A stretch of 64,000 bases of DNA from Callorhinchus milii. Lineage: Eukaryota. The DNA is taken from the NCBI RefSeq assembly GCF_018977255.1, contig NW_024704758.1, forward strand, positions 5,456,001-5,520,000. The letters are read 5' to 3'. The first letter of the stretch is position 1; every line of letters starts with the position of its first letter. The position numbers and the translations under genes were made by a program. Below are positions 1 through 64,000 of this stretch, one piece after another. The notes beneath the pieces were generated by a model that did not search any database, was not told where the DNA came from, and saw only the letters and a program-made list of their open reading frames with translations.

Positions 1-607
1 CTTCCAGTTTGTCTTGAAGCATACAAGAAAGATTCCAGCCCATCTGTAAAGAGCAGGGACTTTCTCCACAGAAGGGTTTAAATGCTCTGACTAACAATCT
101 ACTAGATTAAATGGTCATTCACCTTGTGTCTGTTTGTGTCCCATTGCTGGCACAAGCAGCTGCCGCGTTTGCCTGCAAAAAATGCCCCTACCCTTCAGCG
201 TGGTTAACTAATGAATCTCTGAAATGTTCCGACTTGATGAGAAGCTATAAAACTACAAGTTCTTTTTACTCATTGTAACTCTCAGTCGCACTGTAAAGTT
301 GCTCATCTAAAGTCATTTTATTCAGCTTAAGTCAGAGGGTTATTTTGGTTGGTTTATTTACCGATGGGGAGTCCTTCTTTCTTCATTGGCATCTTAATCT
401 GTTGCTAGATTACACAGCTCCTGCACCATTACACAGCAACAGATATCATCCACAGTGAACACTTCCATTCGATCTGCTATTGCGCGCTTTTTACTGTAAT
501 CATTCGTTGGTAAAAGGTACAGTGCACAATGGTATCTTTATCTGGTGAGTGATGCAGCTGTAAAGCATCCAGTAATGTTACTCAGAGTGCTTGATGGACT
601 GCTGCAG

Positions 608-724
608 GTATCGGAGACGGAGCGAGAGGACCTGGAGGAATCTGAAAAGGTTCAGCACTGGGTGGAGAGGCTGTGCCAGACTCGGTTAGAACAGATATCT
701 TCAGGAGAGAAAGAAAGTCCTGAG
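608..724 (+). CDS. USH1C: USH1C/harmonin isoform-b internal exon (second coiled-coil region), 117 nt, phase 0-0
   Basis: ctgcag|GTA...GAG|gtaacg. Encodes VSETEREDLEESEKVQHWVERLCQTRLEQISSGEKESPE, closely matching recalled human harmonin b VSETEREDLEESEKIQYWVERLCQTRLEQISS. Confidence 0.93.
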
Positions 725-1298
725 GTAACGAGAGTTGTGTAAAGTTACCGGGCAACCTTCAGTCATGTTGCCCCCATTCCCTGAATCTCTCTGCCTCACA
801 CCCTCCCTCTCTGCTTCTAACGCCCTTACCCTTTTGATTGCACCCACTATCCCACTCTGCTCTGCCTCCCATTCCATCTCTGTTGAGCACTCTTTGACGT
901 CTAACTATGTGAAAGGCACCGTATAAAGTCCAAGTTGTTATTGTTACTGTCCCTGTGTCAGGAATCTGTGAACTGAGAGTCAGGTGAGAGACAGGCCATT
1001 TGAACCAAATAGTCGGTGTTGATGTTTATATTCTACATAAACCCCGGCATATCCTAATCTTTAAATAGCTATAGTGTTAAATAGCTATCTTATGTACCTC
1101 CCCATGCTCCTATATTCCCTTCTTTTCACTGAGGAGCTCATTGATGAACAATAGTTTCTTCTCTGTATATTGGTCGGGACTGTGCTTGGGGCAAGCGAGG
1201 GATGAGGAGAATTAGAGTTCGCAGTTAATTGTTTGGAGCGGAGTTTCTGGTTGTAATGGTTGCTGTGCAATTAAGTTGGACCTCTTCTCCACTAACAG

Positions 1299-1763
1299 AC
1301 CCCGGTGCGTAGGTTTGCTGGTGGCCTCCAGCTGCACACCACGGACTTAGATGATATCAACTTAGACCAGATTGACCAGCCAAAGAGGATGGCCCCTCCT
1401 CCACCCTCTCCTCTGTCAGTGTCACCGCAGCCATCCAGGACACTCTCACCAACTGTCCAACCATTGCGGAGACTACCAGCCCCACCACCACCTTCGGCAC
1501 GGCATCTAACTCCAGCCCTGGCAGGCTCCAGGCTCCCACCTCCACCCCTTCCACCACCTGCTCCTCCACTCCCCACCTATCATAATGCCATAGCACACTC
1601 ACAAGGCACCATTCCAGAGGAGCATGAAAGCATCTCGAGCTATTACTCTCGGCCTGGCATGGAGCCCATCAACGAATGGGAGATACAGAATTACAGATCA
1701 AAAGCTGGGTACAGTGTTGTTATCTCCTCAAATGGTGACCATTCCTATCCAGCCAGCCCGAAG
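1299..1763 (+). CDS. USH1C: USH1C harmonin-b PST (Pro/Ser/Thr-rich) exon, 465 nt, phase 0-0
   Basis: ctaacag|ACC...AAG|gtattg. Encodes TPVRRFAGGLQLHTTDLDDI...DHSYPASPK (human RRFAGGLHLHTTDLDDI...EQSFPPTPK). An in-frame TAA at 1293 excludes an upstream extension. Confidence 0.9.
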
Positions 1764-3914
1764 GTATTGCCTCTGTGTTGCAAGGTGTGCTTTGCTGTGC
1801 TGTTACCCTCCACTTTACCCTTTTCTGACCTCTTACTCTCTCTGAGTGATCAATCCCAACCTGGACATATAGGATCATTCAAAAGGTCACTCAGGGACAG
1901 CTGGCTGATCCTAGAAACAAATCATACAATGCTCCAGCTATTGATATTCCCTCAATCAATTTCTTTGCCAGTTGGGTTGTTCCCAAGTGCATAACATTTT
2001 GAGAACTTTACAAAACTGCTGTGATACCTTGGAATCAGCCCCGATATGTCTCTGACTGGGAGATCCATTAGTGAATTCATTATCAAGGTGTTCTAAGTTT
2101 ATTGGAAGCCTGGCATGACTTGTGCTCTCTCTGGTGAAGTATCCAGCCACATTGGCACTCCTGCAATGTGTAACAACTCGTGTATTATCTCGGTCTTAAA
2201 CCTGCAGCTCAAACACTGCAGGGCACAGATACTGCACTCTTTCTGCTGTCTGCTTTGAATGGACAAAAATAGCCTTGAAAAGACGAGTTCGCCATCAAAT
2301 GAAGAGCAAGCTTAAAACAAAGCTGTTCATTTGTTGCCTGTGGAAAGATCTTATGCCCAGATCTGCCATGTGAGACTCAACAGAGGAAGGGAGAGGAGGC
2401 CATTCAGCCCATCAAAGCTGCCCCACCAGTTTATAAGATCTTGGCAGATCTTGTATTGGTCTTTCTTGGTGAAAAGCCAATGCCCTGCCCTTTTGACCCT
2501 TAACATCTCTACTACCCAAATACCTTTAGTCTGTTCAGGTGTGTGCTTTACTGTTATATGCATGTTTCAGTCTGCTTGTGTGTGTGTATAATGTATTGAG
2601 ATGATCAGGACGTCAAAGATTGCACTCAGCAAGTAAGAGTAATTAAGCCTGCTTTAATAGAGTTCATTAATTTAATATTAAGGCTATTTAATGAGGTTTA
2701 CCCCTAGGCACACGTGCCCTTTTCTCCTTTTAAGCAAAGAAAAACCTGGAAACAGCATGTTCTTGGCTTTCATATCTGCACGTGTTTAGTGTAGCTTTAC
2801 ATTTGTTTGATGGCTCATTTGGTTAACTAACAATAATTGGGAGCTGATTTATTTGCCTCAGGTTAGAAGGAACACATCTCATGCCAGCAGAATCTCTTCT
2901 GTATCCATCAATCCGTTGGTACGTGACAGTGTAATGGTTCATCCGTACGTGCGTGCGTTTTTGCCTGCGTATTGTGGAATAGCATTTAAGGTTTTTTTTA
3001 AGTTAGCTTTTAGTGTGTTTGACCCATTGCCAGACATACGAATATCCAAACCGAACAGAGAGTTCCATGGGTCCTGCCGGTTCATGGAAATTCCATTCTG
3101 TACCTAAGAGTGTATGGTATACACCAGGCAAATATCAGCACTGGGACTCATCTATCACCAGAGGCTCATGCCTTTGGAGTTTGAGAAGAACACAGTTTGA
3201 TTGAATGAGCTCATCACCCAACAGAAGCCCTGAAATTCTACCTCTTCTTAGCCATTGAGATCATTTTGTCTTTAAATTTAAAATGAGGCAGAAAATGCTT
3301 ACATGCAGCCTTAAGTTGAGTCTCAAATTAAGACTGAATTTAAGACTTTCCTGCAATTCTGCACCATATTAAATTTTAAGACTGAACGGTTTTACTGGTT
3401 AAGATTAGGTGGAATTTTGTGCAAGTTTGTTGGGTATCTCTCACAAGTGTCTACTCTTTGGTTGTTCTGAGGTAGAAATTATTGTTTAATACATTTCTTA
3501 TTATCTTGGGTGAGGTGCTACAGGTGTATCAGTTATATTCGAGAATAGTTAGGCACAGAGCAGAACCAGGCTGTCACTTATTCACATCAGTACAAATCAC
3601 TATCCTTGAACTTGCCATTGGAAAGCTCCTACTGCTGGAATTGTATAACTGAGCATGTGTGCAATCATGGGCACGGATGCCCAGCTCATTTTGGGGGAGG
3701 AGGGAAGTCTTGATAAACATGCCATGCATGTGTTTATTTGAGGAGCGGCGTGCTGGATGTGTGTGTTCGTTTTAGATCTAGTTGAACTTGACTGGTATCC
3801 AATTTAGTGGAAGGGGTAAATCTCACCTTGTCCAATGTTTGTAACCTTTATGTGTTCATTCTGCTTTCCCACTTTGCCTCTTCTTTTTATCATGTGCTGC
3901 ACGCCTACCCACAG

Positions 3915-4034
3915 CAACTTGCGCCAAGCCCACCATCACAGAGACGGCCAGTGGGGCCTCTGGCTTCCAAGCCAGTTATGTTGCCCCCCAGTCCTAAGAT
4001 TCAGCACAGGTCAAGAATCAAATCCGAGCAGCTG
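3915..4034 (+). CDS. USH1C: USH1C harmonin-b exon, 120 nt, phase 0-0
   Basis: cccacag|CAA...CTG|gtaagt. Encodes QLAPSPPSQRRPVGPLASKPVMLPPSPKIQHRSRIKSEQL (human ...PSPQPP...SKPVMV...AVKSEVL). Confidence 0.88.
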
Positions 4035-7000
4035 GTAAGTGTTCTCTCATTCTGCACTCTGCTGGCGTTGGACTATTTGCTTCTTGTTATTCCTTTACTA
4101 ATAGCCCCCTGCAGTCCGGCATCTAATGCTGCATTTTTGAAGCGGTTTGAAAAATACTCATTAGCTCAGTGTGACTATGAATTAGTTAAGAGGTTCAGAT
4201 GCTAAAGTGCTGCAATCAAGCCTACTTCCTTCTTTACCAACTTTTTTAGTTAAAAATCACAGGCGCTGTAGGATTTTTGGGGTCAACCGGGTGTCTGACG
4301 CGTGCGGAAATTCATTACCATACTTAAGAGTATCTGAACCAAACCGAGATATGAGGTATGAGTAATCTGAGGCACCAGTGTTACTCAGAGTAATTCAGTT
4401 TCTGGAGAAGTCCTCAAACCAGAGCTTGTGGCTTAGCCTCTCCTGAACCTCTTGCGTCAGGGTTGCAACCCACTGACAGCCCTGTGTGGGACCTCATGTG
4501 GAATCTACCATAAAATATTTGTGGAAGGAATCAGGCTGGGATTGAAGAATGGAGATAGAATAATATTTTCCATTTCCCAATCTCTCCGACTTGCTCCGTC
4601 CCTCACCTCACTCAAGGTCCATCTCAAGAAGCACCTCTTTGACTGAGCCTTCAATAATCTTTCCCCTCCCCACCCGCTTTGGCTTCCACCCCCAGCTCAG
4701 GTGCCCAGCCAGCAGTGTTCAATGCTTTGAGATATCCTTCTGAAAGGAACAGTGCTATGCAGAATTAAATTGTATTTTGTTGTATTTTTGCTTGATTTTT
4801 GGAGTTAAGCAAGTGTTTATGAGTAAACATTACCTGAAGTGAGGATGAGCAAAATCTGTGATAGGTAGGACTTTGTAGGGTCACTGTCCTTTCTAGGTCT
4901 ATACTTTAGCCTCGGGTCTTGTGCCTGCATTATAATCTTTTCACTCCTGTTACTGGATTGGCGTCACACTTATCCTGCATTGTACTAGGAGAACAATCAA
5001 TGTAAAATATAAAGAACAGCAAACTGTATGTATAACATAGCAATATTTCAAATTCACTTCCCGATAACATACAACCTCACTGTCCCTACTCATTCCTGTG
5101 AGCGTTGATCCCAGTAGAACTGCTCAATCAAATTAGTGTCTTGTAACTTATTGAATACCGTCTGCTGTTACATATTGATCACATTTTCAGCTGAGATGGC
5201 AGTGAGGCCACATATTTGATTCTATTTATCTCTGCTTTATACAGTACATTGCTTAAGACCAAGCAAAAGGACAGCATTTAGTATAATATCATTTCCTTTA
5301 CAATTATTATTGTTCCTAATTACACTTACATATATGTATATATATATATGATAAATGCTTGGATTACTTTTTTAAGAACTGAGAATAACTTTGAATTCAC
5401 TCTCAGACAGATGATCTTGCAACAAAGGCCCACAATAAGTTGAAAGCACTCTGAATGTCACCAATCATCATAACTACTGGGTTGTCCTGTCAGATCCTCA
5501 TTGTACTACACACAGATACAGCCCACTTTGCACTTTTCAACCGTGCTTCATAATTCATTGTTGTTCTTTCCAGTTGTTGTACCTCTTATCACTGGGCTAA
5601 CAATTTTATGGATTTATAAAATAGCTTCCCATGATTAAGACTCCTTAATCCAGTTTAAAATCATATAGGATTTAGTGATGATTCTTGCTGGCTGTGGGTT
5701 TGTCCAGGTTGTGAAGTAATGTAAAGTAAAATCAAATTTGCTGACAATCATGAACCTTTAATCGCACGAATCTTAAAGAGATTGTGGAATGAATAGATGC
5801 TGTTTGGTCCATTAAGACTTCTTATATTATTTCTCCACAGTTCCTGCATGATAATCTTAATGTCATCCTTACCCCCACTCCCACCTATTGATTTGCAAGA
5901 TTCAAGGTTGTTAGACTGCTATCCTGACTTCCATGGTAATCAAGCCAAAGGTGCAACTATTCTTGTTAGCCTCAATCCCTTCTGTCAGCAAATCCTGATT
6001 TAGGCCCTTTTCAAAGGACTTAACTACTGTATATCATCTAGGAAAGCTATTTCAAACATCTACACTTTAACAGCCCCCTCTCCAGTCTCGATCCAATTTT
6101 AAGCAGTTTTCTTGATGACCTGCAGACTTTCATTCTGCATACAAATCAAGTCTCCTGCTGACATCCTCCTATTTATAACAGCATAGCTTTTAACAGGTTC
6201 TTGTCAATCTCTTACATAAAGAGGTACTTTGCATTGGATTTGCAGTACGTAATATGTGTGGAATTCATTGCCTGTGCCTTATCTGAACTCTATTGTTGGT
6301 CCTAAATGATGATAATCACTCTTTAGAAAGATTAACCTAAAGTATTCAGTGTTGAAACCTTTAAGCTTTCGTTTCTTCTGGTGAACCACAGGAAAGCATT
6401 TTGTTTTGGGGCAGCTGTGGATCTGTCACATGCAGACACCCATTACTATGGGACTGAGAGATCCACATACGTGTGCCACTTACTCATAGAAATTTCCCTA
6501 CGTCTGGAATGGAATGTACACTCTCACTGGAGGGACGCATCCTGTTTACCTCATTCCAGAGAGTATTAGGTGCAGGTTGGTTTAAAAAGCCAAGGATTGG
6601 GGAACCCAAAGTGTGCATTGGCAACTGCTGGAGTTTAACCAGCTAAAACTATATAGCTAGTCATTGAGAGCACTGTCTGACAAGCTTTGCATTGCTTGCC
6701 TAGCTGGGACCAGCCTATCCATTAGGGATTTGGCTTGCAAGGTTTACAGGAACTCTGAGACTCCACCCTGTGTGGAGGGTGTTATATAAGTGCAAGTTGT
6801 TGCTGTTGTTCCGCTAAGAGGGAAGAATCTCTACTCCCAGTGGCTGGTATAACTCTCCAGGTAATACAGAAATGGCCAATTTACTGGAGGTAGCAGATGG
6901 TGCCTGTGTAAGTGAACCCAGCATGACTCAGTATGTTCAGCAGAGGAGGGTATGAACTGCAAAGCAAAGGAAGCACAATGGCATTTCTCATCTCTGATGA

Positions 7001-8772
7001 ACCAGAGCTACCAGTCAAGGCCACGAGATGACTCATTTGAAGTGCTGATTTATTTATTATACGCTGACAAGACCCCTAAGTGTGATTCTTGATAATGCCA
7101 TACAACTACGGATGGGAATTAAATGCTAGAATTAATGTCCTTATCTCGCTCACTAAACAACATATTACAGTGAATTACATAGGGAATAACAAAAAGCTTT
7201 TGTTGCACTTGCTCAGTGAGGCAGGAGGATGGATCTTTCTTTTCTTGCTTCCTGCACACCCAGGGAGCTCTTATTAGTGAACACAGCCGTGCACAGTGGG
7301 AAGAATATATCTGATTAACTCTGCTTCACAATGTAAGCTCTGAGAAGGATGACGCAGCAGGCTGGGGAGATTATTGTCTTAAAAAAGAGCTTGGAATATT
7401 ATAATGTCACATTTACCCAGAATTACGTATAAATAACATAGAGCGAAACAGGCAATTTGGCCCAACTGTCCATGATGGAGTTTATACGCCACAGAATCCA
7501 CCCCTCCTAATCCCTTCTTCTACACCCCTCTATTCCCCTTCTCATGGATGCATCAAGTTTCCTTTTAAATACATTGATGCTTTTTACTTCTGGCAGTGAG
7601 GTTTGGTCACTTGGAAACATTTCCACTATGCCCAATGGAAATGGTGTCAGCAACTTGACCGGCATAAGCTGAGCAAAGTTTGCACAGTAACATTCAACTG
7701 AATGGAAATGACTCTTGAATCCTTAAAGAGGGTCAAATGGAAGAAGTAATTGTTTTTCAATGCTGCAACAATACTTGTTTGTGATATAACATGTCACTGG
7801 TCTGAGTGCATTTCAAACAGCAATTGCTGTTGAATAATAATAATCCTTGAATTTGATATAGCGCCTTATCACATCGTTGAGACATCTCAAAGCGCTTTTC
7901 GGAATACATTGTGTAGTACATGTTTATTTTGTGGGCAAAGCACGGCAGCCAATGGCACACATAAAGATTGCTGATTTCTAATTTTGTCCACAGCAAAGCC
8001 CGCAAGGAACTCAAAAATTAGTAGCTTCACAATTCTGAGTGTTATTGAAGGGAAAGTAAAGAGTCAGCAGGGATTTAGGGAGAGGGAGATAGCAGTGAGA
8101 AGATTACCCATGAAGGATCGGAGAAGTAGATATTAGAAGTTAATAGGAGTTTCTAAGGTAACTGTGTGCACAGCGGGATAGCGTGCAGCCAGAAATTAGT
8201 AGCAGAAAAAGGAATCAGTTGTTATGTCCTGTTGACCTGCCCTTTAAGCTGATGGGATAGAGTTATACTGGCACCCTGCAAATAACAGTGTCAAGTGCAA
8301 TTCAACACGTTCAATGTGACTTACAAAAAGGATGCCACGAGACCCAGTGACTGATAATCAATCTGACAGCTTGCATAGTGTGAGCTGATGTTTCACGTGG
8401 TCCGATATCTGTTCCAGGCTGCAACTGAATTTGAGCTCATAGCTAAAGTTAAACTCCAGTAGCATCCCAACACACATTGTGTGGTACTGAAGTCTTGGCT
8501 ATCACCAAACTTAGCCTATATTTTCTAAGCTTGGGTGAGCAGGGGGGAAAGAGTGGTGGAACTCTCAGCAGTTTGGTTTGGAGACTCTTTAAGTACAGTA
8601 ATGGGTTCCATATCCAGCAGATTTACAGGCAGTACAAAGCAGTGAGAACAATTATTGCCGCATAGAGTGGAGATTGATTGAATAGCCGATGTGACGATTG
8701 GCTGGATGGAGGCTTTGCTCCACAAGTTCTGAGAATCAGGGACAGTGGGCAGAAATGTGTGAATTTGTGTTT

Positions 8773-9180
8773 CAGCCTGGCTCAGTTGGTTGCTCTGTCA
8801 GAAGGTTATGGGTTCAAGTCGCACATCGGGACTTCAAACTCAGTCTAGGCTGACACTCCAGTGCAGTGCTGGGGATGTGCTGTATTGTCAGATTCACCAT
8901 CCTTTGGATGAGATGTTTAATTGAGATCCTGGCAGCCTGTGCAGGTGGTCGTTAAAAATGCCATGACACAATTTCGAAAAGAGAAGGGATTTTCTCCTGG
9001 TGTCCTGGTCAACAATCCCCCAGTAAAATTGGCCATTCACCTCATGGCTGTTTATGTGACATTGCTGTGTGCAGATTGGATGCATTCACCTATAAACACG
9101 CAGTCACTGCACTTTGCAGTGTATCCTGTGAAGTGTTTTGATGTGAAATGCACTATATCAAATGCAAGGATTATTATTAT
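8773..9180 (+). mobile_element. Older Deu-domain SINE (SacSINE/AmnSINE-like architecture), near full length
   Basis: gcctggctcagttggt...gggttcaagtc head, ctaggctgacactccagtgcagtgctg, cctggtgtcctggtcaacaat, Deu core and tail. Related copies at ~15030-15445 (+), 44937-45370 (+), 13270-13585 (-), 30800-31100 (-) and 31885-32130 (+). Confidence 0.8.
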
Positions 9181-12100
9181 CTATGAAAGTCGTCCTGTGA
9201 AACTATCAAGGCTGAGAAACTATTGAACTTCCTGCAATGACTTATTGAAGTATCGGATGAAGTGTGGTTACTAAGTGTATTTCACCTACAAAGTACACAT
9301 TACAGGAACACTGTGAAGCATTTTGAGACATCTCGACGACGTGATGAGGCGATATTTCAAAGGCAGAGATTATTGCAAATCCTTGGGAAGTGCATTGGAT
9401 TCCTACCAGCACTGTACTCTGTTTGGAAGGGAGAGATGTCACGATCACTGTTTGCAATGATATGGCTGATCACAGTTACTGCCTCTGAGTTTCCAATCTG
9501 CAGCGTGCTGTTTTTATTAGGTCAGATGCCAGGTTCCCACAGTGAATTAATAACTGCACTGAAGTTCATCTCTCACTCTGCACTTGCACGCTCTCACATT
9601 GTAGCTGTAAAGCACACATCCATTTTTGAACAATGTATTTTTTTAAAAGTCTGGCATTTCAAATGGCATCTATACACCACTATGCTTCAGTACATCTATA
9701 TGTTTATACTTTTATACATCTATGTGCCTTTGTCCTGGCCAACAATCCCCAGGATAAAATTGGTCATTCTCTTCATGGCTCTTTGTGGGACTTGCAGTGT
9801 GCAAATTGACTGCCGTGTTCACCTACAAAATATAAGGTCACTACATTTTACAGTAAATTCTGGAGCGCTTTAAGACATCTCAATTACATAAGATGCTATG
9901 ACAAATGAGTCATTATCTGTAAACACTGATGTCATTGCAATGTCAAGGCGTCCATGGTACATCACTCGCCCCAGGTGGTCTCCAGAAGCCTGGTGGCTGT
10001 GTGGACTGCCTGCCCCTCTATTATTTGCAGAGTTCAGGACTGTAGAAGCACCTGGCCAAAGTGATTCAGGTCCATAAAGGGGATAAACAGCTGCTTGGAG
10101 CATCGGTCCTTCCATGGAAATGCTTACAATGTTAAGAAGTCGATATATCGATCGACTTAAAAGAGCTGCTGTGAATCAATATGATTTTAACAGTAGTTTG
10201 GGTCAGTCAAAGACTGAACACAAAAAGCATGATAAACCATTGATTTCAACTCTTAACTTCTCTGTGTCTATTTATTTGACCACAGCTCTAAACTCATCTG
10301 TTGAAATTACAGCTTGCATTAAGTTGAATGGTTTGAATCCTTCAGTTAACTCTTAATGCTTTTAAAACACACCATCATCATAATGGATGGCATCCTCATA
10401 TATACTCTGCCCACCATCCATCACAAATTTAACCCAAGCAGTTTGGAGTGAAGTAAGAAAATGTTAATAATGAGAACAGCCTGCCACTACCCTGAATAAG
10501 AGAGTAGAACACAACTTTTTCTTATGTAATGCCTTTCACATACAATGACCATCACAACTGTTAGGTAAATTTGTTTCAAGGCTGTTTGAAGGATATTGCT
10601 GTATGCAAATCGGCTGCCACTTTTGCTGATAAATATACAGTCACTACACTTCACTGGGAGTGTTGTGAAGCACTATGAGATGTCTCTTTGGACGTGATAA
10701 GACACTACATGATAAGCAAGTATTATTAATGGAAGGGAGAATTCAAAGGCAAGGTCAGAAAGCTACATATTTATGAGGCATTTGAAGACAGGGAGAAGGG
10801 AGTATCTCCAGGTGCCCTTGCTAAAACTCCTCTAGCTAAATTGGTCATTCACCTCCTGCTGTTTTCGAATATTGCTGTGTGGAAATTGGCCACCGAACCC
10901 ATATGCAAATAAAAATTACAGTATGCAGAGTGTCGTGACACTTCACAGAGAATGGGAGCCTCAGTGTGATAAGGTACTATATCAAATGCAAAGATTATTA
11001 TTTATTCATGTGGTCTATGCATGTATTTCCCAGCTGGGAGAAAAATTGGTCTTAAATGCGAAATCTATTTAAAAATGAACACTTCCCATGTTTTGAGATA
11101 AGTTATATTTATGAATATCGACCATTTCTTACATTATATAATCTTTGTACATGCATTATTCATATACTCTTGTCAGCGCTATACTTGCTGATTCTGCTGT
11201 ACACAAAATATGTATTGTTCCAAAGTTCACGATAAGCCTCTTTCTTAAAAAAAATCCTGTCATCTAACCAGTCAATATGCCAGGCTACCACTTAAGATGA
11301 GCTAAAAAAGCAGTATCCTGTTGGGAAATTGAAGTGACAAAAGTTCTGACCTTTTCAAAGCCTCGTTGGTTCTGAACATGCACGTCAGCAGGTGGCTTTT
11401 CAACAGAAATGGGGGAAAATTAAAGTGGAATTTCTGCAAGAGAGGGTCAGAAAGTGCTGGCCTTCTGCTCTGTTAAAAGGTAAAGTAATCAACAGTAGTC
11501 ATCTGGAATGAAGGAGTATGTGGTTGTTTCCCATTTAATGTCATCTATTAAAATGAGAGTGATTCGTTCTACAGAGCAATAATCTGATGTGCACGGAAAG
11601 TGTTTGGCAATGGGCTTTGAAATGGATGGTGCGAGGTGAGCATGTTTATCTGTAGTTCTATCCCAGGCTCCAGACAGAATGAAACCAACGCTCACTCCTT
11701 CTAACCCCCAGCTGGTGAAAGGTATTGGATTAGATCCTTGTGACCTTGCACAGCTGGAATCAGAGAACGCTCGGAAATAATATAATTTCCATTGTGACTT
11801 TTGCACTAGTTCAAGCAAGTATCACAGGGTCTGAACCTGAGCTGACAGCGTCCAGTCCTACTTCTGAATTACAGAGAATGATACACTACCTAAACATGCT
11901 ATTCAGCCCAATTAGTCTATGCTGGCATTTATAGTCCACTCCTCCTTTCCCAATTAACTTTGCCAGATGTCGCCCTAATTTTTCACATAAATCTGTTGCG
12001 TTAAAGTTCCCACAATTTTAATCAATGTGTTTGGAAGTCTGTGAGCTCCCTACAGTGTTCTGTGCAGCTACAGCAATAGGATTTAACCAGCTTTATGTTA

Positions 12101-14379
12101 ATGCGGATTTACAATTCCTAATGGTGAAGATTACTGCAGTTGGATGTTCTCCAACTGCTCTCGTGCTGTGGATTGAATCCCTTTCACATTTGGGTTTTCT
12201 GACTTTGGCTGTATTCAAACACAGCAACCCTCTGATTTTGGGATTTTGGGATTGTCCTGGCCAACAATCCCCCAGATAAAATTGATGACTCACTTCACGA
12301 CTGTTTGTGGGACGTTGCTGTGGCCCAAGTTGGCTGCTGCGTTCGCCTATGAAGTACAGTCACTACAATTTGCAGTAAATCCTCTGTCTTTTGAGATGTC
12401 CTCCTGATGTGTAAGGTGTCATATCAAATGCAAGGAATATTATTATATTTTAAATGTGTGAATCCACACCTTCCCATTCTGTGACACTTTGTGTACAGTC
12501 ATAGGAAGGAGGCCATTCAGCCCATAAGCAGCTCATAACGCTTGCAGTGGAGCCAGATCCTCTATTCTCAATTCCCTGCACTTTCCCCGAACCCTTTTGC
12601 AGGGCGCTGGGGTGCTCCAGTAAAGCTGTGCCACAAAGCAGCACCTACTGAAATTGGTTGCAGTACAAAGGCTGCAAGGAGAGCATTCAGGCGTGGGCTT
12701 GAAATTCAATGGCAGTGAAACCTGAACAGAGGCATCTTATCTGCCTGTCCATGGATTCCAGCATGAATAGGATGTCCTATCTCCATGTCCAGAGGGACAA
12801 AGCTTTGCTTAGGAGCATCCATGCGTGTAACAGGAATGACAGCACTATTGTTGGGACTTGGTGCAGTTTTTTATTAATATAAGGAGTTGCTGTTTATAAA
12901 TAGTGCAGGTCTCTCAGAGTCCACATTGTTTGTGTTACGGTTGCACTTTGGTGAATTTGGGAATTTTCCCCAGTAGGAGGTTTTCAGATTCTCTTGACCC
13001 CCAGCGAGTCTTCACTTTAATTCTGTTCGCTTTTATCTCACTGTTACACTTAAATAACAAGGCAAGTCACATCCCTGAGGGAAAGCGAAGCTGTATTTCT
13101 GTTGAGGCACTTTGTTAAGAAATACACTTATTTTTTCATTACGGAAAAAAGCTCACAAAACATGACAATTTTGTTATATTGGCAGCGCCTTACTGAGGGA
13201 GTTATTAACAGGATTCAGCTGCACAAATAATAATCTTTATATTTGATTCAGTCCCCAAAATGCCTAAATATCTTTGAAGCACTTCACAGCGGGTTTTGTT
13301 CTGTAAAGTGTAGCGACTGTTTTTTATAGGTGGATGCAGCTGATTTGAGCACAGCAATGAATTGAATCATCATTTTTTATCTGAGAGATTTGTTGACTTG
13401 GGAGAAACCCCTTTCTCTTTCCTAATAACATTATTAAATTACTAATAAGAGCTTTAATCTCCATCTGAATAGGCAGACAGGTGCCTCAAGTTAGTCACAT
13501 CCGAATGACTTCACCTCTGACAATGCAGTGCTCCCCCAGCTCTGCACTGGAGTGTCAGTCTAGACTGTAAGCTCAAGGTTCCAACACAGTACGGTAAAAC
13601 CAAATGATTGTTCTGAACGGTGGTTCCCTTGGATTGTGTTTGCAGAAAAGGCAGCATGAGCAATTTGCAGCAATCGCTAATGAATGAGTCAACTGCTCCC
13701 ATTTATCGGATCTCTTTAGTTGAGTATGGAAGAAAGCTTTCAACATTGATTTGAATCTCTGTCTTGCCTCTACGACTAACCCCATACATAAAGTGCGCCA
13801 CTTGGCCGGTGAAATAATTTCACTGAATCTTTCACACCCGAGGCAGGTTCTGTCAATGTACAAACATGATGCCTCTGATTTAGTAAACTTTTGGGGGTGA
13901 AATGTATCATCAGTTGTCATTGCTCCACATGTTGTCATTGCTGCAGTAAATCGCTTGTTCTATTAGGTCTGCAGTCAATTGGAATTTGTTATTTAAAAGG
14001 CTTGAAACTGTTTGTAACAGGCAGAGAATCTCAGAAGCTGTGTTGAAAGTGGATTAACTGTACACTGGCTGCACTGGCAGTTATAGATCTCATACTGTGC
14101 AACACACAAGTTGCTTTTATTAACTACTAATAATTAAATAATTATAATGAACTACTAACAATTGAATAATAATTTCAAAAACAGCAAGTGGCAAATTTTC
14201 AGATCTTTGCAATTGGGAAATTGGGAAAAGCAATGAATTCCGGGGAGAGGTCGGGCATTTTGCCTCTTTATGTTTAAGGTCGGAGAAGCTTTCGGCCCCA
14301 ACCTTCTCGGATTCTGTGACTAAACTACATATATCGAAACCGGTCGATGTAAAGCATTACCATGTTCCTCCCTTCACAG

Positions 14380-14442
14380 CAACCAGAGATGCTAAAGCGG
14401 ATGGTGGTCTACAATTCATCATTTCGATCTAGAGGAAAGCAT
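14380..14442 (+). CDS. USH1C: USH1C harmonin-b short exon, 63 nt, phase 0-0 (absent from ORF track)
   Basis: ccttcacag|CAA...CAT|gtaaat. Encodes QPEMLKRMVVYNSSFRSRGKH (human PQEMLKRMVVYQTAFRQ). The donor is weak, so the 3' boundary is less certain. Confidence 0.82.
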
Positions 14443-15868
14443 GTAAATAACCAGCAATGCATATCGCCACTGCTTTGATTCTTTCCGTGTTCCATCTGGC
14501 TCCGTCCGCCTTGCACAGAGCTGTTTTTTGCATCCGTGTTCTCAGTTCCTAACCATTGCCGTTGCTGAGGCTGAAGTGGCTGATTGTGTATTACTCTGGT
14601 CGGCTTTACTGGGCTTGGCTGTGTGTTTAGTGTGTGTGTGTGTTCAGTGCTGGCATACGCCTCATTGCAGATCCTGACGTCAATTGCATTTTGAGTAGCA
14701 GGAGTAGACCATCTAGTTGGCCGTCCAACTTTCTGAAAGATTCCTTCGACCCAAGCATCTCATCATCTAATCAATTATATTGTTGAGCTTTCCACTCTTG
14801 CCTTGATCTGAATCAATACCTTCTGGTGTTTCACAAGCACCTGTGTCCTTTCAAATTCCAGCAACTCTTTCCTTGATCCTAAAATAGTCATTTGTTCCAC
14901 ATGCCTATTTCCTAACTCTTCCTAATCCAGCACCACTAGTGTGTTGAGATGTTGTGATGATGGTTGTACATGCCTAAGATATATATCACTTGCTTGAAGT
15001 GCGAGTTGAATTCCATGTAACTCGTGTAACAGCCTTGTTCAATTGGTTACACACAAAACCTCTGAGTCACAAGATTATGGGTTCAAGCCCCAGTCAGGAC
15101 TTGGAGCTCATAGTCCAGTTTGACACTGCAAAGCAGTGCTGGGGTAGGCTGTATGGTCTGAGGTGACTTCCTTCAATTTAGAGGTCCTGTCTGACTGTTT
15201 AAGTGGATGTTAAAGATCCCATGGCACTATTTGAAGAGAAGCAAGATTCTCCTTGTGTCCTGGCCAACGCTATCATAGATATAATTGATTATTCACTCCA
15301 TGAATGTTTGTGGACGACCCTGTGTGCAAATTGGCTGTCCTGTTTGCCTACAAAATGCAATCGCTTTACAGTGAATCCTGTGAAACACTTGGAGACATTT
15401 CAAATGCAGTAAATGCAATAACAAATGAAAGAAATATTATTATAACACTGGAGAAGATCGATTTAGATTAACTATAGCGGAAAGGCCAACAACTTGTTAT
15501 GAACATTTTATTAACCTCAACTTTTCGGAGGTGAAATAATCCTTGGAGACATATTATGAGCAGCAGTTATCGTCCCCATTACAGTAGTGGGATCCATTCT
15601 CCTTCCATGTCTGATATGCTGAGGTGAAATTGTGAAGTAGAAGAGTAGGGGAATATGTATTTTATTTTGCAAATGCAAGACTGAATAAGGGTATTCCTCC
15701 CTTAATTTGTTTTATCAAATCAAATGTGAGGAGATTTCAAAAGAATTGCAAGACTCTAGCAATTTTTCATGAGCTACAGTGAATGTGAAATGACCTTAAA
15801 TGATCAGTGATCCCTGTGGAGAGTATGAATGCATCATTTTGTTTGAATTCAAATTCATTTAAACTTGA

Positions 15869-16090
15869 GGACTGAAATCCAACTTAGTCTTAGCCTGTAT
15901 GACCATTTAAATTGCAGACTTGCGGATAATTCTTAAAACCAGTCCCAATTTAGAAGCTGGTTTTCTGCAGTTCTTAAAAAGCAAACCAGTTTCCAAACCA
16001 GACTGAATTTGAGTGTTCCACAATTCTGACCAACTTAAATTCTAAGGCAAAAAGATTTCACAAGCTAAGACTTAAATGTAATTTCAGGCT
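15869..16090. mobile_element. Non-autonomous DNA transposon (MITE-like) with imperfect ~25-bp TIRs; related copies at 3227-3422 and 17561-17825
   Basis: 5' end CTGAAATCCAACTTAGTCTTAGC versus reverse complement of the 3' end CCTGAAATTACATTTAAGTCTTAGC. Shares an internal AGACTGAATTT...CAATTCTG...TTAAATT segment with the 3227 copy. Confidence 0.65.
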
Positions 16091-16885
16091 TTTAGTCAGA
16101 TAAACCAATTGCTCTATGTGGACATGAGCTAAGTTGCTCGCTTAACTCCTATTCACTGAGACAATTGAGACATTAAACTGGTCATGTCTCCAGTTGTGAA
16201 AGGCTATGATTCTTGTTTTCCCGCACGTCTGGTTTTGGTTGACAGGTGGAATCTCGGTTGATGAAGAGCAGCGCACTGGAGGATATGGGCAAGTTCATCC
16301 TTTCTTTACCAATTAAAACAGCTACAAGCCTTCAGTTGGAGGGTGCGCCATAGTCCTAGTTCCAGAACTGCTCACAGACTCAACGTTAAAGACTACTGTC
16401 TTTTTGGTTAAGATGATGCAGAATTCTTCAATTTGGTCTCAATTTGGATATCGGTTTTCCACAGTTCTTTCAAGATCTTCCAAATCAGGATTGAATTTTA
16501 AACTTCTCCAAACTTCTGCACGGCCTTAAACAAATGGCCTTAAGTTGGTGACTATGGTGAATTCGGGGCCTCTGGTTTCAGATCTTATTAAGATCTCTGG
16601 TGCACTTTCCCTTGTCTGAATTGTGTTTGGTAGAAGCCGATTTGTATAATAACCCTCGGGGATATTCAATGTAACTAAACTTACTGGGTTTTGTACTTAA
16701 TAAGTGACAATAAATCCTTTGCTGTAGTATTGATAGTGCCCATTATTCCGCCAATGCTAAAAGACAAAAAGCTTGCTTTTCATTACTTATGGATTCAAGT
16801 GCAACTCTCGATACTGTGTTAACACAGACAATGATTAATGGGGAAGGAGCTGATCTCATTTTGAGTGCTTGCATGTGCAGCAAAT

Positions 16886-16950
16886 GCAATTAATACAAGG
16901 CAAATAATGTTTTTTAAGAAGCAATTAATACAAGGCAAATAATGTTTTTT
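16886..16950. repeat. 35-bp-period tandem duplication
   Basis: GCAATTAATACAAGGCAAATAATGTTTTTT occurs at 16886 and 16921. Confidence 0.9.
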
Positions 16951-17108
16951 TGGTGTTTTTTAATTGCACCAAAGTTAGTGAACTCACCGGCGATCAGACC
17001 ATGTTACACCTTGATTTGTTATTGCACCAAACTGCTTCTACTATGTCCGAATTGGGGCCTTTAAATGGTCCAATGTAAAATTTAACCTGATTTGGTTCCT
17101 TGTTGCAG

Positions 17109-17150
17109 GGCTTCCAGAAATATGTGGAGGATTTTGATCCTTATTCCATG
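17109..17150 (+). CDS. USH1C: USH1C exon, 42 nt, phase 0-0
   Basis: ttgttgcag|GGC...ATG|gtgagt. Encodes GFQKYVEDFDPYSM (human DFRKYEEGFDPYSM). Confidence 0.92.
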
Positions 17151-18025
17151 GTGAGTAATGCATAAAATAACAAGGCACGGAGAAGTTATCTCCCGCGCAA
17201 TATGACAAGGGGGTGAGAGACGACTCCTATAAATAAGCTGCATAAGCTGTTTATGCAGTTCTTTCCAACTGAGTATCATGTTTGTATTATAATTACAGGT
17301 TTAACCTTCTGTGCTCAGTGGAGCAGGTAATATCTGTTATTACAGTGTCTGTTTCTTTATTGATCCATTCTTTGAACTGTCTCTGTGCACCAACTCATTG
17401 CGCCAATTTTAACTGCACAACAAACACTTTGTTTATTCCTTTCTATTCCCCATTTATCTCACACACTGTCACGGGCACTGGTAGCTCTCAACATAAGTAC
17501 TGAAAATTTTCTATCTACCTCATCCCAAGGTTATTTTCACGTGTGAGAGCAGACACTAAAGGCATGAAATTTCACCCAGTCTTAGTCTGCGATTTTGTGT
17601 GAAATATAAGATATTCAGAATTGTGGTAAACCCTTTCGGTCTCAGTTCTACCAAATGAAAAGATTATCATTATTATTAATAATTTAGATACCAATTCATT
17701 TTGCAAATTGTGAAAAAAAACACTTCTGAATTCAAATTGAATGGAGGATTTTCTGCAGTTCTTTGTTTTATATTTGAAAGCAAAAATGTTTGCACTGGCT
17801 GACATAAGGTGGAATTCCATGCCCTTGGGATTATTGTATCATTGAACCATGGAGTGCACCTGAGCCAATGCCAGTTCTCTCCCGAACCTGGAGTGGATAC
17901 ACTGAAGAGGAACAAAATGAGAATTATGGCTGATCATGTTCCCTTTTGGTTAGGATTGGGGAGTGGGAGGTGATTCAGAGCAGGTTGAATGGATTGTGCA
18001 ATGTGGAGGAAATAAACATGGCTTA

Positions 18026-19440
18026 AAAATAATAATAATAATAATCCTTGCTTTTCACGGAACACACTGTAAAGTGAATTGACTGTATATTTGTGGGCAA
18101 ACGCGGCAGCCAATTGCGCACAGCAATGTCCCACAAACAGTCGTAGATTGAAAATGACCAATTTATTATTGTTTTGGGTTTTGAAGGGATTATTATTAGG
18201 CTCTGTGTGGAGTAAGGAAACTTGCCCAAGGTTTCGCCCTCTGCCTGGAATTGAACTCAGGGCTCTGTCCTCGGTCCCCTCCTCTTCACCCTCTATATGC
18301 TCCCCCTCGGTGACATCATCCGCAAACATGGGGTTAACTTCCACATGTATGCGGATGACACCCAACTCTACCTTTCCTCCTCTACTCTCAACTCCACGAC
18401 CACCGATGTCCTGACAGCTGCCTGTCCGACATCGAGTCCTGGACGAGAGACAACTTTCTTCAGCTCAACGTGCGAAAAACCGAGGCCCTCCTGATTGGCT
18501 CACGTCAGCGCCTCCGCACCTCAGGCGCTGACACCATCAGCATCCAAGGCTGCACTCTCCACCTCTCAAAGCCAGTCAGGAACCTCGGCGTTTTGTTCGA
18601 CCCTGAGCTGTCCTTTCTCCCTCACATCCGCACCACAACTGGCACCGCCTTCCATCACCTCCGGAATATCGCCAGATTACGGCACTACCTCACCCCTCAC
18701 GCTGCTGAAACCCTGGTTCACGCCTTTGTCACCTCAAGGCTGGACTATGGGAACTCTCTCCTCGCCGGCCTTCCCGGCACCTCCCTCCACAAGCTGCAGG
18801 TCATTCAGAACTCTGCAGCTCGTGTACTGTCCCGCACCAGGCTTCGGGACCACATCACTCCTACCCTCGCTCGCCTCCACTGGCTCCCCATCCCCCAGAG
18901 GATTGATTTCAAGATCCTCATCCTCACCTACAAGGCCATTCACGGCCTTGCTCCCTCCTACCTCTCCAACCTACTATCCCCCTACCTACCTGCCCGTACC
19001 CTCCGTTCCTCTGGCTCCGGTCTGCTCCACGTCCCCCGCCCCAACCGCCCTACTATCGGTGGTCGGGCCTTCAGCCTCTCAGCCCCGCGGCTCTGGAACT
19101 CCATCCCCCAGTGCCTTCGCCTTGCTTCCTCCCTTTCCTCCTTCAAGGCCGGTCTCAAAACCTTTCTCTTTGACCGTGCCTTCAGCTCCCCTCTCGACTC
19201 TCTTCCTCCTCCTCGCTCCCTCCCTTCCCTCCCCTCACCCTGACCATTTCCCCCTCCTCTCTCCCTCCCTTCCCTCCCCTCACCCTGACCATTTCCCCCT
19301 GCTCGGGTCATGACCCAACTGTGCAGCGCCTTGGGACGTCCTCCTGACGTGAAAGGCGCTCTATAAATGGAATGTTGTTGTTGTTGTTGTTGTTGTTGCT
19401 TGCAAAGCGAGTGCTGTAACCACTGAGCTACAGTACTCCA
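18026..19440 (-). mobile_element. Young tRNA-derived SINE split by the L2 (segments 18026-18261 and 19398-19440)
   Basis: Reverse complement matches the SINE at 61707-62033. The tRNA head continues after the LINE tail (gcttgcaaagcgagtgctgtaaccactgagctacag). Confidence 0.9.
18258..19398 (+). mobile_element. 5'-truncated L2-clade LINE (RT C-terminal part, 3'UTR, (TTG)n tail) inserted into a SINE
   Basis: Encodes QGSVLGP...[10 protein letters not shown]...LHWLP...FKILILTYKA...AFS...LWN. One frameshift near 18417, ORF 18470-19243, a 45-bp duplication in the 3'UTR, stem-loop at 19326-19359, then TTG repeats. Confidence 0.92.
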
Positions 19441-19516
19441 CAAAACGCTGCAGAAAATGGTTCAGACGCAAATCTATTCTTCATCTAGATAATGACCAAA
19501 AACAAATTCTGGTCAG

Positions 19517-20248
19517 AAACAACAAAACAAAATTACATTTGCATAGCGCCTTTCACATCAGGAGGACGTCCCAAGGCACTGGAGAGACAAAGTTACAGAC
19601 CCGAGCTGAAGGTCGGGGTGGGGGAGGGTGGAGGGCAGGGGACGGAGCAGGGAGAATGAAAGCACGGTCGAAGAGGAGGGTCTTGAGGTGGGTCTTGAAT
19701 ATGGCGAGGGAGGGGGCGAGACAGAGGGACTGCAGGATAGAGTTGCAGAGGGTGGGTGCAGAGTGGCAGAAGGCCCGCTCACTGATAGTGAGGCGAGCAA
19801 GGTGGGGGACGTGAAGCAGGCCGGAGACCGTGGAGCGGAGGAAACCAACAGGGTGGTAGGAAGTTAGGAGGTTGGAGAGGTAGGGGGGAGCAAGTCCATG
19901 GAGGGCTTTGAAGGTGAGGACCAGAATTTTGAACTGTAGCCTCTGTGTGATGGGAAGCCAGTGGAGTTGGGCAAGGATGGGGGAGGTAGGGATGTGGAGC
20001 CTAGTGTGAGGGAGGATATGGGCTGCAGAGTTCTGGATGATCTGGAGTCTGTGGAGGGAGGTGTTGGGGCAGCCAACAAGTAGTGAGTTTGCATAGTCGA
20101 GCCATGATATAATGAAGGCATGTATGAGGTTTTCGACGGCCTGCGATGTGAGACAGTGTCGGAGCCGAGCAATGTTGAGGAGGTGGAGGAAGGTAGAGCG
20201 GGTCATGGTGCAGATGTGGGGTAGAAAGAATAGTTGAGGGTCAAACAA
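19517..20248 (-). mobile_element. L2 LINE 3' fragment, minus strand
   Basis: The ORF at 19553-20248 (-) is homologous to the L2 ORF2 C-terminus (LHWLPITQRLQFKILVLTFKALHGLAPPYL) and carries the same stem-loop tail. Confidence 0.9.
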
Positions 20249-20559
20249 TTGTGGGTTTTGTTTGCTCTCCTAACCCTCTGTTAAATGTCAATCCCATTAT
20301 TTTCTGTAATGTCCTCTTAAGTGCCAACTGAGTTCAGTATGGGTAAAGTGTCACATTTGAATGTAAGTAAACGTGCTTCGTAGGGCTTTCTCCTTCCTCA
20401 CTTAGGCATTCATTACCCTTGCTGATGCCTGTCTGTCACCCTTCTTGATGCCTGACTCAAGGTCAAATTACACATAGGTTAAAAGCAAGGTCCAAATGTT
20501 TCCGCACAAATCTATTCTGCAGTCATTAAAAGCAGGTGGAAGTGGAAAAAACCTTCCCT

Positions 20560-22090
20560 GGTTCCATCCATGCTTTCTAACTACCAGCCCATCTCCAACC
20601 TCCCTTTTTGTTCCAAGGTCCTTAAAAGAGTTGTTGCTTCCCAGCTTCAATCATTCCTCTCCTACCGTTCCCTTCACAAGCCCCTCCAATCGGGTTTCTG
20701 TGCTGCTTACAGCACGGAAACTGCTCTGGTCAAGGTGTCGAACAACATCCTGTCCAGCTGTGACCCAGGCTCCTTCTGCCTCCTGGTCCTCCTCAATCTC
20801 TCTGTTGCCTTCAATGCCTTGAGGAGTCCTGTAGCTCTGTGGTTAGAGCACTCACTTTGCAAGTGAGAGACCTGGGTTCAATTCCAGGCAGGGCGAAACC
20901 TTGGGCAACTTTCCTTACTCTACATGCCTAATAATAATCCCTCCAAAACCCAAAACAATAATAAATTGGTCATTTTCAATCCACGACTGTTTGTGGGACA
21001 TTGCTGTGCGCAATTGGCTGCCGCGTTCGCCCACAAATATACAGTCAATTCACTTTACAGTGTGTTCTGTGAAGCACTTTGGGACGTCCTCCCGACGTGA
21101 AAAGCGCTATATCAAATGCAAGGATTATTATTATTATTAATACCGTGGACCACTCCATCCTCCTCCACTGCCTCTCCTCTCACCTCAACCTTCAAGGTTC
21201 TGTTCAGGTCTTATCTCTCACACCATCTCCAATTTGTCTCCACCAACGGTTTCTCTTCCAGCCCCCGCACAGTCTCGTGTTCCCCAGGGCTCTGTCCTCG
21301 GTCCCCTCCTCTTCAATCTTTACATGCTCCCACTTGGTAACATCATCTGCAGACATGGGGTCAACTTCCACATGTATACAGATGACACCCAACTGTATCT
21401 CTCTGCCTCCACTCTCGATTCCAGTACAACTGACATCCTGACAGACTGTCAGGCATCAAGTCCTAGATGAGAGCCAACTTTCTACAGCTGAATGTCAGCA
21501 AGACTGAGGCCCTCCTGATTGGCTCACACCAGTGCCTCCGCACCTCAGGCCTTGGCAGTATCAGCATCCACAGATGCACACTCCACCTCACCAACTCTGC
21601 AGCTCATGATCTCTCCTGCACCAGGCTCTGTGACCCCATCACACCCACCCTTGTCCCCTGGCTCCCCATCCCTCAGAGGATAGAATTCAAAATCCTCATC
21701 CTCACCTTTAAGGCCCTCCATGGCCCTACCCCACCCCACATCTCTGACCCCTATCATCCTGACTGGTCCCTCTGCTCAGCAGGCTCCAGCCTGCTCCATG
21801 TCTCCCGCCCAACCTGCCCTACCATTGGTGGCTGGGCTTTCAGCCTCTCTGCTCCTACCCTTGGTAATCCATCCCACAGTCCCTTCGCCTTGCTCTCTCC
21901 CTTACCTCAATCAAGGCACAAGTTAAGACCCTCCTTTTCGACCGTGCCTTCAGCCACCTTCCTACCTCTCTGCCTTCGCTCAATCCAAACCTGTCCCCCC
22001 TACGCTCGGTCCTGATCCCCGACTGTTCAGCACCTTGGGACGTAAACCCAACGTGAAAGGCACTTTACAAATGTAATTTTGTTGCTGTGA
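20560..22090 (+). mobile_element. Degenerate L2 LINE RT fragment interrupted by a SINE
   Basis: NYQPISNLPFCSKVLKRVV...QSGF...STETALVKV...LLNLSVAFN|TVDHSILL...[11 protein letters not shown]...[10 protein letters not shown], with frameshifts and deletions. L2 tail at 22030-22085. Confidence 0.88.
20823..21138 (+). mobile_element. Young tRNA-derived SINE, full length, inserted in the L2 RT
   Basis: A box, B box (gttcaattcc), Deu-like core, L2-like tail and (TTA)n. Nearly identical to 61707-62033. Confidence 0.92.
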
Positions 22091-22658
22091 AGCAAAATAA
22101 TCTGTCCCACCCTGTCAACATTAGCAAAGAAATTAATCTTTGCACTGTGAAGCTAATTCCTCAGATTGCAAACTCGCATCTCATCCAGTGTCATTCAGTA
22201 ATTAACACTTGATCCAAACCGTTGCTCACAGCATAGTTTACTTCCAGATGAACAGGGCCATTTAAGCTTGACATTTACTGCTGATTTGCTATAATTTCCT
22301 TTCTGCTAAAAGTGTGAAGGCAAGATACGGTTTAGGGGCATTGATGGTTCCAGAGCTCTGGAATCTAATTGATGCCTTGAGTGGGGTTGGGGAATGGAAG
22401 ATTAGAGGTTCTTAGTGTAAAAAGAGTGAGCTTAATTCTTTTCAGAACTAGTCTTGTGGCTGGCTCCTTTAATAACATTATACTAAGGTAACCAGTGTGC
22501 GAGGCCATTCAGCAGAGGGTTACACATGTCCAGAGTTCCCAACCAATTGGACTTCACAGCGGGAAATACTTATTAATTATTATGATAAATTATGTATGCT
22601 GAGTACTGACATTGCGGCTTGATGGATGATATTAATGTAAATTATAATTTCCTTCCAG

Positions 22659-22712
22659 TTCACCTCAGACCAGATTGCTGGAAGAGATGTACGCCTCTTG
22701 AGAATTAAAAAG
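22659..22712 (+). CDS. USH1C: USH1C exon, start of PDZ3, 54 nt
   Basis: ccttccag|TTC...AAG|gtgata. Encodes FTSDQIAGRDVRLLRIKK (human FTPEQIMGKDVRLLRIKK). Confidence 0.93.
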
Positions 22713-23533
22713 GTGATAAGAATGACTGTACTGTTAACCCTTGCAGCCATACTAGTGGATAGAGTGGTCCTAGCAGTGCAAAGCTTGCTGGTCAATGTTC
22801 GCAATAGCAAACTGCATGGCTTTAGCTGATTAAAACTCCAGCGGTTATCCCAACACACACTCTAAGATCCCAGACTTTGGCTCTTGCCAACTTTGAAACT
22901 GGTTTGTTCATTTTCCAAAGTTTACATTCGTTGTACAACATGGAAACAAGGCATTAAGTGTTTATGCTCCGTATAAATCTAAAAACTACAGCTGAACCCC
23001 AGCTGTACAGTTGAATGATGATCTGAATTGAGAAAAAAATCAATGAGTAAATTTAAGCTTCTCATGAACACCTGGATCAGAGCTATTATTGAGCAAATAA
23101 CTGTATTTTATGTCTATGGAAGATTAACTTCAGAAGTTTAGTTGAATCCATACTAAGAGCATACTTTTGCAGTTTGTCCAAGTTACTAGTCTTGTCTATT
23201 AAAGCGAGGTAAAACTTTTTGAGACTGATTCTTCAAGGTTTTGAAATAATTGCTAAAGCACTTTAGGTGTTGAATTTAATGACACTTTCAGTCACAAGCA
23301 ATGGTTGGCTGAGTGAACCCTTGAGAGCTGGTCTAAGATGTTACTTTGGTTTGTAATCATCCCACTTCTTGTCAGGCTCTGCTTTCTGGCAGCAGGTGTT
23401 AAAGTAAGTTAGTTATCCTGGGATAACATCATGTTGATGCTATCCCATGTGAAGGGAGCTATTTTAATGCAAGTTGTTGTAGTTCAGTGGCAATTGATCT
23501 CCAGACTGACCCGATCATGTTCCTCTTACACAG

Positions 23534-23633
23534 GAGGGCCCGCTGGACCTCGCAGTGGAAGGAGGTGTTCAGTCTCCAATTGGGAAGGTGGTGGTGTCTG
23601 GGATCTACGAAGGTGGTGCAGCAGACAAGCATG
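23534..23633 (+). CDS. USH1C: USH1C exon, PDZ3, 100 nt, phase 0-1
   Basis: ttacacag|GAG...CATG|gtgagg. Encodes [33 protein letters not shown](G) (human [34 protein letters not shown]). Confidence 0.95.
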
Positions 23634-26004
23634 GTGAGGTTCCTTTCCCATGCACTGAAAACACTCTCCAGCGTGCCCAGTCGGTGCATAAAACCTTGAC
23701 ATCCACTTTAAGGATCATTTCACATTGCTAGCAGAAGGGAGCAGCAGGTAGCACTGAGCGCCAAGGGGGAAATGCCATTCAGGAACTCTATAAATGCAGT
23801 GTAAATAATCCTTTCAGTCCAAGGGGTGGAGAGGTAGAGGTGTGAACCAAAGCTCACTCTTTAACATTGTGTTTCATGATTGTGCAGTCTGTGTGTCGCT
23901 CCTTTTCGCAGGGATTAAATCAGGTTAGTGTTGCAGATGGTGTGAGAGTAGTGATGGAAGTCTCTGCATTGCGGGCCTTTCGATTAATTCTTGCAACCCC
24001 TACCATTGCTCCCGATAGATGATCGAGGCAACATTGACTGAATAACATGCACACATTGTAACAAACCGTGAGGCAGGCAACATTCAAACTTTAGTTCCTG
24101 GATCGATTCAAATTTTAACTGGACCTAAACCAGATATCATAAAAAGACAGCACAGAAGGGAACAGAGGACGTGCAACATGTCCAAGTTAGCCGAGCGGAG
24201 CAGTGGGGTAGGAGAAGATTGGGAGGTAAGGAGGTACAGGATGTAGAGGGTGAGTGTGAGTGTGAATGTGAGTGTGAGGACCTTGAAATATATCTGCAGG
24301 GAGCCAGTGGAGTGTGATAATGCAGGTGGTGGAGCTTATATGACTTGGGACTTATAAATGGTGGAGGGAGGGAGACCCCTGAGGAGTGGGTTAGAAAGTG
24401 GGAAGTAATCAAGTAACGGGAAGTATTCAAGGTGCAAGCAAGTTTCCAAGGAAACCACTCAAGCCCGATCCTTCACGCGCTCAGTTGAGAATTCAACCCA
24501 ATTCCTCCCAATGCCTCCCGCCCCCTCCTCCCACATATACAGGCATTTGTGTACTAAGTACTAAGGGGTAATAGTTTAAAACTCTGGCATTTCTTGGAGC
24601 TGCTTTGGGATTGTTGAGTAATCCAAATCATGGCTTTGAATAGGAAACGTGATCAGATGTCCCGGGTCACGAGAGAGAAAAAAAAAGCATCAGGTGACTA
24701 CTCAGCCCCCGTGAGCGAGGTGATGCCTCAGAGATCATTACCGCTAATGACGCTTTTACTTTTCTGCTTCCTGTTGATTGCAGTGTAACAGCTGAGCGAG
24801 GTCAAGTTACACGTAACCGAATACAGTGTTGTGAGCGTCCAAGAAATGCTCGCATATAAATCAGTGCTATATTTGGTAGGCAGTGTAGTAGTTATTATGA
24901 CTAAATCATTTCTGAGCAGTATATTGAATAAAACTCTAAAGATGCAGCTTACACATCCAAGAGTCCTTGACGCCTCCGCTAAAATATCTTCCTCAGCTGG
25001 TGTTTCGGTTGCTACAATGCTGGTGCGTGGGCTACATGTAGTTGCCGCTTTGCACTGCAGAGCTGTTCTGACATTCTCTATATCAGCCCCAGAGGGCACT
25101 GAGCTTTCGTTCTACTCCCCGAACACACACACACTCCAATTGGACACAGGACATTTTTTTTGCCAGGTTCTCTCTTCAAGGTAACATCCATCTAAGGAGA
25201 GGAGAGTGGTCAGGAATACAGCTGGTGATTTTTTTCCAGTGATCTGGCCAACCATCCCCAAATAAAATTGGTCTTTCACTTCCTGGCTGTTTGTAGGACA
25301 TGGCTGTGAAAATTGGCTCTTCTGCTCACTTACAAATACCCAGTCACTACACTTTACAATAATTTCCTGTGAAATGCTTTTGAGAAGTCTCGACAACACC
25401 AATGTTAAGATGGTATATCAAATGCAAGGATTATTTAAGATCATACGATGCAGATCAGATTATCTTACCGATTTGTGTTGTAAGAGTCTTGATTGCACTA
25501 AGATGATGCACCGACTTGAGGAGCGCAAGAGAACTGAAGTGGAGGGATTGAGAAGCATTGGACTGAATTCTTATTTGAACCATCTAAGGGCTGGGCTTGT
25601 GTGCATGTTGCATCCTTTGTCAGACAAGGTCCTTGCCTTCACCAATAAATCCGTTCACACCCTAGCACCCAGCAGGTCTTGATATATGTCATCTGGTGCC
25701 CTCTTTGCCATTATCGGTGGCCCAGCCTTCAGTCACTATCCCCATCTTCAGCTCACAGGCCTCTGCCTCGACCACTCTCTATCTGTTTTAAATCCGCCTT
25801 AAAAACAATATCTTTGAATTCACCTATAGTCACCTCTTCCCTTCTCCTTTGCTCAGTATCTGACCTCACCTCTTTGAAGTGCTACGTGAAGAGTGCTGTA
25901 TAAATGCAAGCTGGTGTTATCATGCTGTGTTGCTGTGAAATGATCCAAATTCTTTATCGTCTGTAAATAACATATTTATGGCTCTTTCTAACTTTCTTCT
26001 CTAG

Positions 26005-26114
26005 GTGGAATAGTGAAAGGAGATCAGATAATGGCTGTCAATGGGAAAATCTTGACAGACGCCACCCTGCCTAAAGCCCAGGCTTCACTAACAAAGGCTT
26101 GGAACAGTGGTGGG
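26005..26114 (+). CDS. USH1C: USH1C exon, PDZ3, 110 nt, phase 1-0
   Basis: tcttctctag|GT GGA ATA...GGG|gtaaga. Encodes (G)[36 protein letters not shown]. Confidence 0.95.
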
Positions 26115-26561
26115 GTAAGATTCTGTCCTTCATTCTGGTGCATTTTCTGAGCTCACAAGAACTGGATTTGGTTATACCTTGCTTTACATTTACAGATTTA
26201 TGTCTGTAATGTTAACTATTTCCAAGGAAAGTTTTTTTTTTTTGTGTGTGGCCATTTTAACTTTGTTTCCACAACACTGACAACAGCAGCAACAAGTTAC
26301 ATTTATGTAGCGCCTTGAATCCCAATATGAAAAAACAATCACTAAACGCAGCAAAGGAAATTGTCCACTGGTCGATCCCTACTTTTAACAATGAACTTGT
26401 CATCTCATAGTGTATTAAACTGTGTAGATTTGTAGTCGGAAGTGCCGCTGCCAAGGACTGTGCCACACAAATTACACTGCCCAGTTTCTGTGAGCATGTG
26501 TTTAGGCTGCAGGTGAATACAAACTGCACAGTCTGGCTCCGATAAAATATTCAACTCGTAC

Positions 26562-26922
26562 AATAATAACCCTTGCATTTGATATCAGCACCTTATCACG
26601 TCATGAGATGTCTCAAAACGCTTCACAGAATATACTGCAAAGTGAATTAATTGTATATTCTGTGGGCGAAACACAGCAGCTAATTGCGCAGAGCAGTGTC
26701 CCACAAATAGTTGTGCATTGAGTGATCAAATTATTATTATTATTTTATTTCAATGAAGGGATTATTGCTCCTGGAAAGCAATCTGCCAATCGACTAACAA
26801 CCAGGTTCCTACTTACTGCTAGGTAAACAGAGGCATGTGAAGTAAGGAAACTCACCTAAGGTTTTGACCCTCCCAGGAATCAAACTCAGGTCCTCGTGCT
26901 CTAATGAAAACGCCACAGGGCT
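26562..26922 (-). mobile_element. Longer-variant SINE, minus strand
   Basis: Reverse complement of the 57172 variant, including the extra cttactgctaggtaaacagaggc segment. Related fragments at 46700-46775 (+) and 51228-51390 (-). Confidence 0.82.
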
Positions 26923-28333
26923 TCCTGTGCACCCATATAACCATACACTCACTGATTTATCTTTTGTATTCCAGTCCAGCGCCTCTTGATAAATGCATCG
27001 AGAGAATGATTAAAATACATTGTAACCTTGCTGATTGGTAAAAATCAAGAATTCCTCCCTTTATAATGTCTTCAGGTTGGGTGATTATGGCAGAGTGGCG
27101 TCTGAGTGATCATGAATAATGCAGTCTTCAATTTGAGCAAATCTCTCCTTTCCTGACCTCTGCTGTAACCTGCTGCAAACTCCGGCTCTCTCTGGCTAGA
27201 TTGTCTGATTTCTTGCCCTATTATCCTTCGCAATTGGCTTGAAATGTCTTTGCCCTGAATGCATTCAGTCAGCAGCTGTGTTGTATATCCTCATTCAACA
27301 AACTGAAGGGAAATCCACTGAATCTACTCTCAGTGGACAAGGTGGCAGCGAATGTGTTTGCCACCTTGTAAATAAAGCAGCGATGTGAGCCTTCTCACAA
27401 GGCATGGTTCTGTATGTCGTGGGACCTGGGTTGGTTCTGCTTCACTTTCTCCTGCCCAATCCCACCTCACCATCGGTGGGTGAGCTTTCAGCCATTCTGC
27501 CCCTTGCACTCTCAAGCACCACCCCAGAGTCTCTTAAAGCCTTGCCTTTCCCTCCCCACTTTCAAAGCCTTGTATCTTCATCCAACTGTACTGCTCTTTC
27601 AGTCACATTTTCCCTATAAAACAAAATACACAGTGACTACACTTTACAGTATATCCTGTGAAGCGCTTTAAGACAACGTGAAAGGTTCTATATCAAATGT
27701 AAGGAATATTTTTTATTATTATTAATTCCAAGCCGAAGCTACTCTGCGAACAGGGGTCAGGAAAGGACAACTGGCATCTTTTCGAGAAGTGAATTGCTCA
27801 TCAGAATTCAGAGCTGATATTGTGATCAGATTTAAAATTCATCTTCTGTATTAAATCATTATCCAATCTGTAAACTATTTCCTTCCTTTACTTCTTCCTC
27901 TCTGTCCACTACATCGTCATGAGCTGTCTTGGTGAAGGAGACAGACAGATTATAGTATATTGTAAACAGTGGCAGGGGAGACTAGCTGATATGGTGGGTT
28001 TGGAAACTTTCACTTTTGGGACCTGGTTTGTATTCTTGCCCAGAAGTATAAGATAGCTGCTTTTTCTCTCACATGGTTCTAATCATACAACAATATTTTT
28101 AAAAATTTAATACATCGCCTCAATCATCAAAACGGCTTAAGCGCTGCACAGGATTGAATTTAAAGAGTAATAACTATGTATTTATAGAAGAACGTTTGCA
28201 CACCCTTCAACTGAGCATTAAATCGAGATCCCGTCTGCTAGTTTGTCAGGTGGATGTTAAATATCCTGTGCCATTACTGCAAAAAGAGCAGAGAGTTTCT
28301 CCTGGTGTCCTGGCCAACAATCAAACAGATAAA

Positions 28334-28625
28334 GTAGTCCTGTAGCTCAGTGGTTAGAGCACTCACCTCGCAAGCGAGAGACCCGGCAGGGCAAAACCTT
28401 GGGCAAGTTTCCTTACTCCACACGCCTGATAATAATCCCTCAAGAAAAGAAAACAATAATAAAATTGGTCACTTCAATCCACGACTATTTGTGGGACACT
28501 GCTGTGCGCAATTGGCTGCTGCGTTCCGCCCACAAATATACAGTTAATTCACTTTACAGTATATTCTTGGAGTCGTCTAAAGACATAAAAAGTGCTATAT
28601 CAAATGCAAAGATTATTATTTTTAT
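28334..28625 (+). mobile_element. SINE nested in an older Deu-type SINE (host ~28200-28333 and 28629-28740)
   Basis: tRNA head, Deu core and tail. The host resumes after the tail (ataaactggtcattcatctcctgctgtttgtg), and ATAAA is present on both sides. Confidence 0.85.
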
Positions 28626-29082
28626 ATTATAAACTGGTCATTCATCTCCTGCTGTTTGTGCATACAAATTAACTGCTGCATTTGGCTAGAAAAACAGTCA
28701 CAACATTTGAGACTGATTATTGTAAAGTATTTTGATGCATTTTGTCTTTCAAACAGCAATAAAAGCTGATCAGTTTAGTGGCACTTTGTGCACCTGCAAT
28801 CCATATTTTGTCAGTCAGTCGATTTCCCCTTTAACTTGCTCACCAGCGAGAGAAGCTAAGAAACAGGACAGGATGTAATTGGACTCGAGCTTGTTAAAAC
28901 GATAACTAAGTTACAAAATTATAATAACTAAAATTACATATCTCCAGGGAGCGATTCTGACCTCTGCTCCCAGCCTGTGAACAGCAGTGCAGTTTATGGT
29001 AAGCTCGCAAGGAGCATAGCTGTGTTGGAAGATGAGCAAGGTTGGTTCATAATGTAAACATAATGTGCTCCTTGTGTTACAG

Positions 29083-29138
29083 GACTGGATCGACCTTGTT
29101 ATTGCTGTGTCCCCACCAAAGGAATATGAAGATGAAGT
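29083..29138 (+). CDS. USH1C: USH1C exon, end of PDZ3, 56 nt, phase 0-2
   Basis: tgttacag|GAC...GT|gtaagt. Encodes DWIDLVIAVSPPKEYEDE(V) (human DWIDLVVAVCPPKEYDDEL). Confidence 0.95.
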
Positions 29139-31545
29139 GTAAGTTTACTGACAGGGCTGGGAGTTAGAAATAAATCATAGCTTTTTTTGTACCATTCTAC
29201 GTATTTAGCGAAACAACATTGCGATAATCTCTCAACAAATTGTTAAATTATTTGCAATTTGTTTCCATTTTGTTTACGTTGTTCCACCCAGCAGCATTTC
29301 TCAGGTCAGAGCCCAGCTCATCCTCTGATAGTGCTGCCTTCGGGTGACTTGCCTCCATGGTCACAGAGGCTATTCAGTGCTTGGTGTCTACTCTATTCTC
29401 CTTTCTGTAGAGCACTCCTGATCATTGTTTGTCCTCCTCCCTGTTAAGATGAAACTTAGCACATTGTGAAATTGCTGGAATCTACCCATGTTCCACCTCT
29501 GTGAGGAGAAGCACTTTATTCTTCTACGCTGTCATTCTTCCATACACTCTCTCTCTCACTAAACTTGTAAATTGGACTTGCGTCCAGGAAATGTACCCTC
29601 TTATTACAAGTGAAGAGGTGTTGAGACCAGGTCAGTATTTGCGCAGAGGTGTCATTAACTTACATATGCCTGTGAACAGGAAACTCATGAATTCATTGGT
29701 GAGCGCACTTGGAAGTGAAGAGTTTTGATATGTATCTGCTTAACCAGTAACTATATTCGTCGGGAATGAAGGAGGTTCAATCAGCCTCATTTATATTCCC
29801 CGCTCCTCAACATGTTGGCCAAATTTGTTTAAAAAAAACTCCCCCCTGCTCTCAGAATTCAGTACATGCTCCACAATGGAAAGCTAGTTTATTTCTTATA
29901 TATAATAATGTCATCACATTAATGGTCCCTTGAACGCTTATGCTTTGTCCATCAAAGCAGCAAAGAGGCTTCAGGGGACCAGGGGGTATCGGATAAGCAA
30001 TCCCCTCACATCCAGTTTATTTTGCTGTGGATTGCTAAGCAGTTGAATCAAAGTACGGCATGATTTGTGGAGCTCTGCTGGTCAGAGCACCTTTAGAAGC
30101 AAGGCTCCATCAATCACTATGAGAGACTGCAGTATAAATTCATTGAGTATCCAATATATAAACACAGCCTCACTGTTCTATAACATAAGTGTTCTTCCTG
30201 GGAACTTAGACACTAGTTACTTCAGGCAAATTGAGGCTTCAGTAATAAGGCTTCAGTAATAATTCAGTTGATTCCTTGGAGAATCATTTATTTGACACAT
30301 CTTGTTCTTTTAGTGGTCTGGCTTGACTGGAAGTTCAGCTGAATAGGGAGACACTGTAAAAACAACAATAGTTTTACATTGATATTTATATTATATTCAA
30401 CGATAGTTTGATATTTATATTATTATTTATATTCATATTGGGAGGACATCTCAAAGTGCTTCTTGGACATCGTAAAGCTCCAGCTGGAAGAGGAGCTGGA
30501 GGTGTGGAGGAAGCAAAATGGTAAAATAGGTCTTGCAGCAAAGGTGAGGGAGTGGATTTGGATATTTACCCCTTAGCACTTAAGGGGGCAACCACTGCCT
30601 TCATGAGAAACCATTCAAACTTTTCCTTTGTAACTGGAGAACAAAAAGAAAAGACGGTTAGACTTCAAGACATGCTCACCTCATGCTGAAATGACATTTC
30701 AATATGACTCGTGCCATTGTACGACACGATATAAACAGAAACCGCTTGATCGAGAATTTATCGTAGTGTTCCTTATATTAATTCTTGCACAATGTCATTG
30801 AAGCCCTTTATAGGATTTATTGTAAAATGTAGCGGCTAATGTTCCACAAGCAGCTGTGAAGTGAATGACTCAGGAATTGTTGGCCAAGACACCAGGAGAA
30901 ATTCCCGTCTCTTTTTAAATGCGTTACAGGATTTTTACCTCCACCCGAACCAGCAGACAGGACCTTGGTTTAATTTCTCATCTGAATAACGGCACCTCTG
31001 ACAGTGCGATCATGCTCCCCAGCACTACGTTTGGGGTGTCAGCCTAGTCTGTGTGTGCTCACCAAGCCCTGATTGTGGGGCTTGAACTCACAACTATCTC
31101 ACAATTGTATTTTTATTTGGCCACTTCCCATACTGGACACTTATCTCCCACCCCCCAACCCTCCCAAAGGCAAATAGGCTCACTTGTCAAGACATTGGAA
31201 GTGTTGCATATATTTCATGGGAATAAATGAAGAGGATTAATACGACCACAGGAGTTCACAGTCACTTTGGGTGCTTAAATGCCTTGTTGCAAAAACAACT
31301 CAGAAGCGTTGCAGTCAAGAAAGCGCATGTTAAAGTCAAGAAAGCGCATGTTGCAGAGAGTTAGTTCTTCCCCTGGACTCCAGCATGGGTAACAGCAGCC
31401 AGTGTAAACCATCCTGCAATAAATGATTGATGCGTTGGGCAAATATTTTAGGAAGTAGATAAAGGCGACTGTGTCTCTCGGAGGGTAGGGGAATTTCTGA
31501 TAGCATTGGGTTGCACTGAGTAATGCTGTTCCATTCTATATGTAG

Positions 31546-31648
31546 CCCCAAGGCAGCTTCATCAGCATCTGCCAATCTCAGTGCAAGCAGGAGGACTGAC
31601 GAAGGCAGCGCGCCAGTACACAGAGAGGGGTACCTCCTGCAGCTGTAG
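31546..31648 (+). CDS. USH1C: USH1C alternative penultimate (isoform-b type) exon, coding part ending at an in-exon TAG
   Basis: tatatgtag|C CCC AAG..., continuing phase 2. Encodes (V)PKAASSASANLSASRRTDEGSAPVHREGYLLQL* (human ...EDRAAVHRHGFLLQLEPT). Candidate donors at 31656 (gtaaaa) or 31670 (gtaact). Confidence 0.75.
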
Positions 31649-34600
31649 CCTGAGCGTAAAACTCCAATGGTAACTGAACTCAGCTGAGCTTTGGCATGGA
31701 CTGCTTTTGAAGAGATCATGTAGCTTTAGAGGACATGTGTCTGTGCTTGTCTCATCTGCATCTTCATTTTTAGTACGTCAAAATGCCTTCAGTTCTTTCT
31801 GGACCTGGTTAAGAGTATTCCATTGGATTGGATGTTGGGACACTTTTTCCTTAATACAATTGCTTCATAAGGAATCCTGCTTTTTCAGATGGACGTTAAA
31901 GATCCCATAGCACTTTTCGACAAGACAAGGAGTTTCTTCTGGTACCCTGGCTAACAATTCACCCACCCCAAAAAAATGGTCATTCATTTCTGTTTGTGGG
32001 ACATTGCCGGGCAAATTTGGCTGCTGTGTTTGCATAGAAAACACACAGACTCTACACTTTAGAGTAAATATTGCAAAGCGCTTTGAGATGTCCTCCCAAT
32101 GTGAAAAGTATTATGTCAAATGCAGGATTTTTTAAAATTCACGTCCTGCAAATGAGGAAGTAGCCAGTGCAGTATTCTCAACAATTTACTGGACATGAAA
32201 CCTAATAGGATTTTGCATGAAGAAATCCATTCAGAAATTTCGCTATTTAGACTCCATTATTCAAACCTAATATAATTGTTTCTTGAGTGGCTCACACCTA
32301 ATTTACAGAGCTGTTTAATGCAAAGTACTTTCTTTCAAAGTCGTTCACTTAGGCATAGAGCCAAGAAAGTCTATTTATACGTATATGAATATGGTTCACT
32401 TTTAACAATGGGTTCATGGTTCTCTACAATATATGGGACACATTTCCCGCATTCCTCACCACTGGTGATATTTCCAATGGAAGGGACCCAAGCGCTTTCC
32501 AAGTATCTCTGTTGAGTTTAATAGCAAGAGCTTGAGAACAGTTGGCCTATGATCAGAAGCTCCCTGACCCTGGAAAAGCACAATAATAATCCCAATAATA
32601 ATCCTTGCATTTGGCATAGAGCTGTTCATGTCGGGAAGGCATCCCAAAGTGCTTCACGTGACATAGTGAAGTGTAATGGTTTATAGGCAAATGCCACAGC
32701 CAAATTGATACAGTAATGTCCTAGAAGCAGCCGCAAAACAAATGACCAACAGGGTTGGCTGACTCTCAGGTCTGTCCGAAGATCCTGCCTCCATTAAAAT
32801 CAGTGCAGCCAACGCCAGATCTCAAGCGATTCCTCCCATCAGTGCAGTCACTGGAGCAGGCAGGTCCCAGGCACTAGATAAGTGATATTTCAACTAAATG
32901 ATAGTTTTACAATATGTAACTTTTACCTTTTCCAGAGAGTGTTCTGTATGTGCTCTGACTGTCAGCCCTTCATTATAGTATTGTCCTGTAATGCAGAATT
33001 GTAGGGAAATTGATTTATGTTGACAGTCTCCCTTGTGGACCGTTACAGATCTGTCATAGTTAAATTCCTAGGTCAGAGGCTCGCTTTCCTTGCTTCCTCT
33101 CCTGAAGGCGGACAACCCTGCTGCTTCCATCTGTCCTCTGATACCTCAGTACCAAGGCCAGTTCCTCATATGGGAAGCCAGACAGTCCTTTCTGAGGGGA
33201 TCTCAATGGAGTCAATGCTGTCCTGACCTAACGTCCACACACACGTGTATTTTTGGAGGGTGTGGGGGGCTGGGAGGTTATTGAATAGCAAGGAGTCGTG
33301 GCCGTTGTCCCCTCATTTCCCATTCTTCAGGGCTTTAACCAACAACAAAATTACATTTGTATAGCGCCTTTCACATCGAGAGGATGTCCCAAGGTGCTAA
33401 AAAGCTTAAAGCTTGTTGCAGGGAGTCCAACACTGATTACCATTGCTCTGGCTTGCATCAGATGACTTAGATCATTAGATTGGGACCTTCCGATGAATAC
33501 TAAAATGGGCACTGCTTTTAACCAGGAGAACCATCAGAGGATACCTGTCCAAATCTCCTTTGGGTGAATGGAGAAATCTACTGTACCACCTTTAGCTGAG
33601 CTGCATGTTTCAGAAATTTCACGACATAATAATCACGTGAATATTCCAGTATCCACTTTACATTTACAATCATGATTTACATTTATACAGCACTTTTCAT
33701 GTCAGGAGCACATCTCAAAGCTTCACACAGCTGACTGGGAACCCGAGTGGGGGTATATGGAGGGAAAAGATATGTGGTAAGCATGGAGGGAGGGTTAAGG
33801 TGGAGAGACAGGGATCCATTGCCAGTAGATTGAGTTCCTTTGGCACTGACACACATTCAGTTTTCTTGCTCTGGTTTCTAATTTCAGTGCATTAAATGAG
33901 CAGTTTATTTTTACAGACTTGAAGATACATAAACCTGTTCAATATTACTTATCTTCTGAGTCCAGAACCCTCTCAAAGGAATACAAGAGAAGCATAGCCT
34001 AAGGGCACAACCTGCTGCTCAGAGGAACTGAAAGGCATTTGATATGTCATGCATTACATCCTCATGGCTGGGACTTTCATGTTAAACCCACTGTTTGTGT
34101 TTTTGAGGTTTCTTGCCTTGTTAGCTACATAACATTTCTAAATGTATTCACATCCCATCAAGAGTTGTACAACATTGCACAGGCTGTATAATATATTTCT
34201 GATCAAATAGTAAATTCTAATACAAGGTTCATTCTGACCTCTATTTGCCAATGTTACATAATGGTCCTTAGAGCATTACTGTAAAGGACACTTAATATAT
34301 TTTTTATTTATCAATAAATTTAGGATTGTTTTACAGTACTGAAATCACAATTAGATAGTTATTTACAGCAAGTATATTTAATTTTTTGTGTATTTTTTTA
34401 ACCCTTTTAAAACATATATAAACATGATATTATTTGACGTTTCTGGGTCAAATATTAATTTGAATGCCACACTACTGAACATCGTATTGAAATTTGATGG
34501 TGTATTGGTGACCCAAAGAGCTTGATGGGAGAACAGTCGGGTTTTCTGGAGGGATGAGATCAGATGGCTTGAAGTGCCTTTTCAGCCGAACTGATCTTAT

Positions 34601-34798
34601 GAGAGGAAGGGAATGAAGATGGGGAGAGCTAATCATTCAGAATCAGACTCACAGCATAGCCCTGGCTCCAGCCCATAGGCAGCAACTTGAGAATGGGTTC
34701 CCTTCCAGGAAGCACCAAAGCAAAATCCTTTTATGAAGGAAACATGCCAAGAAAAATTGGAAATCTAGTTAACATGCCTTTTTTTAATATTGTTACAG

Positions 34799-34811
34799 GA
34801 CATTCTTTTGA
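34799..34811 (+). CDS. USH1C: USH1C terminal exon, coding part giving the C-terminal PDZ-binding motif ...EDEVTFF*
   Basis: tattgttacag|G ACA TTC TTT TGA. Spliced to the phase-2 exon ending 29138 it gives V-T-F-F-stop (human harmonin a DDELTFF*). Confidence 0.9.
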
Positions 34812-36618
34812 TGATGAAGATATCCATCCACATAACGCTCCCACTCGCTCACTGGATCCCACTGTGTTTTCGTACAAGCCAGAGTTTTAATAGAAACAAG
34901 CAGTGATGCAGGAATCAGATTTACTTTGATTGCTGCCTCTGAGTTAGAGTAAAGGTGACAATGTTGGCAGATGTTGATTGACAAACCTGCACAAATCCAG
35001 AATCAAAATCAACACATTTGTGTATTTTTTAAGTCCAATAACAGCATTTGGTTGAAACTTTTGATTTTATGTGTCAAATTAGCTTAATTAAAAGCAAACA
35101 CGTAACAGTCCACACTGACAGGCCTCACTTCAGGAATCATTCCCCTTGCTCCTTCCAAATTAACCTTTTCTCCTAATCATTGCAGGAGCTCAAACGTCAA
35201 GAAGACTAGGCTTTTGAGAATAGATTTACTCATGTTTATCAGTCCCCATCACATTATAACAATTTACTGTATCATCGTAAAAGTCCTCTTTAACACTGCT
35301 CTCATTGTGCTGTTTGATTGATTTATACACCAATAAGTTAGTTGAACATATGTGTACAGGACTTGTTGAAGTGATCTGCGCACACTAAGCTCTTGTGATT
35401 CTGTCCCTCGCCAGAGCAGTAGCAGCCTGTGTGCACAACAACCTAGAGTGTTGCTGTCTGATGCTCTGTGCCAGCATTATGAAGCTGCAGCTGTACTTGA
35501 CCAAGGGAAGGGAACTGGGCACTTTCAACAATATTTTCAGGATTAGCCTGATGGAAGTTGCAAAACTACTGTCAGCTTTAACAAAGTGAGAATAATTTCA
35601 CAAATTACACTGAAGAGTTAGCTGATGAAATAATTAACTCTTGCACTTGCATAGCTTAAGCCTTATAACATCGCAAAGCGACTTACAGAGAACTGCTGTC
35701 AAATGTAGTTGCTGGGCTTTGCAGGGTGGAATGCAGCACTGATTGCCATTTCTGAAAATAGATATCACAGAACATAACAGTACAGAAACGGGCCGTTCAG
35801 CCCATCGAGTCTGGTGCTTTTCCCTCTGAAGATGCCATTCATTCTGAATTCACAGAAATCGTTTTGGGTTCAGCATGTGACCCTTTCCTGCAGAATTGCC
35901 ACTCACTGCAACTATATGCCTTGACTGAAAAATCGCAATAGGTTCATCTAATATCCCCTTTGTCATCATGCTCTGCCTGTGAGACATAAGAGAACAGCAC
36001 GGATATGTTTCTGATTAGTTTCAAACCGACACCACAACCAGATAGTAGTTTTCCACCAAACATATTAATGTACAAATTGTAAATTGTTTAAAATCTTTTG
36101 GTCATGACAATTTTCAGAATAAACCCCAGTTGGTAAACTGCTGAAATCAAGCATCTTTGTACGTGTGCTGAAATGCATATTAACAGTTGATTTAATTACC
36201 TGGCAATTAATAGTGGGATGATGTTTGTTGTTATGCCTTCTACTATTGAAGTGTGTGTTCTGGTACAGGTAAGCAATAGTAGTTCTGGGCTGACAGAATA
36301 CATTTCTGCTTTGCGCCAGTAGTTTTGAGTGAGGTGAAGAACAGGCAAGGTGCAGAGAGGATCTTTTGTACTATTCCAACAACTATTGGCCTCAACCTCT
36401 CAAAACACCCCTAAAGCTTTTACTTTTATTTCTTCCCAGGCATCCATTTGATCATCAATGAGGAAATAACCAATTTACAGGCAGATTTGTAATTAGGGAT
36501 TATTATTATGATAATATTATAATATGATGATTGATTATTTTAATTTATTTTAATCAATACTGATTAAAATTAGTTGGAAAATAAAGAAGCCCAGATTTTG
36601 TGAGGTGCTTGTGAGCCT

Positions 36619-37235
36619 TGTTAGAATTTATATTTTTTGTATAATATTAGAATCATGATAGATGTTGCGAACAGGTTAACTTTTAAGTTAAGTATGGGGC
36701 AACCAGACTGAAACCCATGATTGACCCTCAAGATCACGTGAGTGTCTCAAGGACAAGATGTGTACTGCTGCACTGCACGTACGCTCGAGATAACGTGAGT
36801 GTCTCAAGGACAATATGTGGTTGCTGCTGCACCTACACACCATGAGATGTTCACGTGAACCCAATGTGATTTGGGCCATGTGATCCAATGTCTGAATAAT
36901 AATTGGATGTAAGTGAGCATAAAAGTCCATTCAACCCTTTGTTCGGGGTCCCTCCGAGACCGGGTCTCCAAGACAATATCTACTGGTGATGGAAGACTGA
37001 AAACTAGAAGGTAGCTGCGGTTGAAGGAAGACTGAAAGCTTAAACATTGAAGGAAGCCTCCGTAGTGAAGACCTCAAGGAAGACTTATAAACTGGTAGTC
37101 TTGTTTTGTTGGTGGATCTATGAATTGTACTTACTTGCCCATGCCCATCGGGAACTTGAATGGATCCTTGAATTTAATAAACACCACTCTGGTTGCAAAC
37201 AGTAGTTGTGCTTGATTGAAACGTTTTTTCTAACA
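36619..37235 (+). mobile_element. Solo LTR (ERV- or Gypsy-type), 617 bp
   Basis: Begins TGTTAGAA and ends TTCTAACA (8-bp inverted repeat, TG...CA), flanked by GCCT on both sides (36615-36618, 37236-37239). Contains ~57-bp tandem U3-like repeats with CACGTG, CCAAT boxes, TATA-like CATAAAA (36918) and AATAAA (37176). Confidence 0.85.
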
Positions 37236-40206
37236 GCCTTATTAGGATTAGTATGACTGAAGGGCCCATAATATCTGACTCTACCAAGGCTATGCAGCAG
37301 GAAGGAGGCTGAAAGATCATCAGGTAATGGGATCATCACAGATGAAGAAAGCCTTTGACCATTTGATCTCATATACTTTCAGAATAGTCACCCTACCACC
37401 TTCTCATTTACAGATCAAGCTGCATCGCGAATAAGTGCAGAATTGTGACTTCTGTTATCCTTCCTTGTAACTTGTTCTGCATTTGAATTACCATCAGTGT
37501 TTGCACTGGAATTGCCTTCTTATGCATTTGCTTCAGTTTTTTTCTCTCGGTTTCTACTGCCATGAACCCTGTACACATGCCTGAAATATTTATTTAATAG
37601 GTTGAATTACATGCGATCTTTGTTGAAACTGCATTAATTTCAAATAATCCAATGCAATGCCTTCCAAAGTCTAATAAATGTGACTGGTTGCAGACAACGG
37701 CCATCTGCTTAAGTGTTCTTTTATTTTTAGAACAAGTAAAACAGAATGTTTAGTAATAAATTAAACTTTTCAAGAGATGAGTAAAAGCTAATCTCCCCAT
37801 TAATCACAGAGAAGCTGACTTGCCCCAATTCATCTTGTGTTGCAGTAGTGTTACACACAACTATTATGAAGGTAATCAATGCTTGCTTGCTGTGTGGTAG
37901 CACTATTGAAAAGTTTCCAACATTTGGGTTGCATTGCATTTGGGGATAAACTTCAGTGAAGTGACATCCTCACCCAAAGATGTCATGCATAGTTATTAAA
38001 CGTTCAAGAGATGTTCAAGGCAAGAAAACAGGTGAGTCGCAATTTTGTTGCACAGTTTTTTTTGTGCTGATGGTTTTGTGATAGTGCCTTGGACAGGAAA
38101 GAACAGCCACAACTTGCACTTACACAGTGCCTTTCATGCAGGATAGCATCTTGGAGTGCTTAACAGTGGCAGGGACTGAGGCAAGGCCTGGCTTAGTCTA
38201 AAATCTCTTCCCAATGACTATATCTACCTTCCGTCGTTCAGTCCTGTTACTCTGGCCTACCATTTCCCTTTGGGAGCACATCAATTTCATTCTGAAGCAA
38301 TGTACCAATGCAGGGAAAAATGCAGAGTAATTTATGAATTCAAATCCTTAGAAACCATAGGGATTAATCGCATCCTGAGTAATTATGATGATTTTGTCTT
38401 TGTAATTGTTTCTTGCTGGTAATCTTGTTGTACTTACCTTAGATGCTCATTTGCATGGATATTGATAATGGCCAATTTTTCAATGATTTTGCAATTTTTT
38501 CCATGGTTATAACATTCACTGCATTACAAACATGCAATATTATAATATATGATCCTGCATTGAATTTGGTATTGATGCAATACAGAATTCTTATTCAATA
38601 CCATTCCCCACATCACACATCTACTGACAGCCTTGAGTACTTTTGATGTAGCTCTTTGGCACACAATACAGCCAGAACTCGCTCTTCATGCATTTCCATC
38701 CTCTCAACTTGCCGATGCTCAGTACGCACTCCATTGCTGTTCTGGGTAGCCTTTTCACATTAGTCAAGTGGTTTACAGCTTTTTTTGCTCTTATCACAAG
38801 CCTTACTTAAGAAGGTAGTTGAATCCTAATCTAATTTCATGAAAGCGATTGATTGATTCTGCCACTAAATGTGAACATTCAGAATTCACTAACAGTCCAT
38901 GCTTAGCTCTCTCTCCCTTACACCCAGCCTTTGCCATCTGACCTCAATAATGAAACTTCGGCTATGTTTCACAGTTGGAATTATAGGAATACTACATAGT
39001 TTATTGGCTGAGATATTAGACCAAGGGAATAGCTCCGTGTCAAACTGTGCCATTGTTAATTACTCCGAGATGCCAGCCCATGTGCAAGTTGTCTGGGGAA
39101 GCAATAATTCACCATTTCCTTTCTCAATACCATAGTTTACACTTGTTAATGCCCACTAAAGGATTTTCATTAGCGCCAATAATATAATTTGAATTGGAAG
39201 TGAATAATTGTCTGTCTGAGATGGTAGCTATGATTTGACTCTTAAATTAATTCGAGATCTGGTCTGTCAAATGATATTTTTAAATTTATCAGGAGTCAGT
39301 TTTTAAGCAATTTATTTTTAAAAAAAAGAAACTTGGAAAATTATCTGGCTTCATTGCCCTAAGGGCTCAGTGTAATTGCACAGGCAAGAAAATAATTGAT
39401 GTAGCAAGTTTTGCCTGTATTCTTGAAAAAAGAATAATATTGCGAAAGCTGTAACACATCTCAAGTGAGATAATAAACTGCTAAATTTCTACTTTCCTGC
39501 TAGACAGAAATAAATCCAGAAAGGTATTCCTTTTTTTCACATATCCTCAAGTTAGCCATCTTATCTATATACCTGTCTTCCTCCCCATTAACTTAACCTG
39601 TCTGTCTATCTCTACTTATCTACCTCTCTCTACTTCATTGTCTGTCTACATAACTGTACATTTGTATCTGTCCATCTATCTTTCCTCTCTTTTCTCTTTA
39701 TTCTTCTCTGTGTCCTTTTCTGTCTCTCTTAATCTCTAGCTTTCTATCAAATCTACCATAGCTTATCAAACTCATCTCTTTTACCTATCACTGAAGGTCT
39801 GTCTATTGTAGCTTTTCATGCTAAGAACACTAAATTTCCAAGCAACATGACCCAATTCTCTAGAATGATACATTAGCATAATCTGGAACAGGACAGCTAT
39901 ATCCAGTGACGCCACATAAAATCAGATGGTTAATAATGAATACAGTACTTGAATACTGTGTCTGGAAAACTGTATGTGAAAAGGTTCCAATAACAGAGCT
40001 GCGTAGAGAAATTCCACCTGGGTCTAGATTTACTTCTTTTGTTCTGGTTAACACACGTTCAGATAAAATTGGTCATTCACTTCATGGCGATTTGAAAGAC
40101 ATTGGCGTGAGCAAATTGGCTGCTTCTCTACAAAATAGTCACTATTTCCTGTCACTACAGCTTACAGCAAATCCTGTGAGACACTCTGAGACCCTACAAA
40201 AGCCGT

Positions 40207-40450
40207 GGAGTTCTGTAGCTCAGTGGTTAGAGCACTCGCCTTGCAAGCGAGAGACCTGAGTTCAATTCCAGGCAGAGGGCGAAACCTTGGGCAAGTTTCC
40301 TTACTCCACACGCTGTGCGCAATTGGCTGCCGCATTTGCCCACAAATATACAGTCAATTCACTTTACAGTGTGTTCTGTGAAGCGCTTTGGGACGTCCTC
40401 CCGACGTGAAAAGCGCTATATCAAATGCAAGGATTATTATTATTATTATT
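40207..40450 (+). mobile_element. Young SINE copy with an internal deletion, directly after an older SINE remnant (40063-40197)
   Basis: Same head and tail as the 61707 copy. It jumps from ttactccacac directly to gctgtgcgcaatt. Confidence 0.9.
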
Positions 40451-40589
40451 TATCTGTGATGCTTTATAATCCCTTTGCAATCGGAGAGTATCAGACAGCT
40501 TCTGCCTTGACAAGTTTGAACCTTGGTGAACAAAAATAGGGTAAATAAGTAATGATTTAGTTAAATATGTACGAAGCTGGTATCAAGCC

Positions 40590-41450
40590 AGCCTTGTGAG
40601 GTGCTTCTGTCACGTTGGGATACTCGATATACTTGGGTCGCCTGCGCTTGGATTGTAACCCAACAAAACCCACACTGTCCTCTAAATGGGACGTGGCGTG
40701 TTCTGTGTGCGGCTCAGGGAACAAGCGGTGGAGCTGGTCAAGGAGCTGAGAGGACAGGGGAGGTGGTCCCGAACCGCTTGCGCTGCGGTCACGTTTTCGT
40801 GCAGTGACACGAGACGGGAATCAATCAGCGAGGTTTGAGAGAGAGAAAGAGAGAGATAGAGAGATAGAGAGAGGGGGGGGGATAAGCTTGTGATGCGCTT
40901 TGTGCAGTTGAACAGACGAGAATCCTTTGTTAGTCTCTTACCAGCGACTGTCAATCCAGTACCACGGAGAGCGCCCGAGGCTCCATCCGACTCCAGTCAA
41001 CAACACCTCCTCCCAAGAGGCTCCCCATCACCTCTCACCATCCACACAAGTCACCCTCAGTTTTCGAAGGGGGTGAAATAATTCTCCTGGAAATGAAATC
41101 CCAAAACGCTTTCCCCTTCATCCTGAATCCACAGGCGGGACGGTGGGACGTACACCCGGACACCAGCAATTAGAGGGATATCCTGGGATGAGCACATCTA
41201 CAACCTCGACCTCCTTTCCCCAGGTTTAAGGAGAAAATGCTGTTCAGATCTCAACAGGGGATGATGGTTTTCAGGGGCAATTTTTTTTCTCTCTCGTTGC
41301 TGTCACGGTTCTAACACGTTGTAATCTCCCCCGAGGGCTTTCTCTTCTATGAATGCGCGTGTGGGATATTTTATATTCCAGGAATATCTCATCATATTTC
41401 CAGCAAAGCCTCGTATCCTCAGGTGGAAAATGATCACCAGATTCAAAGAG
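40590..41450 (+). promoter_or_regulatory. CpG-enriched promoter-like segment ending in a strong splice donor (GAG|GTAAGT at 41450/41451)
   Basis: Visibly many CpGs against a depleted background, a (GA)n tract at 40837-40873, the RE1, and no recognisable SINE/LINE sequence. Confidence 0.45.
40955..40975 (+). promoter_or_regulatory. RE1/NRSE (REST-binding) element candidate
   Basis: TCCAGTACCACGGAGAGCGCC versus consensus TTCAGCACCACGGACAGCGCC: 18/21 matches with canonical half-site spacing. Confidence 0.7.
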
Positions 41451-42910
41451 GTAAGTTTCTTGTTTTATTGTGGAAAAAAAAGAGCTCTCTGTATTTTGGG
41501 TGGAGGGTTATTGTAACGTGGACTGAAACCGTGTTAATTAGAGATTGCAACGTAATTCGCTTTGTCCTTTACTGAGAGCATTTCAATGTCTTATCCCACA
41601 GTTTGAATCCCACGAGAACAGCGTTAGATATGAAAGGAACCAGTTAAGATCAAGAAAAAAAATAACCTGATTGGGAATGAAACACGATTTTGCTCCTCAA
41701 TTTCCTGGCAGAAGAAAGGGGCATTTTATCCGTGGGAATGCTGGAATAATTTTTTTTCTTAGCAACTAATGAAATCGGGATCTTTCCAATGAATGTGTTG
41801 TTGAAGTGCAAACGGTGCATCTCAACGCATTGTGTGTACATTCAGGAGCTATTGGCGTCCTCTCCAATTGATAGGTTGTGCAATCTTTAAGGACAATTGG
41901 AAATGCATTGCATTTGCCCAGAGTTCAGTTGATTTTGAAATCAGTCCAAATACACACCTGATTCTCTCTCCCCCCCCCCCCCATCACCCCCTCCTCTCCC
42001 CGGGACGGTCAACCCCAACGTGGCCCTGTGGAGGTTGATTGAAATTGACATGTACCCATGGAGGAGCTCAGTGGGTCAGTAGGAACCAATGATGTTGAGG
42101 CAGTGGGAGATGTTGTGGTCGCTTGTTGGTCAGCTGTAGTGAGAAGGAGGTCAGGTTAGCTCCTCGGGGGATAACTTTAACAAAGTCACTTTTATCTGTG
42201 ACCGATATAACATTCCGGAGACATCTGCATGGTCCAGAACATACACCAGAGACGATGCCTTGTTATTTCTGTACGTCGAGGTGAGGATTAGCCTGATTTA
42301 CTTTTGGGGGGAAGGGTAGATCCTCCAGTTCCTCGTCAATATTTTAACCCGTCCAACCTATTCACCCTCTTCTTTCTGAGGAAAAGCTAATATGTTTGTG
42401 TTTAAAATCATCGTTCCACTCGGGAATTGCATGCTCTTAAATTTTGGTTTGTGCTATGGATGGATGAAAGAAGTGAGCCACCTTGGCCATCATCAAACTT
42501 AATCCAGTCTTTTTAAATAATGTATGCAATCAGGAAAGTAGAGTAAGGATCCGGCCGAAAAATGTAGGATACAACCGAACATGGTGTAGTGCAACGATTG
42601 GGGCACAAGATGAATTAAGTTGGGAGGGGCACTGAATTTAAACTTTAAATCTGTAGGTTGTCGGAAGGTAAGACTTGAAGGGGGTGGTGATGATGGGAGA
42701 GAGAAGATTTGTAGGAATGAAAGAGATTAAGTAGGAGATGGTACATTGAGTTGTAATTTCATGATGATAACAATACAGGGCACATTGCACGATACAATAG
42801 GTTATAGTAACAACAGCGGACTGGGGATGGAGCCTCAAATGGCTTCACACAGCTGGACTGGATTAGTACCTGTTTGGTGGAGATATCAATGACTCTGGCA
42901 GTATTGAGTG

Positions 42911-43431
42911 AAACAACAATAAAATTACATTTGCATAGTGCCTTTCACGTAGGTTGGACGTCCCAAGGTGCTGGACAGTCAGTGTTTCGGACCCAAGCTG
43001 GGGGTTGGGATCAGGGAGGGTGGAGGGCAGGGGAAAAGGAGGGCGAATCAAAGGCACGGTCAAAGAGGAGGTTCTTGAGATAGGTCTTCAAGGAGGCAGG
43101 ATAGGGGGCAGGCAGAGGGACTGCGGGATGGAGTTCCAGAGGGCGCGGTCGCGGTGCCTGAAGCTGGGGCACATGAAGCATACTGGAGCCCACTGAGCGG
43201 AGAGAGTGGGCTGGTTGGTAGGAGGTTATGAGGTTCCAGAGGTAGGGGGGAGCAAGGCCATGGAGGGCTTTGAAGGTGAGGACCAGGATCTTGAACTGTA
43301 TCCTCTGTGTAATGGGAAGCCAGTGGAGTGAGGCGAGGATGGGGGCGATAGGGTCATGGAGCCTGGTGCAGGAGAGGTCATGGGCTGCAGAGTTCTGGGT
43401 TATCTGCAGCCTATGGAGGGAGGAGTGGGAG
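42911..43431 (-). mobile_element. L2 LINE 3' fragment, minus strand
   Basis: ORF 43011-43502 (-) contains LHWLPITQRIQFKILVLTFKALHGLAPPYL and the L2 tail. Smaller L2 3' remnants at ~4575-4785 (+), 44297-44515 (-), 25680-25915 (+) and 60040-60355 (+). Confidence 0.88.
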
Positions 43432-46400
43432 AAAAGAGGAAAGGCAGAGCCTGAAGTGAGAGAATTATCATATTTCAGCAGGTGTTCCCACTGAGAACCC
43501 ATAATCAGTACAATATGGCCTTCAGGTGTGTGGCTTTCATACCCTTTATAAACAGTTTACTGCCAGCACCCAACTACAACTTTTTTTTACATTGCGACAC
43601 ATGTACTTCTCTATACGTCTTTCACATTTTTACACATTTACTTGTTTTACACATGTCTTTGCTGCACTAGGGCTGTTCTGTCAAAGGGATGAAAAAGACC
43701 TTTGGTGTTGATAGTGTAAATGAGAGCAGCAATTGGTAATTAAGAAAAAAGTGGTCTGATTTGGAATATCTATTGTATTGGGGCTATAAATGTTTGCTGG
43801 AACAGTAATCCTGACCAGTCAGTGGTAAAATTCACTCTTAATTTATAAAGCAGTTTCCCTCACAACTTTTAAGATTTAGAGAAAAACAGTTTCCAAATGT
43901 ATTTATTTTCCAAAAGTTCAGCACTATCCCTCATTTAAAGACAATGGTATTAAGCCTAAAACCATGTGAAATGTCAGGTCTCCTGTGTCATAAAATAGTT
44001 TGGTCTAAAGTACATATCGGCCACACATATGTAATCTCTCTTCAATAACCAATCATTTTGGATGTCAGTGTCATTGAATTGATATCACTGTCAAATGGGT
44101 ATATTACTATTAACAATCTGCGATGGGACTAAAACTGCAGGCAGTTTGTTTACACATTTGTTTAAGGAAATTTATATCGCATGGGGTGCTTTTCTTTGGT
44201 AATGTGACCAGATTGCGGAGAAATGTAGCAAATGTTTCCTGATTTAGTTCCATTTAGTTCCCTTTTTAGATGCATTTAAAGCTAAGTTGCTAAGTTCAAC
44301 AGCAACAACAAATTGCATTTATATAGCGCTTTTCACGTGAGGAAACAAAGTGGTTTCCACCTGAGATGGGGGTTGGAGTCGAGGGAGGGGGGTGGAAAGT
44401 AAGGGAGGTGGGATGGGAACATGACCATAGGCAAGTTTTGGGATGCGTCTTGAAGAGGGCGAGAGAGGTGGTGAGGCAAAGGGACTCTCGGATGGAGCTC
44501 CAGAGGGTGGGAACAATAATTAATTGCATGGTTGCCTATGATTACCCAGTCACCACACTTTACAGTAAATCTTGCAAAGCACTTTGAGATGTTTCAAAGA
44601 CCTGATAATGAGTTATATTAAATGCAAGGATTATGATTACTGCATTTTTCCTGGGTTGATGCAGTGAATGTAAATGCAATAAAGCTTTCACCCTGCACCA
44701 TTTCATCTGTTTTACATTTGTTTAGTCCAGTGAAAAGTTAACTCTACAGGTGGTAATTAACACTTGAGTCCTTTCATTTGTGGCTTGGACGGGGGAGGCC
44801 TTAGTATGCAAACAGCTGCAGCTGTCTTTCACGCAGAAATCACAAAATCTTAACTAGTGCTGCGGCCAAAGGGAATTGGTTCCTCCACAATGTTAAAATA
44901 CCCTTGGATAACATTGGTATGGATTCTCATGCAATAGGTGTCAGCCTGGCTCAAGTTCAAGCATCTTCACCTCTAGGCCAGAAGGATGTGGGTTCAAGCC
45001 CCACATCAATAATTATAAACTTGTGGTCTAGGCTGCGCTTTAGTACATTGCTATGGGAGTGCCGTGTTATCAGAGGTCAGTCAATCAGGTGAAACATTTA
45101 AACCAAGGGTCCCCTCTGTCTGTTCAGGGGGATGTTAAAGATCCCATGACACCTCTTGAAAAGAAAAGTGAGTTTCTTCTAATGTCTTGTCAAACAATCC
45201 TCTAGAGAAGAAAAAAAACTGATCATTATCTTCAGACTGTTTCTGTGATGCTGCTGTGTGCAAAATTGGTTGCTGTGTTTGCCTACAACAAAGAATCACT
45301 GCACTTCACAGAAATGTTGTGAAATGCTTTGAGACCTTCTTGATTTATAAGCATTATGGAAGGATTATTAGCACAGCCAGGAACCTTGAACTATAATGGA
45401 GTAGGATTTGCAAAACTTAAAGCACATACAGTCAGTTGTTTTGGGTTTACTTAGCCCTGATAGGTTGCAGTTGTGTGATCAAAGAGCCTATTAATATGGA
45501 CTCTGGCATAGTGGGGAAATTGGTGAGTTATTGTTTCTTGTTTTGATGAATGTTTATTTCACTTTGATATAATACTTTGCAATAATTCAAATTAATTGTA
45601 CCTGCCAGACTATTATTAATGCTGTGTATCAGACTGAGCTAATTAAAGGGGCAGGCTCCGCCAGGGGAATTTTCTGCTCCGTGTATGAGGCATTGATCTG
45701 TTTTTCAACAATTATGTTGGCCACTATGGTATACAATCAAGAAGGAGGCTCAGCCAAGACTGAGTTGTGGTCAGTTGTGACTTGGAGTTTAAGACCATAA
45801 CCTTGTAACTCGGAGGTGAGAGTCTGAGCAAGTGAGCCGGGCTGACACCATATAACATTCACTTCATTTTCAATTCATCTCCTACCAAGAATTGTGTGCC
45901 CTTATTTTTACACGAGAGGCCCTATCCAAATTTAAGTTATCATAGCTAAAAGTAAGGAATTTTAAGAAGGTCTTGTGGTTTTGACTCATGTAAAAACAAA
46001 GCCCGATTTTGGTGCTGTGTGAGAAACTTCAAGCTAATGTACTGTTCTGGGCAGTGTGGCTACTTTGGTTTATAAGAACTGTGAATTTTCACAGTTTAAA
46101 GAACGGCCCATTTGGCAGCTCAAACCGACAAGATGTATGGGCAGAACACGAGAAAGGTGCTATTCTACAGTCCTTTGGACTGACGAGCCAGCAAGTTATT
46201 TTGAGAAGCAATGGCTTTCCCTGCACTGAGCTAGGATCAAATTAACACTTGGTGCAAATGTGCCTATGTGAGTCAGCCACCTGTCAATGCCTGTAGGTAG
46301 GGGCGTGCTGTTGAATGTGTGTTTAATCTGATTAAAGGATTCCTTCAGGTTAGTTATCCGAATTCTACTACATGATGATTAATGGGCCAATGACCTTTTT

Positions 46401-48059
46401 TGAATCTGATAAATTAGTTTTTTTAGGTTAATTTTAAAACTTTTAAAAGCTTGCATTGAGTGTTGCAATTGAAAGGTGTCTGCATGTGGAAACTAAAGTA
46501 GGGAATGAAATGCTTGTAATTTACTATCAGTCAATCATTCGGAGGGTCCCAGTGATCTGCTTCTTCACCAGGAAGAGGCCAGTCAGGAATATGTTGGATG
46601 TAACTGGAAACCTAAAAGTGGTGTCTTGTGCAGCAAACAGAATAAATGGAATATGATGCATTGATTCCGGGGCAGGGCCAATAAATGGTAGGCAAGTTTA
46701 CTTATTCCACGTGCCTCTATTTACCCAGCAGTAAGTAGGAACCCAGTTTTTAGTCAATTGGCAGATTGCTTTTTCAGGACTAATAATGTCGCACAGCCAC
46801 ACAATGCCAAGGCTTTTGTGGAATACAAATATACAAACCAGAAGGCAAAGAGGCAATAGAACATTTTAGATGTAAATAGTTTATGCATAGAGTGGCCAAT
46901 ATATTGAACAGTTTGCCCCAGAGAGGCAATGAAGAGTGCTACCATGGATGGGCTGGAAGGAATTCAATATTTTTTGGCACAGAAAGGAGATTTGAAGGGG
47001 GTAAACAATTTACACGTATATAGTTCTTACACTTTAGGAGGACACCCCAAGGTGCTTAAAATGGCGGTGGGGGGGGAGACCAAAGTGCAGGCAAAGAGAT
47101 AGGTTTTGAAACAGAACTTGAATAAAGTGAAGAAGACTGAAGTCAGAGGGTCTCTGGGATGGAGTTCCAGAGAATAGGGGCAAATAGACTAAAAACCCGT
47201 TAAGTGACATAGGAAATGGGACAGCCCAGTGGACTCTTGGGTGGTCCTGGTCCTCGACATTAATATTCCTATATTCGTAAATCCCTTTGTAGGTGTGCAC
47301 ACAGGGAGAAGGGAATAGAGAATATGCAAGAGGGGGTTATAAAGGGAGTCGACCCATGTGGAGGATAAACATTGGCAATGACTCGTTGGGCCAAATGGCT
47401 TCCTATAACATTCTATGTAATTTTAAGTCGAGGGGAAACAGTGGGGAGGGAGGGAGGAAGACATAAAGCAGAGGGACGGTCCTTTAGGTCTGTTCTCACA
47501 CTAATCCCATCGTTAACCCTGGAGGGTTCTGTCCTGCAGAGTGTTACTGCTCTCTATAGATGCGACAAGAAAAAAAGAGTAATCGTACAGTGAGTTATTT
47601 TGTATATTTGCGGTACAGTATTTTTTTTTCCTGCGTTGCTACTATATTGATATGGTGATGGAGTTGTGCAATCATTAATTCCCGGTGCCATTTCCCGAAG
47701 CTGCCTTTGTTTTGGGGACATTCCTCGTGAAAAAGGCTCTTTACGAATGCAAAATGAAAACTGCTGCAGACAACCATCATAATTGCATCAATTTAGTTCC
47801 ACATCGGGAGGACATCCCAGTGAAGGCTCCTTAGTTGGGGGGTTGGAGTCAAGAGGGGTAGAGGGCAAAAAGGGGGACGGGGGTGGGGAGGGTGACTAAA
47901 GAGAAAGAATATTGAGACAGTAACAGTATAACCGTAAATCCCAGCGTTCAGAGAGCGGAACACTCACTCACTCACATTCAGACTGAAAATAAGTCCACTC
48001 GGGTCACAGCAGATTTTTTTTGTTGTTCATCTGAGGCTTTGCGCACCCAAAGGAATGGT

Positions 48060-48627
48060 TGGATTCCCGGGGTGGGGGGGGGGGGGGTGGGGGGTGTCGG
48101 GTCTCCCGGGGTGTGGGTGGGGGGGGGGGGTGTGGGGGGTGTCGGGTCTCCCGGGGTGTGGGTGGGTGTATGGAGGGGGGTTGGGGGGTTGGTGGCTGTG
48201 TGCAGGGCTGACTGTGTCGGGGGCGGCTCTGCAAACCTACTCAGACCCACACAACTCGATCCCCCAAGTTGGGACCGGGGGGTCAGTCAGTCACAGTCAC
48301 ACAGTCACTGTCAGTCACTGATGTAAATGAGAGGAATGGATCTCCGCACTCGTCAGTCAGGAGATCGCTGTCAGTTCATTCACAGCTCGTCCCGTCTGCG
48401 ATCCTCATCCCTTTACCCCCCCACCCCCACCCCCACCCCACCACCAACCCCAACCCCCCACACCCCCACACCCCCTCTTCCCTCCCTTCAACGATAGACA
48501 TGTGTTTTCCTTCCTGAGAATGCGCTAAACCTTTTTTTCTCTCCTTTCTTCTTGTTGCCCCCCCCCCCCCCCTCCTCCTCCTCCTTCCTCCTCCTCCGTG
48601 GATTGTGCTCAGACCCCCAGTGCCACC
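48060..48627 (+). promoter_or_regulatory. ABCC8 proximal GC-rich promoter/5'UTR region with G-quadruplex-prone tandem repeat
   Basis: G-run repeats of ~46 bp (GGGGGTGTCGGGTCTCCCGGGGTGTGGGTGG) at 48067-48170, a cluster of TCAGT/CAGTCA motifs at 48282-48376, then C/pyrimidine tracts up to the ATG. Confidence 0.5.
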
Positions 48628-48775
48628 ATGTCCTTGGCTTTCTGTGGCAATGACAACGACACGGCGGCTTACAACGTGGACCAGGGGGTCCTCAACAACG
48701 GCTGCTTCGTGGACGCGCTCAATGTGGTCCCACACGTATTCCTGCTCTTCATCACCTTCCCCATCCTATTTATAG
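48628..48775 (+). CDS. ABCC8: ABCC8 (SUR1) coding exon 1, 148 nt
   Basis: Kozak-type GCCACCATG start. Encodes [49 protein letters not shown](G), donor G|gtaagc. [10 protein letters not shown] and LNVVPH are SUR1-type. Cys6, Cys26 and the N10 sequon are retained. Confidence 0.96.
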
Positions 48776-49140
48776 GTAAGCTCTCCCCCCCCCCCCACCA
48801 CCCCCAAACCCCCCACTCCCCCCCCCACTCCCACCACCCACTCCCCTCCCCCCCAAACCCCCCCACTCCCCCTCCCTCCTCCTGCAAAATCACGAGCGTT
48901 TTATTTTACGCGTTTGCGGTCATTTATTTTGTTTGCATTCCCCCTCCCCAACTCCCTCCCCCCTCCCCATTCCCTCCCCCACCCACCTCTCAAAAAAAAA
49001 AAAAAAATCCCAGAGAGAAAATTGTACAAATGCATTTTTTTTTATTCCGCATGTGACATTTCCACTGCAATCTCTCTCTCTCTCCCTCTCTCCTCTCTCT
49101 CTCTCTCTCCCTCTCTCCCTCTCTCCCCGTGTTTTGAAAG

Positions 49141-49282
49141 GATGGGGCAGTCAAAGTTCCAAAGTGCACATCCACCACAGCACTTGGCTGCACTTCCCGG
49201 GCCACAACCTGCGATGGATCCTCACTTTTATTCTCCTGTTCGTGCTGGTGTGCGAGATTGCGGAGGGCATCGTTTCGGACGG
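49141..49282 (+). CDS. ABCC8: ABCC8 coding exon 2, 142 nt
   Basis: ttttgaaag|GA TGG...GG|gtgagt. Encodes [46 protein letters not shown](G). KVHIHHST is SUR1-type. Confidence 0.96.
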
Positions 49283-49324
49283 GTGAGTGTGGTTTACGGC
49301 TCGGTCTGTTGGTGCTATTTTTAC

Positions 49325-50028
49325 TCTCTCTCTCTCTCACTCTCGCTCACTCTCACTCTCACTCACTTGCTGAGTCTGCGTTTGTCTCTCTGTCCGTCTG
49401 TGTGTCTCTGAGTCTGTCTGTCTGTGTGTGTGTGTCTCTCGGAGTCTGTGTGTGTGTGTGTGTGTCTCTCTGAGTCTGTCTGTGTGTGTCTCTCAGAGTC
49501 TGTCAGTCTGTCTGTGTGTGTCTGTCTGTCTGTCTGTCTGTGTGTGTGTGTGTGTGTGTGTCTCTCTGAGTGTCCGTCTGTGTATGTGTGTCTCTCGGAG
49601 TCTGTCTGTGTGTGTGTCTCTGAGTCTGTGTGTGTGTGTGTGTGTGTGTCTCTGTGTGTGCGTTTCTGAGTCTCTGTCTGTGTGTGTCACTGAGTCTCTG
49701 TCTGTCTGTGTTTCTTTCTGTGTCTGTCTGTGTGTGAGTCTGTGTCTCTGAGTCTATGTGTGTGTGTGCGTCTCTGAGTCTCTGTCTGTGTGTGTGCGTC
49801 TCTGAGTCTCTGTCTGTGTGTGTGCGTCTCTGAGTCTCTGTCTGTGTGTGTGCGTCTCTGAGTCTCTGTCTGTGTGTGTGCGTCTCTGAGTCTCTGTCTG
49901 TGTGTGTGCGTCTCTGAGTCTCTGTCTGTGTGTGTGCGTCTCTGAGTCTCTGTCTGTGTGTGTGCGTCTCTGAGTCTCTGTCTGTGTGTCTCTGAGTGTG
50001 TGTTTCTCTTTTTCTCTGTGTCTGTGTA
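49325..50028. repeat. (TC)n/(TG)n compound microsatellite with a 28-bp minisatellite (7 full units from 49770 plus partials)
   Basis: Unit GTCTCTGAGTCTCTGTCTGTGTGTGTGC; the CG recurs at 49769, 49797, 49825 ... 49965. Confidence 0.95.
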
Positions 50029-51563
50029 CCTAGACCAAGCGGGTTCTATCCCCCTCTTCCCTGCAGTGTGACTGAGCATGTGATTCACCTTCACGTTATT
50101 AACCTACTGAAGAAACTCCTTCATATCACCCCTCCAAATCACACGCACAAATAAGATTGTTGCCAAAAGAAATCACCAGCTACCCACATATTTAGTTAAA
50201 CGTGTGCAGAACAACAATCAAAATATTACAGAATTGAGCAGAATATTATGCCAGTACTAGAAGGTTATTACAACACCATGTGAAATGTAGCCTGACAAAG
50301 TGTAACTTGCACATTTTGCAAGGCTTCCCTTTGAAGACGGATTCTGAGGTTTCAAACTAATAGTGCTATTGTATTTCATCTCACTGGTGCCATTCTCTCT
50401 TAATATGAACCTGCTCTTAACTCTGAGCTGTGCTAACATAAAAGCCCCATCATTTCTAAGGAGAGAAAAGCATTGATTGGTGCTGATTATGTACAATCGG
50501 CTGCTGCGGTTCGCCCTTAAAATATACAATTAATTCACATCACAGTATATCCCGTGATGCGCTTTGAGACGTCTCTAACAATTGATAAGATGCTATATCA
50601 GATGCAAGGATTATTATTCCTGTGTTGAGCCCCACCCCCTCACCTGCGAAAGAGAAATAGTCTCTAAAATAATGGGTAGTGTGTTCACTTTGAGGGCAAA
50701 CTGGACCCATGGCAAGCATTGCCAGTAATGCAGAAAGATTTCTTGACTCAGACAGAAGTCTGGTTCAATATTGTGTAATGGATAACTTTCCCATGGGAGG
50801 ATGCATACAACCTTGATGTGAAGTCTTGACTAGGCTGCACATCTTTTCAAATATATAGAGGTTTACCCGCATGAAATCCTGTAAAGTGCTCTGAGACGTC
50901 TCAACAAAGTGACGAGACCCTTTATTAACTGCAAATATTGTTATTGGGGGATCCACTAACTATCATCAGGAATCCCAAAGGAACAGGGAATTAGGAACAG
51001 AATTCATCCCATCAAGCCCATTCCACCTTACCATTCTATGGCCCGTGTACCATAATCTATCCTAGCTCTACCTTCCTGCTATATTCCTTGAAATCTGTAC
51101 TTGCCATCTCATTTCTGGGATAACCATCACTGAATTTTCTTGTAAAAGAAAAGAGAATTTATATCAGATGATCACACAAAAGGTTCAGGTGAAGGGGACC
51201 TTTCGGTCCATTCTCATCCTTCCAGGAAAACAATCTGCCAATCCATTAACAACTGGGTTCATACTTACTGCTAGGTAAACAGAGGTGTGTGAAATGAGAA
51301 AACTTGCCTAATGTTTTGCCCTGCCCGGGAATTGAACCCATGTCCTCCCACTTGGGAAGTGAGTGCTCTAACTAATATGCTACAGGATTCGACTATAGCA
51401 ATCCACTATAACAGGACTCCATTGCTCTATAACTGGGCAATGCAGTTATAAGGAAAGTTATTTTAAGAATCATCTTAAGAATAGTGGAACACTGATTCTT
51501 TTAGAAACAAATGCATTGTGGTAACATTTTTGGTAAGTTGACCTTTTGTTTGTGTGATCTCAG

Positions 51564-51685
51564 GTTTTCGGAATCCAGTCATCTGCACCTCTACATGCCA
51601 GCTGGCATGGGCTTCATGGCTGCCGTCACTTCGATTGTTTATTATCACAACATCGAAACATCAAACTTTCCCAAACTATTACTAG
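51564..51685 (+). CDS. ABCC8: ABCC8 coding exon 3, 122 nt
   Basis: gatctcag|G TTT...CTA G|gtatgt. Encodes [40 protein letters not shown]. Confidence 0.96.
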
Positions 51686-53147
51686 GTATGTCTCTTTGTA
51701 GTGCTGATAGACTTGTACTGCTTTTTTTTTCGGGCACTGCTATCGTTCGCTCACAAAACAATAACGACCTTACAGTATGTCCCGTGAAGCGTTTTGAGAT
51801 GTGGTCCTGGTGTGAAAGCTGCAATACCAAATGCAAGGATTATCGTTATTCCTGTATGAAGTGACATCAGCAGTGCTTCTGGTACATAGGAAGTGATTCC
51901 AGTGATGTTTGAACTTTGTTTTTGTGCGGAAAGCTGGTTGGTATTTGTAGATAGTGCAGGTACACAGGACCATTGCGCTGTACCACAAGCAAACCTACCC
52001 TTAAACCAAAAGCTTATACCAGGGTCGCCCTGCACTGCCAGTTCTTGCAAAGTATTGGAGGTATGCTTCACATCTACACAGAGTGAGTTTCATGAATGAG
52101 TTTCTTTCTGCCAATATTTAGACAGAAATGGCTGAGATCTTTGTTAAACGAGGCACTTTTGTTGGGTTGAACTAATTAAGCAGTCAATAAGTGCACTCCC
52201 TTGGGCACCCGTTAATGGCACAATCACAACTAAAGGGTCAACTGGATACCATATAATGACCAACTGATTATGTTCTTTAAAGGCTCATTGCCTGTATAGC
52301 CGTAATTTGTAGCCAAAGCTGCTTCTTGGCACGTGAACCTGTAGACTATTAATATGAATTCTGTTGAACTGTCCCTTTAAGAAGAGACTGTCTCTCTCTT
52401 TCTCTGCACATGGTCAGGCTGGCAGAAGCACGTCAATGCTCCTGAAATAACTTGTGTTGTCCACTGCTGAAGGATGGTATCAACCTTAACCATCACTATG
52501 GTACACAACGATATCTCTGAGTGACTGATAGTGTAACAGATCATAGTGGTTGAACATTGTACTAACCTACATCATGAGATGATATATTGTAGATTTAATC
52601 TAATAGTTAAAAGTATCTATATCCAGGCCACCTGAATGTGGCTGTAAAGGGACTCACCGTGGGTCGGAGAAAGTTTTGAGTCATCCTCCCGAAGAGGAAA
52701 GGCATTATATAAATACAAGTTGTTGTGGTTGTGTTATTACTGCCCTGCTGCATCAGTGAGTCAAAGCCCTGACAGGTAAGGCAATGCTTGCCTAATGAGT
52801 ACTATACTACCTGGTTGTTTTAAACACGTTAAGTCATCCTTTCAAAATGAGAGATGCTGTATAAATGTAAATAGTGTTTTTGTAGTCATTGCTGTTGCCA
52901 GAAGGTGAGGAATAGTGACTAAGATATGCAGTGCTTATTTTTCAACTTTTTTAAAAAAAAGTTGTTCCTTGTGACAACTGCTGAACATTGCTGTGTGCAA
53001 ATTGGCTGTCACGATCCGTCTCCAAAATAATCCATTCGCTACGCTTTTCAGTAAATCCCATGAAGCACTTTGTGACACCCACCTGACTTGAGATAATCAG
53101 CACTAACTTGTATAGTGCTCTTCACACTGGGTAGTGTCTTGGAGTAC

Positions 53148-53198
53148 AGTACAGTATTAAATGTAAAGACTGTAAATCTTTACATTTAATACTGTACT
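53148..53198. repeat. Perfect 22-bp inverted repeat with a 7-nt loop
   Basis: AGTACAGTATTAAATGTAAAGA-ctgtaaa-TCTTTACATTTAATACTGTACT. Confidence 0.95.
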
Positions 53199-54827
53199 TT
53201 TCACATCAAGAGGGCATCTTAAAGTGCCTGACAGGATTTTACTGTAATGCGTGATACTGTATAATTCATAGGCAAAGGTGGCAGCCAATTTGCACATATG
53301 ACTGTCCCATAAACAGCCACCAATTTTATTTGGGGCATTGTCAGCCAGGGGACCAAATGAAAGTTTTTATTTAAAGTTTTAATTAGCAGATGGAATGGGC
53401 TAAGAAAACCCTGCAATTGTATTCATATTCCTGAATTAGCAACGATATTCGTTAATCATCAATCACTTGTGGTGCTCTTCCCAACCTCTCGCCTCCCCCC
53501 CACCCACCATACCCACACCCAGTGTAGTGACTATGTACTTTTAATTGAATGGCTTCTCGTGTTAAGAAAGAGCCACAAATGCCTGCCTTCTGCCCACAAC
53601 ATAAAGTAACTCATTTCGCAGAGTATTTGGATCTGTCAGGGCTTTGGCTCATACAGGGTTAAGAACCAACCCTAAATTTATCCGTTAAGTATTGAAGAAT
53701 TGAACTAGAAACATTCATCAAAAAAAGTATTCGGCGCAACAATTGGTCAAATCCCAACCGAATCCTCTGAAGCAAAAGTTTTAATCCAGCAAGACGTGGA
53801 CACAATATGCAGTGATTATTTTAACCCTTTAAATTAAAGTTAGATGGAAGCATGTGCAGGCTGGTTTGTTTTATGGGAATTAATAAATATTAATAATACT
53901 CCTTGCATTTGATATAGCACCTTATCACATCTTCAAGACATCTCAAAAAGCTCCGCAGAATATACTGTAAAGTGAATTGGCTGTAAATTTTGTGGGCGAA
54001 AGGAAATATAGGAAAAAACGGGCAGTGATTTCCTCCTCCCTTGGATTCACATAGCCTCACAAACCACTAGTAGAGATTCAGTGAGCAGCGAAGTTGTAAA
54101 TCCCTGATATTAAGTGACCTTCACATCCGCGTGTACGTGTGTGTCCTCTCACCTGTATGTATTACTCCAATAAAACTGAAACCTCATAGATGGTAATTAA
54201 AAGCCTGAGGTCTATCACAAAACTTAACATCTTTGATATTAAAAAAAAGGGTTTGCAGGGACAAATAACTAGGGAATCTGGGTTTCAAATTCTTTGAAAG
54301 ACTGTATTGATATCCTTTTTTGTATACAGATACACAGTCAATCAGCATGGAAATAGGCCATTTGGCTTAACTAGTCCATGTCAGTGTTTGTACTCCACAC
54401 AAACCTTCCAGCAGTGAGTTCCACATTGTTGCCATCCTCTGCATGAAGAAATTCTTCCTAAACTTAGCACAAAGTAGTCTTTACCACTGAAGCTTAGTAC
54501 AAATAATTAGACTTTATAATCTAGTATATTGGCTACAATTGGTTGCTAAATTTCGCCCACAAAATATACAGTCAATTTACTTCACAGTATATTCTGTGAA
54601 GCCTTTGAGATGTCTCATAGACATGATAAGGCACTATATCAAATGCAAAGATTATTATTGTAAGCTATAATAGCAAGAACTTGAAGATACAAACCAAGAT
54701 ATTTCCCCTCAAGGCCTTATGTTTCTGGTTTCTTTAACAGAAAACTTCATTAACTGTGTCAATTCTGGCATTTGCTCTATTTTTGGCTTAGTTGGGATGC
54801 TAAGAATGGTGTTCCTTTACCTTGCAG

Positions 54828-54994
54828 CCTTGCTGGGCTACTGGACTATTGCCTTCATCACAAAAACAATAAAATTTGCCAAGTTTTGTGAGCTGGGCAT
54901 TGGGTTGAGCCAGCTCCGCTTCTGCATTGCTGCACTGCTGGTCGTGTTATATGGGATGCTATTGGTGGTGGAAATCAACGTCATCAGAGTGCGG
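54828..54994 (+). CDS. ABCC8: ABCC8 coding exon 4, 167 nt
   Basis: cttgcag|CC TTG...CGG|gtaagt. Encodes (A)[55 protein letters not shown]. Confidence 0.96.
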
Positions 54995-57171
54995 GTAAGT
55001 GGGTGTGGGCAGTGTCTGTCTCTGCAATGTCATCTTAGACTATGTGAGTTCAAAATCCCAATGTGGGGCTTGAACCCACAACATTGGCCTCCGAGGCGAG
55101 CGTGCAACCGGCTGAGCCAGGTTGACACATGAAAATGTATAGAGTTAACAGGCTGAATAGTTTTTTTTTGCATTTCAGTAACATTCCTAGTGCAGGAATT
55201 TAAATAAAATCCAGCGACATCCACATTCACTTGGTAAGGGCACTGCCAGTTGGACATATTATAATCCTTGCATTTGATATTGCGCCTTATCAAGTCTTCA
55301 AGACATCTCAAAGCGCTTCACAGAATATACTGTAATGAATTGACTGTATGTTTTGTGGGCGAAACACACATTGTACTGTGTGTTCATATGTCCTGGGCCC
55401 TGAGGATGATTCTTACATTAAGCTGGCATAGTGCTGAGGGAAGAAGCGTAGCAAGTCTTCGGTCTAAGGTGAATCTAAATCTGAGCCCTAGGAGGTTCCT
55501 GATACAGATCTTGTCCATTTCAAACCAGTTATAGCAGCCTGGAGACTGGGTGTGGGAGATGTGCTGTTGAGTGTATTTATTTACTAGAGCGACAGCTGCA
55601 GAAGTATTGAATTACGTGCTGTAATTCCAATTCTGCTTTATTGCTATGTTTCCCCCAAGCTTGCACACGACTGTTCACCACTTTTCAAAGGCTGCATTTT
55701 AATATGATTGTATTTCACACACCAGTGGCTTCATTAAAATATACACTTATCCCCATCTGGCAGTTGATTCATTAAATAAACATAGAACACTGTTATAAGT
55801 AACTAAATAAAATCCTTGCAATTGATTCTTGCATACATATATTTTTAACAATGTTTCTTGTTACTGAAGTCACTGGCTTTGATCTGAGGCCTGCTCTTAT
55901 GCCTCCAAATATAAGGATTGAAATGATTTCCGATCCAATTCTGTCCCTGACTTTCTATTTTGGTCCAGATGCCTTTATAGTTCAGCCTGAGATACTTTCT
56001 AAATTGGTCGTACTTGTTAGACTGAGAAGAAATGCTGGTGACTTTCTCTTAAGGATTCTAACAATTAGGAAGCCTTGTGTTCTGCCTGGCCTACAGGAAT
56101 CCAAAGAAATCTCTTAGATATCTGAACATCATTCCAATTTCTGTTGTGATCAACAGTGACCACTCAGTAATGTCAGATGCACTTGTGTACTAAACTAAAG
56201 AGGTCAAATTATAAATTGGGGAAGTAAAAGGAAGTTCAAACATCCAGGACAATGTAATCCATTGCACACCATGTGGAAATAGAACTGTATAATACACCTG
56301 AAATACAGCAGCATATCAAATGGAAGCAGTCTTTCTTGTATATCTGATGGCCTTTGTATCGAGAGAGAAACAAGAAATCAAATTGACCTTAGAGCAGAAA
56401 TGGTATTACAAGGGCTTGTTATTTGTCCACTTCGGATGGGTATTGCCAACAGCACAGACTTTCCAAAGTGCAGAGCCAATAAACTCAGCATTGCAAGAGA
56501 GATATTTTCAAATTACTTTGCAAATAATTTAGTGCGAAAAGCATTTTGATAAAGTATTCTTCAAGTTTGATCGGTTTACATTTAATTGCTGGTCATGACT
56601 GCAGGGAACATTACAGGCTTCAGCAATACTTCTTGTGCCTGGAGATGTGAATTCAGGCAACCTCTGTCAAGTTACTTCTACCCTAAGCTTAGTACCCTAT
56701 GACATTTCTACTATGCATATCTCTGCAGGCTGCCAAGGAAAGAGGAAGGTAGTGTAAAGTGTGTGAATTGGTTAGCTGTAATGTCTCGGGTTCTTCTTTA
56801 CCTTGCATGTGTCTGGTCTTCACTTCAGTGACAGAGGGAAATGCAGAAGGGGCTTCTCCATAGGGAGAAAGGGGAAACTAGTGTTGGAGTTGCCTTGGGA
56901 TGATTTAGTGCAAACATAACAAGACTGACACTAGCAAAGGCTTGGGAGCCAACATGAAAGGTGTTGCATCAGATGCAAGGATTACTATAATATTCAGAGA
57001 ATTCTATTCCAGGCTGCTTTCAGTGAAGTTTTTGATGTCAGACATCAGTTGATGGCTACAAAAGGATGTTAACAATTCTGAGATCAATTGCCAGAGGCTG
57101 TGAATTTGCTCTGCTCAGACTGCTGATGTGATAAGCTCCCAACATGCTTCCCTTGGCTGTTTTTAGGAGAA

Positions 57172-57545
57172 GTGAAGTCTTAGTGTATTGGTTAGAGCAC
57201 TTGTCTCGCAAGCGAGAGGACTTGGGTTTGTTTCCCAAACAGGGCGAAACATTGAGCAAGTTTCCTTACTCCACATGCCTCTGTTTACTTAGCAGTAAAT
57301 AAAATCCGGTTGTTTGTGATTGGTGGATTGCTATTCTGGGAGTAATAATGCCTTCAAAAAATAAATAATTCAAAATAGTAATTTGGCCATTCAATTCATA
57401 ACTGTTAGTGGGACACTGCTGTGCTCAATTGGCTGCCACTTTTCACCCACAAAATATAGTCAGTTCACTTTACAGTATTTTCTGTGAAGTGCTTTGAGAC
57501 AGCTCGAAGACTTGATAAGGTGCTATATCAAATGCAAGGATTAAT
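57172..57545 (+). mobile_element. Longer-variant SINE ending ~30 nt upstream of ABCC8 exon 5
   Basis: tRNA head, an extra segment (gcctctgtttacttagcagtaaat...gattggtggattgc), Deu core and tail. Confidence 0.85.
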
Positions 57546-57576
57546 ATTGCTGACTGGGTTGTTTGTACTATCTTAG

Positions 57577-57819
57577 CGTTACATCTTCTACAAGCATTCA
57601 CGGGAGGTGAAACCTCCAGAGGACCTACAGGATTTGGGGGTGCGATTCCTACAGCCCTTTGTCAACCTGCTGTCCAAAGGTACTTACTGGTGGATGAACA
57701 CCTTCATCACAACTGCACACAAGCGGCCGATTGACCTGAAGGCCATCGGCAAGCTTCCTTTCGCAATGAGGGCCGCCACCAATTACATCGACTTGAAGGA
57801 CGCTTATGACGCACAAAAG
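57577..57819 (+). CDS. ABCC8: ABCC8 coding exon 5 (L0 linker), 243 nt
   Basis: tatcttag|CGT...AAG|gtaaag. Encodes [41 protein letters not shown]...DAYDAQK. Confidence 0.96.
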
Positions 57820-58284
57820 GTAAAGGATTTCATTACTCATGACGAATGGATGAATAGGCAGAGATCAATTTTGTTGAAGGCCTCTTCATAGCCATTGTGG
57901 TTGGCCTAGAGAGCGAGAATCTGCGTTTTGCCTCCAAATAAACTAAGGCAGGCAATACACGTTGCCATCAGTTTCTCACTGCCCTACACCCTGTACATGC
58001 AATAATACTCATTCATTCTCTGCATGTAAGACCAATTTCTCAGGACGAGGAATGCCAGGTTAGAAGAAGCTTCAAATCCCCCATCTCCCTCCACCCCTGT
58101 TAACGATATGGTCCTCTTTATCATGTGTAAATTTTATGCATTAACTCACTTAAGTAGCAATACAAACTGAATACACGTGTTATCTTTGCCTCTCGTGCAT
58201 CTAATTACATTGTCACGTCATGTCAGAGGGAGCATGAGATTCGAGGAATTAATCAAGCAACCCCTGCGTCAATGAGGGAAGCCT

Positions 58285-58487
58285 TTTTCACATTCAAGGC
58301 TCATGACATTAACAGGCTGTATCTACTTGTTGGTGAGTCAAAATTGAGGAGGCATAAATATGAAACACCCTGGAGCAGATCTAAAAGGGAGTTTAGGAGG
58401 AACTTCTCAATCCAGAGGGTGTCTCTGCCAGAAGCTGTGGGTGAATCCGAAAGCATCAATACACTTAAGAAGAAACTTAACATGTAA
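58285..58487 (+). mobile_element. CR1-clade LINE ORF2 3' remnant
   Basis: Translates to ESKLRRHKYE...SKREFRRNFSIQRV...LPEAVGESESINTLKKKLN, resembling the CR1 TRGH..K...RRNFFTQRVV..W..LP...FK..LD motif. Other CR1-like tails at ~60440-60710 (-), 47300-47420 (+), 7430-7600 (-) and 54330-54460 (-). Confidence 0.7.
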
Positions 58488-59813
58488 CATAAATCCTCCT
58501 ATGACAGGGTCTCGCTCGGTTTAATTCCTCAGACATTCACTGCAGTGCTAAATAATGAGTCCAACTTCTTTCAAAACAATAATGCAGTGTCTGTGCTTGT
58601 GTCCATAATTGCTAGAAAAATGTATCAAAATATTACTTAAACAACACCCTCTTAAATTTCACTGATTATGCCCAATATTTTGCAGCTGAACTAATTTCAC
58701 ACCCAAAAGGCTTTCATTTTCAGTTGCGTTTTGTATTATATCAGCCTTCAGAACAGAAAAGGCTCTTTGCAGGTTTTGATAGCCACACACACAGATGTAC
58801 ATTGACTTCAAGAAAAACCTGTACACGAAGATCTACATTCACTGACAAAGCATATTAAATCCTGCGAAATGATTTCAGACATCTTGCACATGTTACAGGT
58901 GCTTTTTGAAATACAAGGTTTTTCTTTACATTTATACTATATTATTGCACACACTTCAATTGAATATAATTTGGAAGCTGGACTTGTTTTACACTTGAAA
59001 TGTAAATCTCCAAATATTCACTTAAATAATTGAAAATGAGTATATTTATTACATGCTTAAAATTAAAATACGGAAGTACATTCTTAAAGGTACATAGTTT
59101 TCAAAAGCAATGCTGCTTCTGCAATAGCTCAGGTAAAGCCACCACTGAAATATGGGATCTGTGCTGAAATCCTGTACTAGTGATTCAGGTCCATGTTAGA
59201 AGGATACCATTTCAACGATGAGTTCCCAGTTTCTTGGCCAATATTCCCCCCTCATCCGAACTCACCAAAATGTCAATGCATTAAATTTCCACCTCACAGC
59301 TGGTTTTAGACCTTGTTGGTGCATATTAGCTGCAATGATTAATTACACAGAATCAGTCGTTGTGCTTAAAAGCAAATTACTGTATATGCTCAGATAAGTG
59401 ACTTGAAAACAATGTATGAAGTGCATTGAGACCTTGTGACGTAAGCTGTGGTATCGAATGCAAATACCATTGAACTTGGTTCCAAACCACTTTGCTAAAA
59501 CGCACATTTACCTATAACGCGGTTTGTGCTCCAAAACATTTTCCTACCTGAACACAAAGTGGGCGACGACGGGTATGAAATGTGACAGCGGGATTTCACG
59601 TGGGGATGGAGTCGGCATGCGCAGTGTCGTCTCTGGTGTTGCCAAGTACTGTGTTATAATGGGGATTAGAATTTTACGAACCCCAACTACCGCCTTATAA
59701 CACAATCCCACGGTATTTTACTTGATATGATTTGCTACGTTAAGGAATTGACTATTAAAATGCATCGTACTATGCGCTTGCTTTAACGTTGAATGTGCTT
59801 CTGTCTATTGTAG

Positions 59814-60002
59814 AAGAAGACCTCCATTGGCCCCCAGGGCTCAAAGCTGATTTGGCGAGTGTTACGGCAGGCGTTCGGGCGTCCCATCGTCCTCAGCAGT
59901 ACATTCCGCATCATGGCCGACTTACTGGGATTCGCAGGCCCTCTGTGCATCTCTGGGATTGTACATCACCTGAGCGATGAAAACAAAACCTTCCGACCTC
60001 AG
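59814..60002 (+). CDS. ABCC8: ABCC8 coding exon 6, 189 nt
   Basis: ctattgtag|AAG AAG...CAG|gtacag. Encodes [63 protein letters not shown]. Confidence 0.93.
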
Positions 60003-61302
60003 GTACAGTGGGGTTCAAGCTACCTTTCAACTTTAAGGTCCTCCCCCTCACCTGTAAATCTCTTCATGCTAGTACCACCTCCCTACCACTGTGATCTTCT
60101 CTTACCCCACTCCTCAGCTTGACACCATTGATAGCTGAACCTTCATCTGAACCACCGGCAACCTCTGGAATTCTCTCTCTCTGCCTTTCTGTCTCACCTC
60201 TATTTGTCTTGAAATCCCATCTGAAACCCTATTTCTTTGGCTGCATCTGTGGTCACCTGCCAACACCCTCCCACCAACCCCCACCATCTTTCCCTTACTC
60301 CACCCCCATGTCTGTAAAGCATTTAGAGGTATTATTCAAAGTGAAGGTGTTACTCACAATCTAGGCTGACACGGCAGTGCAATGTTGGAAGAGTGCTATT
60401 ATTGTTGGAGGTGCTACCTACTGAGCCAGTTTGATTTCAGAAACATTGAAGTGATAGAGGAGAATTATAGGAACTTAGGAAATGCTAGAGGATCAAAGAC
60501 CAATGTCCATCCAGTTCACCTCCCACCATCCTGGGAGTCGCATGCACATGTCTTGTCTGGAACTACTCATATACTGTATCCAAGAATATTATTTCCTAAA
60601 AGAAATCTATCTTAATTTGCATTTGAAAGAATCGACACTTTCTACTTCCACAGACTCCCTAGGGAGCCTGTTCCATAGATTTACCAGTCGCTCATCAAAA
60701 TAGTGTTTCCACATATGACTTTGTGGGACATTGCTGTGCATGGATTGGCTACTGAAATAGAATACTTTATATTAAATCCCGTGAAGTGCTTTGGAACTTC
60801 CTACTGATGTAAAAGGCGCTGTATCAAATGCAAGGATTATTGTTTCCCTATTCCTAATCCCTTTTGTGCCAGACTAGCTCAGTTGGTAGCTCTCTTACCT
60901 GTACTGATTACATCATATGACTGTAAAGTAATATTTTAGAAGTGCATGTCTTGTTTCAATCTATAGAAGAGAAAGGTCAGCGCTGTTGTAAGTTTCCATT
61001 GTAATGTGGGGACAAAATAATTACTGTCATGAAAAGCACTTGTAGTGGGCTTAGTCAGCCTGACATTTCACAGCAAAAGCCTTGATTGATGCTAGAATAG
61101 TTTAGGGATTAGTTTTCAATTCGGAACACTGAATTGCATGTGGTTTTCAGGATTGCATTGTTATAAGTGGTCTTCAATACAGCAAAGCGGATAGGTTGGG
61201 GTCCCAGTAATAAACTACTGTCCCTTTGAGTTGACTTGGGATTTGCAGTGGCAAAAGGACTTCCTTTGGTGCCAACACATTATTAAAAAACAGAATGTCT
61301 AA

Positions 61303-61551
<249 letters not shown>

Positions 61552-61706
61552 TAGAATTTGTCGTGTTGCTAAGATATTTCCTCTTGGGATGGTTTCTGCC
61601 AATTGGTCTCTTTTCTCCCTTTCTTGTTGCAGTATTTTGACTCTTGTTTTCCTTCTATCAGACCAGGCACCCTGCAATGCTGCTTGTCAAAGCCCCCTCT
61701 TCATAT

Positions 61707-62033
61707 GGAGTCCTGTAGCTCAGTGGTTAGAGCACTCGCTTTGCAAGTGAGAGATCTGAGTTCAATTCCAGACAGGGCGAAACCTTGGGCAAGTTTCCTT
61801 ACTCCACACAGAGCCTAATAATAATCCCTCCAAAACCAAAAACAATAATAAATTGGTCATATTCAATCTACGACTGTTTGTGGGACATTGCTGTGCGCAA
61901 TTGGCTGCCGCGTTCGCCCACAAATATACAGTCAATTCACTTTACAGTGTGTTCTGTGAAGCGCTTTGGGACGTCCTCCCGACGTGAAAAGCGCTATATC
62001 AAATGCAAGGATTATTATTATTATTATTATTAT
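61707..62033 (+). mobile_element. Young full-length tRNA(Ala-like)-derived SINE with Deu-like core and L2-type tail
   Basis: A box TAGCTCAGTGG, anticodon-arm-like CTCGC-TTTGCAA-GTGAG, B box GTTCAATTCC, core TGTTTGTGGGACATTGCTGTGCGCAATTGGCTGCCGCG, stem-loop at 61961-61994, (ATT)n tail. Confidence 0.93.
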
Positions 62034-62869
62034 CTGATCTTTTCATCCTATTAACTCTCCTGCTAAACCTGCAAACCAGCAGAATCTGAATAGCTTTCCA
62101 CTGAGCAAGGCTTGAGTCTTAGACAAGGTACCACCAGGTACACTCTTCTCTTAAAGAGCTGCACATATCTTGCCAGGCAATGGTTCTGTAATGGGACTAA
62201 AGCTCAGGGAAGGAGAGTAGACACTTTAGACTTAATAACCTTGCAAAGAGAATGGGGCACATGCAGAATTGATTGTCCAGGCAGGTGGGCTCAGGCAGAT
62301 TAGATTACGTGAACCAATTTGAGAGGCAATTAGATTTTTTTGGTTGAAGTGATCAAATTGAGCGTGATAGACTGAGCTGCATGTAAATGTTTTTATTTCA
62401 GGACCACCAGATGGAAAATAAAGAGCTCTACCTGACTACCCTCAATAGATTTTATTTTAAGAGTTTGAAAGTTCGCATATGAGGCTGGTGTTAACTAGCA
62501 TGCTTTTTCCTGAAATAGTAAAATCCATGACCTACTGCTGAACTTGACACTTCTTTTGGTTCCTTGTGATAAAGTGAACACAAGCCATAAACACTTGAAA
62601 TAATAATAATCCTTATCCATTTGATACAATGCCTTTTACATCTGGAAGCTGTCTCAATGTGCTTCAAAAGCTCTTCACATAAAGTGCAGTGACTGTTTTG
62701 TGGGCAAATGCGGCATGTACTTAGCTCACAGCAGTGTCCCCCAAACAGCCAGGAAGTGAATAACTGGGATTGTTGCCCAAAACACTGGGAGAAACTCCCC
62801 TCTCTTTTCAAATAGCAGCGTAGGATCTTCAGTTTCCTTCTGAACAGATAGACTTGTAGCTATCCCACT

Positions 62870-63165
62870 GGAGTCCTGAAGCTCAGTGGTTAGAGCACTC
62901 ACCTCGCAAATGAGAGACCTGGCAGGGTAAAACCTTTGGTAAATTTCCTTACTCCACGTGCCTGGTAATAATCCCTCAAGGAAATAAATAAAACAACAAT
63001 TTGGTCACTCAATCCATGATTGTTTGCGGAACGTTGCTGTGCGCAATTGGATGTTGAGTTTTGTCCACAAATATACAGTCAATTCACTTTACAGTATATT
63101 CTGTGAAGAGCTTTGGGACGTCTAGAAGACGTGAAAAGCACTATATCAAATGCAAGGATTATCAT
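62870..63165 (+). mobile_element. SINE nested within an older minus-strand SINE (host ~62600-62850 and 63170-63340)
   Basis: ggagtcctgaagctcagtggttagagc...aaatgcaaggattat. Both flanks are reverse-complement matches to the older family at 8773-9180. Confidence 0.85.
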
Positions 63166-64000
63166 AGTCTGAAGGGGTCAGTTTAACATCTCATCCAAAG
63201 TATGGCATCTCCAGTAATGCAGCAAATCTCTACCACTGCCTTGTAGTGTCAGAACTCATCGTGTCTAAGCTAAGTCCTGATGTGGGTCTTGAACCCACAA
63301 CCTTCTGATGTAGAGGTGAGAGTGCTACCAACTGAGCCACAGTGAAACTGCTTGCTGCAGCGATTGATTTCTACCTTCACTCAGGATAACTAAGAAATGC
63401 TTCAAGCTGGTTTACTCCATGGTCTGTACGAGAATTGTGCTTTGCAGAGGATTTAATATTTTCGTTTGATTTCTTGAATGAAAGTACGATTTGCTTTTGA
63501 ACTCTACTAACATTATTCTATTCATTTTAATTTCTTTTATGGCAGGGGTAAAATGTGTATGCATTGAAGTAACTGAACAATTTGCTTTTGAAGTCTACTA
63601 ACATTATTCCATTCATTTTAATTTCCTCCTTTTATGTAGGAGGAAATTAAATGTAGGGTGCGATTTGTATGGATCGAAGTAACTGACATTGTAAAAANTA
63701 CCCCCAGTGAGAGGTTTTAGCTTCTCATGTAGGGGAGGTTACTTACTCATAGATTAGGAAGATAATAATAATAATCCTTGCATTTGATATGTGCCTTATC
63801 TTGTCATGGAAATATCTCAAAGCATTTCACAGGATATACTGTGAAGTGGTTTGACCGTATTTTGTATTCATGGGTTATGCCTCAGTTAGTCTATGACTGA
63901 CAGACTGGCTGCTGAATGGTATCAGTTGATTACCCAGAACATTTGACACTCAAACTCTACACAGTAGTAAGAAGATGGATTTGCTGTTCTATTCCAAGGT

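What the first reader, a model, noticed from the sequence alone, without database searches (positions are those of the whole stretch)
40955..40975. Near-consensus RE1/NRSE in a CpG-rich segment 7.7 kb upstream of the ABCC8 ATG
Seen: TCCAGTACCACGGAGAGCGCC matches 18/21 of the RE1 consensus with canonical spacing, inside a non-repeat CpG-rich stretch. Known: REST silences RE1-bearing genes outside neurons and endocrine cells, and SUR1 is the neuronal/islet K-ATP regulatory subunit. Inference: an ancient REST switch may restrict ABCC8 (or possibly the neighbouring USH1C) to neuroendocrine or sensory cells in this lineage.
Basis: partly seen in the sequence, partly recalled or inferred. Interest (0 to 1): 0.7.

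Follow-up and report, generated by a model that had tools for sequence, protein, structure and literature searches.

The report
REST site at overlooked SUR1 exon
A good match to the docking site of the gene silencer REST lies 455 bases before a small, overlooked exon that is predicted to give the sulfonylurea receptor SUR1 a 12-residue longer start, as annotated in many sharks and bony fishes, so REST likely keeps this upstream start of the gene off outside nerve and hormone cells.

Summary
The RE1 match is real, in unique sequence and not LINE-derived, though only mid-strength: all three mismatches hit core positions (about 23 bits on a published matrix). The site is 7.7 kb from the annotated ABCC8 ATG but only 455 bp before an unannotated upstream coding exon (ATG 41430, perfect donor after 41450). 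Spliced to the CAG 15 nt before the usual ATG, this exon would add 12 residues. A matching extension is annotated on SUR1 in 24 sharks, rays, ray-finned fishes and lungfish, in 0 of 11 clustered elephant-shark models, and in no tetrapod protein fetched. The CpG-rich patch is therefore probably ABCC8's upstream promoter, with the RE1 close to it. Human REST ChIP tables already show a peak at the ABCC8 promoter in 9 cell lines; it is not conserved in mouse. USH1C ends 4.4 kb upstream and has no support as a target. The splice, REST binding, and conservation of the RE1 itself were not shown. The scan noted RE1s beside other genes in other genomes before, but not at this locus.

The parts
40955..40975 (+). 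Canonical-spacing RE1/NRSE, mid-strength
   Evidence: 1 of 9 full-length pattern matches in the genome, 2 in the reversed control; 26.6 bits; about 22.8 bits by differences
40460..41700 (.). CpG-rich, mostly unique patch spanning the RE1 and the upstream exon; inferred upstream promoter of ABCC8 (transcription start not mapped)
   Evidence: o/e 0.55-0.95 in 200-bp bins from 40501 to 41700, window median 0.34
41430..41450 (+). Coding end of an unannotated upstream ABCC8 exon: ATG plus 6 codons (MITRFKE), followed by the donor GTAAGT; the 5' limit of the exon is unknown
   Evidence: only AGGTAAGT on the + strand of the window; best of 9430 stop-free 7-codon frames against the extensions of other species, 21.5 vs 11.2 for the next
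41451..48612 (+). Predicted first intron of the long ABCC8 form, ending in a long pyrimidine tract and CAG
   Evidence: the splice itself was not observed
48613..48627 (+). Five in-frame codons (TPSAT) between the predicted acceptor and the usual ATG; match SPSST in the annotated extensions
48628..48775 (+). ABCC8 (SUR1) exon carrying the usual start codon
34799..36594 (+). USH1C last exon (Thr-Phe-Phe-stop) and 3'UTR; minor pieces run on to about 37072
   Evidence: predicted acceptor; an RNA-type contig joins at exactly 34799 and ends at 36594, after AATAAA at 36580
40205..40459 (+). tRNA-derived SINE, not part of the element
40832..40885 (.). (AG)n microsatellite 70 bp upstream of the RE1

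Best explanation
The 21-mer matches the REST motif and lies 455 bp before a conserved upstream ABCC8 exon, so it is likely a REST-bound silencer of an upstream ABCC8 promoter whose transcript is predicted to encode SUR1 with 12 extra N-terminal residues. Shown: the motif, its unique non-LINE context, the CpG-rich patch, the exon's ATG and donor, the in-frame acceptor, and the matching extension in other fishes. Inferred: transcription starts in the patch and splices 41450 to 48613; REST binds the site in non-neuronal, non-endocrine cells and recruits its co-repressors (Sin3-HDAC and CoREST, recalled); in neurons and islet cells, which lack full-length REST, the promoter is released. Whether a second, REST-independent promoter exists near 48 kb is open.
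For: Exon: predicted from the donor and acceptor before any protein was checked, then matched by 35 of 141 SUR1 proteins that carry the usual N-terminus (29 by a fixed pattern, 6 by eye), from 24 species: 8 cartilaginous fishes, 15 ray-finned fishes and a lungfish. Most are 12 residues long, as predicted. The peptide ranks 1 of 9430 frames in the intergenic region. Site: non-repeat RE1-type matches are enriched in this genome (206 vs 30 in the control; 22 of the first 30 loci are not LINE). The site beats 15 of 24 leave-one-out scores. A rat orthologue of a validated human NRSE shares its first 14 bases. Target: REST peak labelled 'prot' (read as promoter) of ABCC8 in 9 human cell lines (file cut, so a lower bound out of 16 cell types); 18 of 139 rows in the table part read score higher than it. 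Abcc8 rises in Rest-knockout mouse pancreas (0.50 log2, adjusted p 0.0018).
Against: The estimated score of about 22.8 exceeds only 1 of the 33 validated human sites in the table part read, so binding may be weak. 6-10 chance sites of this quality are expected per genome, and the full-length pattern was written to include this site (9 vs 2). 0 of 11 clustered elephant-shark ABCC8 models carry the extension, and no spliced contig was seen. Seven ATGs lie between the RE1 and the exon's ATG, so the exon's 5' end is uncertain. The human peak is non-conserved in mouse, and I did not see whether it holds an RE1. In mouse pancreas Kcnj11 rises by the same amount as Abcc8, endocrine cells increase, and Abcc8 appears only in the expression and GO files (2 of 11 searched), so that rise may be indirect. 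abcc8 is absent from the 5 Xenopus NRSE supplementary files searched (gene naming not checked).
Confidence: 0.62

Rival explanations
1. The exon is real, but the RE1 match is a chance or weak site with no measurable effect on ABCC8.
For: Three core mismatches; low end of validated scores; 6-10 chance sites per genome at this score; no other match of this exact core class among the first 100 of 206 rows.
Against: 0.0004 expected per window. The free positions favour a real RE1 by 6-9 fold. It lies within 0.5 kb of an exon of a gene whose human promoter is REST-bound.
Confidence: 0.22
2. The site binds REST and dampens ABCC8 at a distance through the usual start region near 48 kb, because the upstream exon is vestigial or rarely used in this species.
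For: All 11 clustered elephant-shark models lack the extension; 48.0-48.7 kb is GC-rich like a promoter; no junction was seen.
Against: ATG, frame, donor and acceptor are all intact and the peptide is 5 of 7 identical to shark extensions. The acceptor side lay in a stretch where contigs were cut at repeats, so could hardly show the junction.
Confidence: 0.1
3. The site regulates USH1C from 4.4 kb beyond its poly(A) site.
For: The USH1C 3' end is near, and a second, weaker RE1-like match lies in its last intron (33145).
Against: The USH1C start is over 40 kb away; no USH1C rows in the human or mouse peak tables searched; no significant change in Rest-knockout pancreas (adjusted p 0.13).
Confidence: 0.04
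4. Origin rather than function: the site descends from a LINE copy, since all three deviations equal the commonest LINE-borne letters.
For: 19 of 30 and 8 of 30 pattern loci are LINE copies; C2, T6 and G15 are the commonest letters in 27 LINE sites; LINE2-borne RE1s are known in human (PMC1557810).
Against: The flanks score like non-repeat sites (-6.1 and -14.8 bits, while every LINE site has a flank of 13.4 or more, LINE sites scored against their own profile; leave-one-out agrees). The site differs at positions where the LINE copies are invariant (T11 and A19 in 27 of 27). The LINE profile finds no hit there.
Confidence: 0.05

Closest known systems
Canonical RE1/NRSE bound by REST (PMC1794552 table of validated sites; PMC1557810)
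   Same: 21-bp motif, two half-sites with a 2-bp spacer, canonical 3' tail, next to an ion-channel subunit gene of neurons and islets
   Different: Three core deviations put it near the bottom of validated scores; binding untested
Human REST peak at the ABCC8 promoter, hg19 chr11:17,499,574-17,500,028 (PMC4055426 Table S2; PMC4499139 Table S2)
   Same: Same gene, upstream side, close to a promoter
   Different: The human peak precedes the exon with the usual ATG. It is non-conserved in mouse, which has two other Abcc8 peaks. Orthology to the shark site is untested, and none of the papers read discusses it.
12-13-residue N-terminal extension on SUR1 in automatic annotations of sharks, rays, ray-finned fishes and lungfish
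   Same: Same length, same motif, junction at the same place
   Different: Not annotated in this species. No paper on it among the 25 of 51 papers listed (listing only), and no link to REST found.
LINE2-borne RE1s (PMC1557810)
   Same: Shares three variant letters with this genome's LINE-borne form
   Different: No LINE flank; spacer and tail are canonical, not LINE-like

Membership tests
Canonical RE1/NRSE | Two half-sites with a 2-bp spacer in a 21-bp motif | tested here: met
Canonical RE1/NRSE | Matrix score above a published threshold | tested here: met
   About 22.8 bits, estimated by hand from score differences in PMC1794552 (thresholds 5 and 10). The 0.91 PSSM of PMC1557810 was not available as text.
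Canonical RE1/NRSE | Fits the classic regular-expression consensus NTYAGMRCCNNRGMSAG | tested here: not met
   Differs at positions 2 and 6. Rodent orthologues of validated sites do likewise, and PMC1557810 reports that non-consensus sites bind REST, so this is not a strict requirement.
Canonical RE1/NRSE | Excess over chance | tested here: met
Canonical RE1/NRSE | Bound by REST and represses a promoter | not testable with these tools
   needs EMSA, ChIP or a reporter
Canonical RE1/NRSE | Conserved at the orthologous position | not testable with these tools
   no other vertebrate genome held
Canonical RE1/NRSE | REST gene present in the genome | tested here: inconclusive
   No multi-zinc-finger frame found in 280 kb beside two RNA-polymerase subunit genes. 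Indirect: motif enrichment and an unchecked scan note.
Upstream (first) coding exon of ABCC8 | ATG, open frame, donor and in-frame acceptor | tested here: met
Upstream (first) coding exon of ABCC8 | Peptide conserved in orthologues | tested here: met
Upstream (first) coding exon of ABCC8 | Spliced into mRNA in this species | tested here: inconclusive
   no junction listed; contigs were cut at the acceptor side and tissues are unknown
CpG-island promoter | At least 200 bp, GC over 0.5, o/e over 0.6 (recalled loose rule) | tested here: met
   691 bp, GC 0.51, o/e 0.70; fails the stricter GC 0.55 rule
LINE2-borne RE1 | Flanks homologous to the LINE reverse-transcriptase region | tested here: not met

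The most novel reading that the evidence does not exclude
Jawed vertebrates ancestrally had a REST-gated upstream ABCC8 promoter that makes a SUR1 with a basic 12-residue extension on its extracellular N-terminus, giving neurons and islet cells a K-ATP subunit distinct from the short form. Fishes keep it; tetrapods lost the coding exon but kept REST control of ABCC8 through new sites.
Probability: 0.25. Interest if true: 0.62.

Novelty: new member of a known kind. Interest (0 to 1): 0.42.

Why it matters
An RE1 beside an ion-channel gene is ordinary, and REST occupancy of human ABCC8 is already in public ChIP tables. What is new is the placement. The site sits at a deeply conserved upstream exon that I did not find described in print and that changes the SUR1 N-terminus in fishes. 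It corrects the gene model here and gives a direct test, for example in zebrafish or catshark if they carry the exon, of whether REST selects between SUR1 forms and how old REST control of the K-ATP channel is. The SUR1 N-terminus is extracellular and has no cleaved signal peptide (recalled), so a basic extension could alter membrane insertion or trafficking (inference, untested).

Tried and rejected
LINE origin of the site: tested and rejected. RNA support for the upstream exon: no RNA holder is on record. Contigs of three RNA-type runs and one run of unrecorded kind, laid on 34000-48665, gave no junction from 41450 among the 15 of 547 joints shown; contigs were cut at repeats on the acceptor side and the ABCC8 coding exons were not covered, so the splice stays open. 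Run X1 covers five short pieces between 41600 and 45849 at depth 2.5-4.9, which could be intron RNA or DNA carry-over; not used. No difference was listed inside the site in the second individual, but 15 rows were hidden; not used. REST gene by synteny: not found. CTCF-like and RFX X-box scans (motifs recalled): none in 29.1-48.6 kb. Rfam: only the SINE's tRNA head. The sigma-70 scan is irrelevant to a vertebrate. Pfam gave no hit on five single-exon pieces. Scan notes by place and by sequence: nothing. Paper searches for a REST-ABCC8 or alternative-first-exon report listed no such paper; three candidates opened had only reference-list or unrelated mentions. Supplementary file 1 of PMC4499139 and of PMC8415321 could not be searched, Table S2 of PMC4055426 is cut, and bioRxiv supplements are closed; these could hold further ABCC8 or USH1C rows.

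Full report
Observation. The 21-mer lies at 40955-40975 on the + strand with three mismatches to the recalled consensus. It is the only match in the window, and 0 of 100 shuffles gave one. Harmonin exons run from 575 to 29139 (the best protein hit is 99% identical and named Callorhinchus milii). A b-type exon ends at 31648 and the last exon starts at 34799. An RNA-type contig joins at exactly 34799 and ends at 36594. The downstream gene is ABCC8, ATG at 48628. The site is thus 4.4 kb past the USH1C end and 7.65 kb before the annotated ATG.

Chance and strength. Genome-wide, the core pattern gives 288 matches against 22 for its reversed control, but 19 of the 30 loci fetched are copies of a LINE, whose reverse-transcriptase motif PISNLPFLSKVLE spells an RE1-like core on the other strand. 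Requiring a pyrimidine at position 18 gives 206 against 30, with 22 of 30 loci non-repeat. A full-length pattern, written to include this site, gives 9 against 2. On a matrix from 24 non-repeat sites (27 LINE loci, this site and the tail-selected loci left out) it scores 26.6 bits, above 15 of 24 leave-one-out scores, with 0.0004 expected per window and 6-10 per genome. From score differences in the table of PMC1794552, I estimate 35.4 - 4.3 - 5.2 - 3.1 = about 22.8 bits (hand estimate, roughly plus or minus 1). That is above the paper's thresholds but above only 1 of the 33 human sites in the part read. All three mismatches are in core positions. The flanks carry no LINE signal. So it is a real but mid-strength RE1.

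What lies beside it. The CpG-rich patch runs from about 40.5 to 41.7 kb. It contains the only perfect + strand donor octamer of the window, after 41450 (alone not significant, 0.65 expected in the shuffled intergenic region). An ATG at 41430 gives seven codons up to that donor. A long pyrimidine tract and CAG end 15 nt before the usual ATG, in frame. This predicts a 12-residue extension, which I then looked for in SUR1 proteins. Of 163 proteins fetched, 141 have the usual N-terminus; 35 of these carry a matching extension (29 by a fixed pattern, 6 by eye), 20 carry unrelated extensions and 86 none. The 35 come from 8 cartilaginous fishes, 15 ray-finned fishes and a lungfish. Against ten such extensions, the peptide at 41430-41450 scores 21.5, the next of 9430 frames 11.2. 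The genomic sequence directly before the five linker codons does not encode it, so it must come from a separate exon. None of the amphibian, turtle or lizard proteins fetched has it, and no bird or mammal protein was returned. Turtle models read Cys-Ala-Gln just before the linker, as the genomic frame does here, which hints that the acceptor sequence persists. 0 of 11 clustered elephant-shark models have the extension. These are automatic annotations. The junction was not observed here, and the transcription start is unmapped; seven ATGs lie between the RE1 and the exon's ATG.

Target. The RE1 ends 455 bp before that ATG. In human, a REST peak labelled 'prot' for ABCC8 is called in 9 cell lines (table cut) and scores 484 in ES cells, with 18 of the 139 rows of the part read scoring higher. 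It is marked non-conserved in mouse, which has two other Abcc8 peaks. USH1C has no rows in either table. In Rest-knockout mouse pancreas Abcc8 rises (adjusted p 0.0018) and Ush1c does not significantly (0.13). Kcnj11 rises equally and endocrine cells increase, so the effect may be indirect; Abcc8 was found in only 2 of 11 files searched, the expression and GO tables. The Xenopus NRSE supplements have no abcc8 row.

Mechanism. Most likely (0.62) REST binds this site and silences the upstream ABCC8 promoter outside neurons and endocrine cells. The exon is about 0.9 likely real, and REST binding about 0.75 likely. Rivals are a non-functional match (0.22), action at a distance with a vestigial exon (0.10) and USH1C as the target (0.04). 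LINE origin (0.05) is a separate question of origin.

What I saw of each paper. PMC2926608: passages. PMC4430910: abstract, outline and supplement search. PMC4499139: passages, supplement search and one table part. PMC4055426: passages and supplement rows. PMC1557810: passages and section 15. PMC1794552: passages, section 6 and part 2 of 2 of the supplement. PMC8415321: passages and supplement rows. PMC5518225, PMC13310861, PMC1847805: passages, nothing relevant. All others: search listings only. Seven searches listed no paper on REST control of ABCC8 or on this exon; the library lacks most subscription papers. The co-repressors, SUR1 topology, the CpG-island rules and the label L2/CR1 for the LINE are recalled.

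Verdict. The RE1 is a new member of a known kind, at a gene already REST-bound in human data. The added value is the conserved, unannotated upstream exon that makes the site promoter-proximal and possibly isoform-selective. Interest 0.42.

Noticed in passing
window 33145-33165 (+): Second, weaker RE1-like match (20.3 bits on the in-genome matrix; 0.03 expected per window) in unique sequence in the last USH1C intron.
   Followed up: partly
G000, e.g. L004, L015, L027, L029: A LINE family carries an RE1-like core in its reverse-transcriptase frame; 19 of 30 core-pattern loci are such copies, suggesting well over 100 in the genome. Human LINE2-borne RE1s bind REST (PMC1557810); binding of these was not tested.
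   Followed up: partly
window about 31560-31648 (+): A harmonin b-type C-terminal exon, matching bird proteins (74% over 19 residues), is present before the Thr-Phe-Phe last exon.
   Followed up: partly
P0077, P0134-P0143: Elephant-shark SUR1 models end in two different C-termini, in line with an earlier scan note on alternative last exons.
   Followed up: no
P0144 (gar) vs window 41385-41429: The gar model's longer N-terminus resembles the in-frame translation just upstream of the small exon's ATG here, hinting that the exon's 5' part is conserved too.
   Followed up: no
G000:C4:2820873-2821016 and C8:12735849-12735897: Tandem RE1-type matches (three within 150 bp; two within 50 bp).
   Followed up: no
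window 18359-22015: Cluster of LINE reverse-transcriptase fragments and SINEs in a USH1C intron.
   Followed up: no
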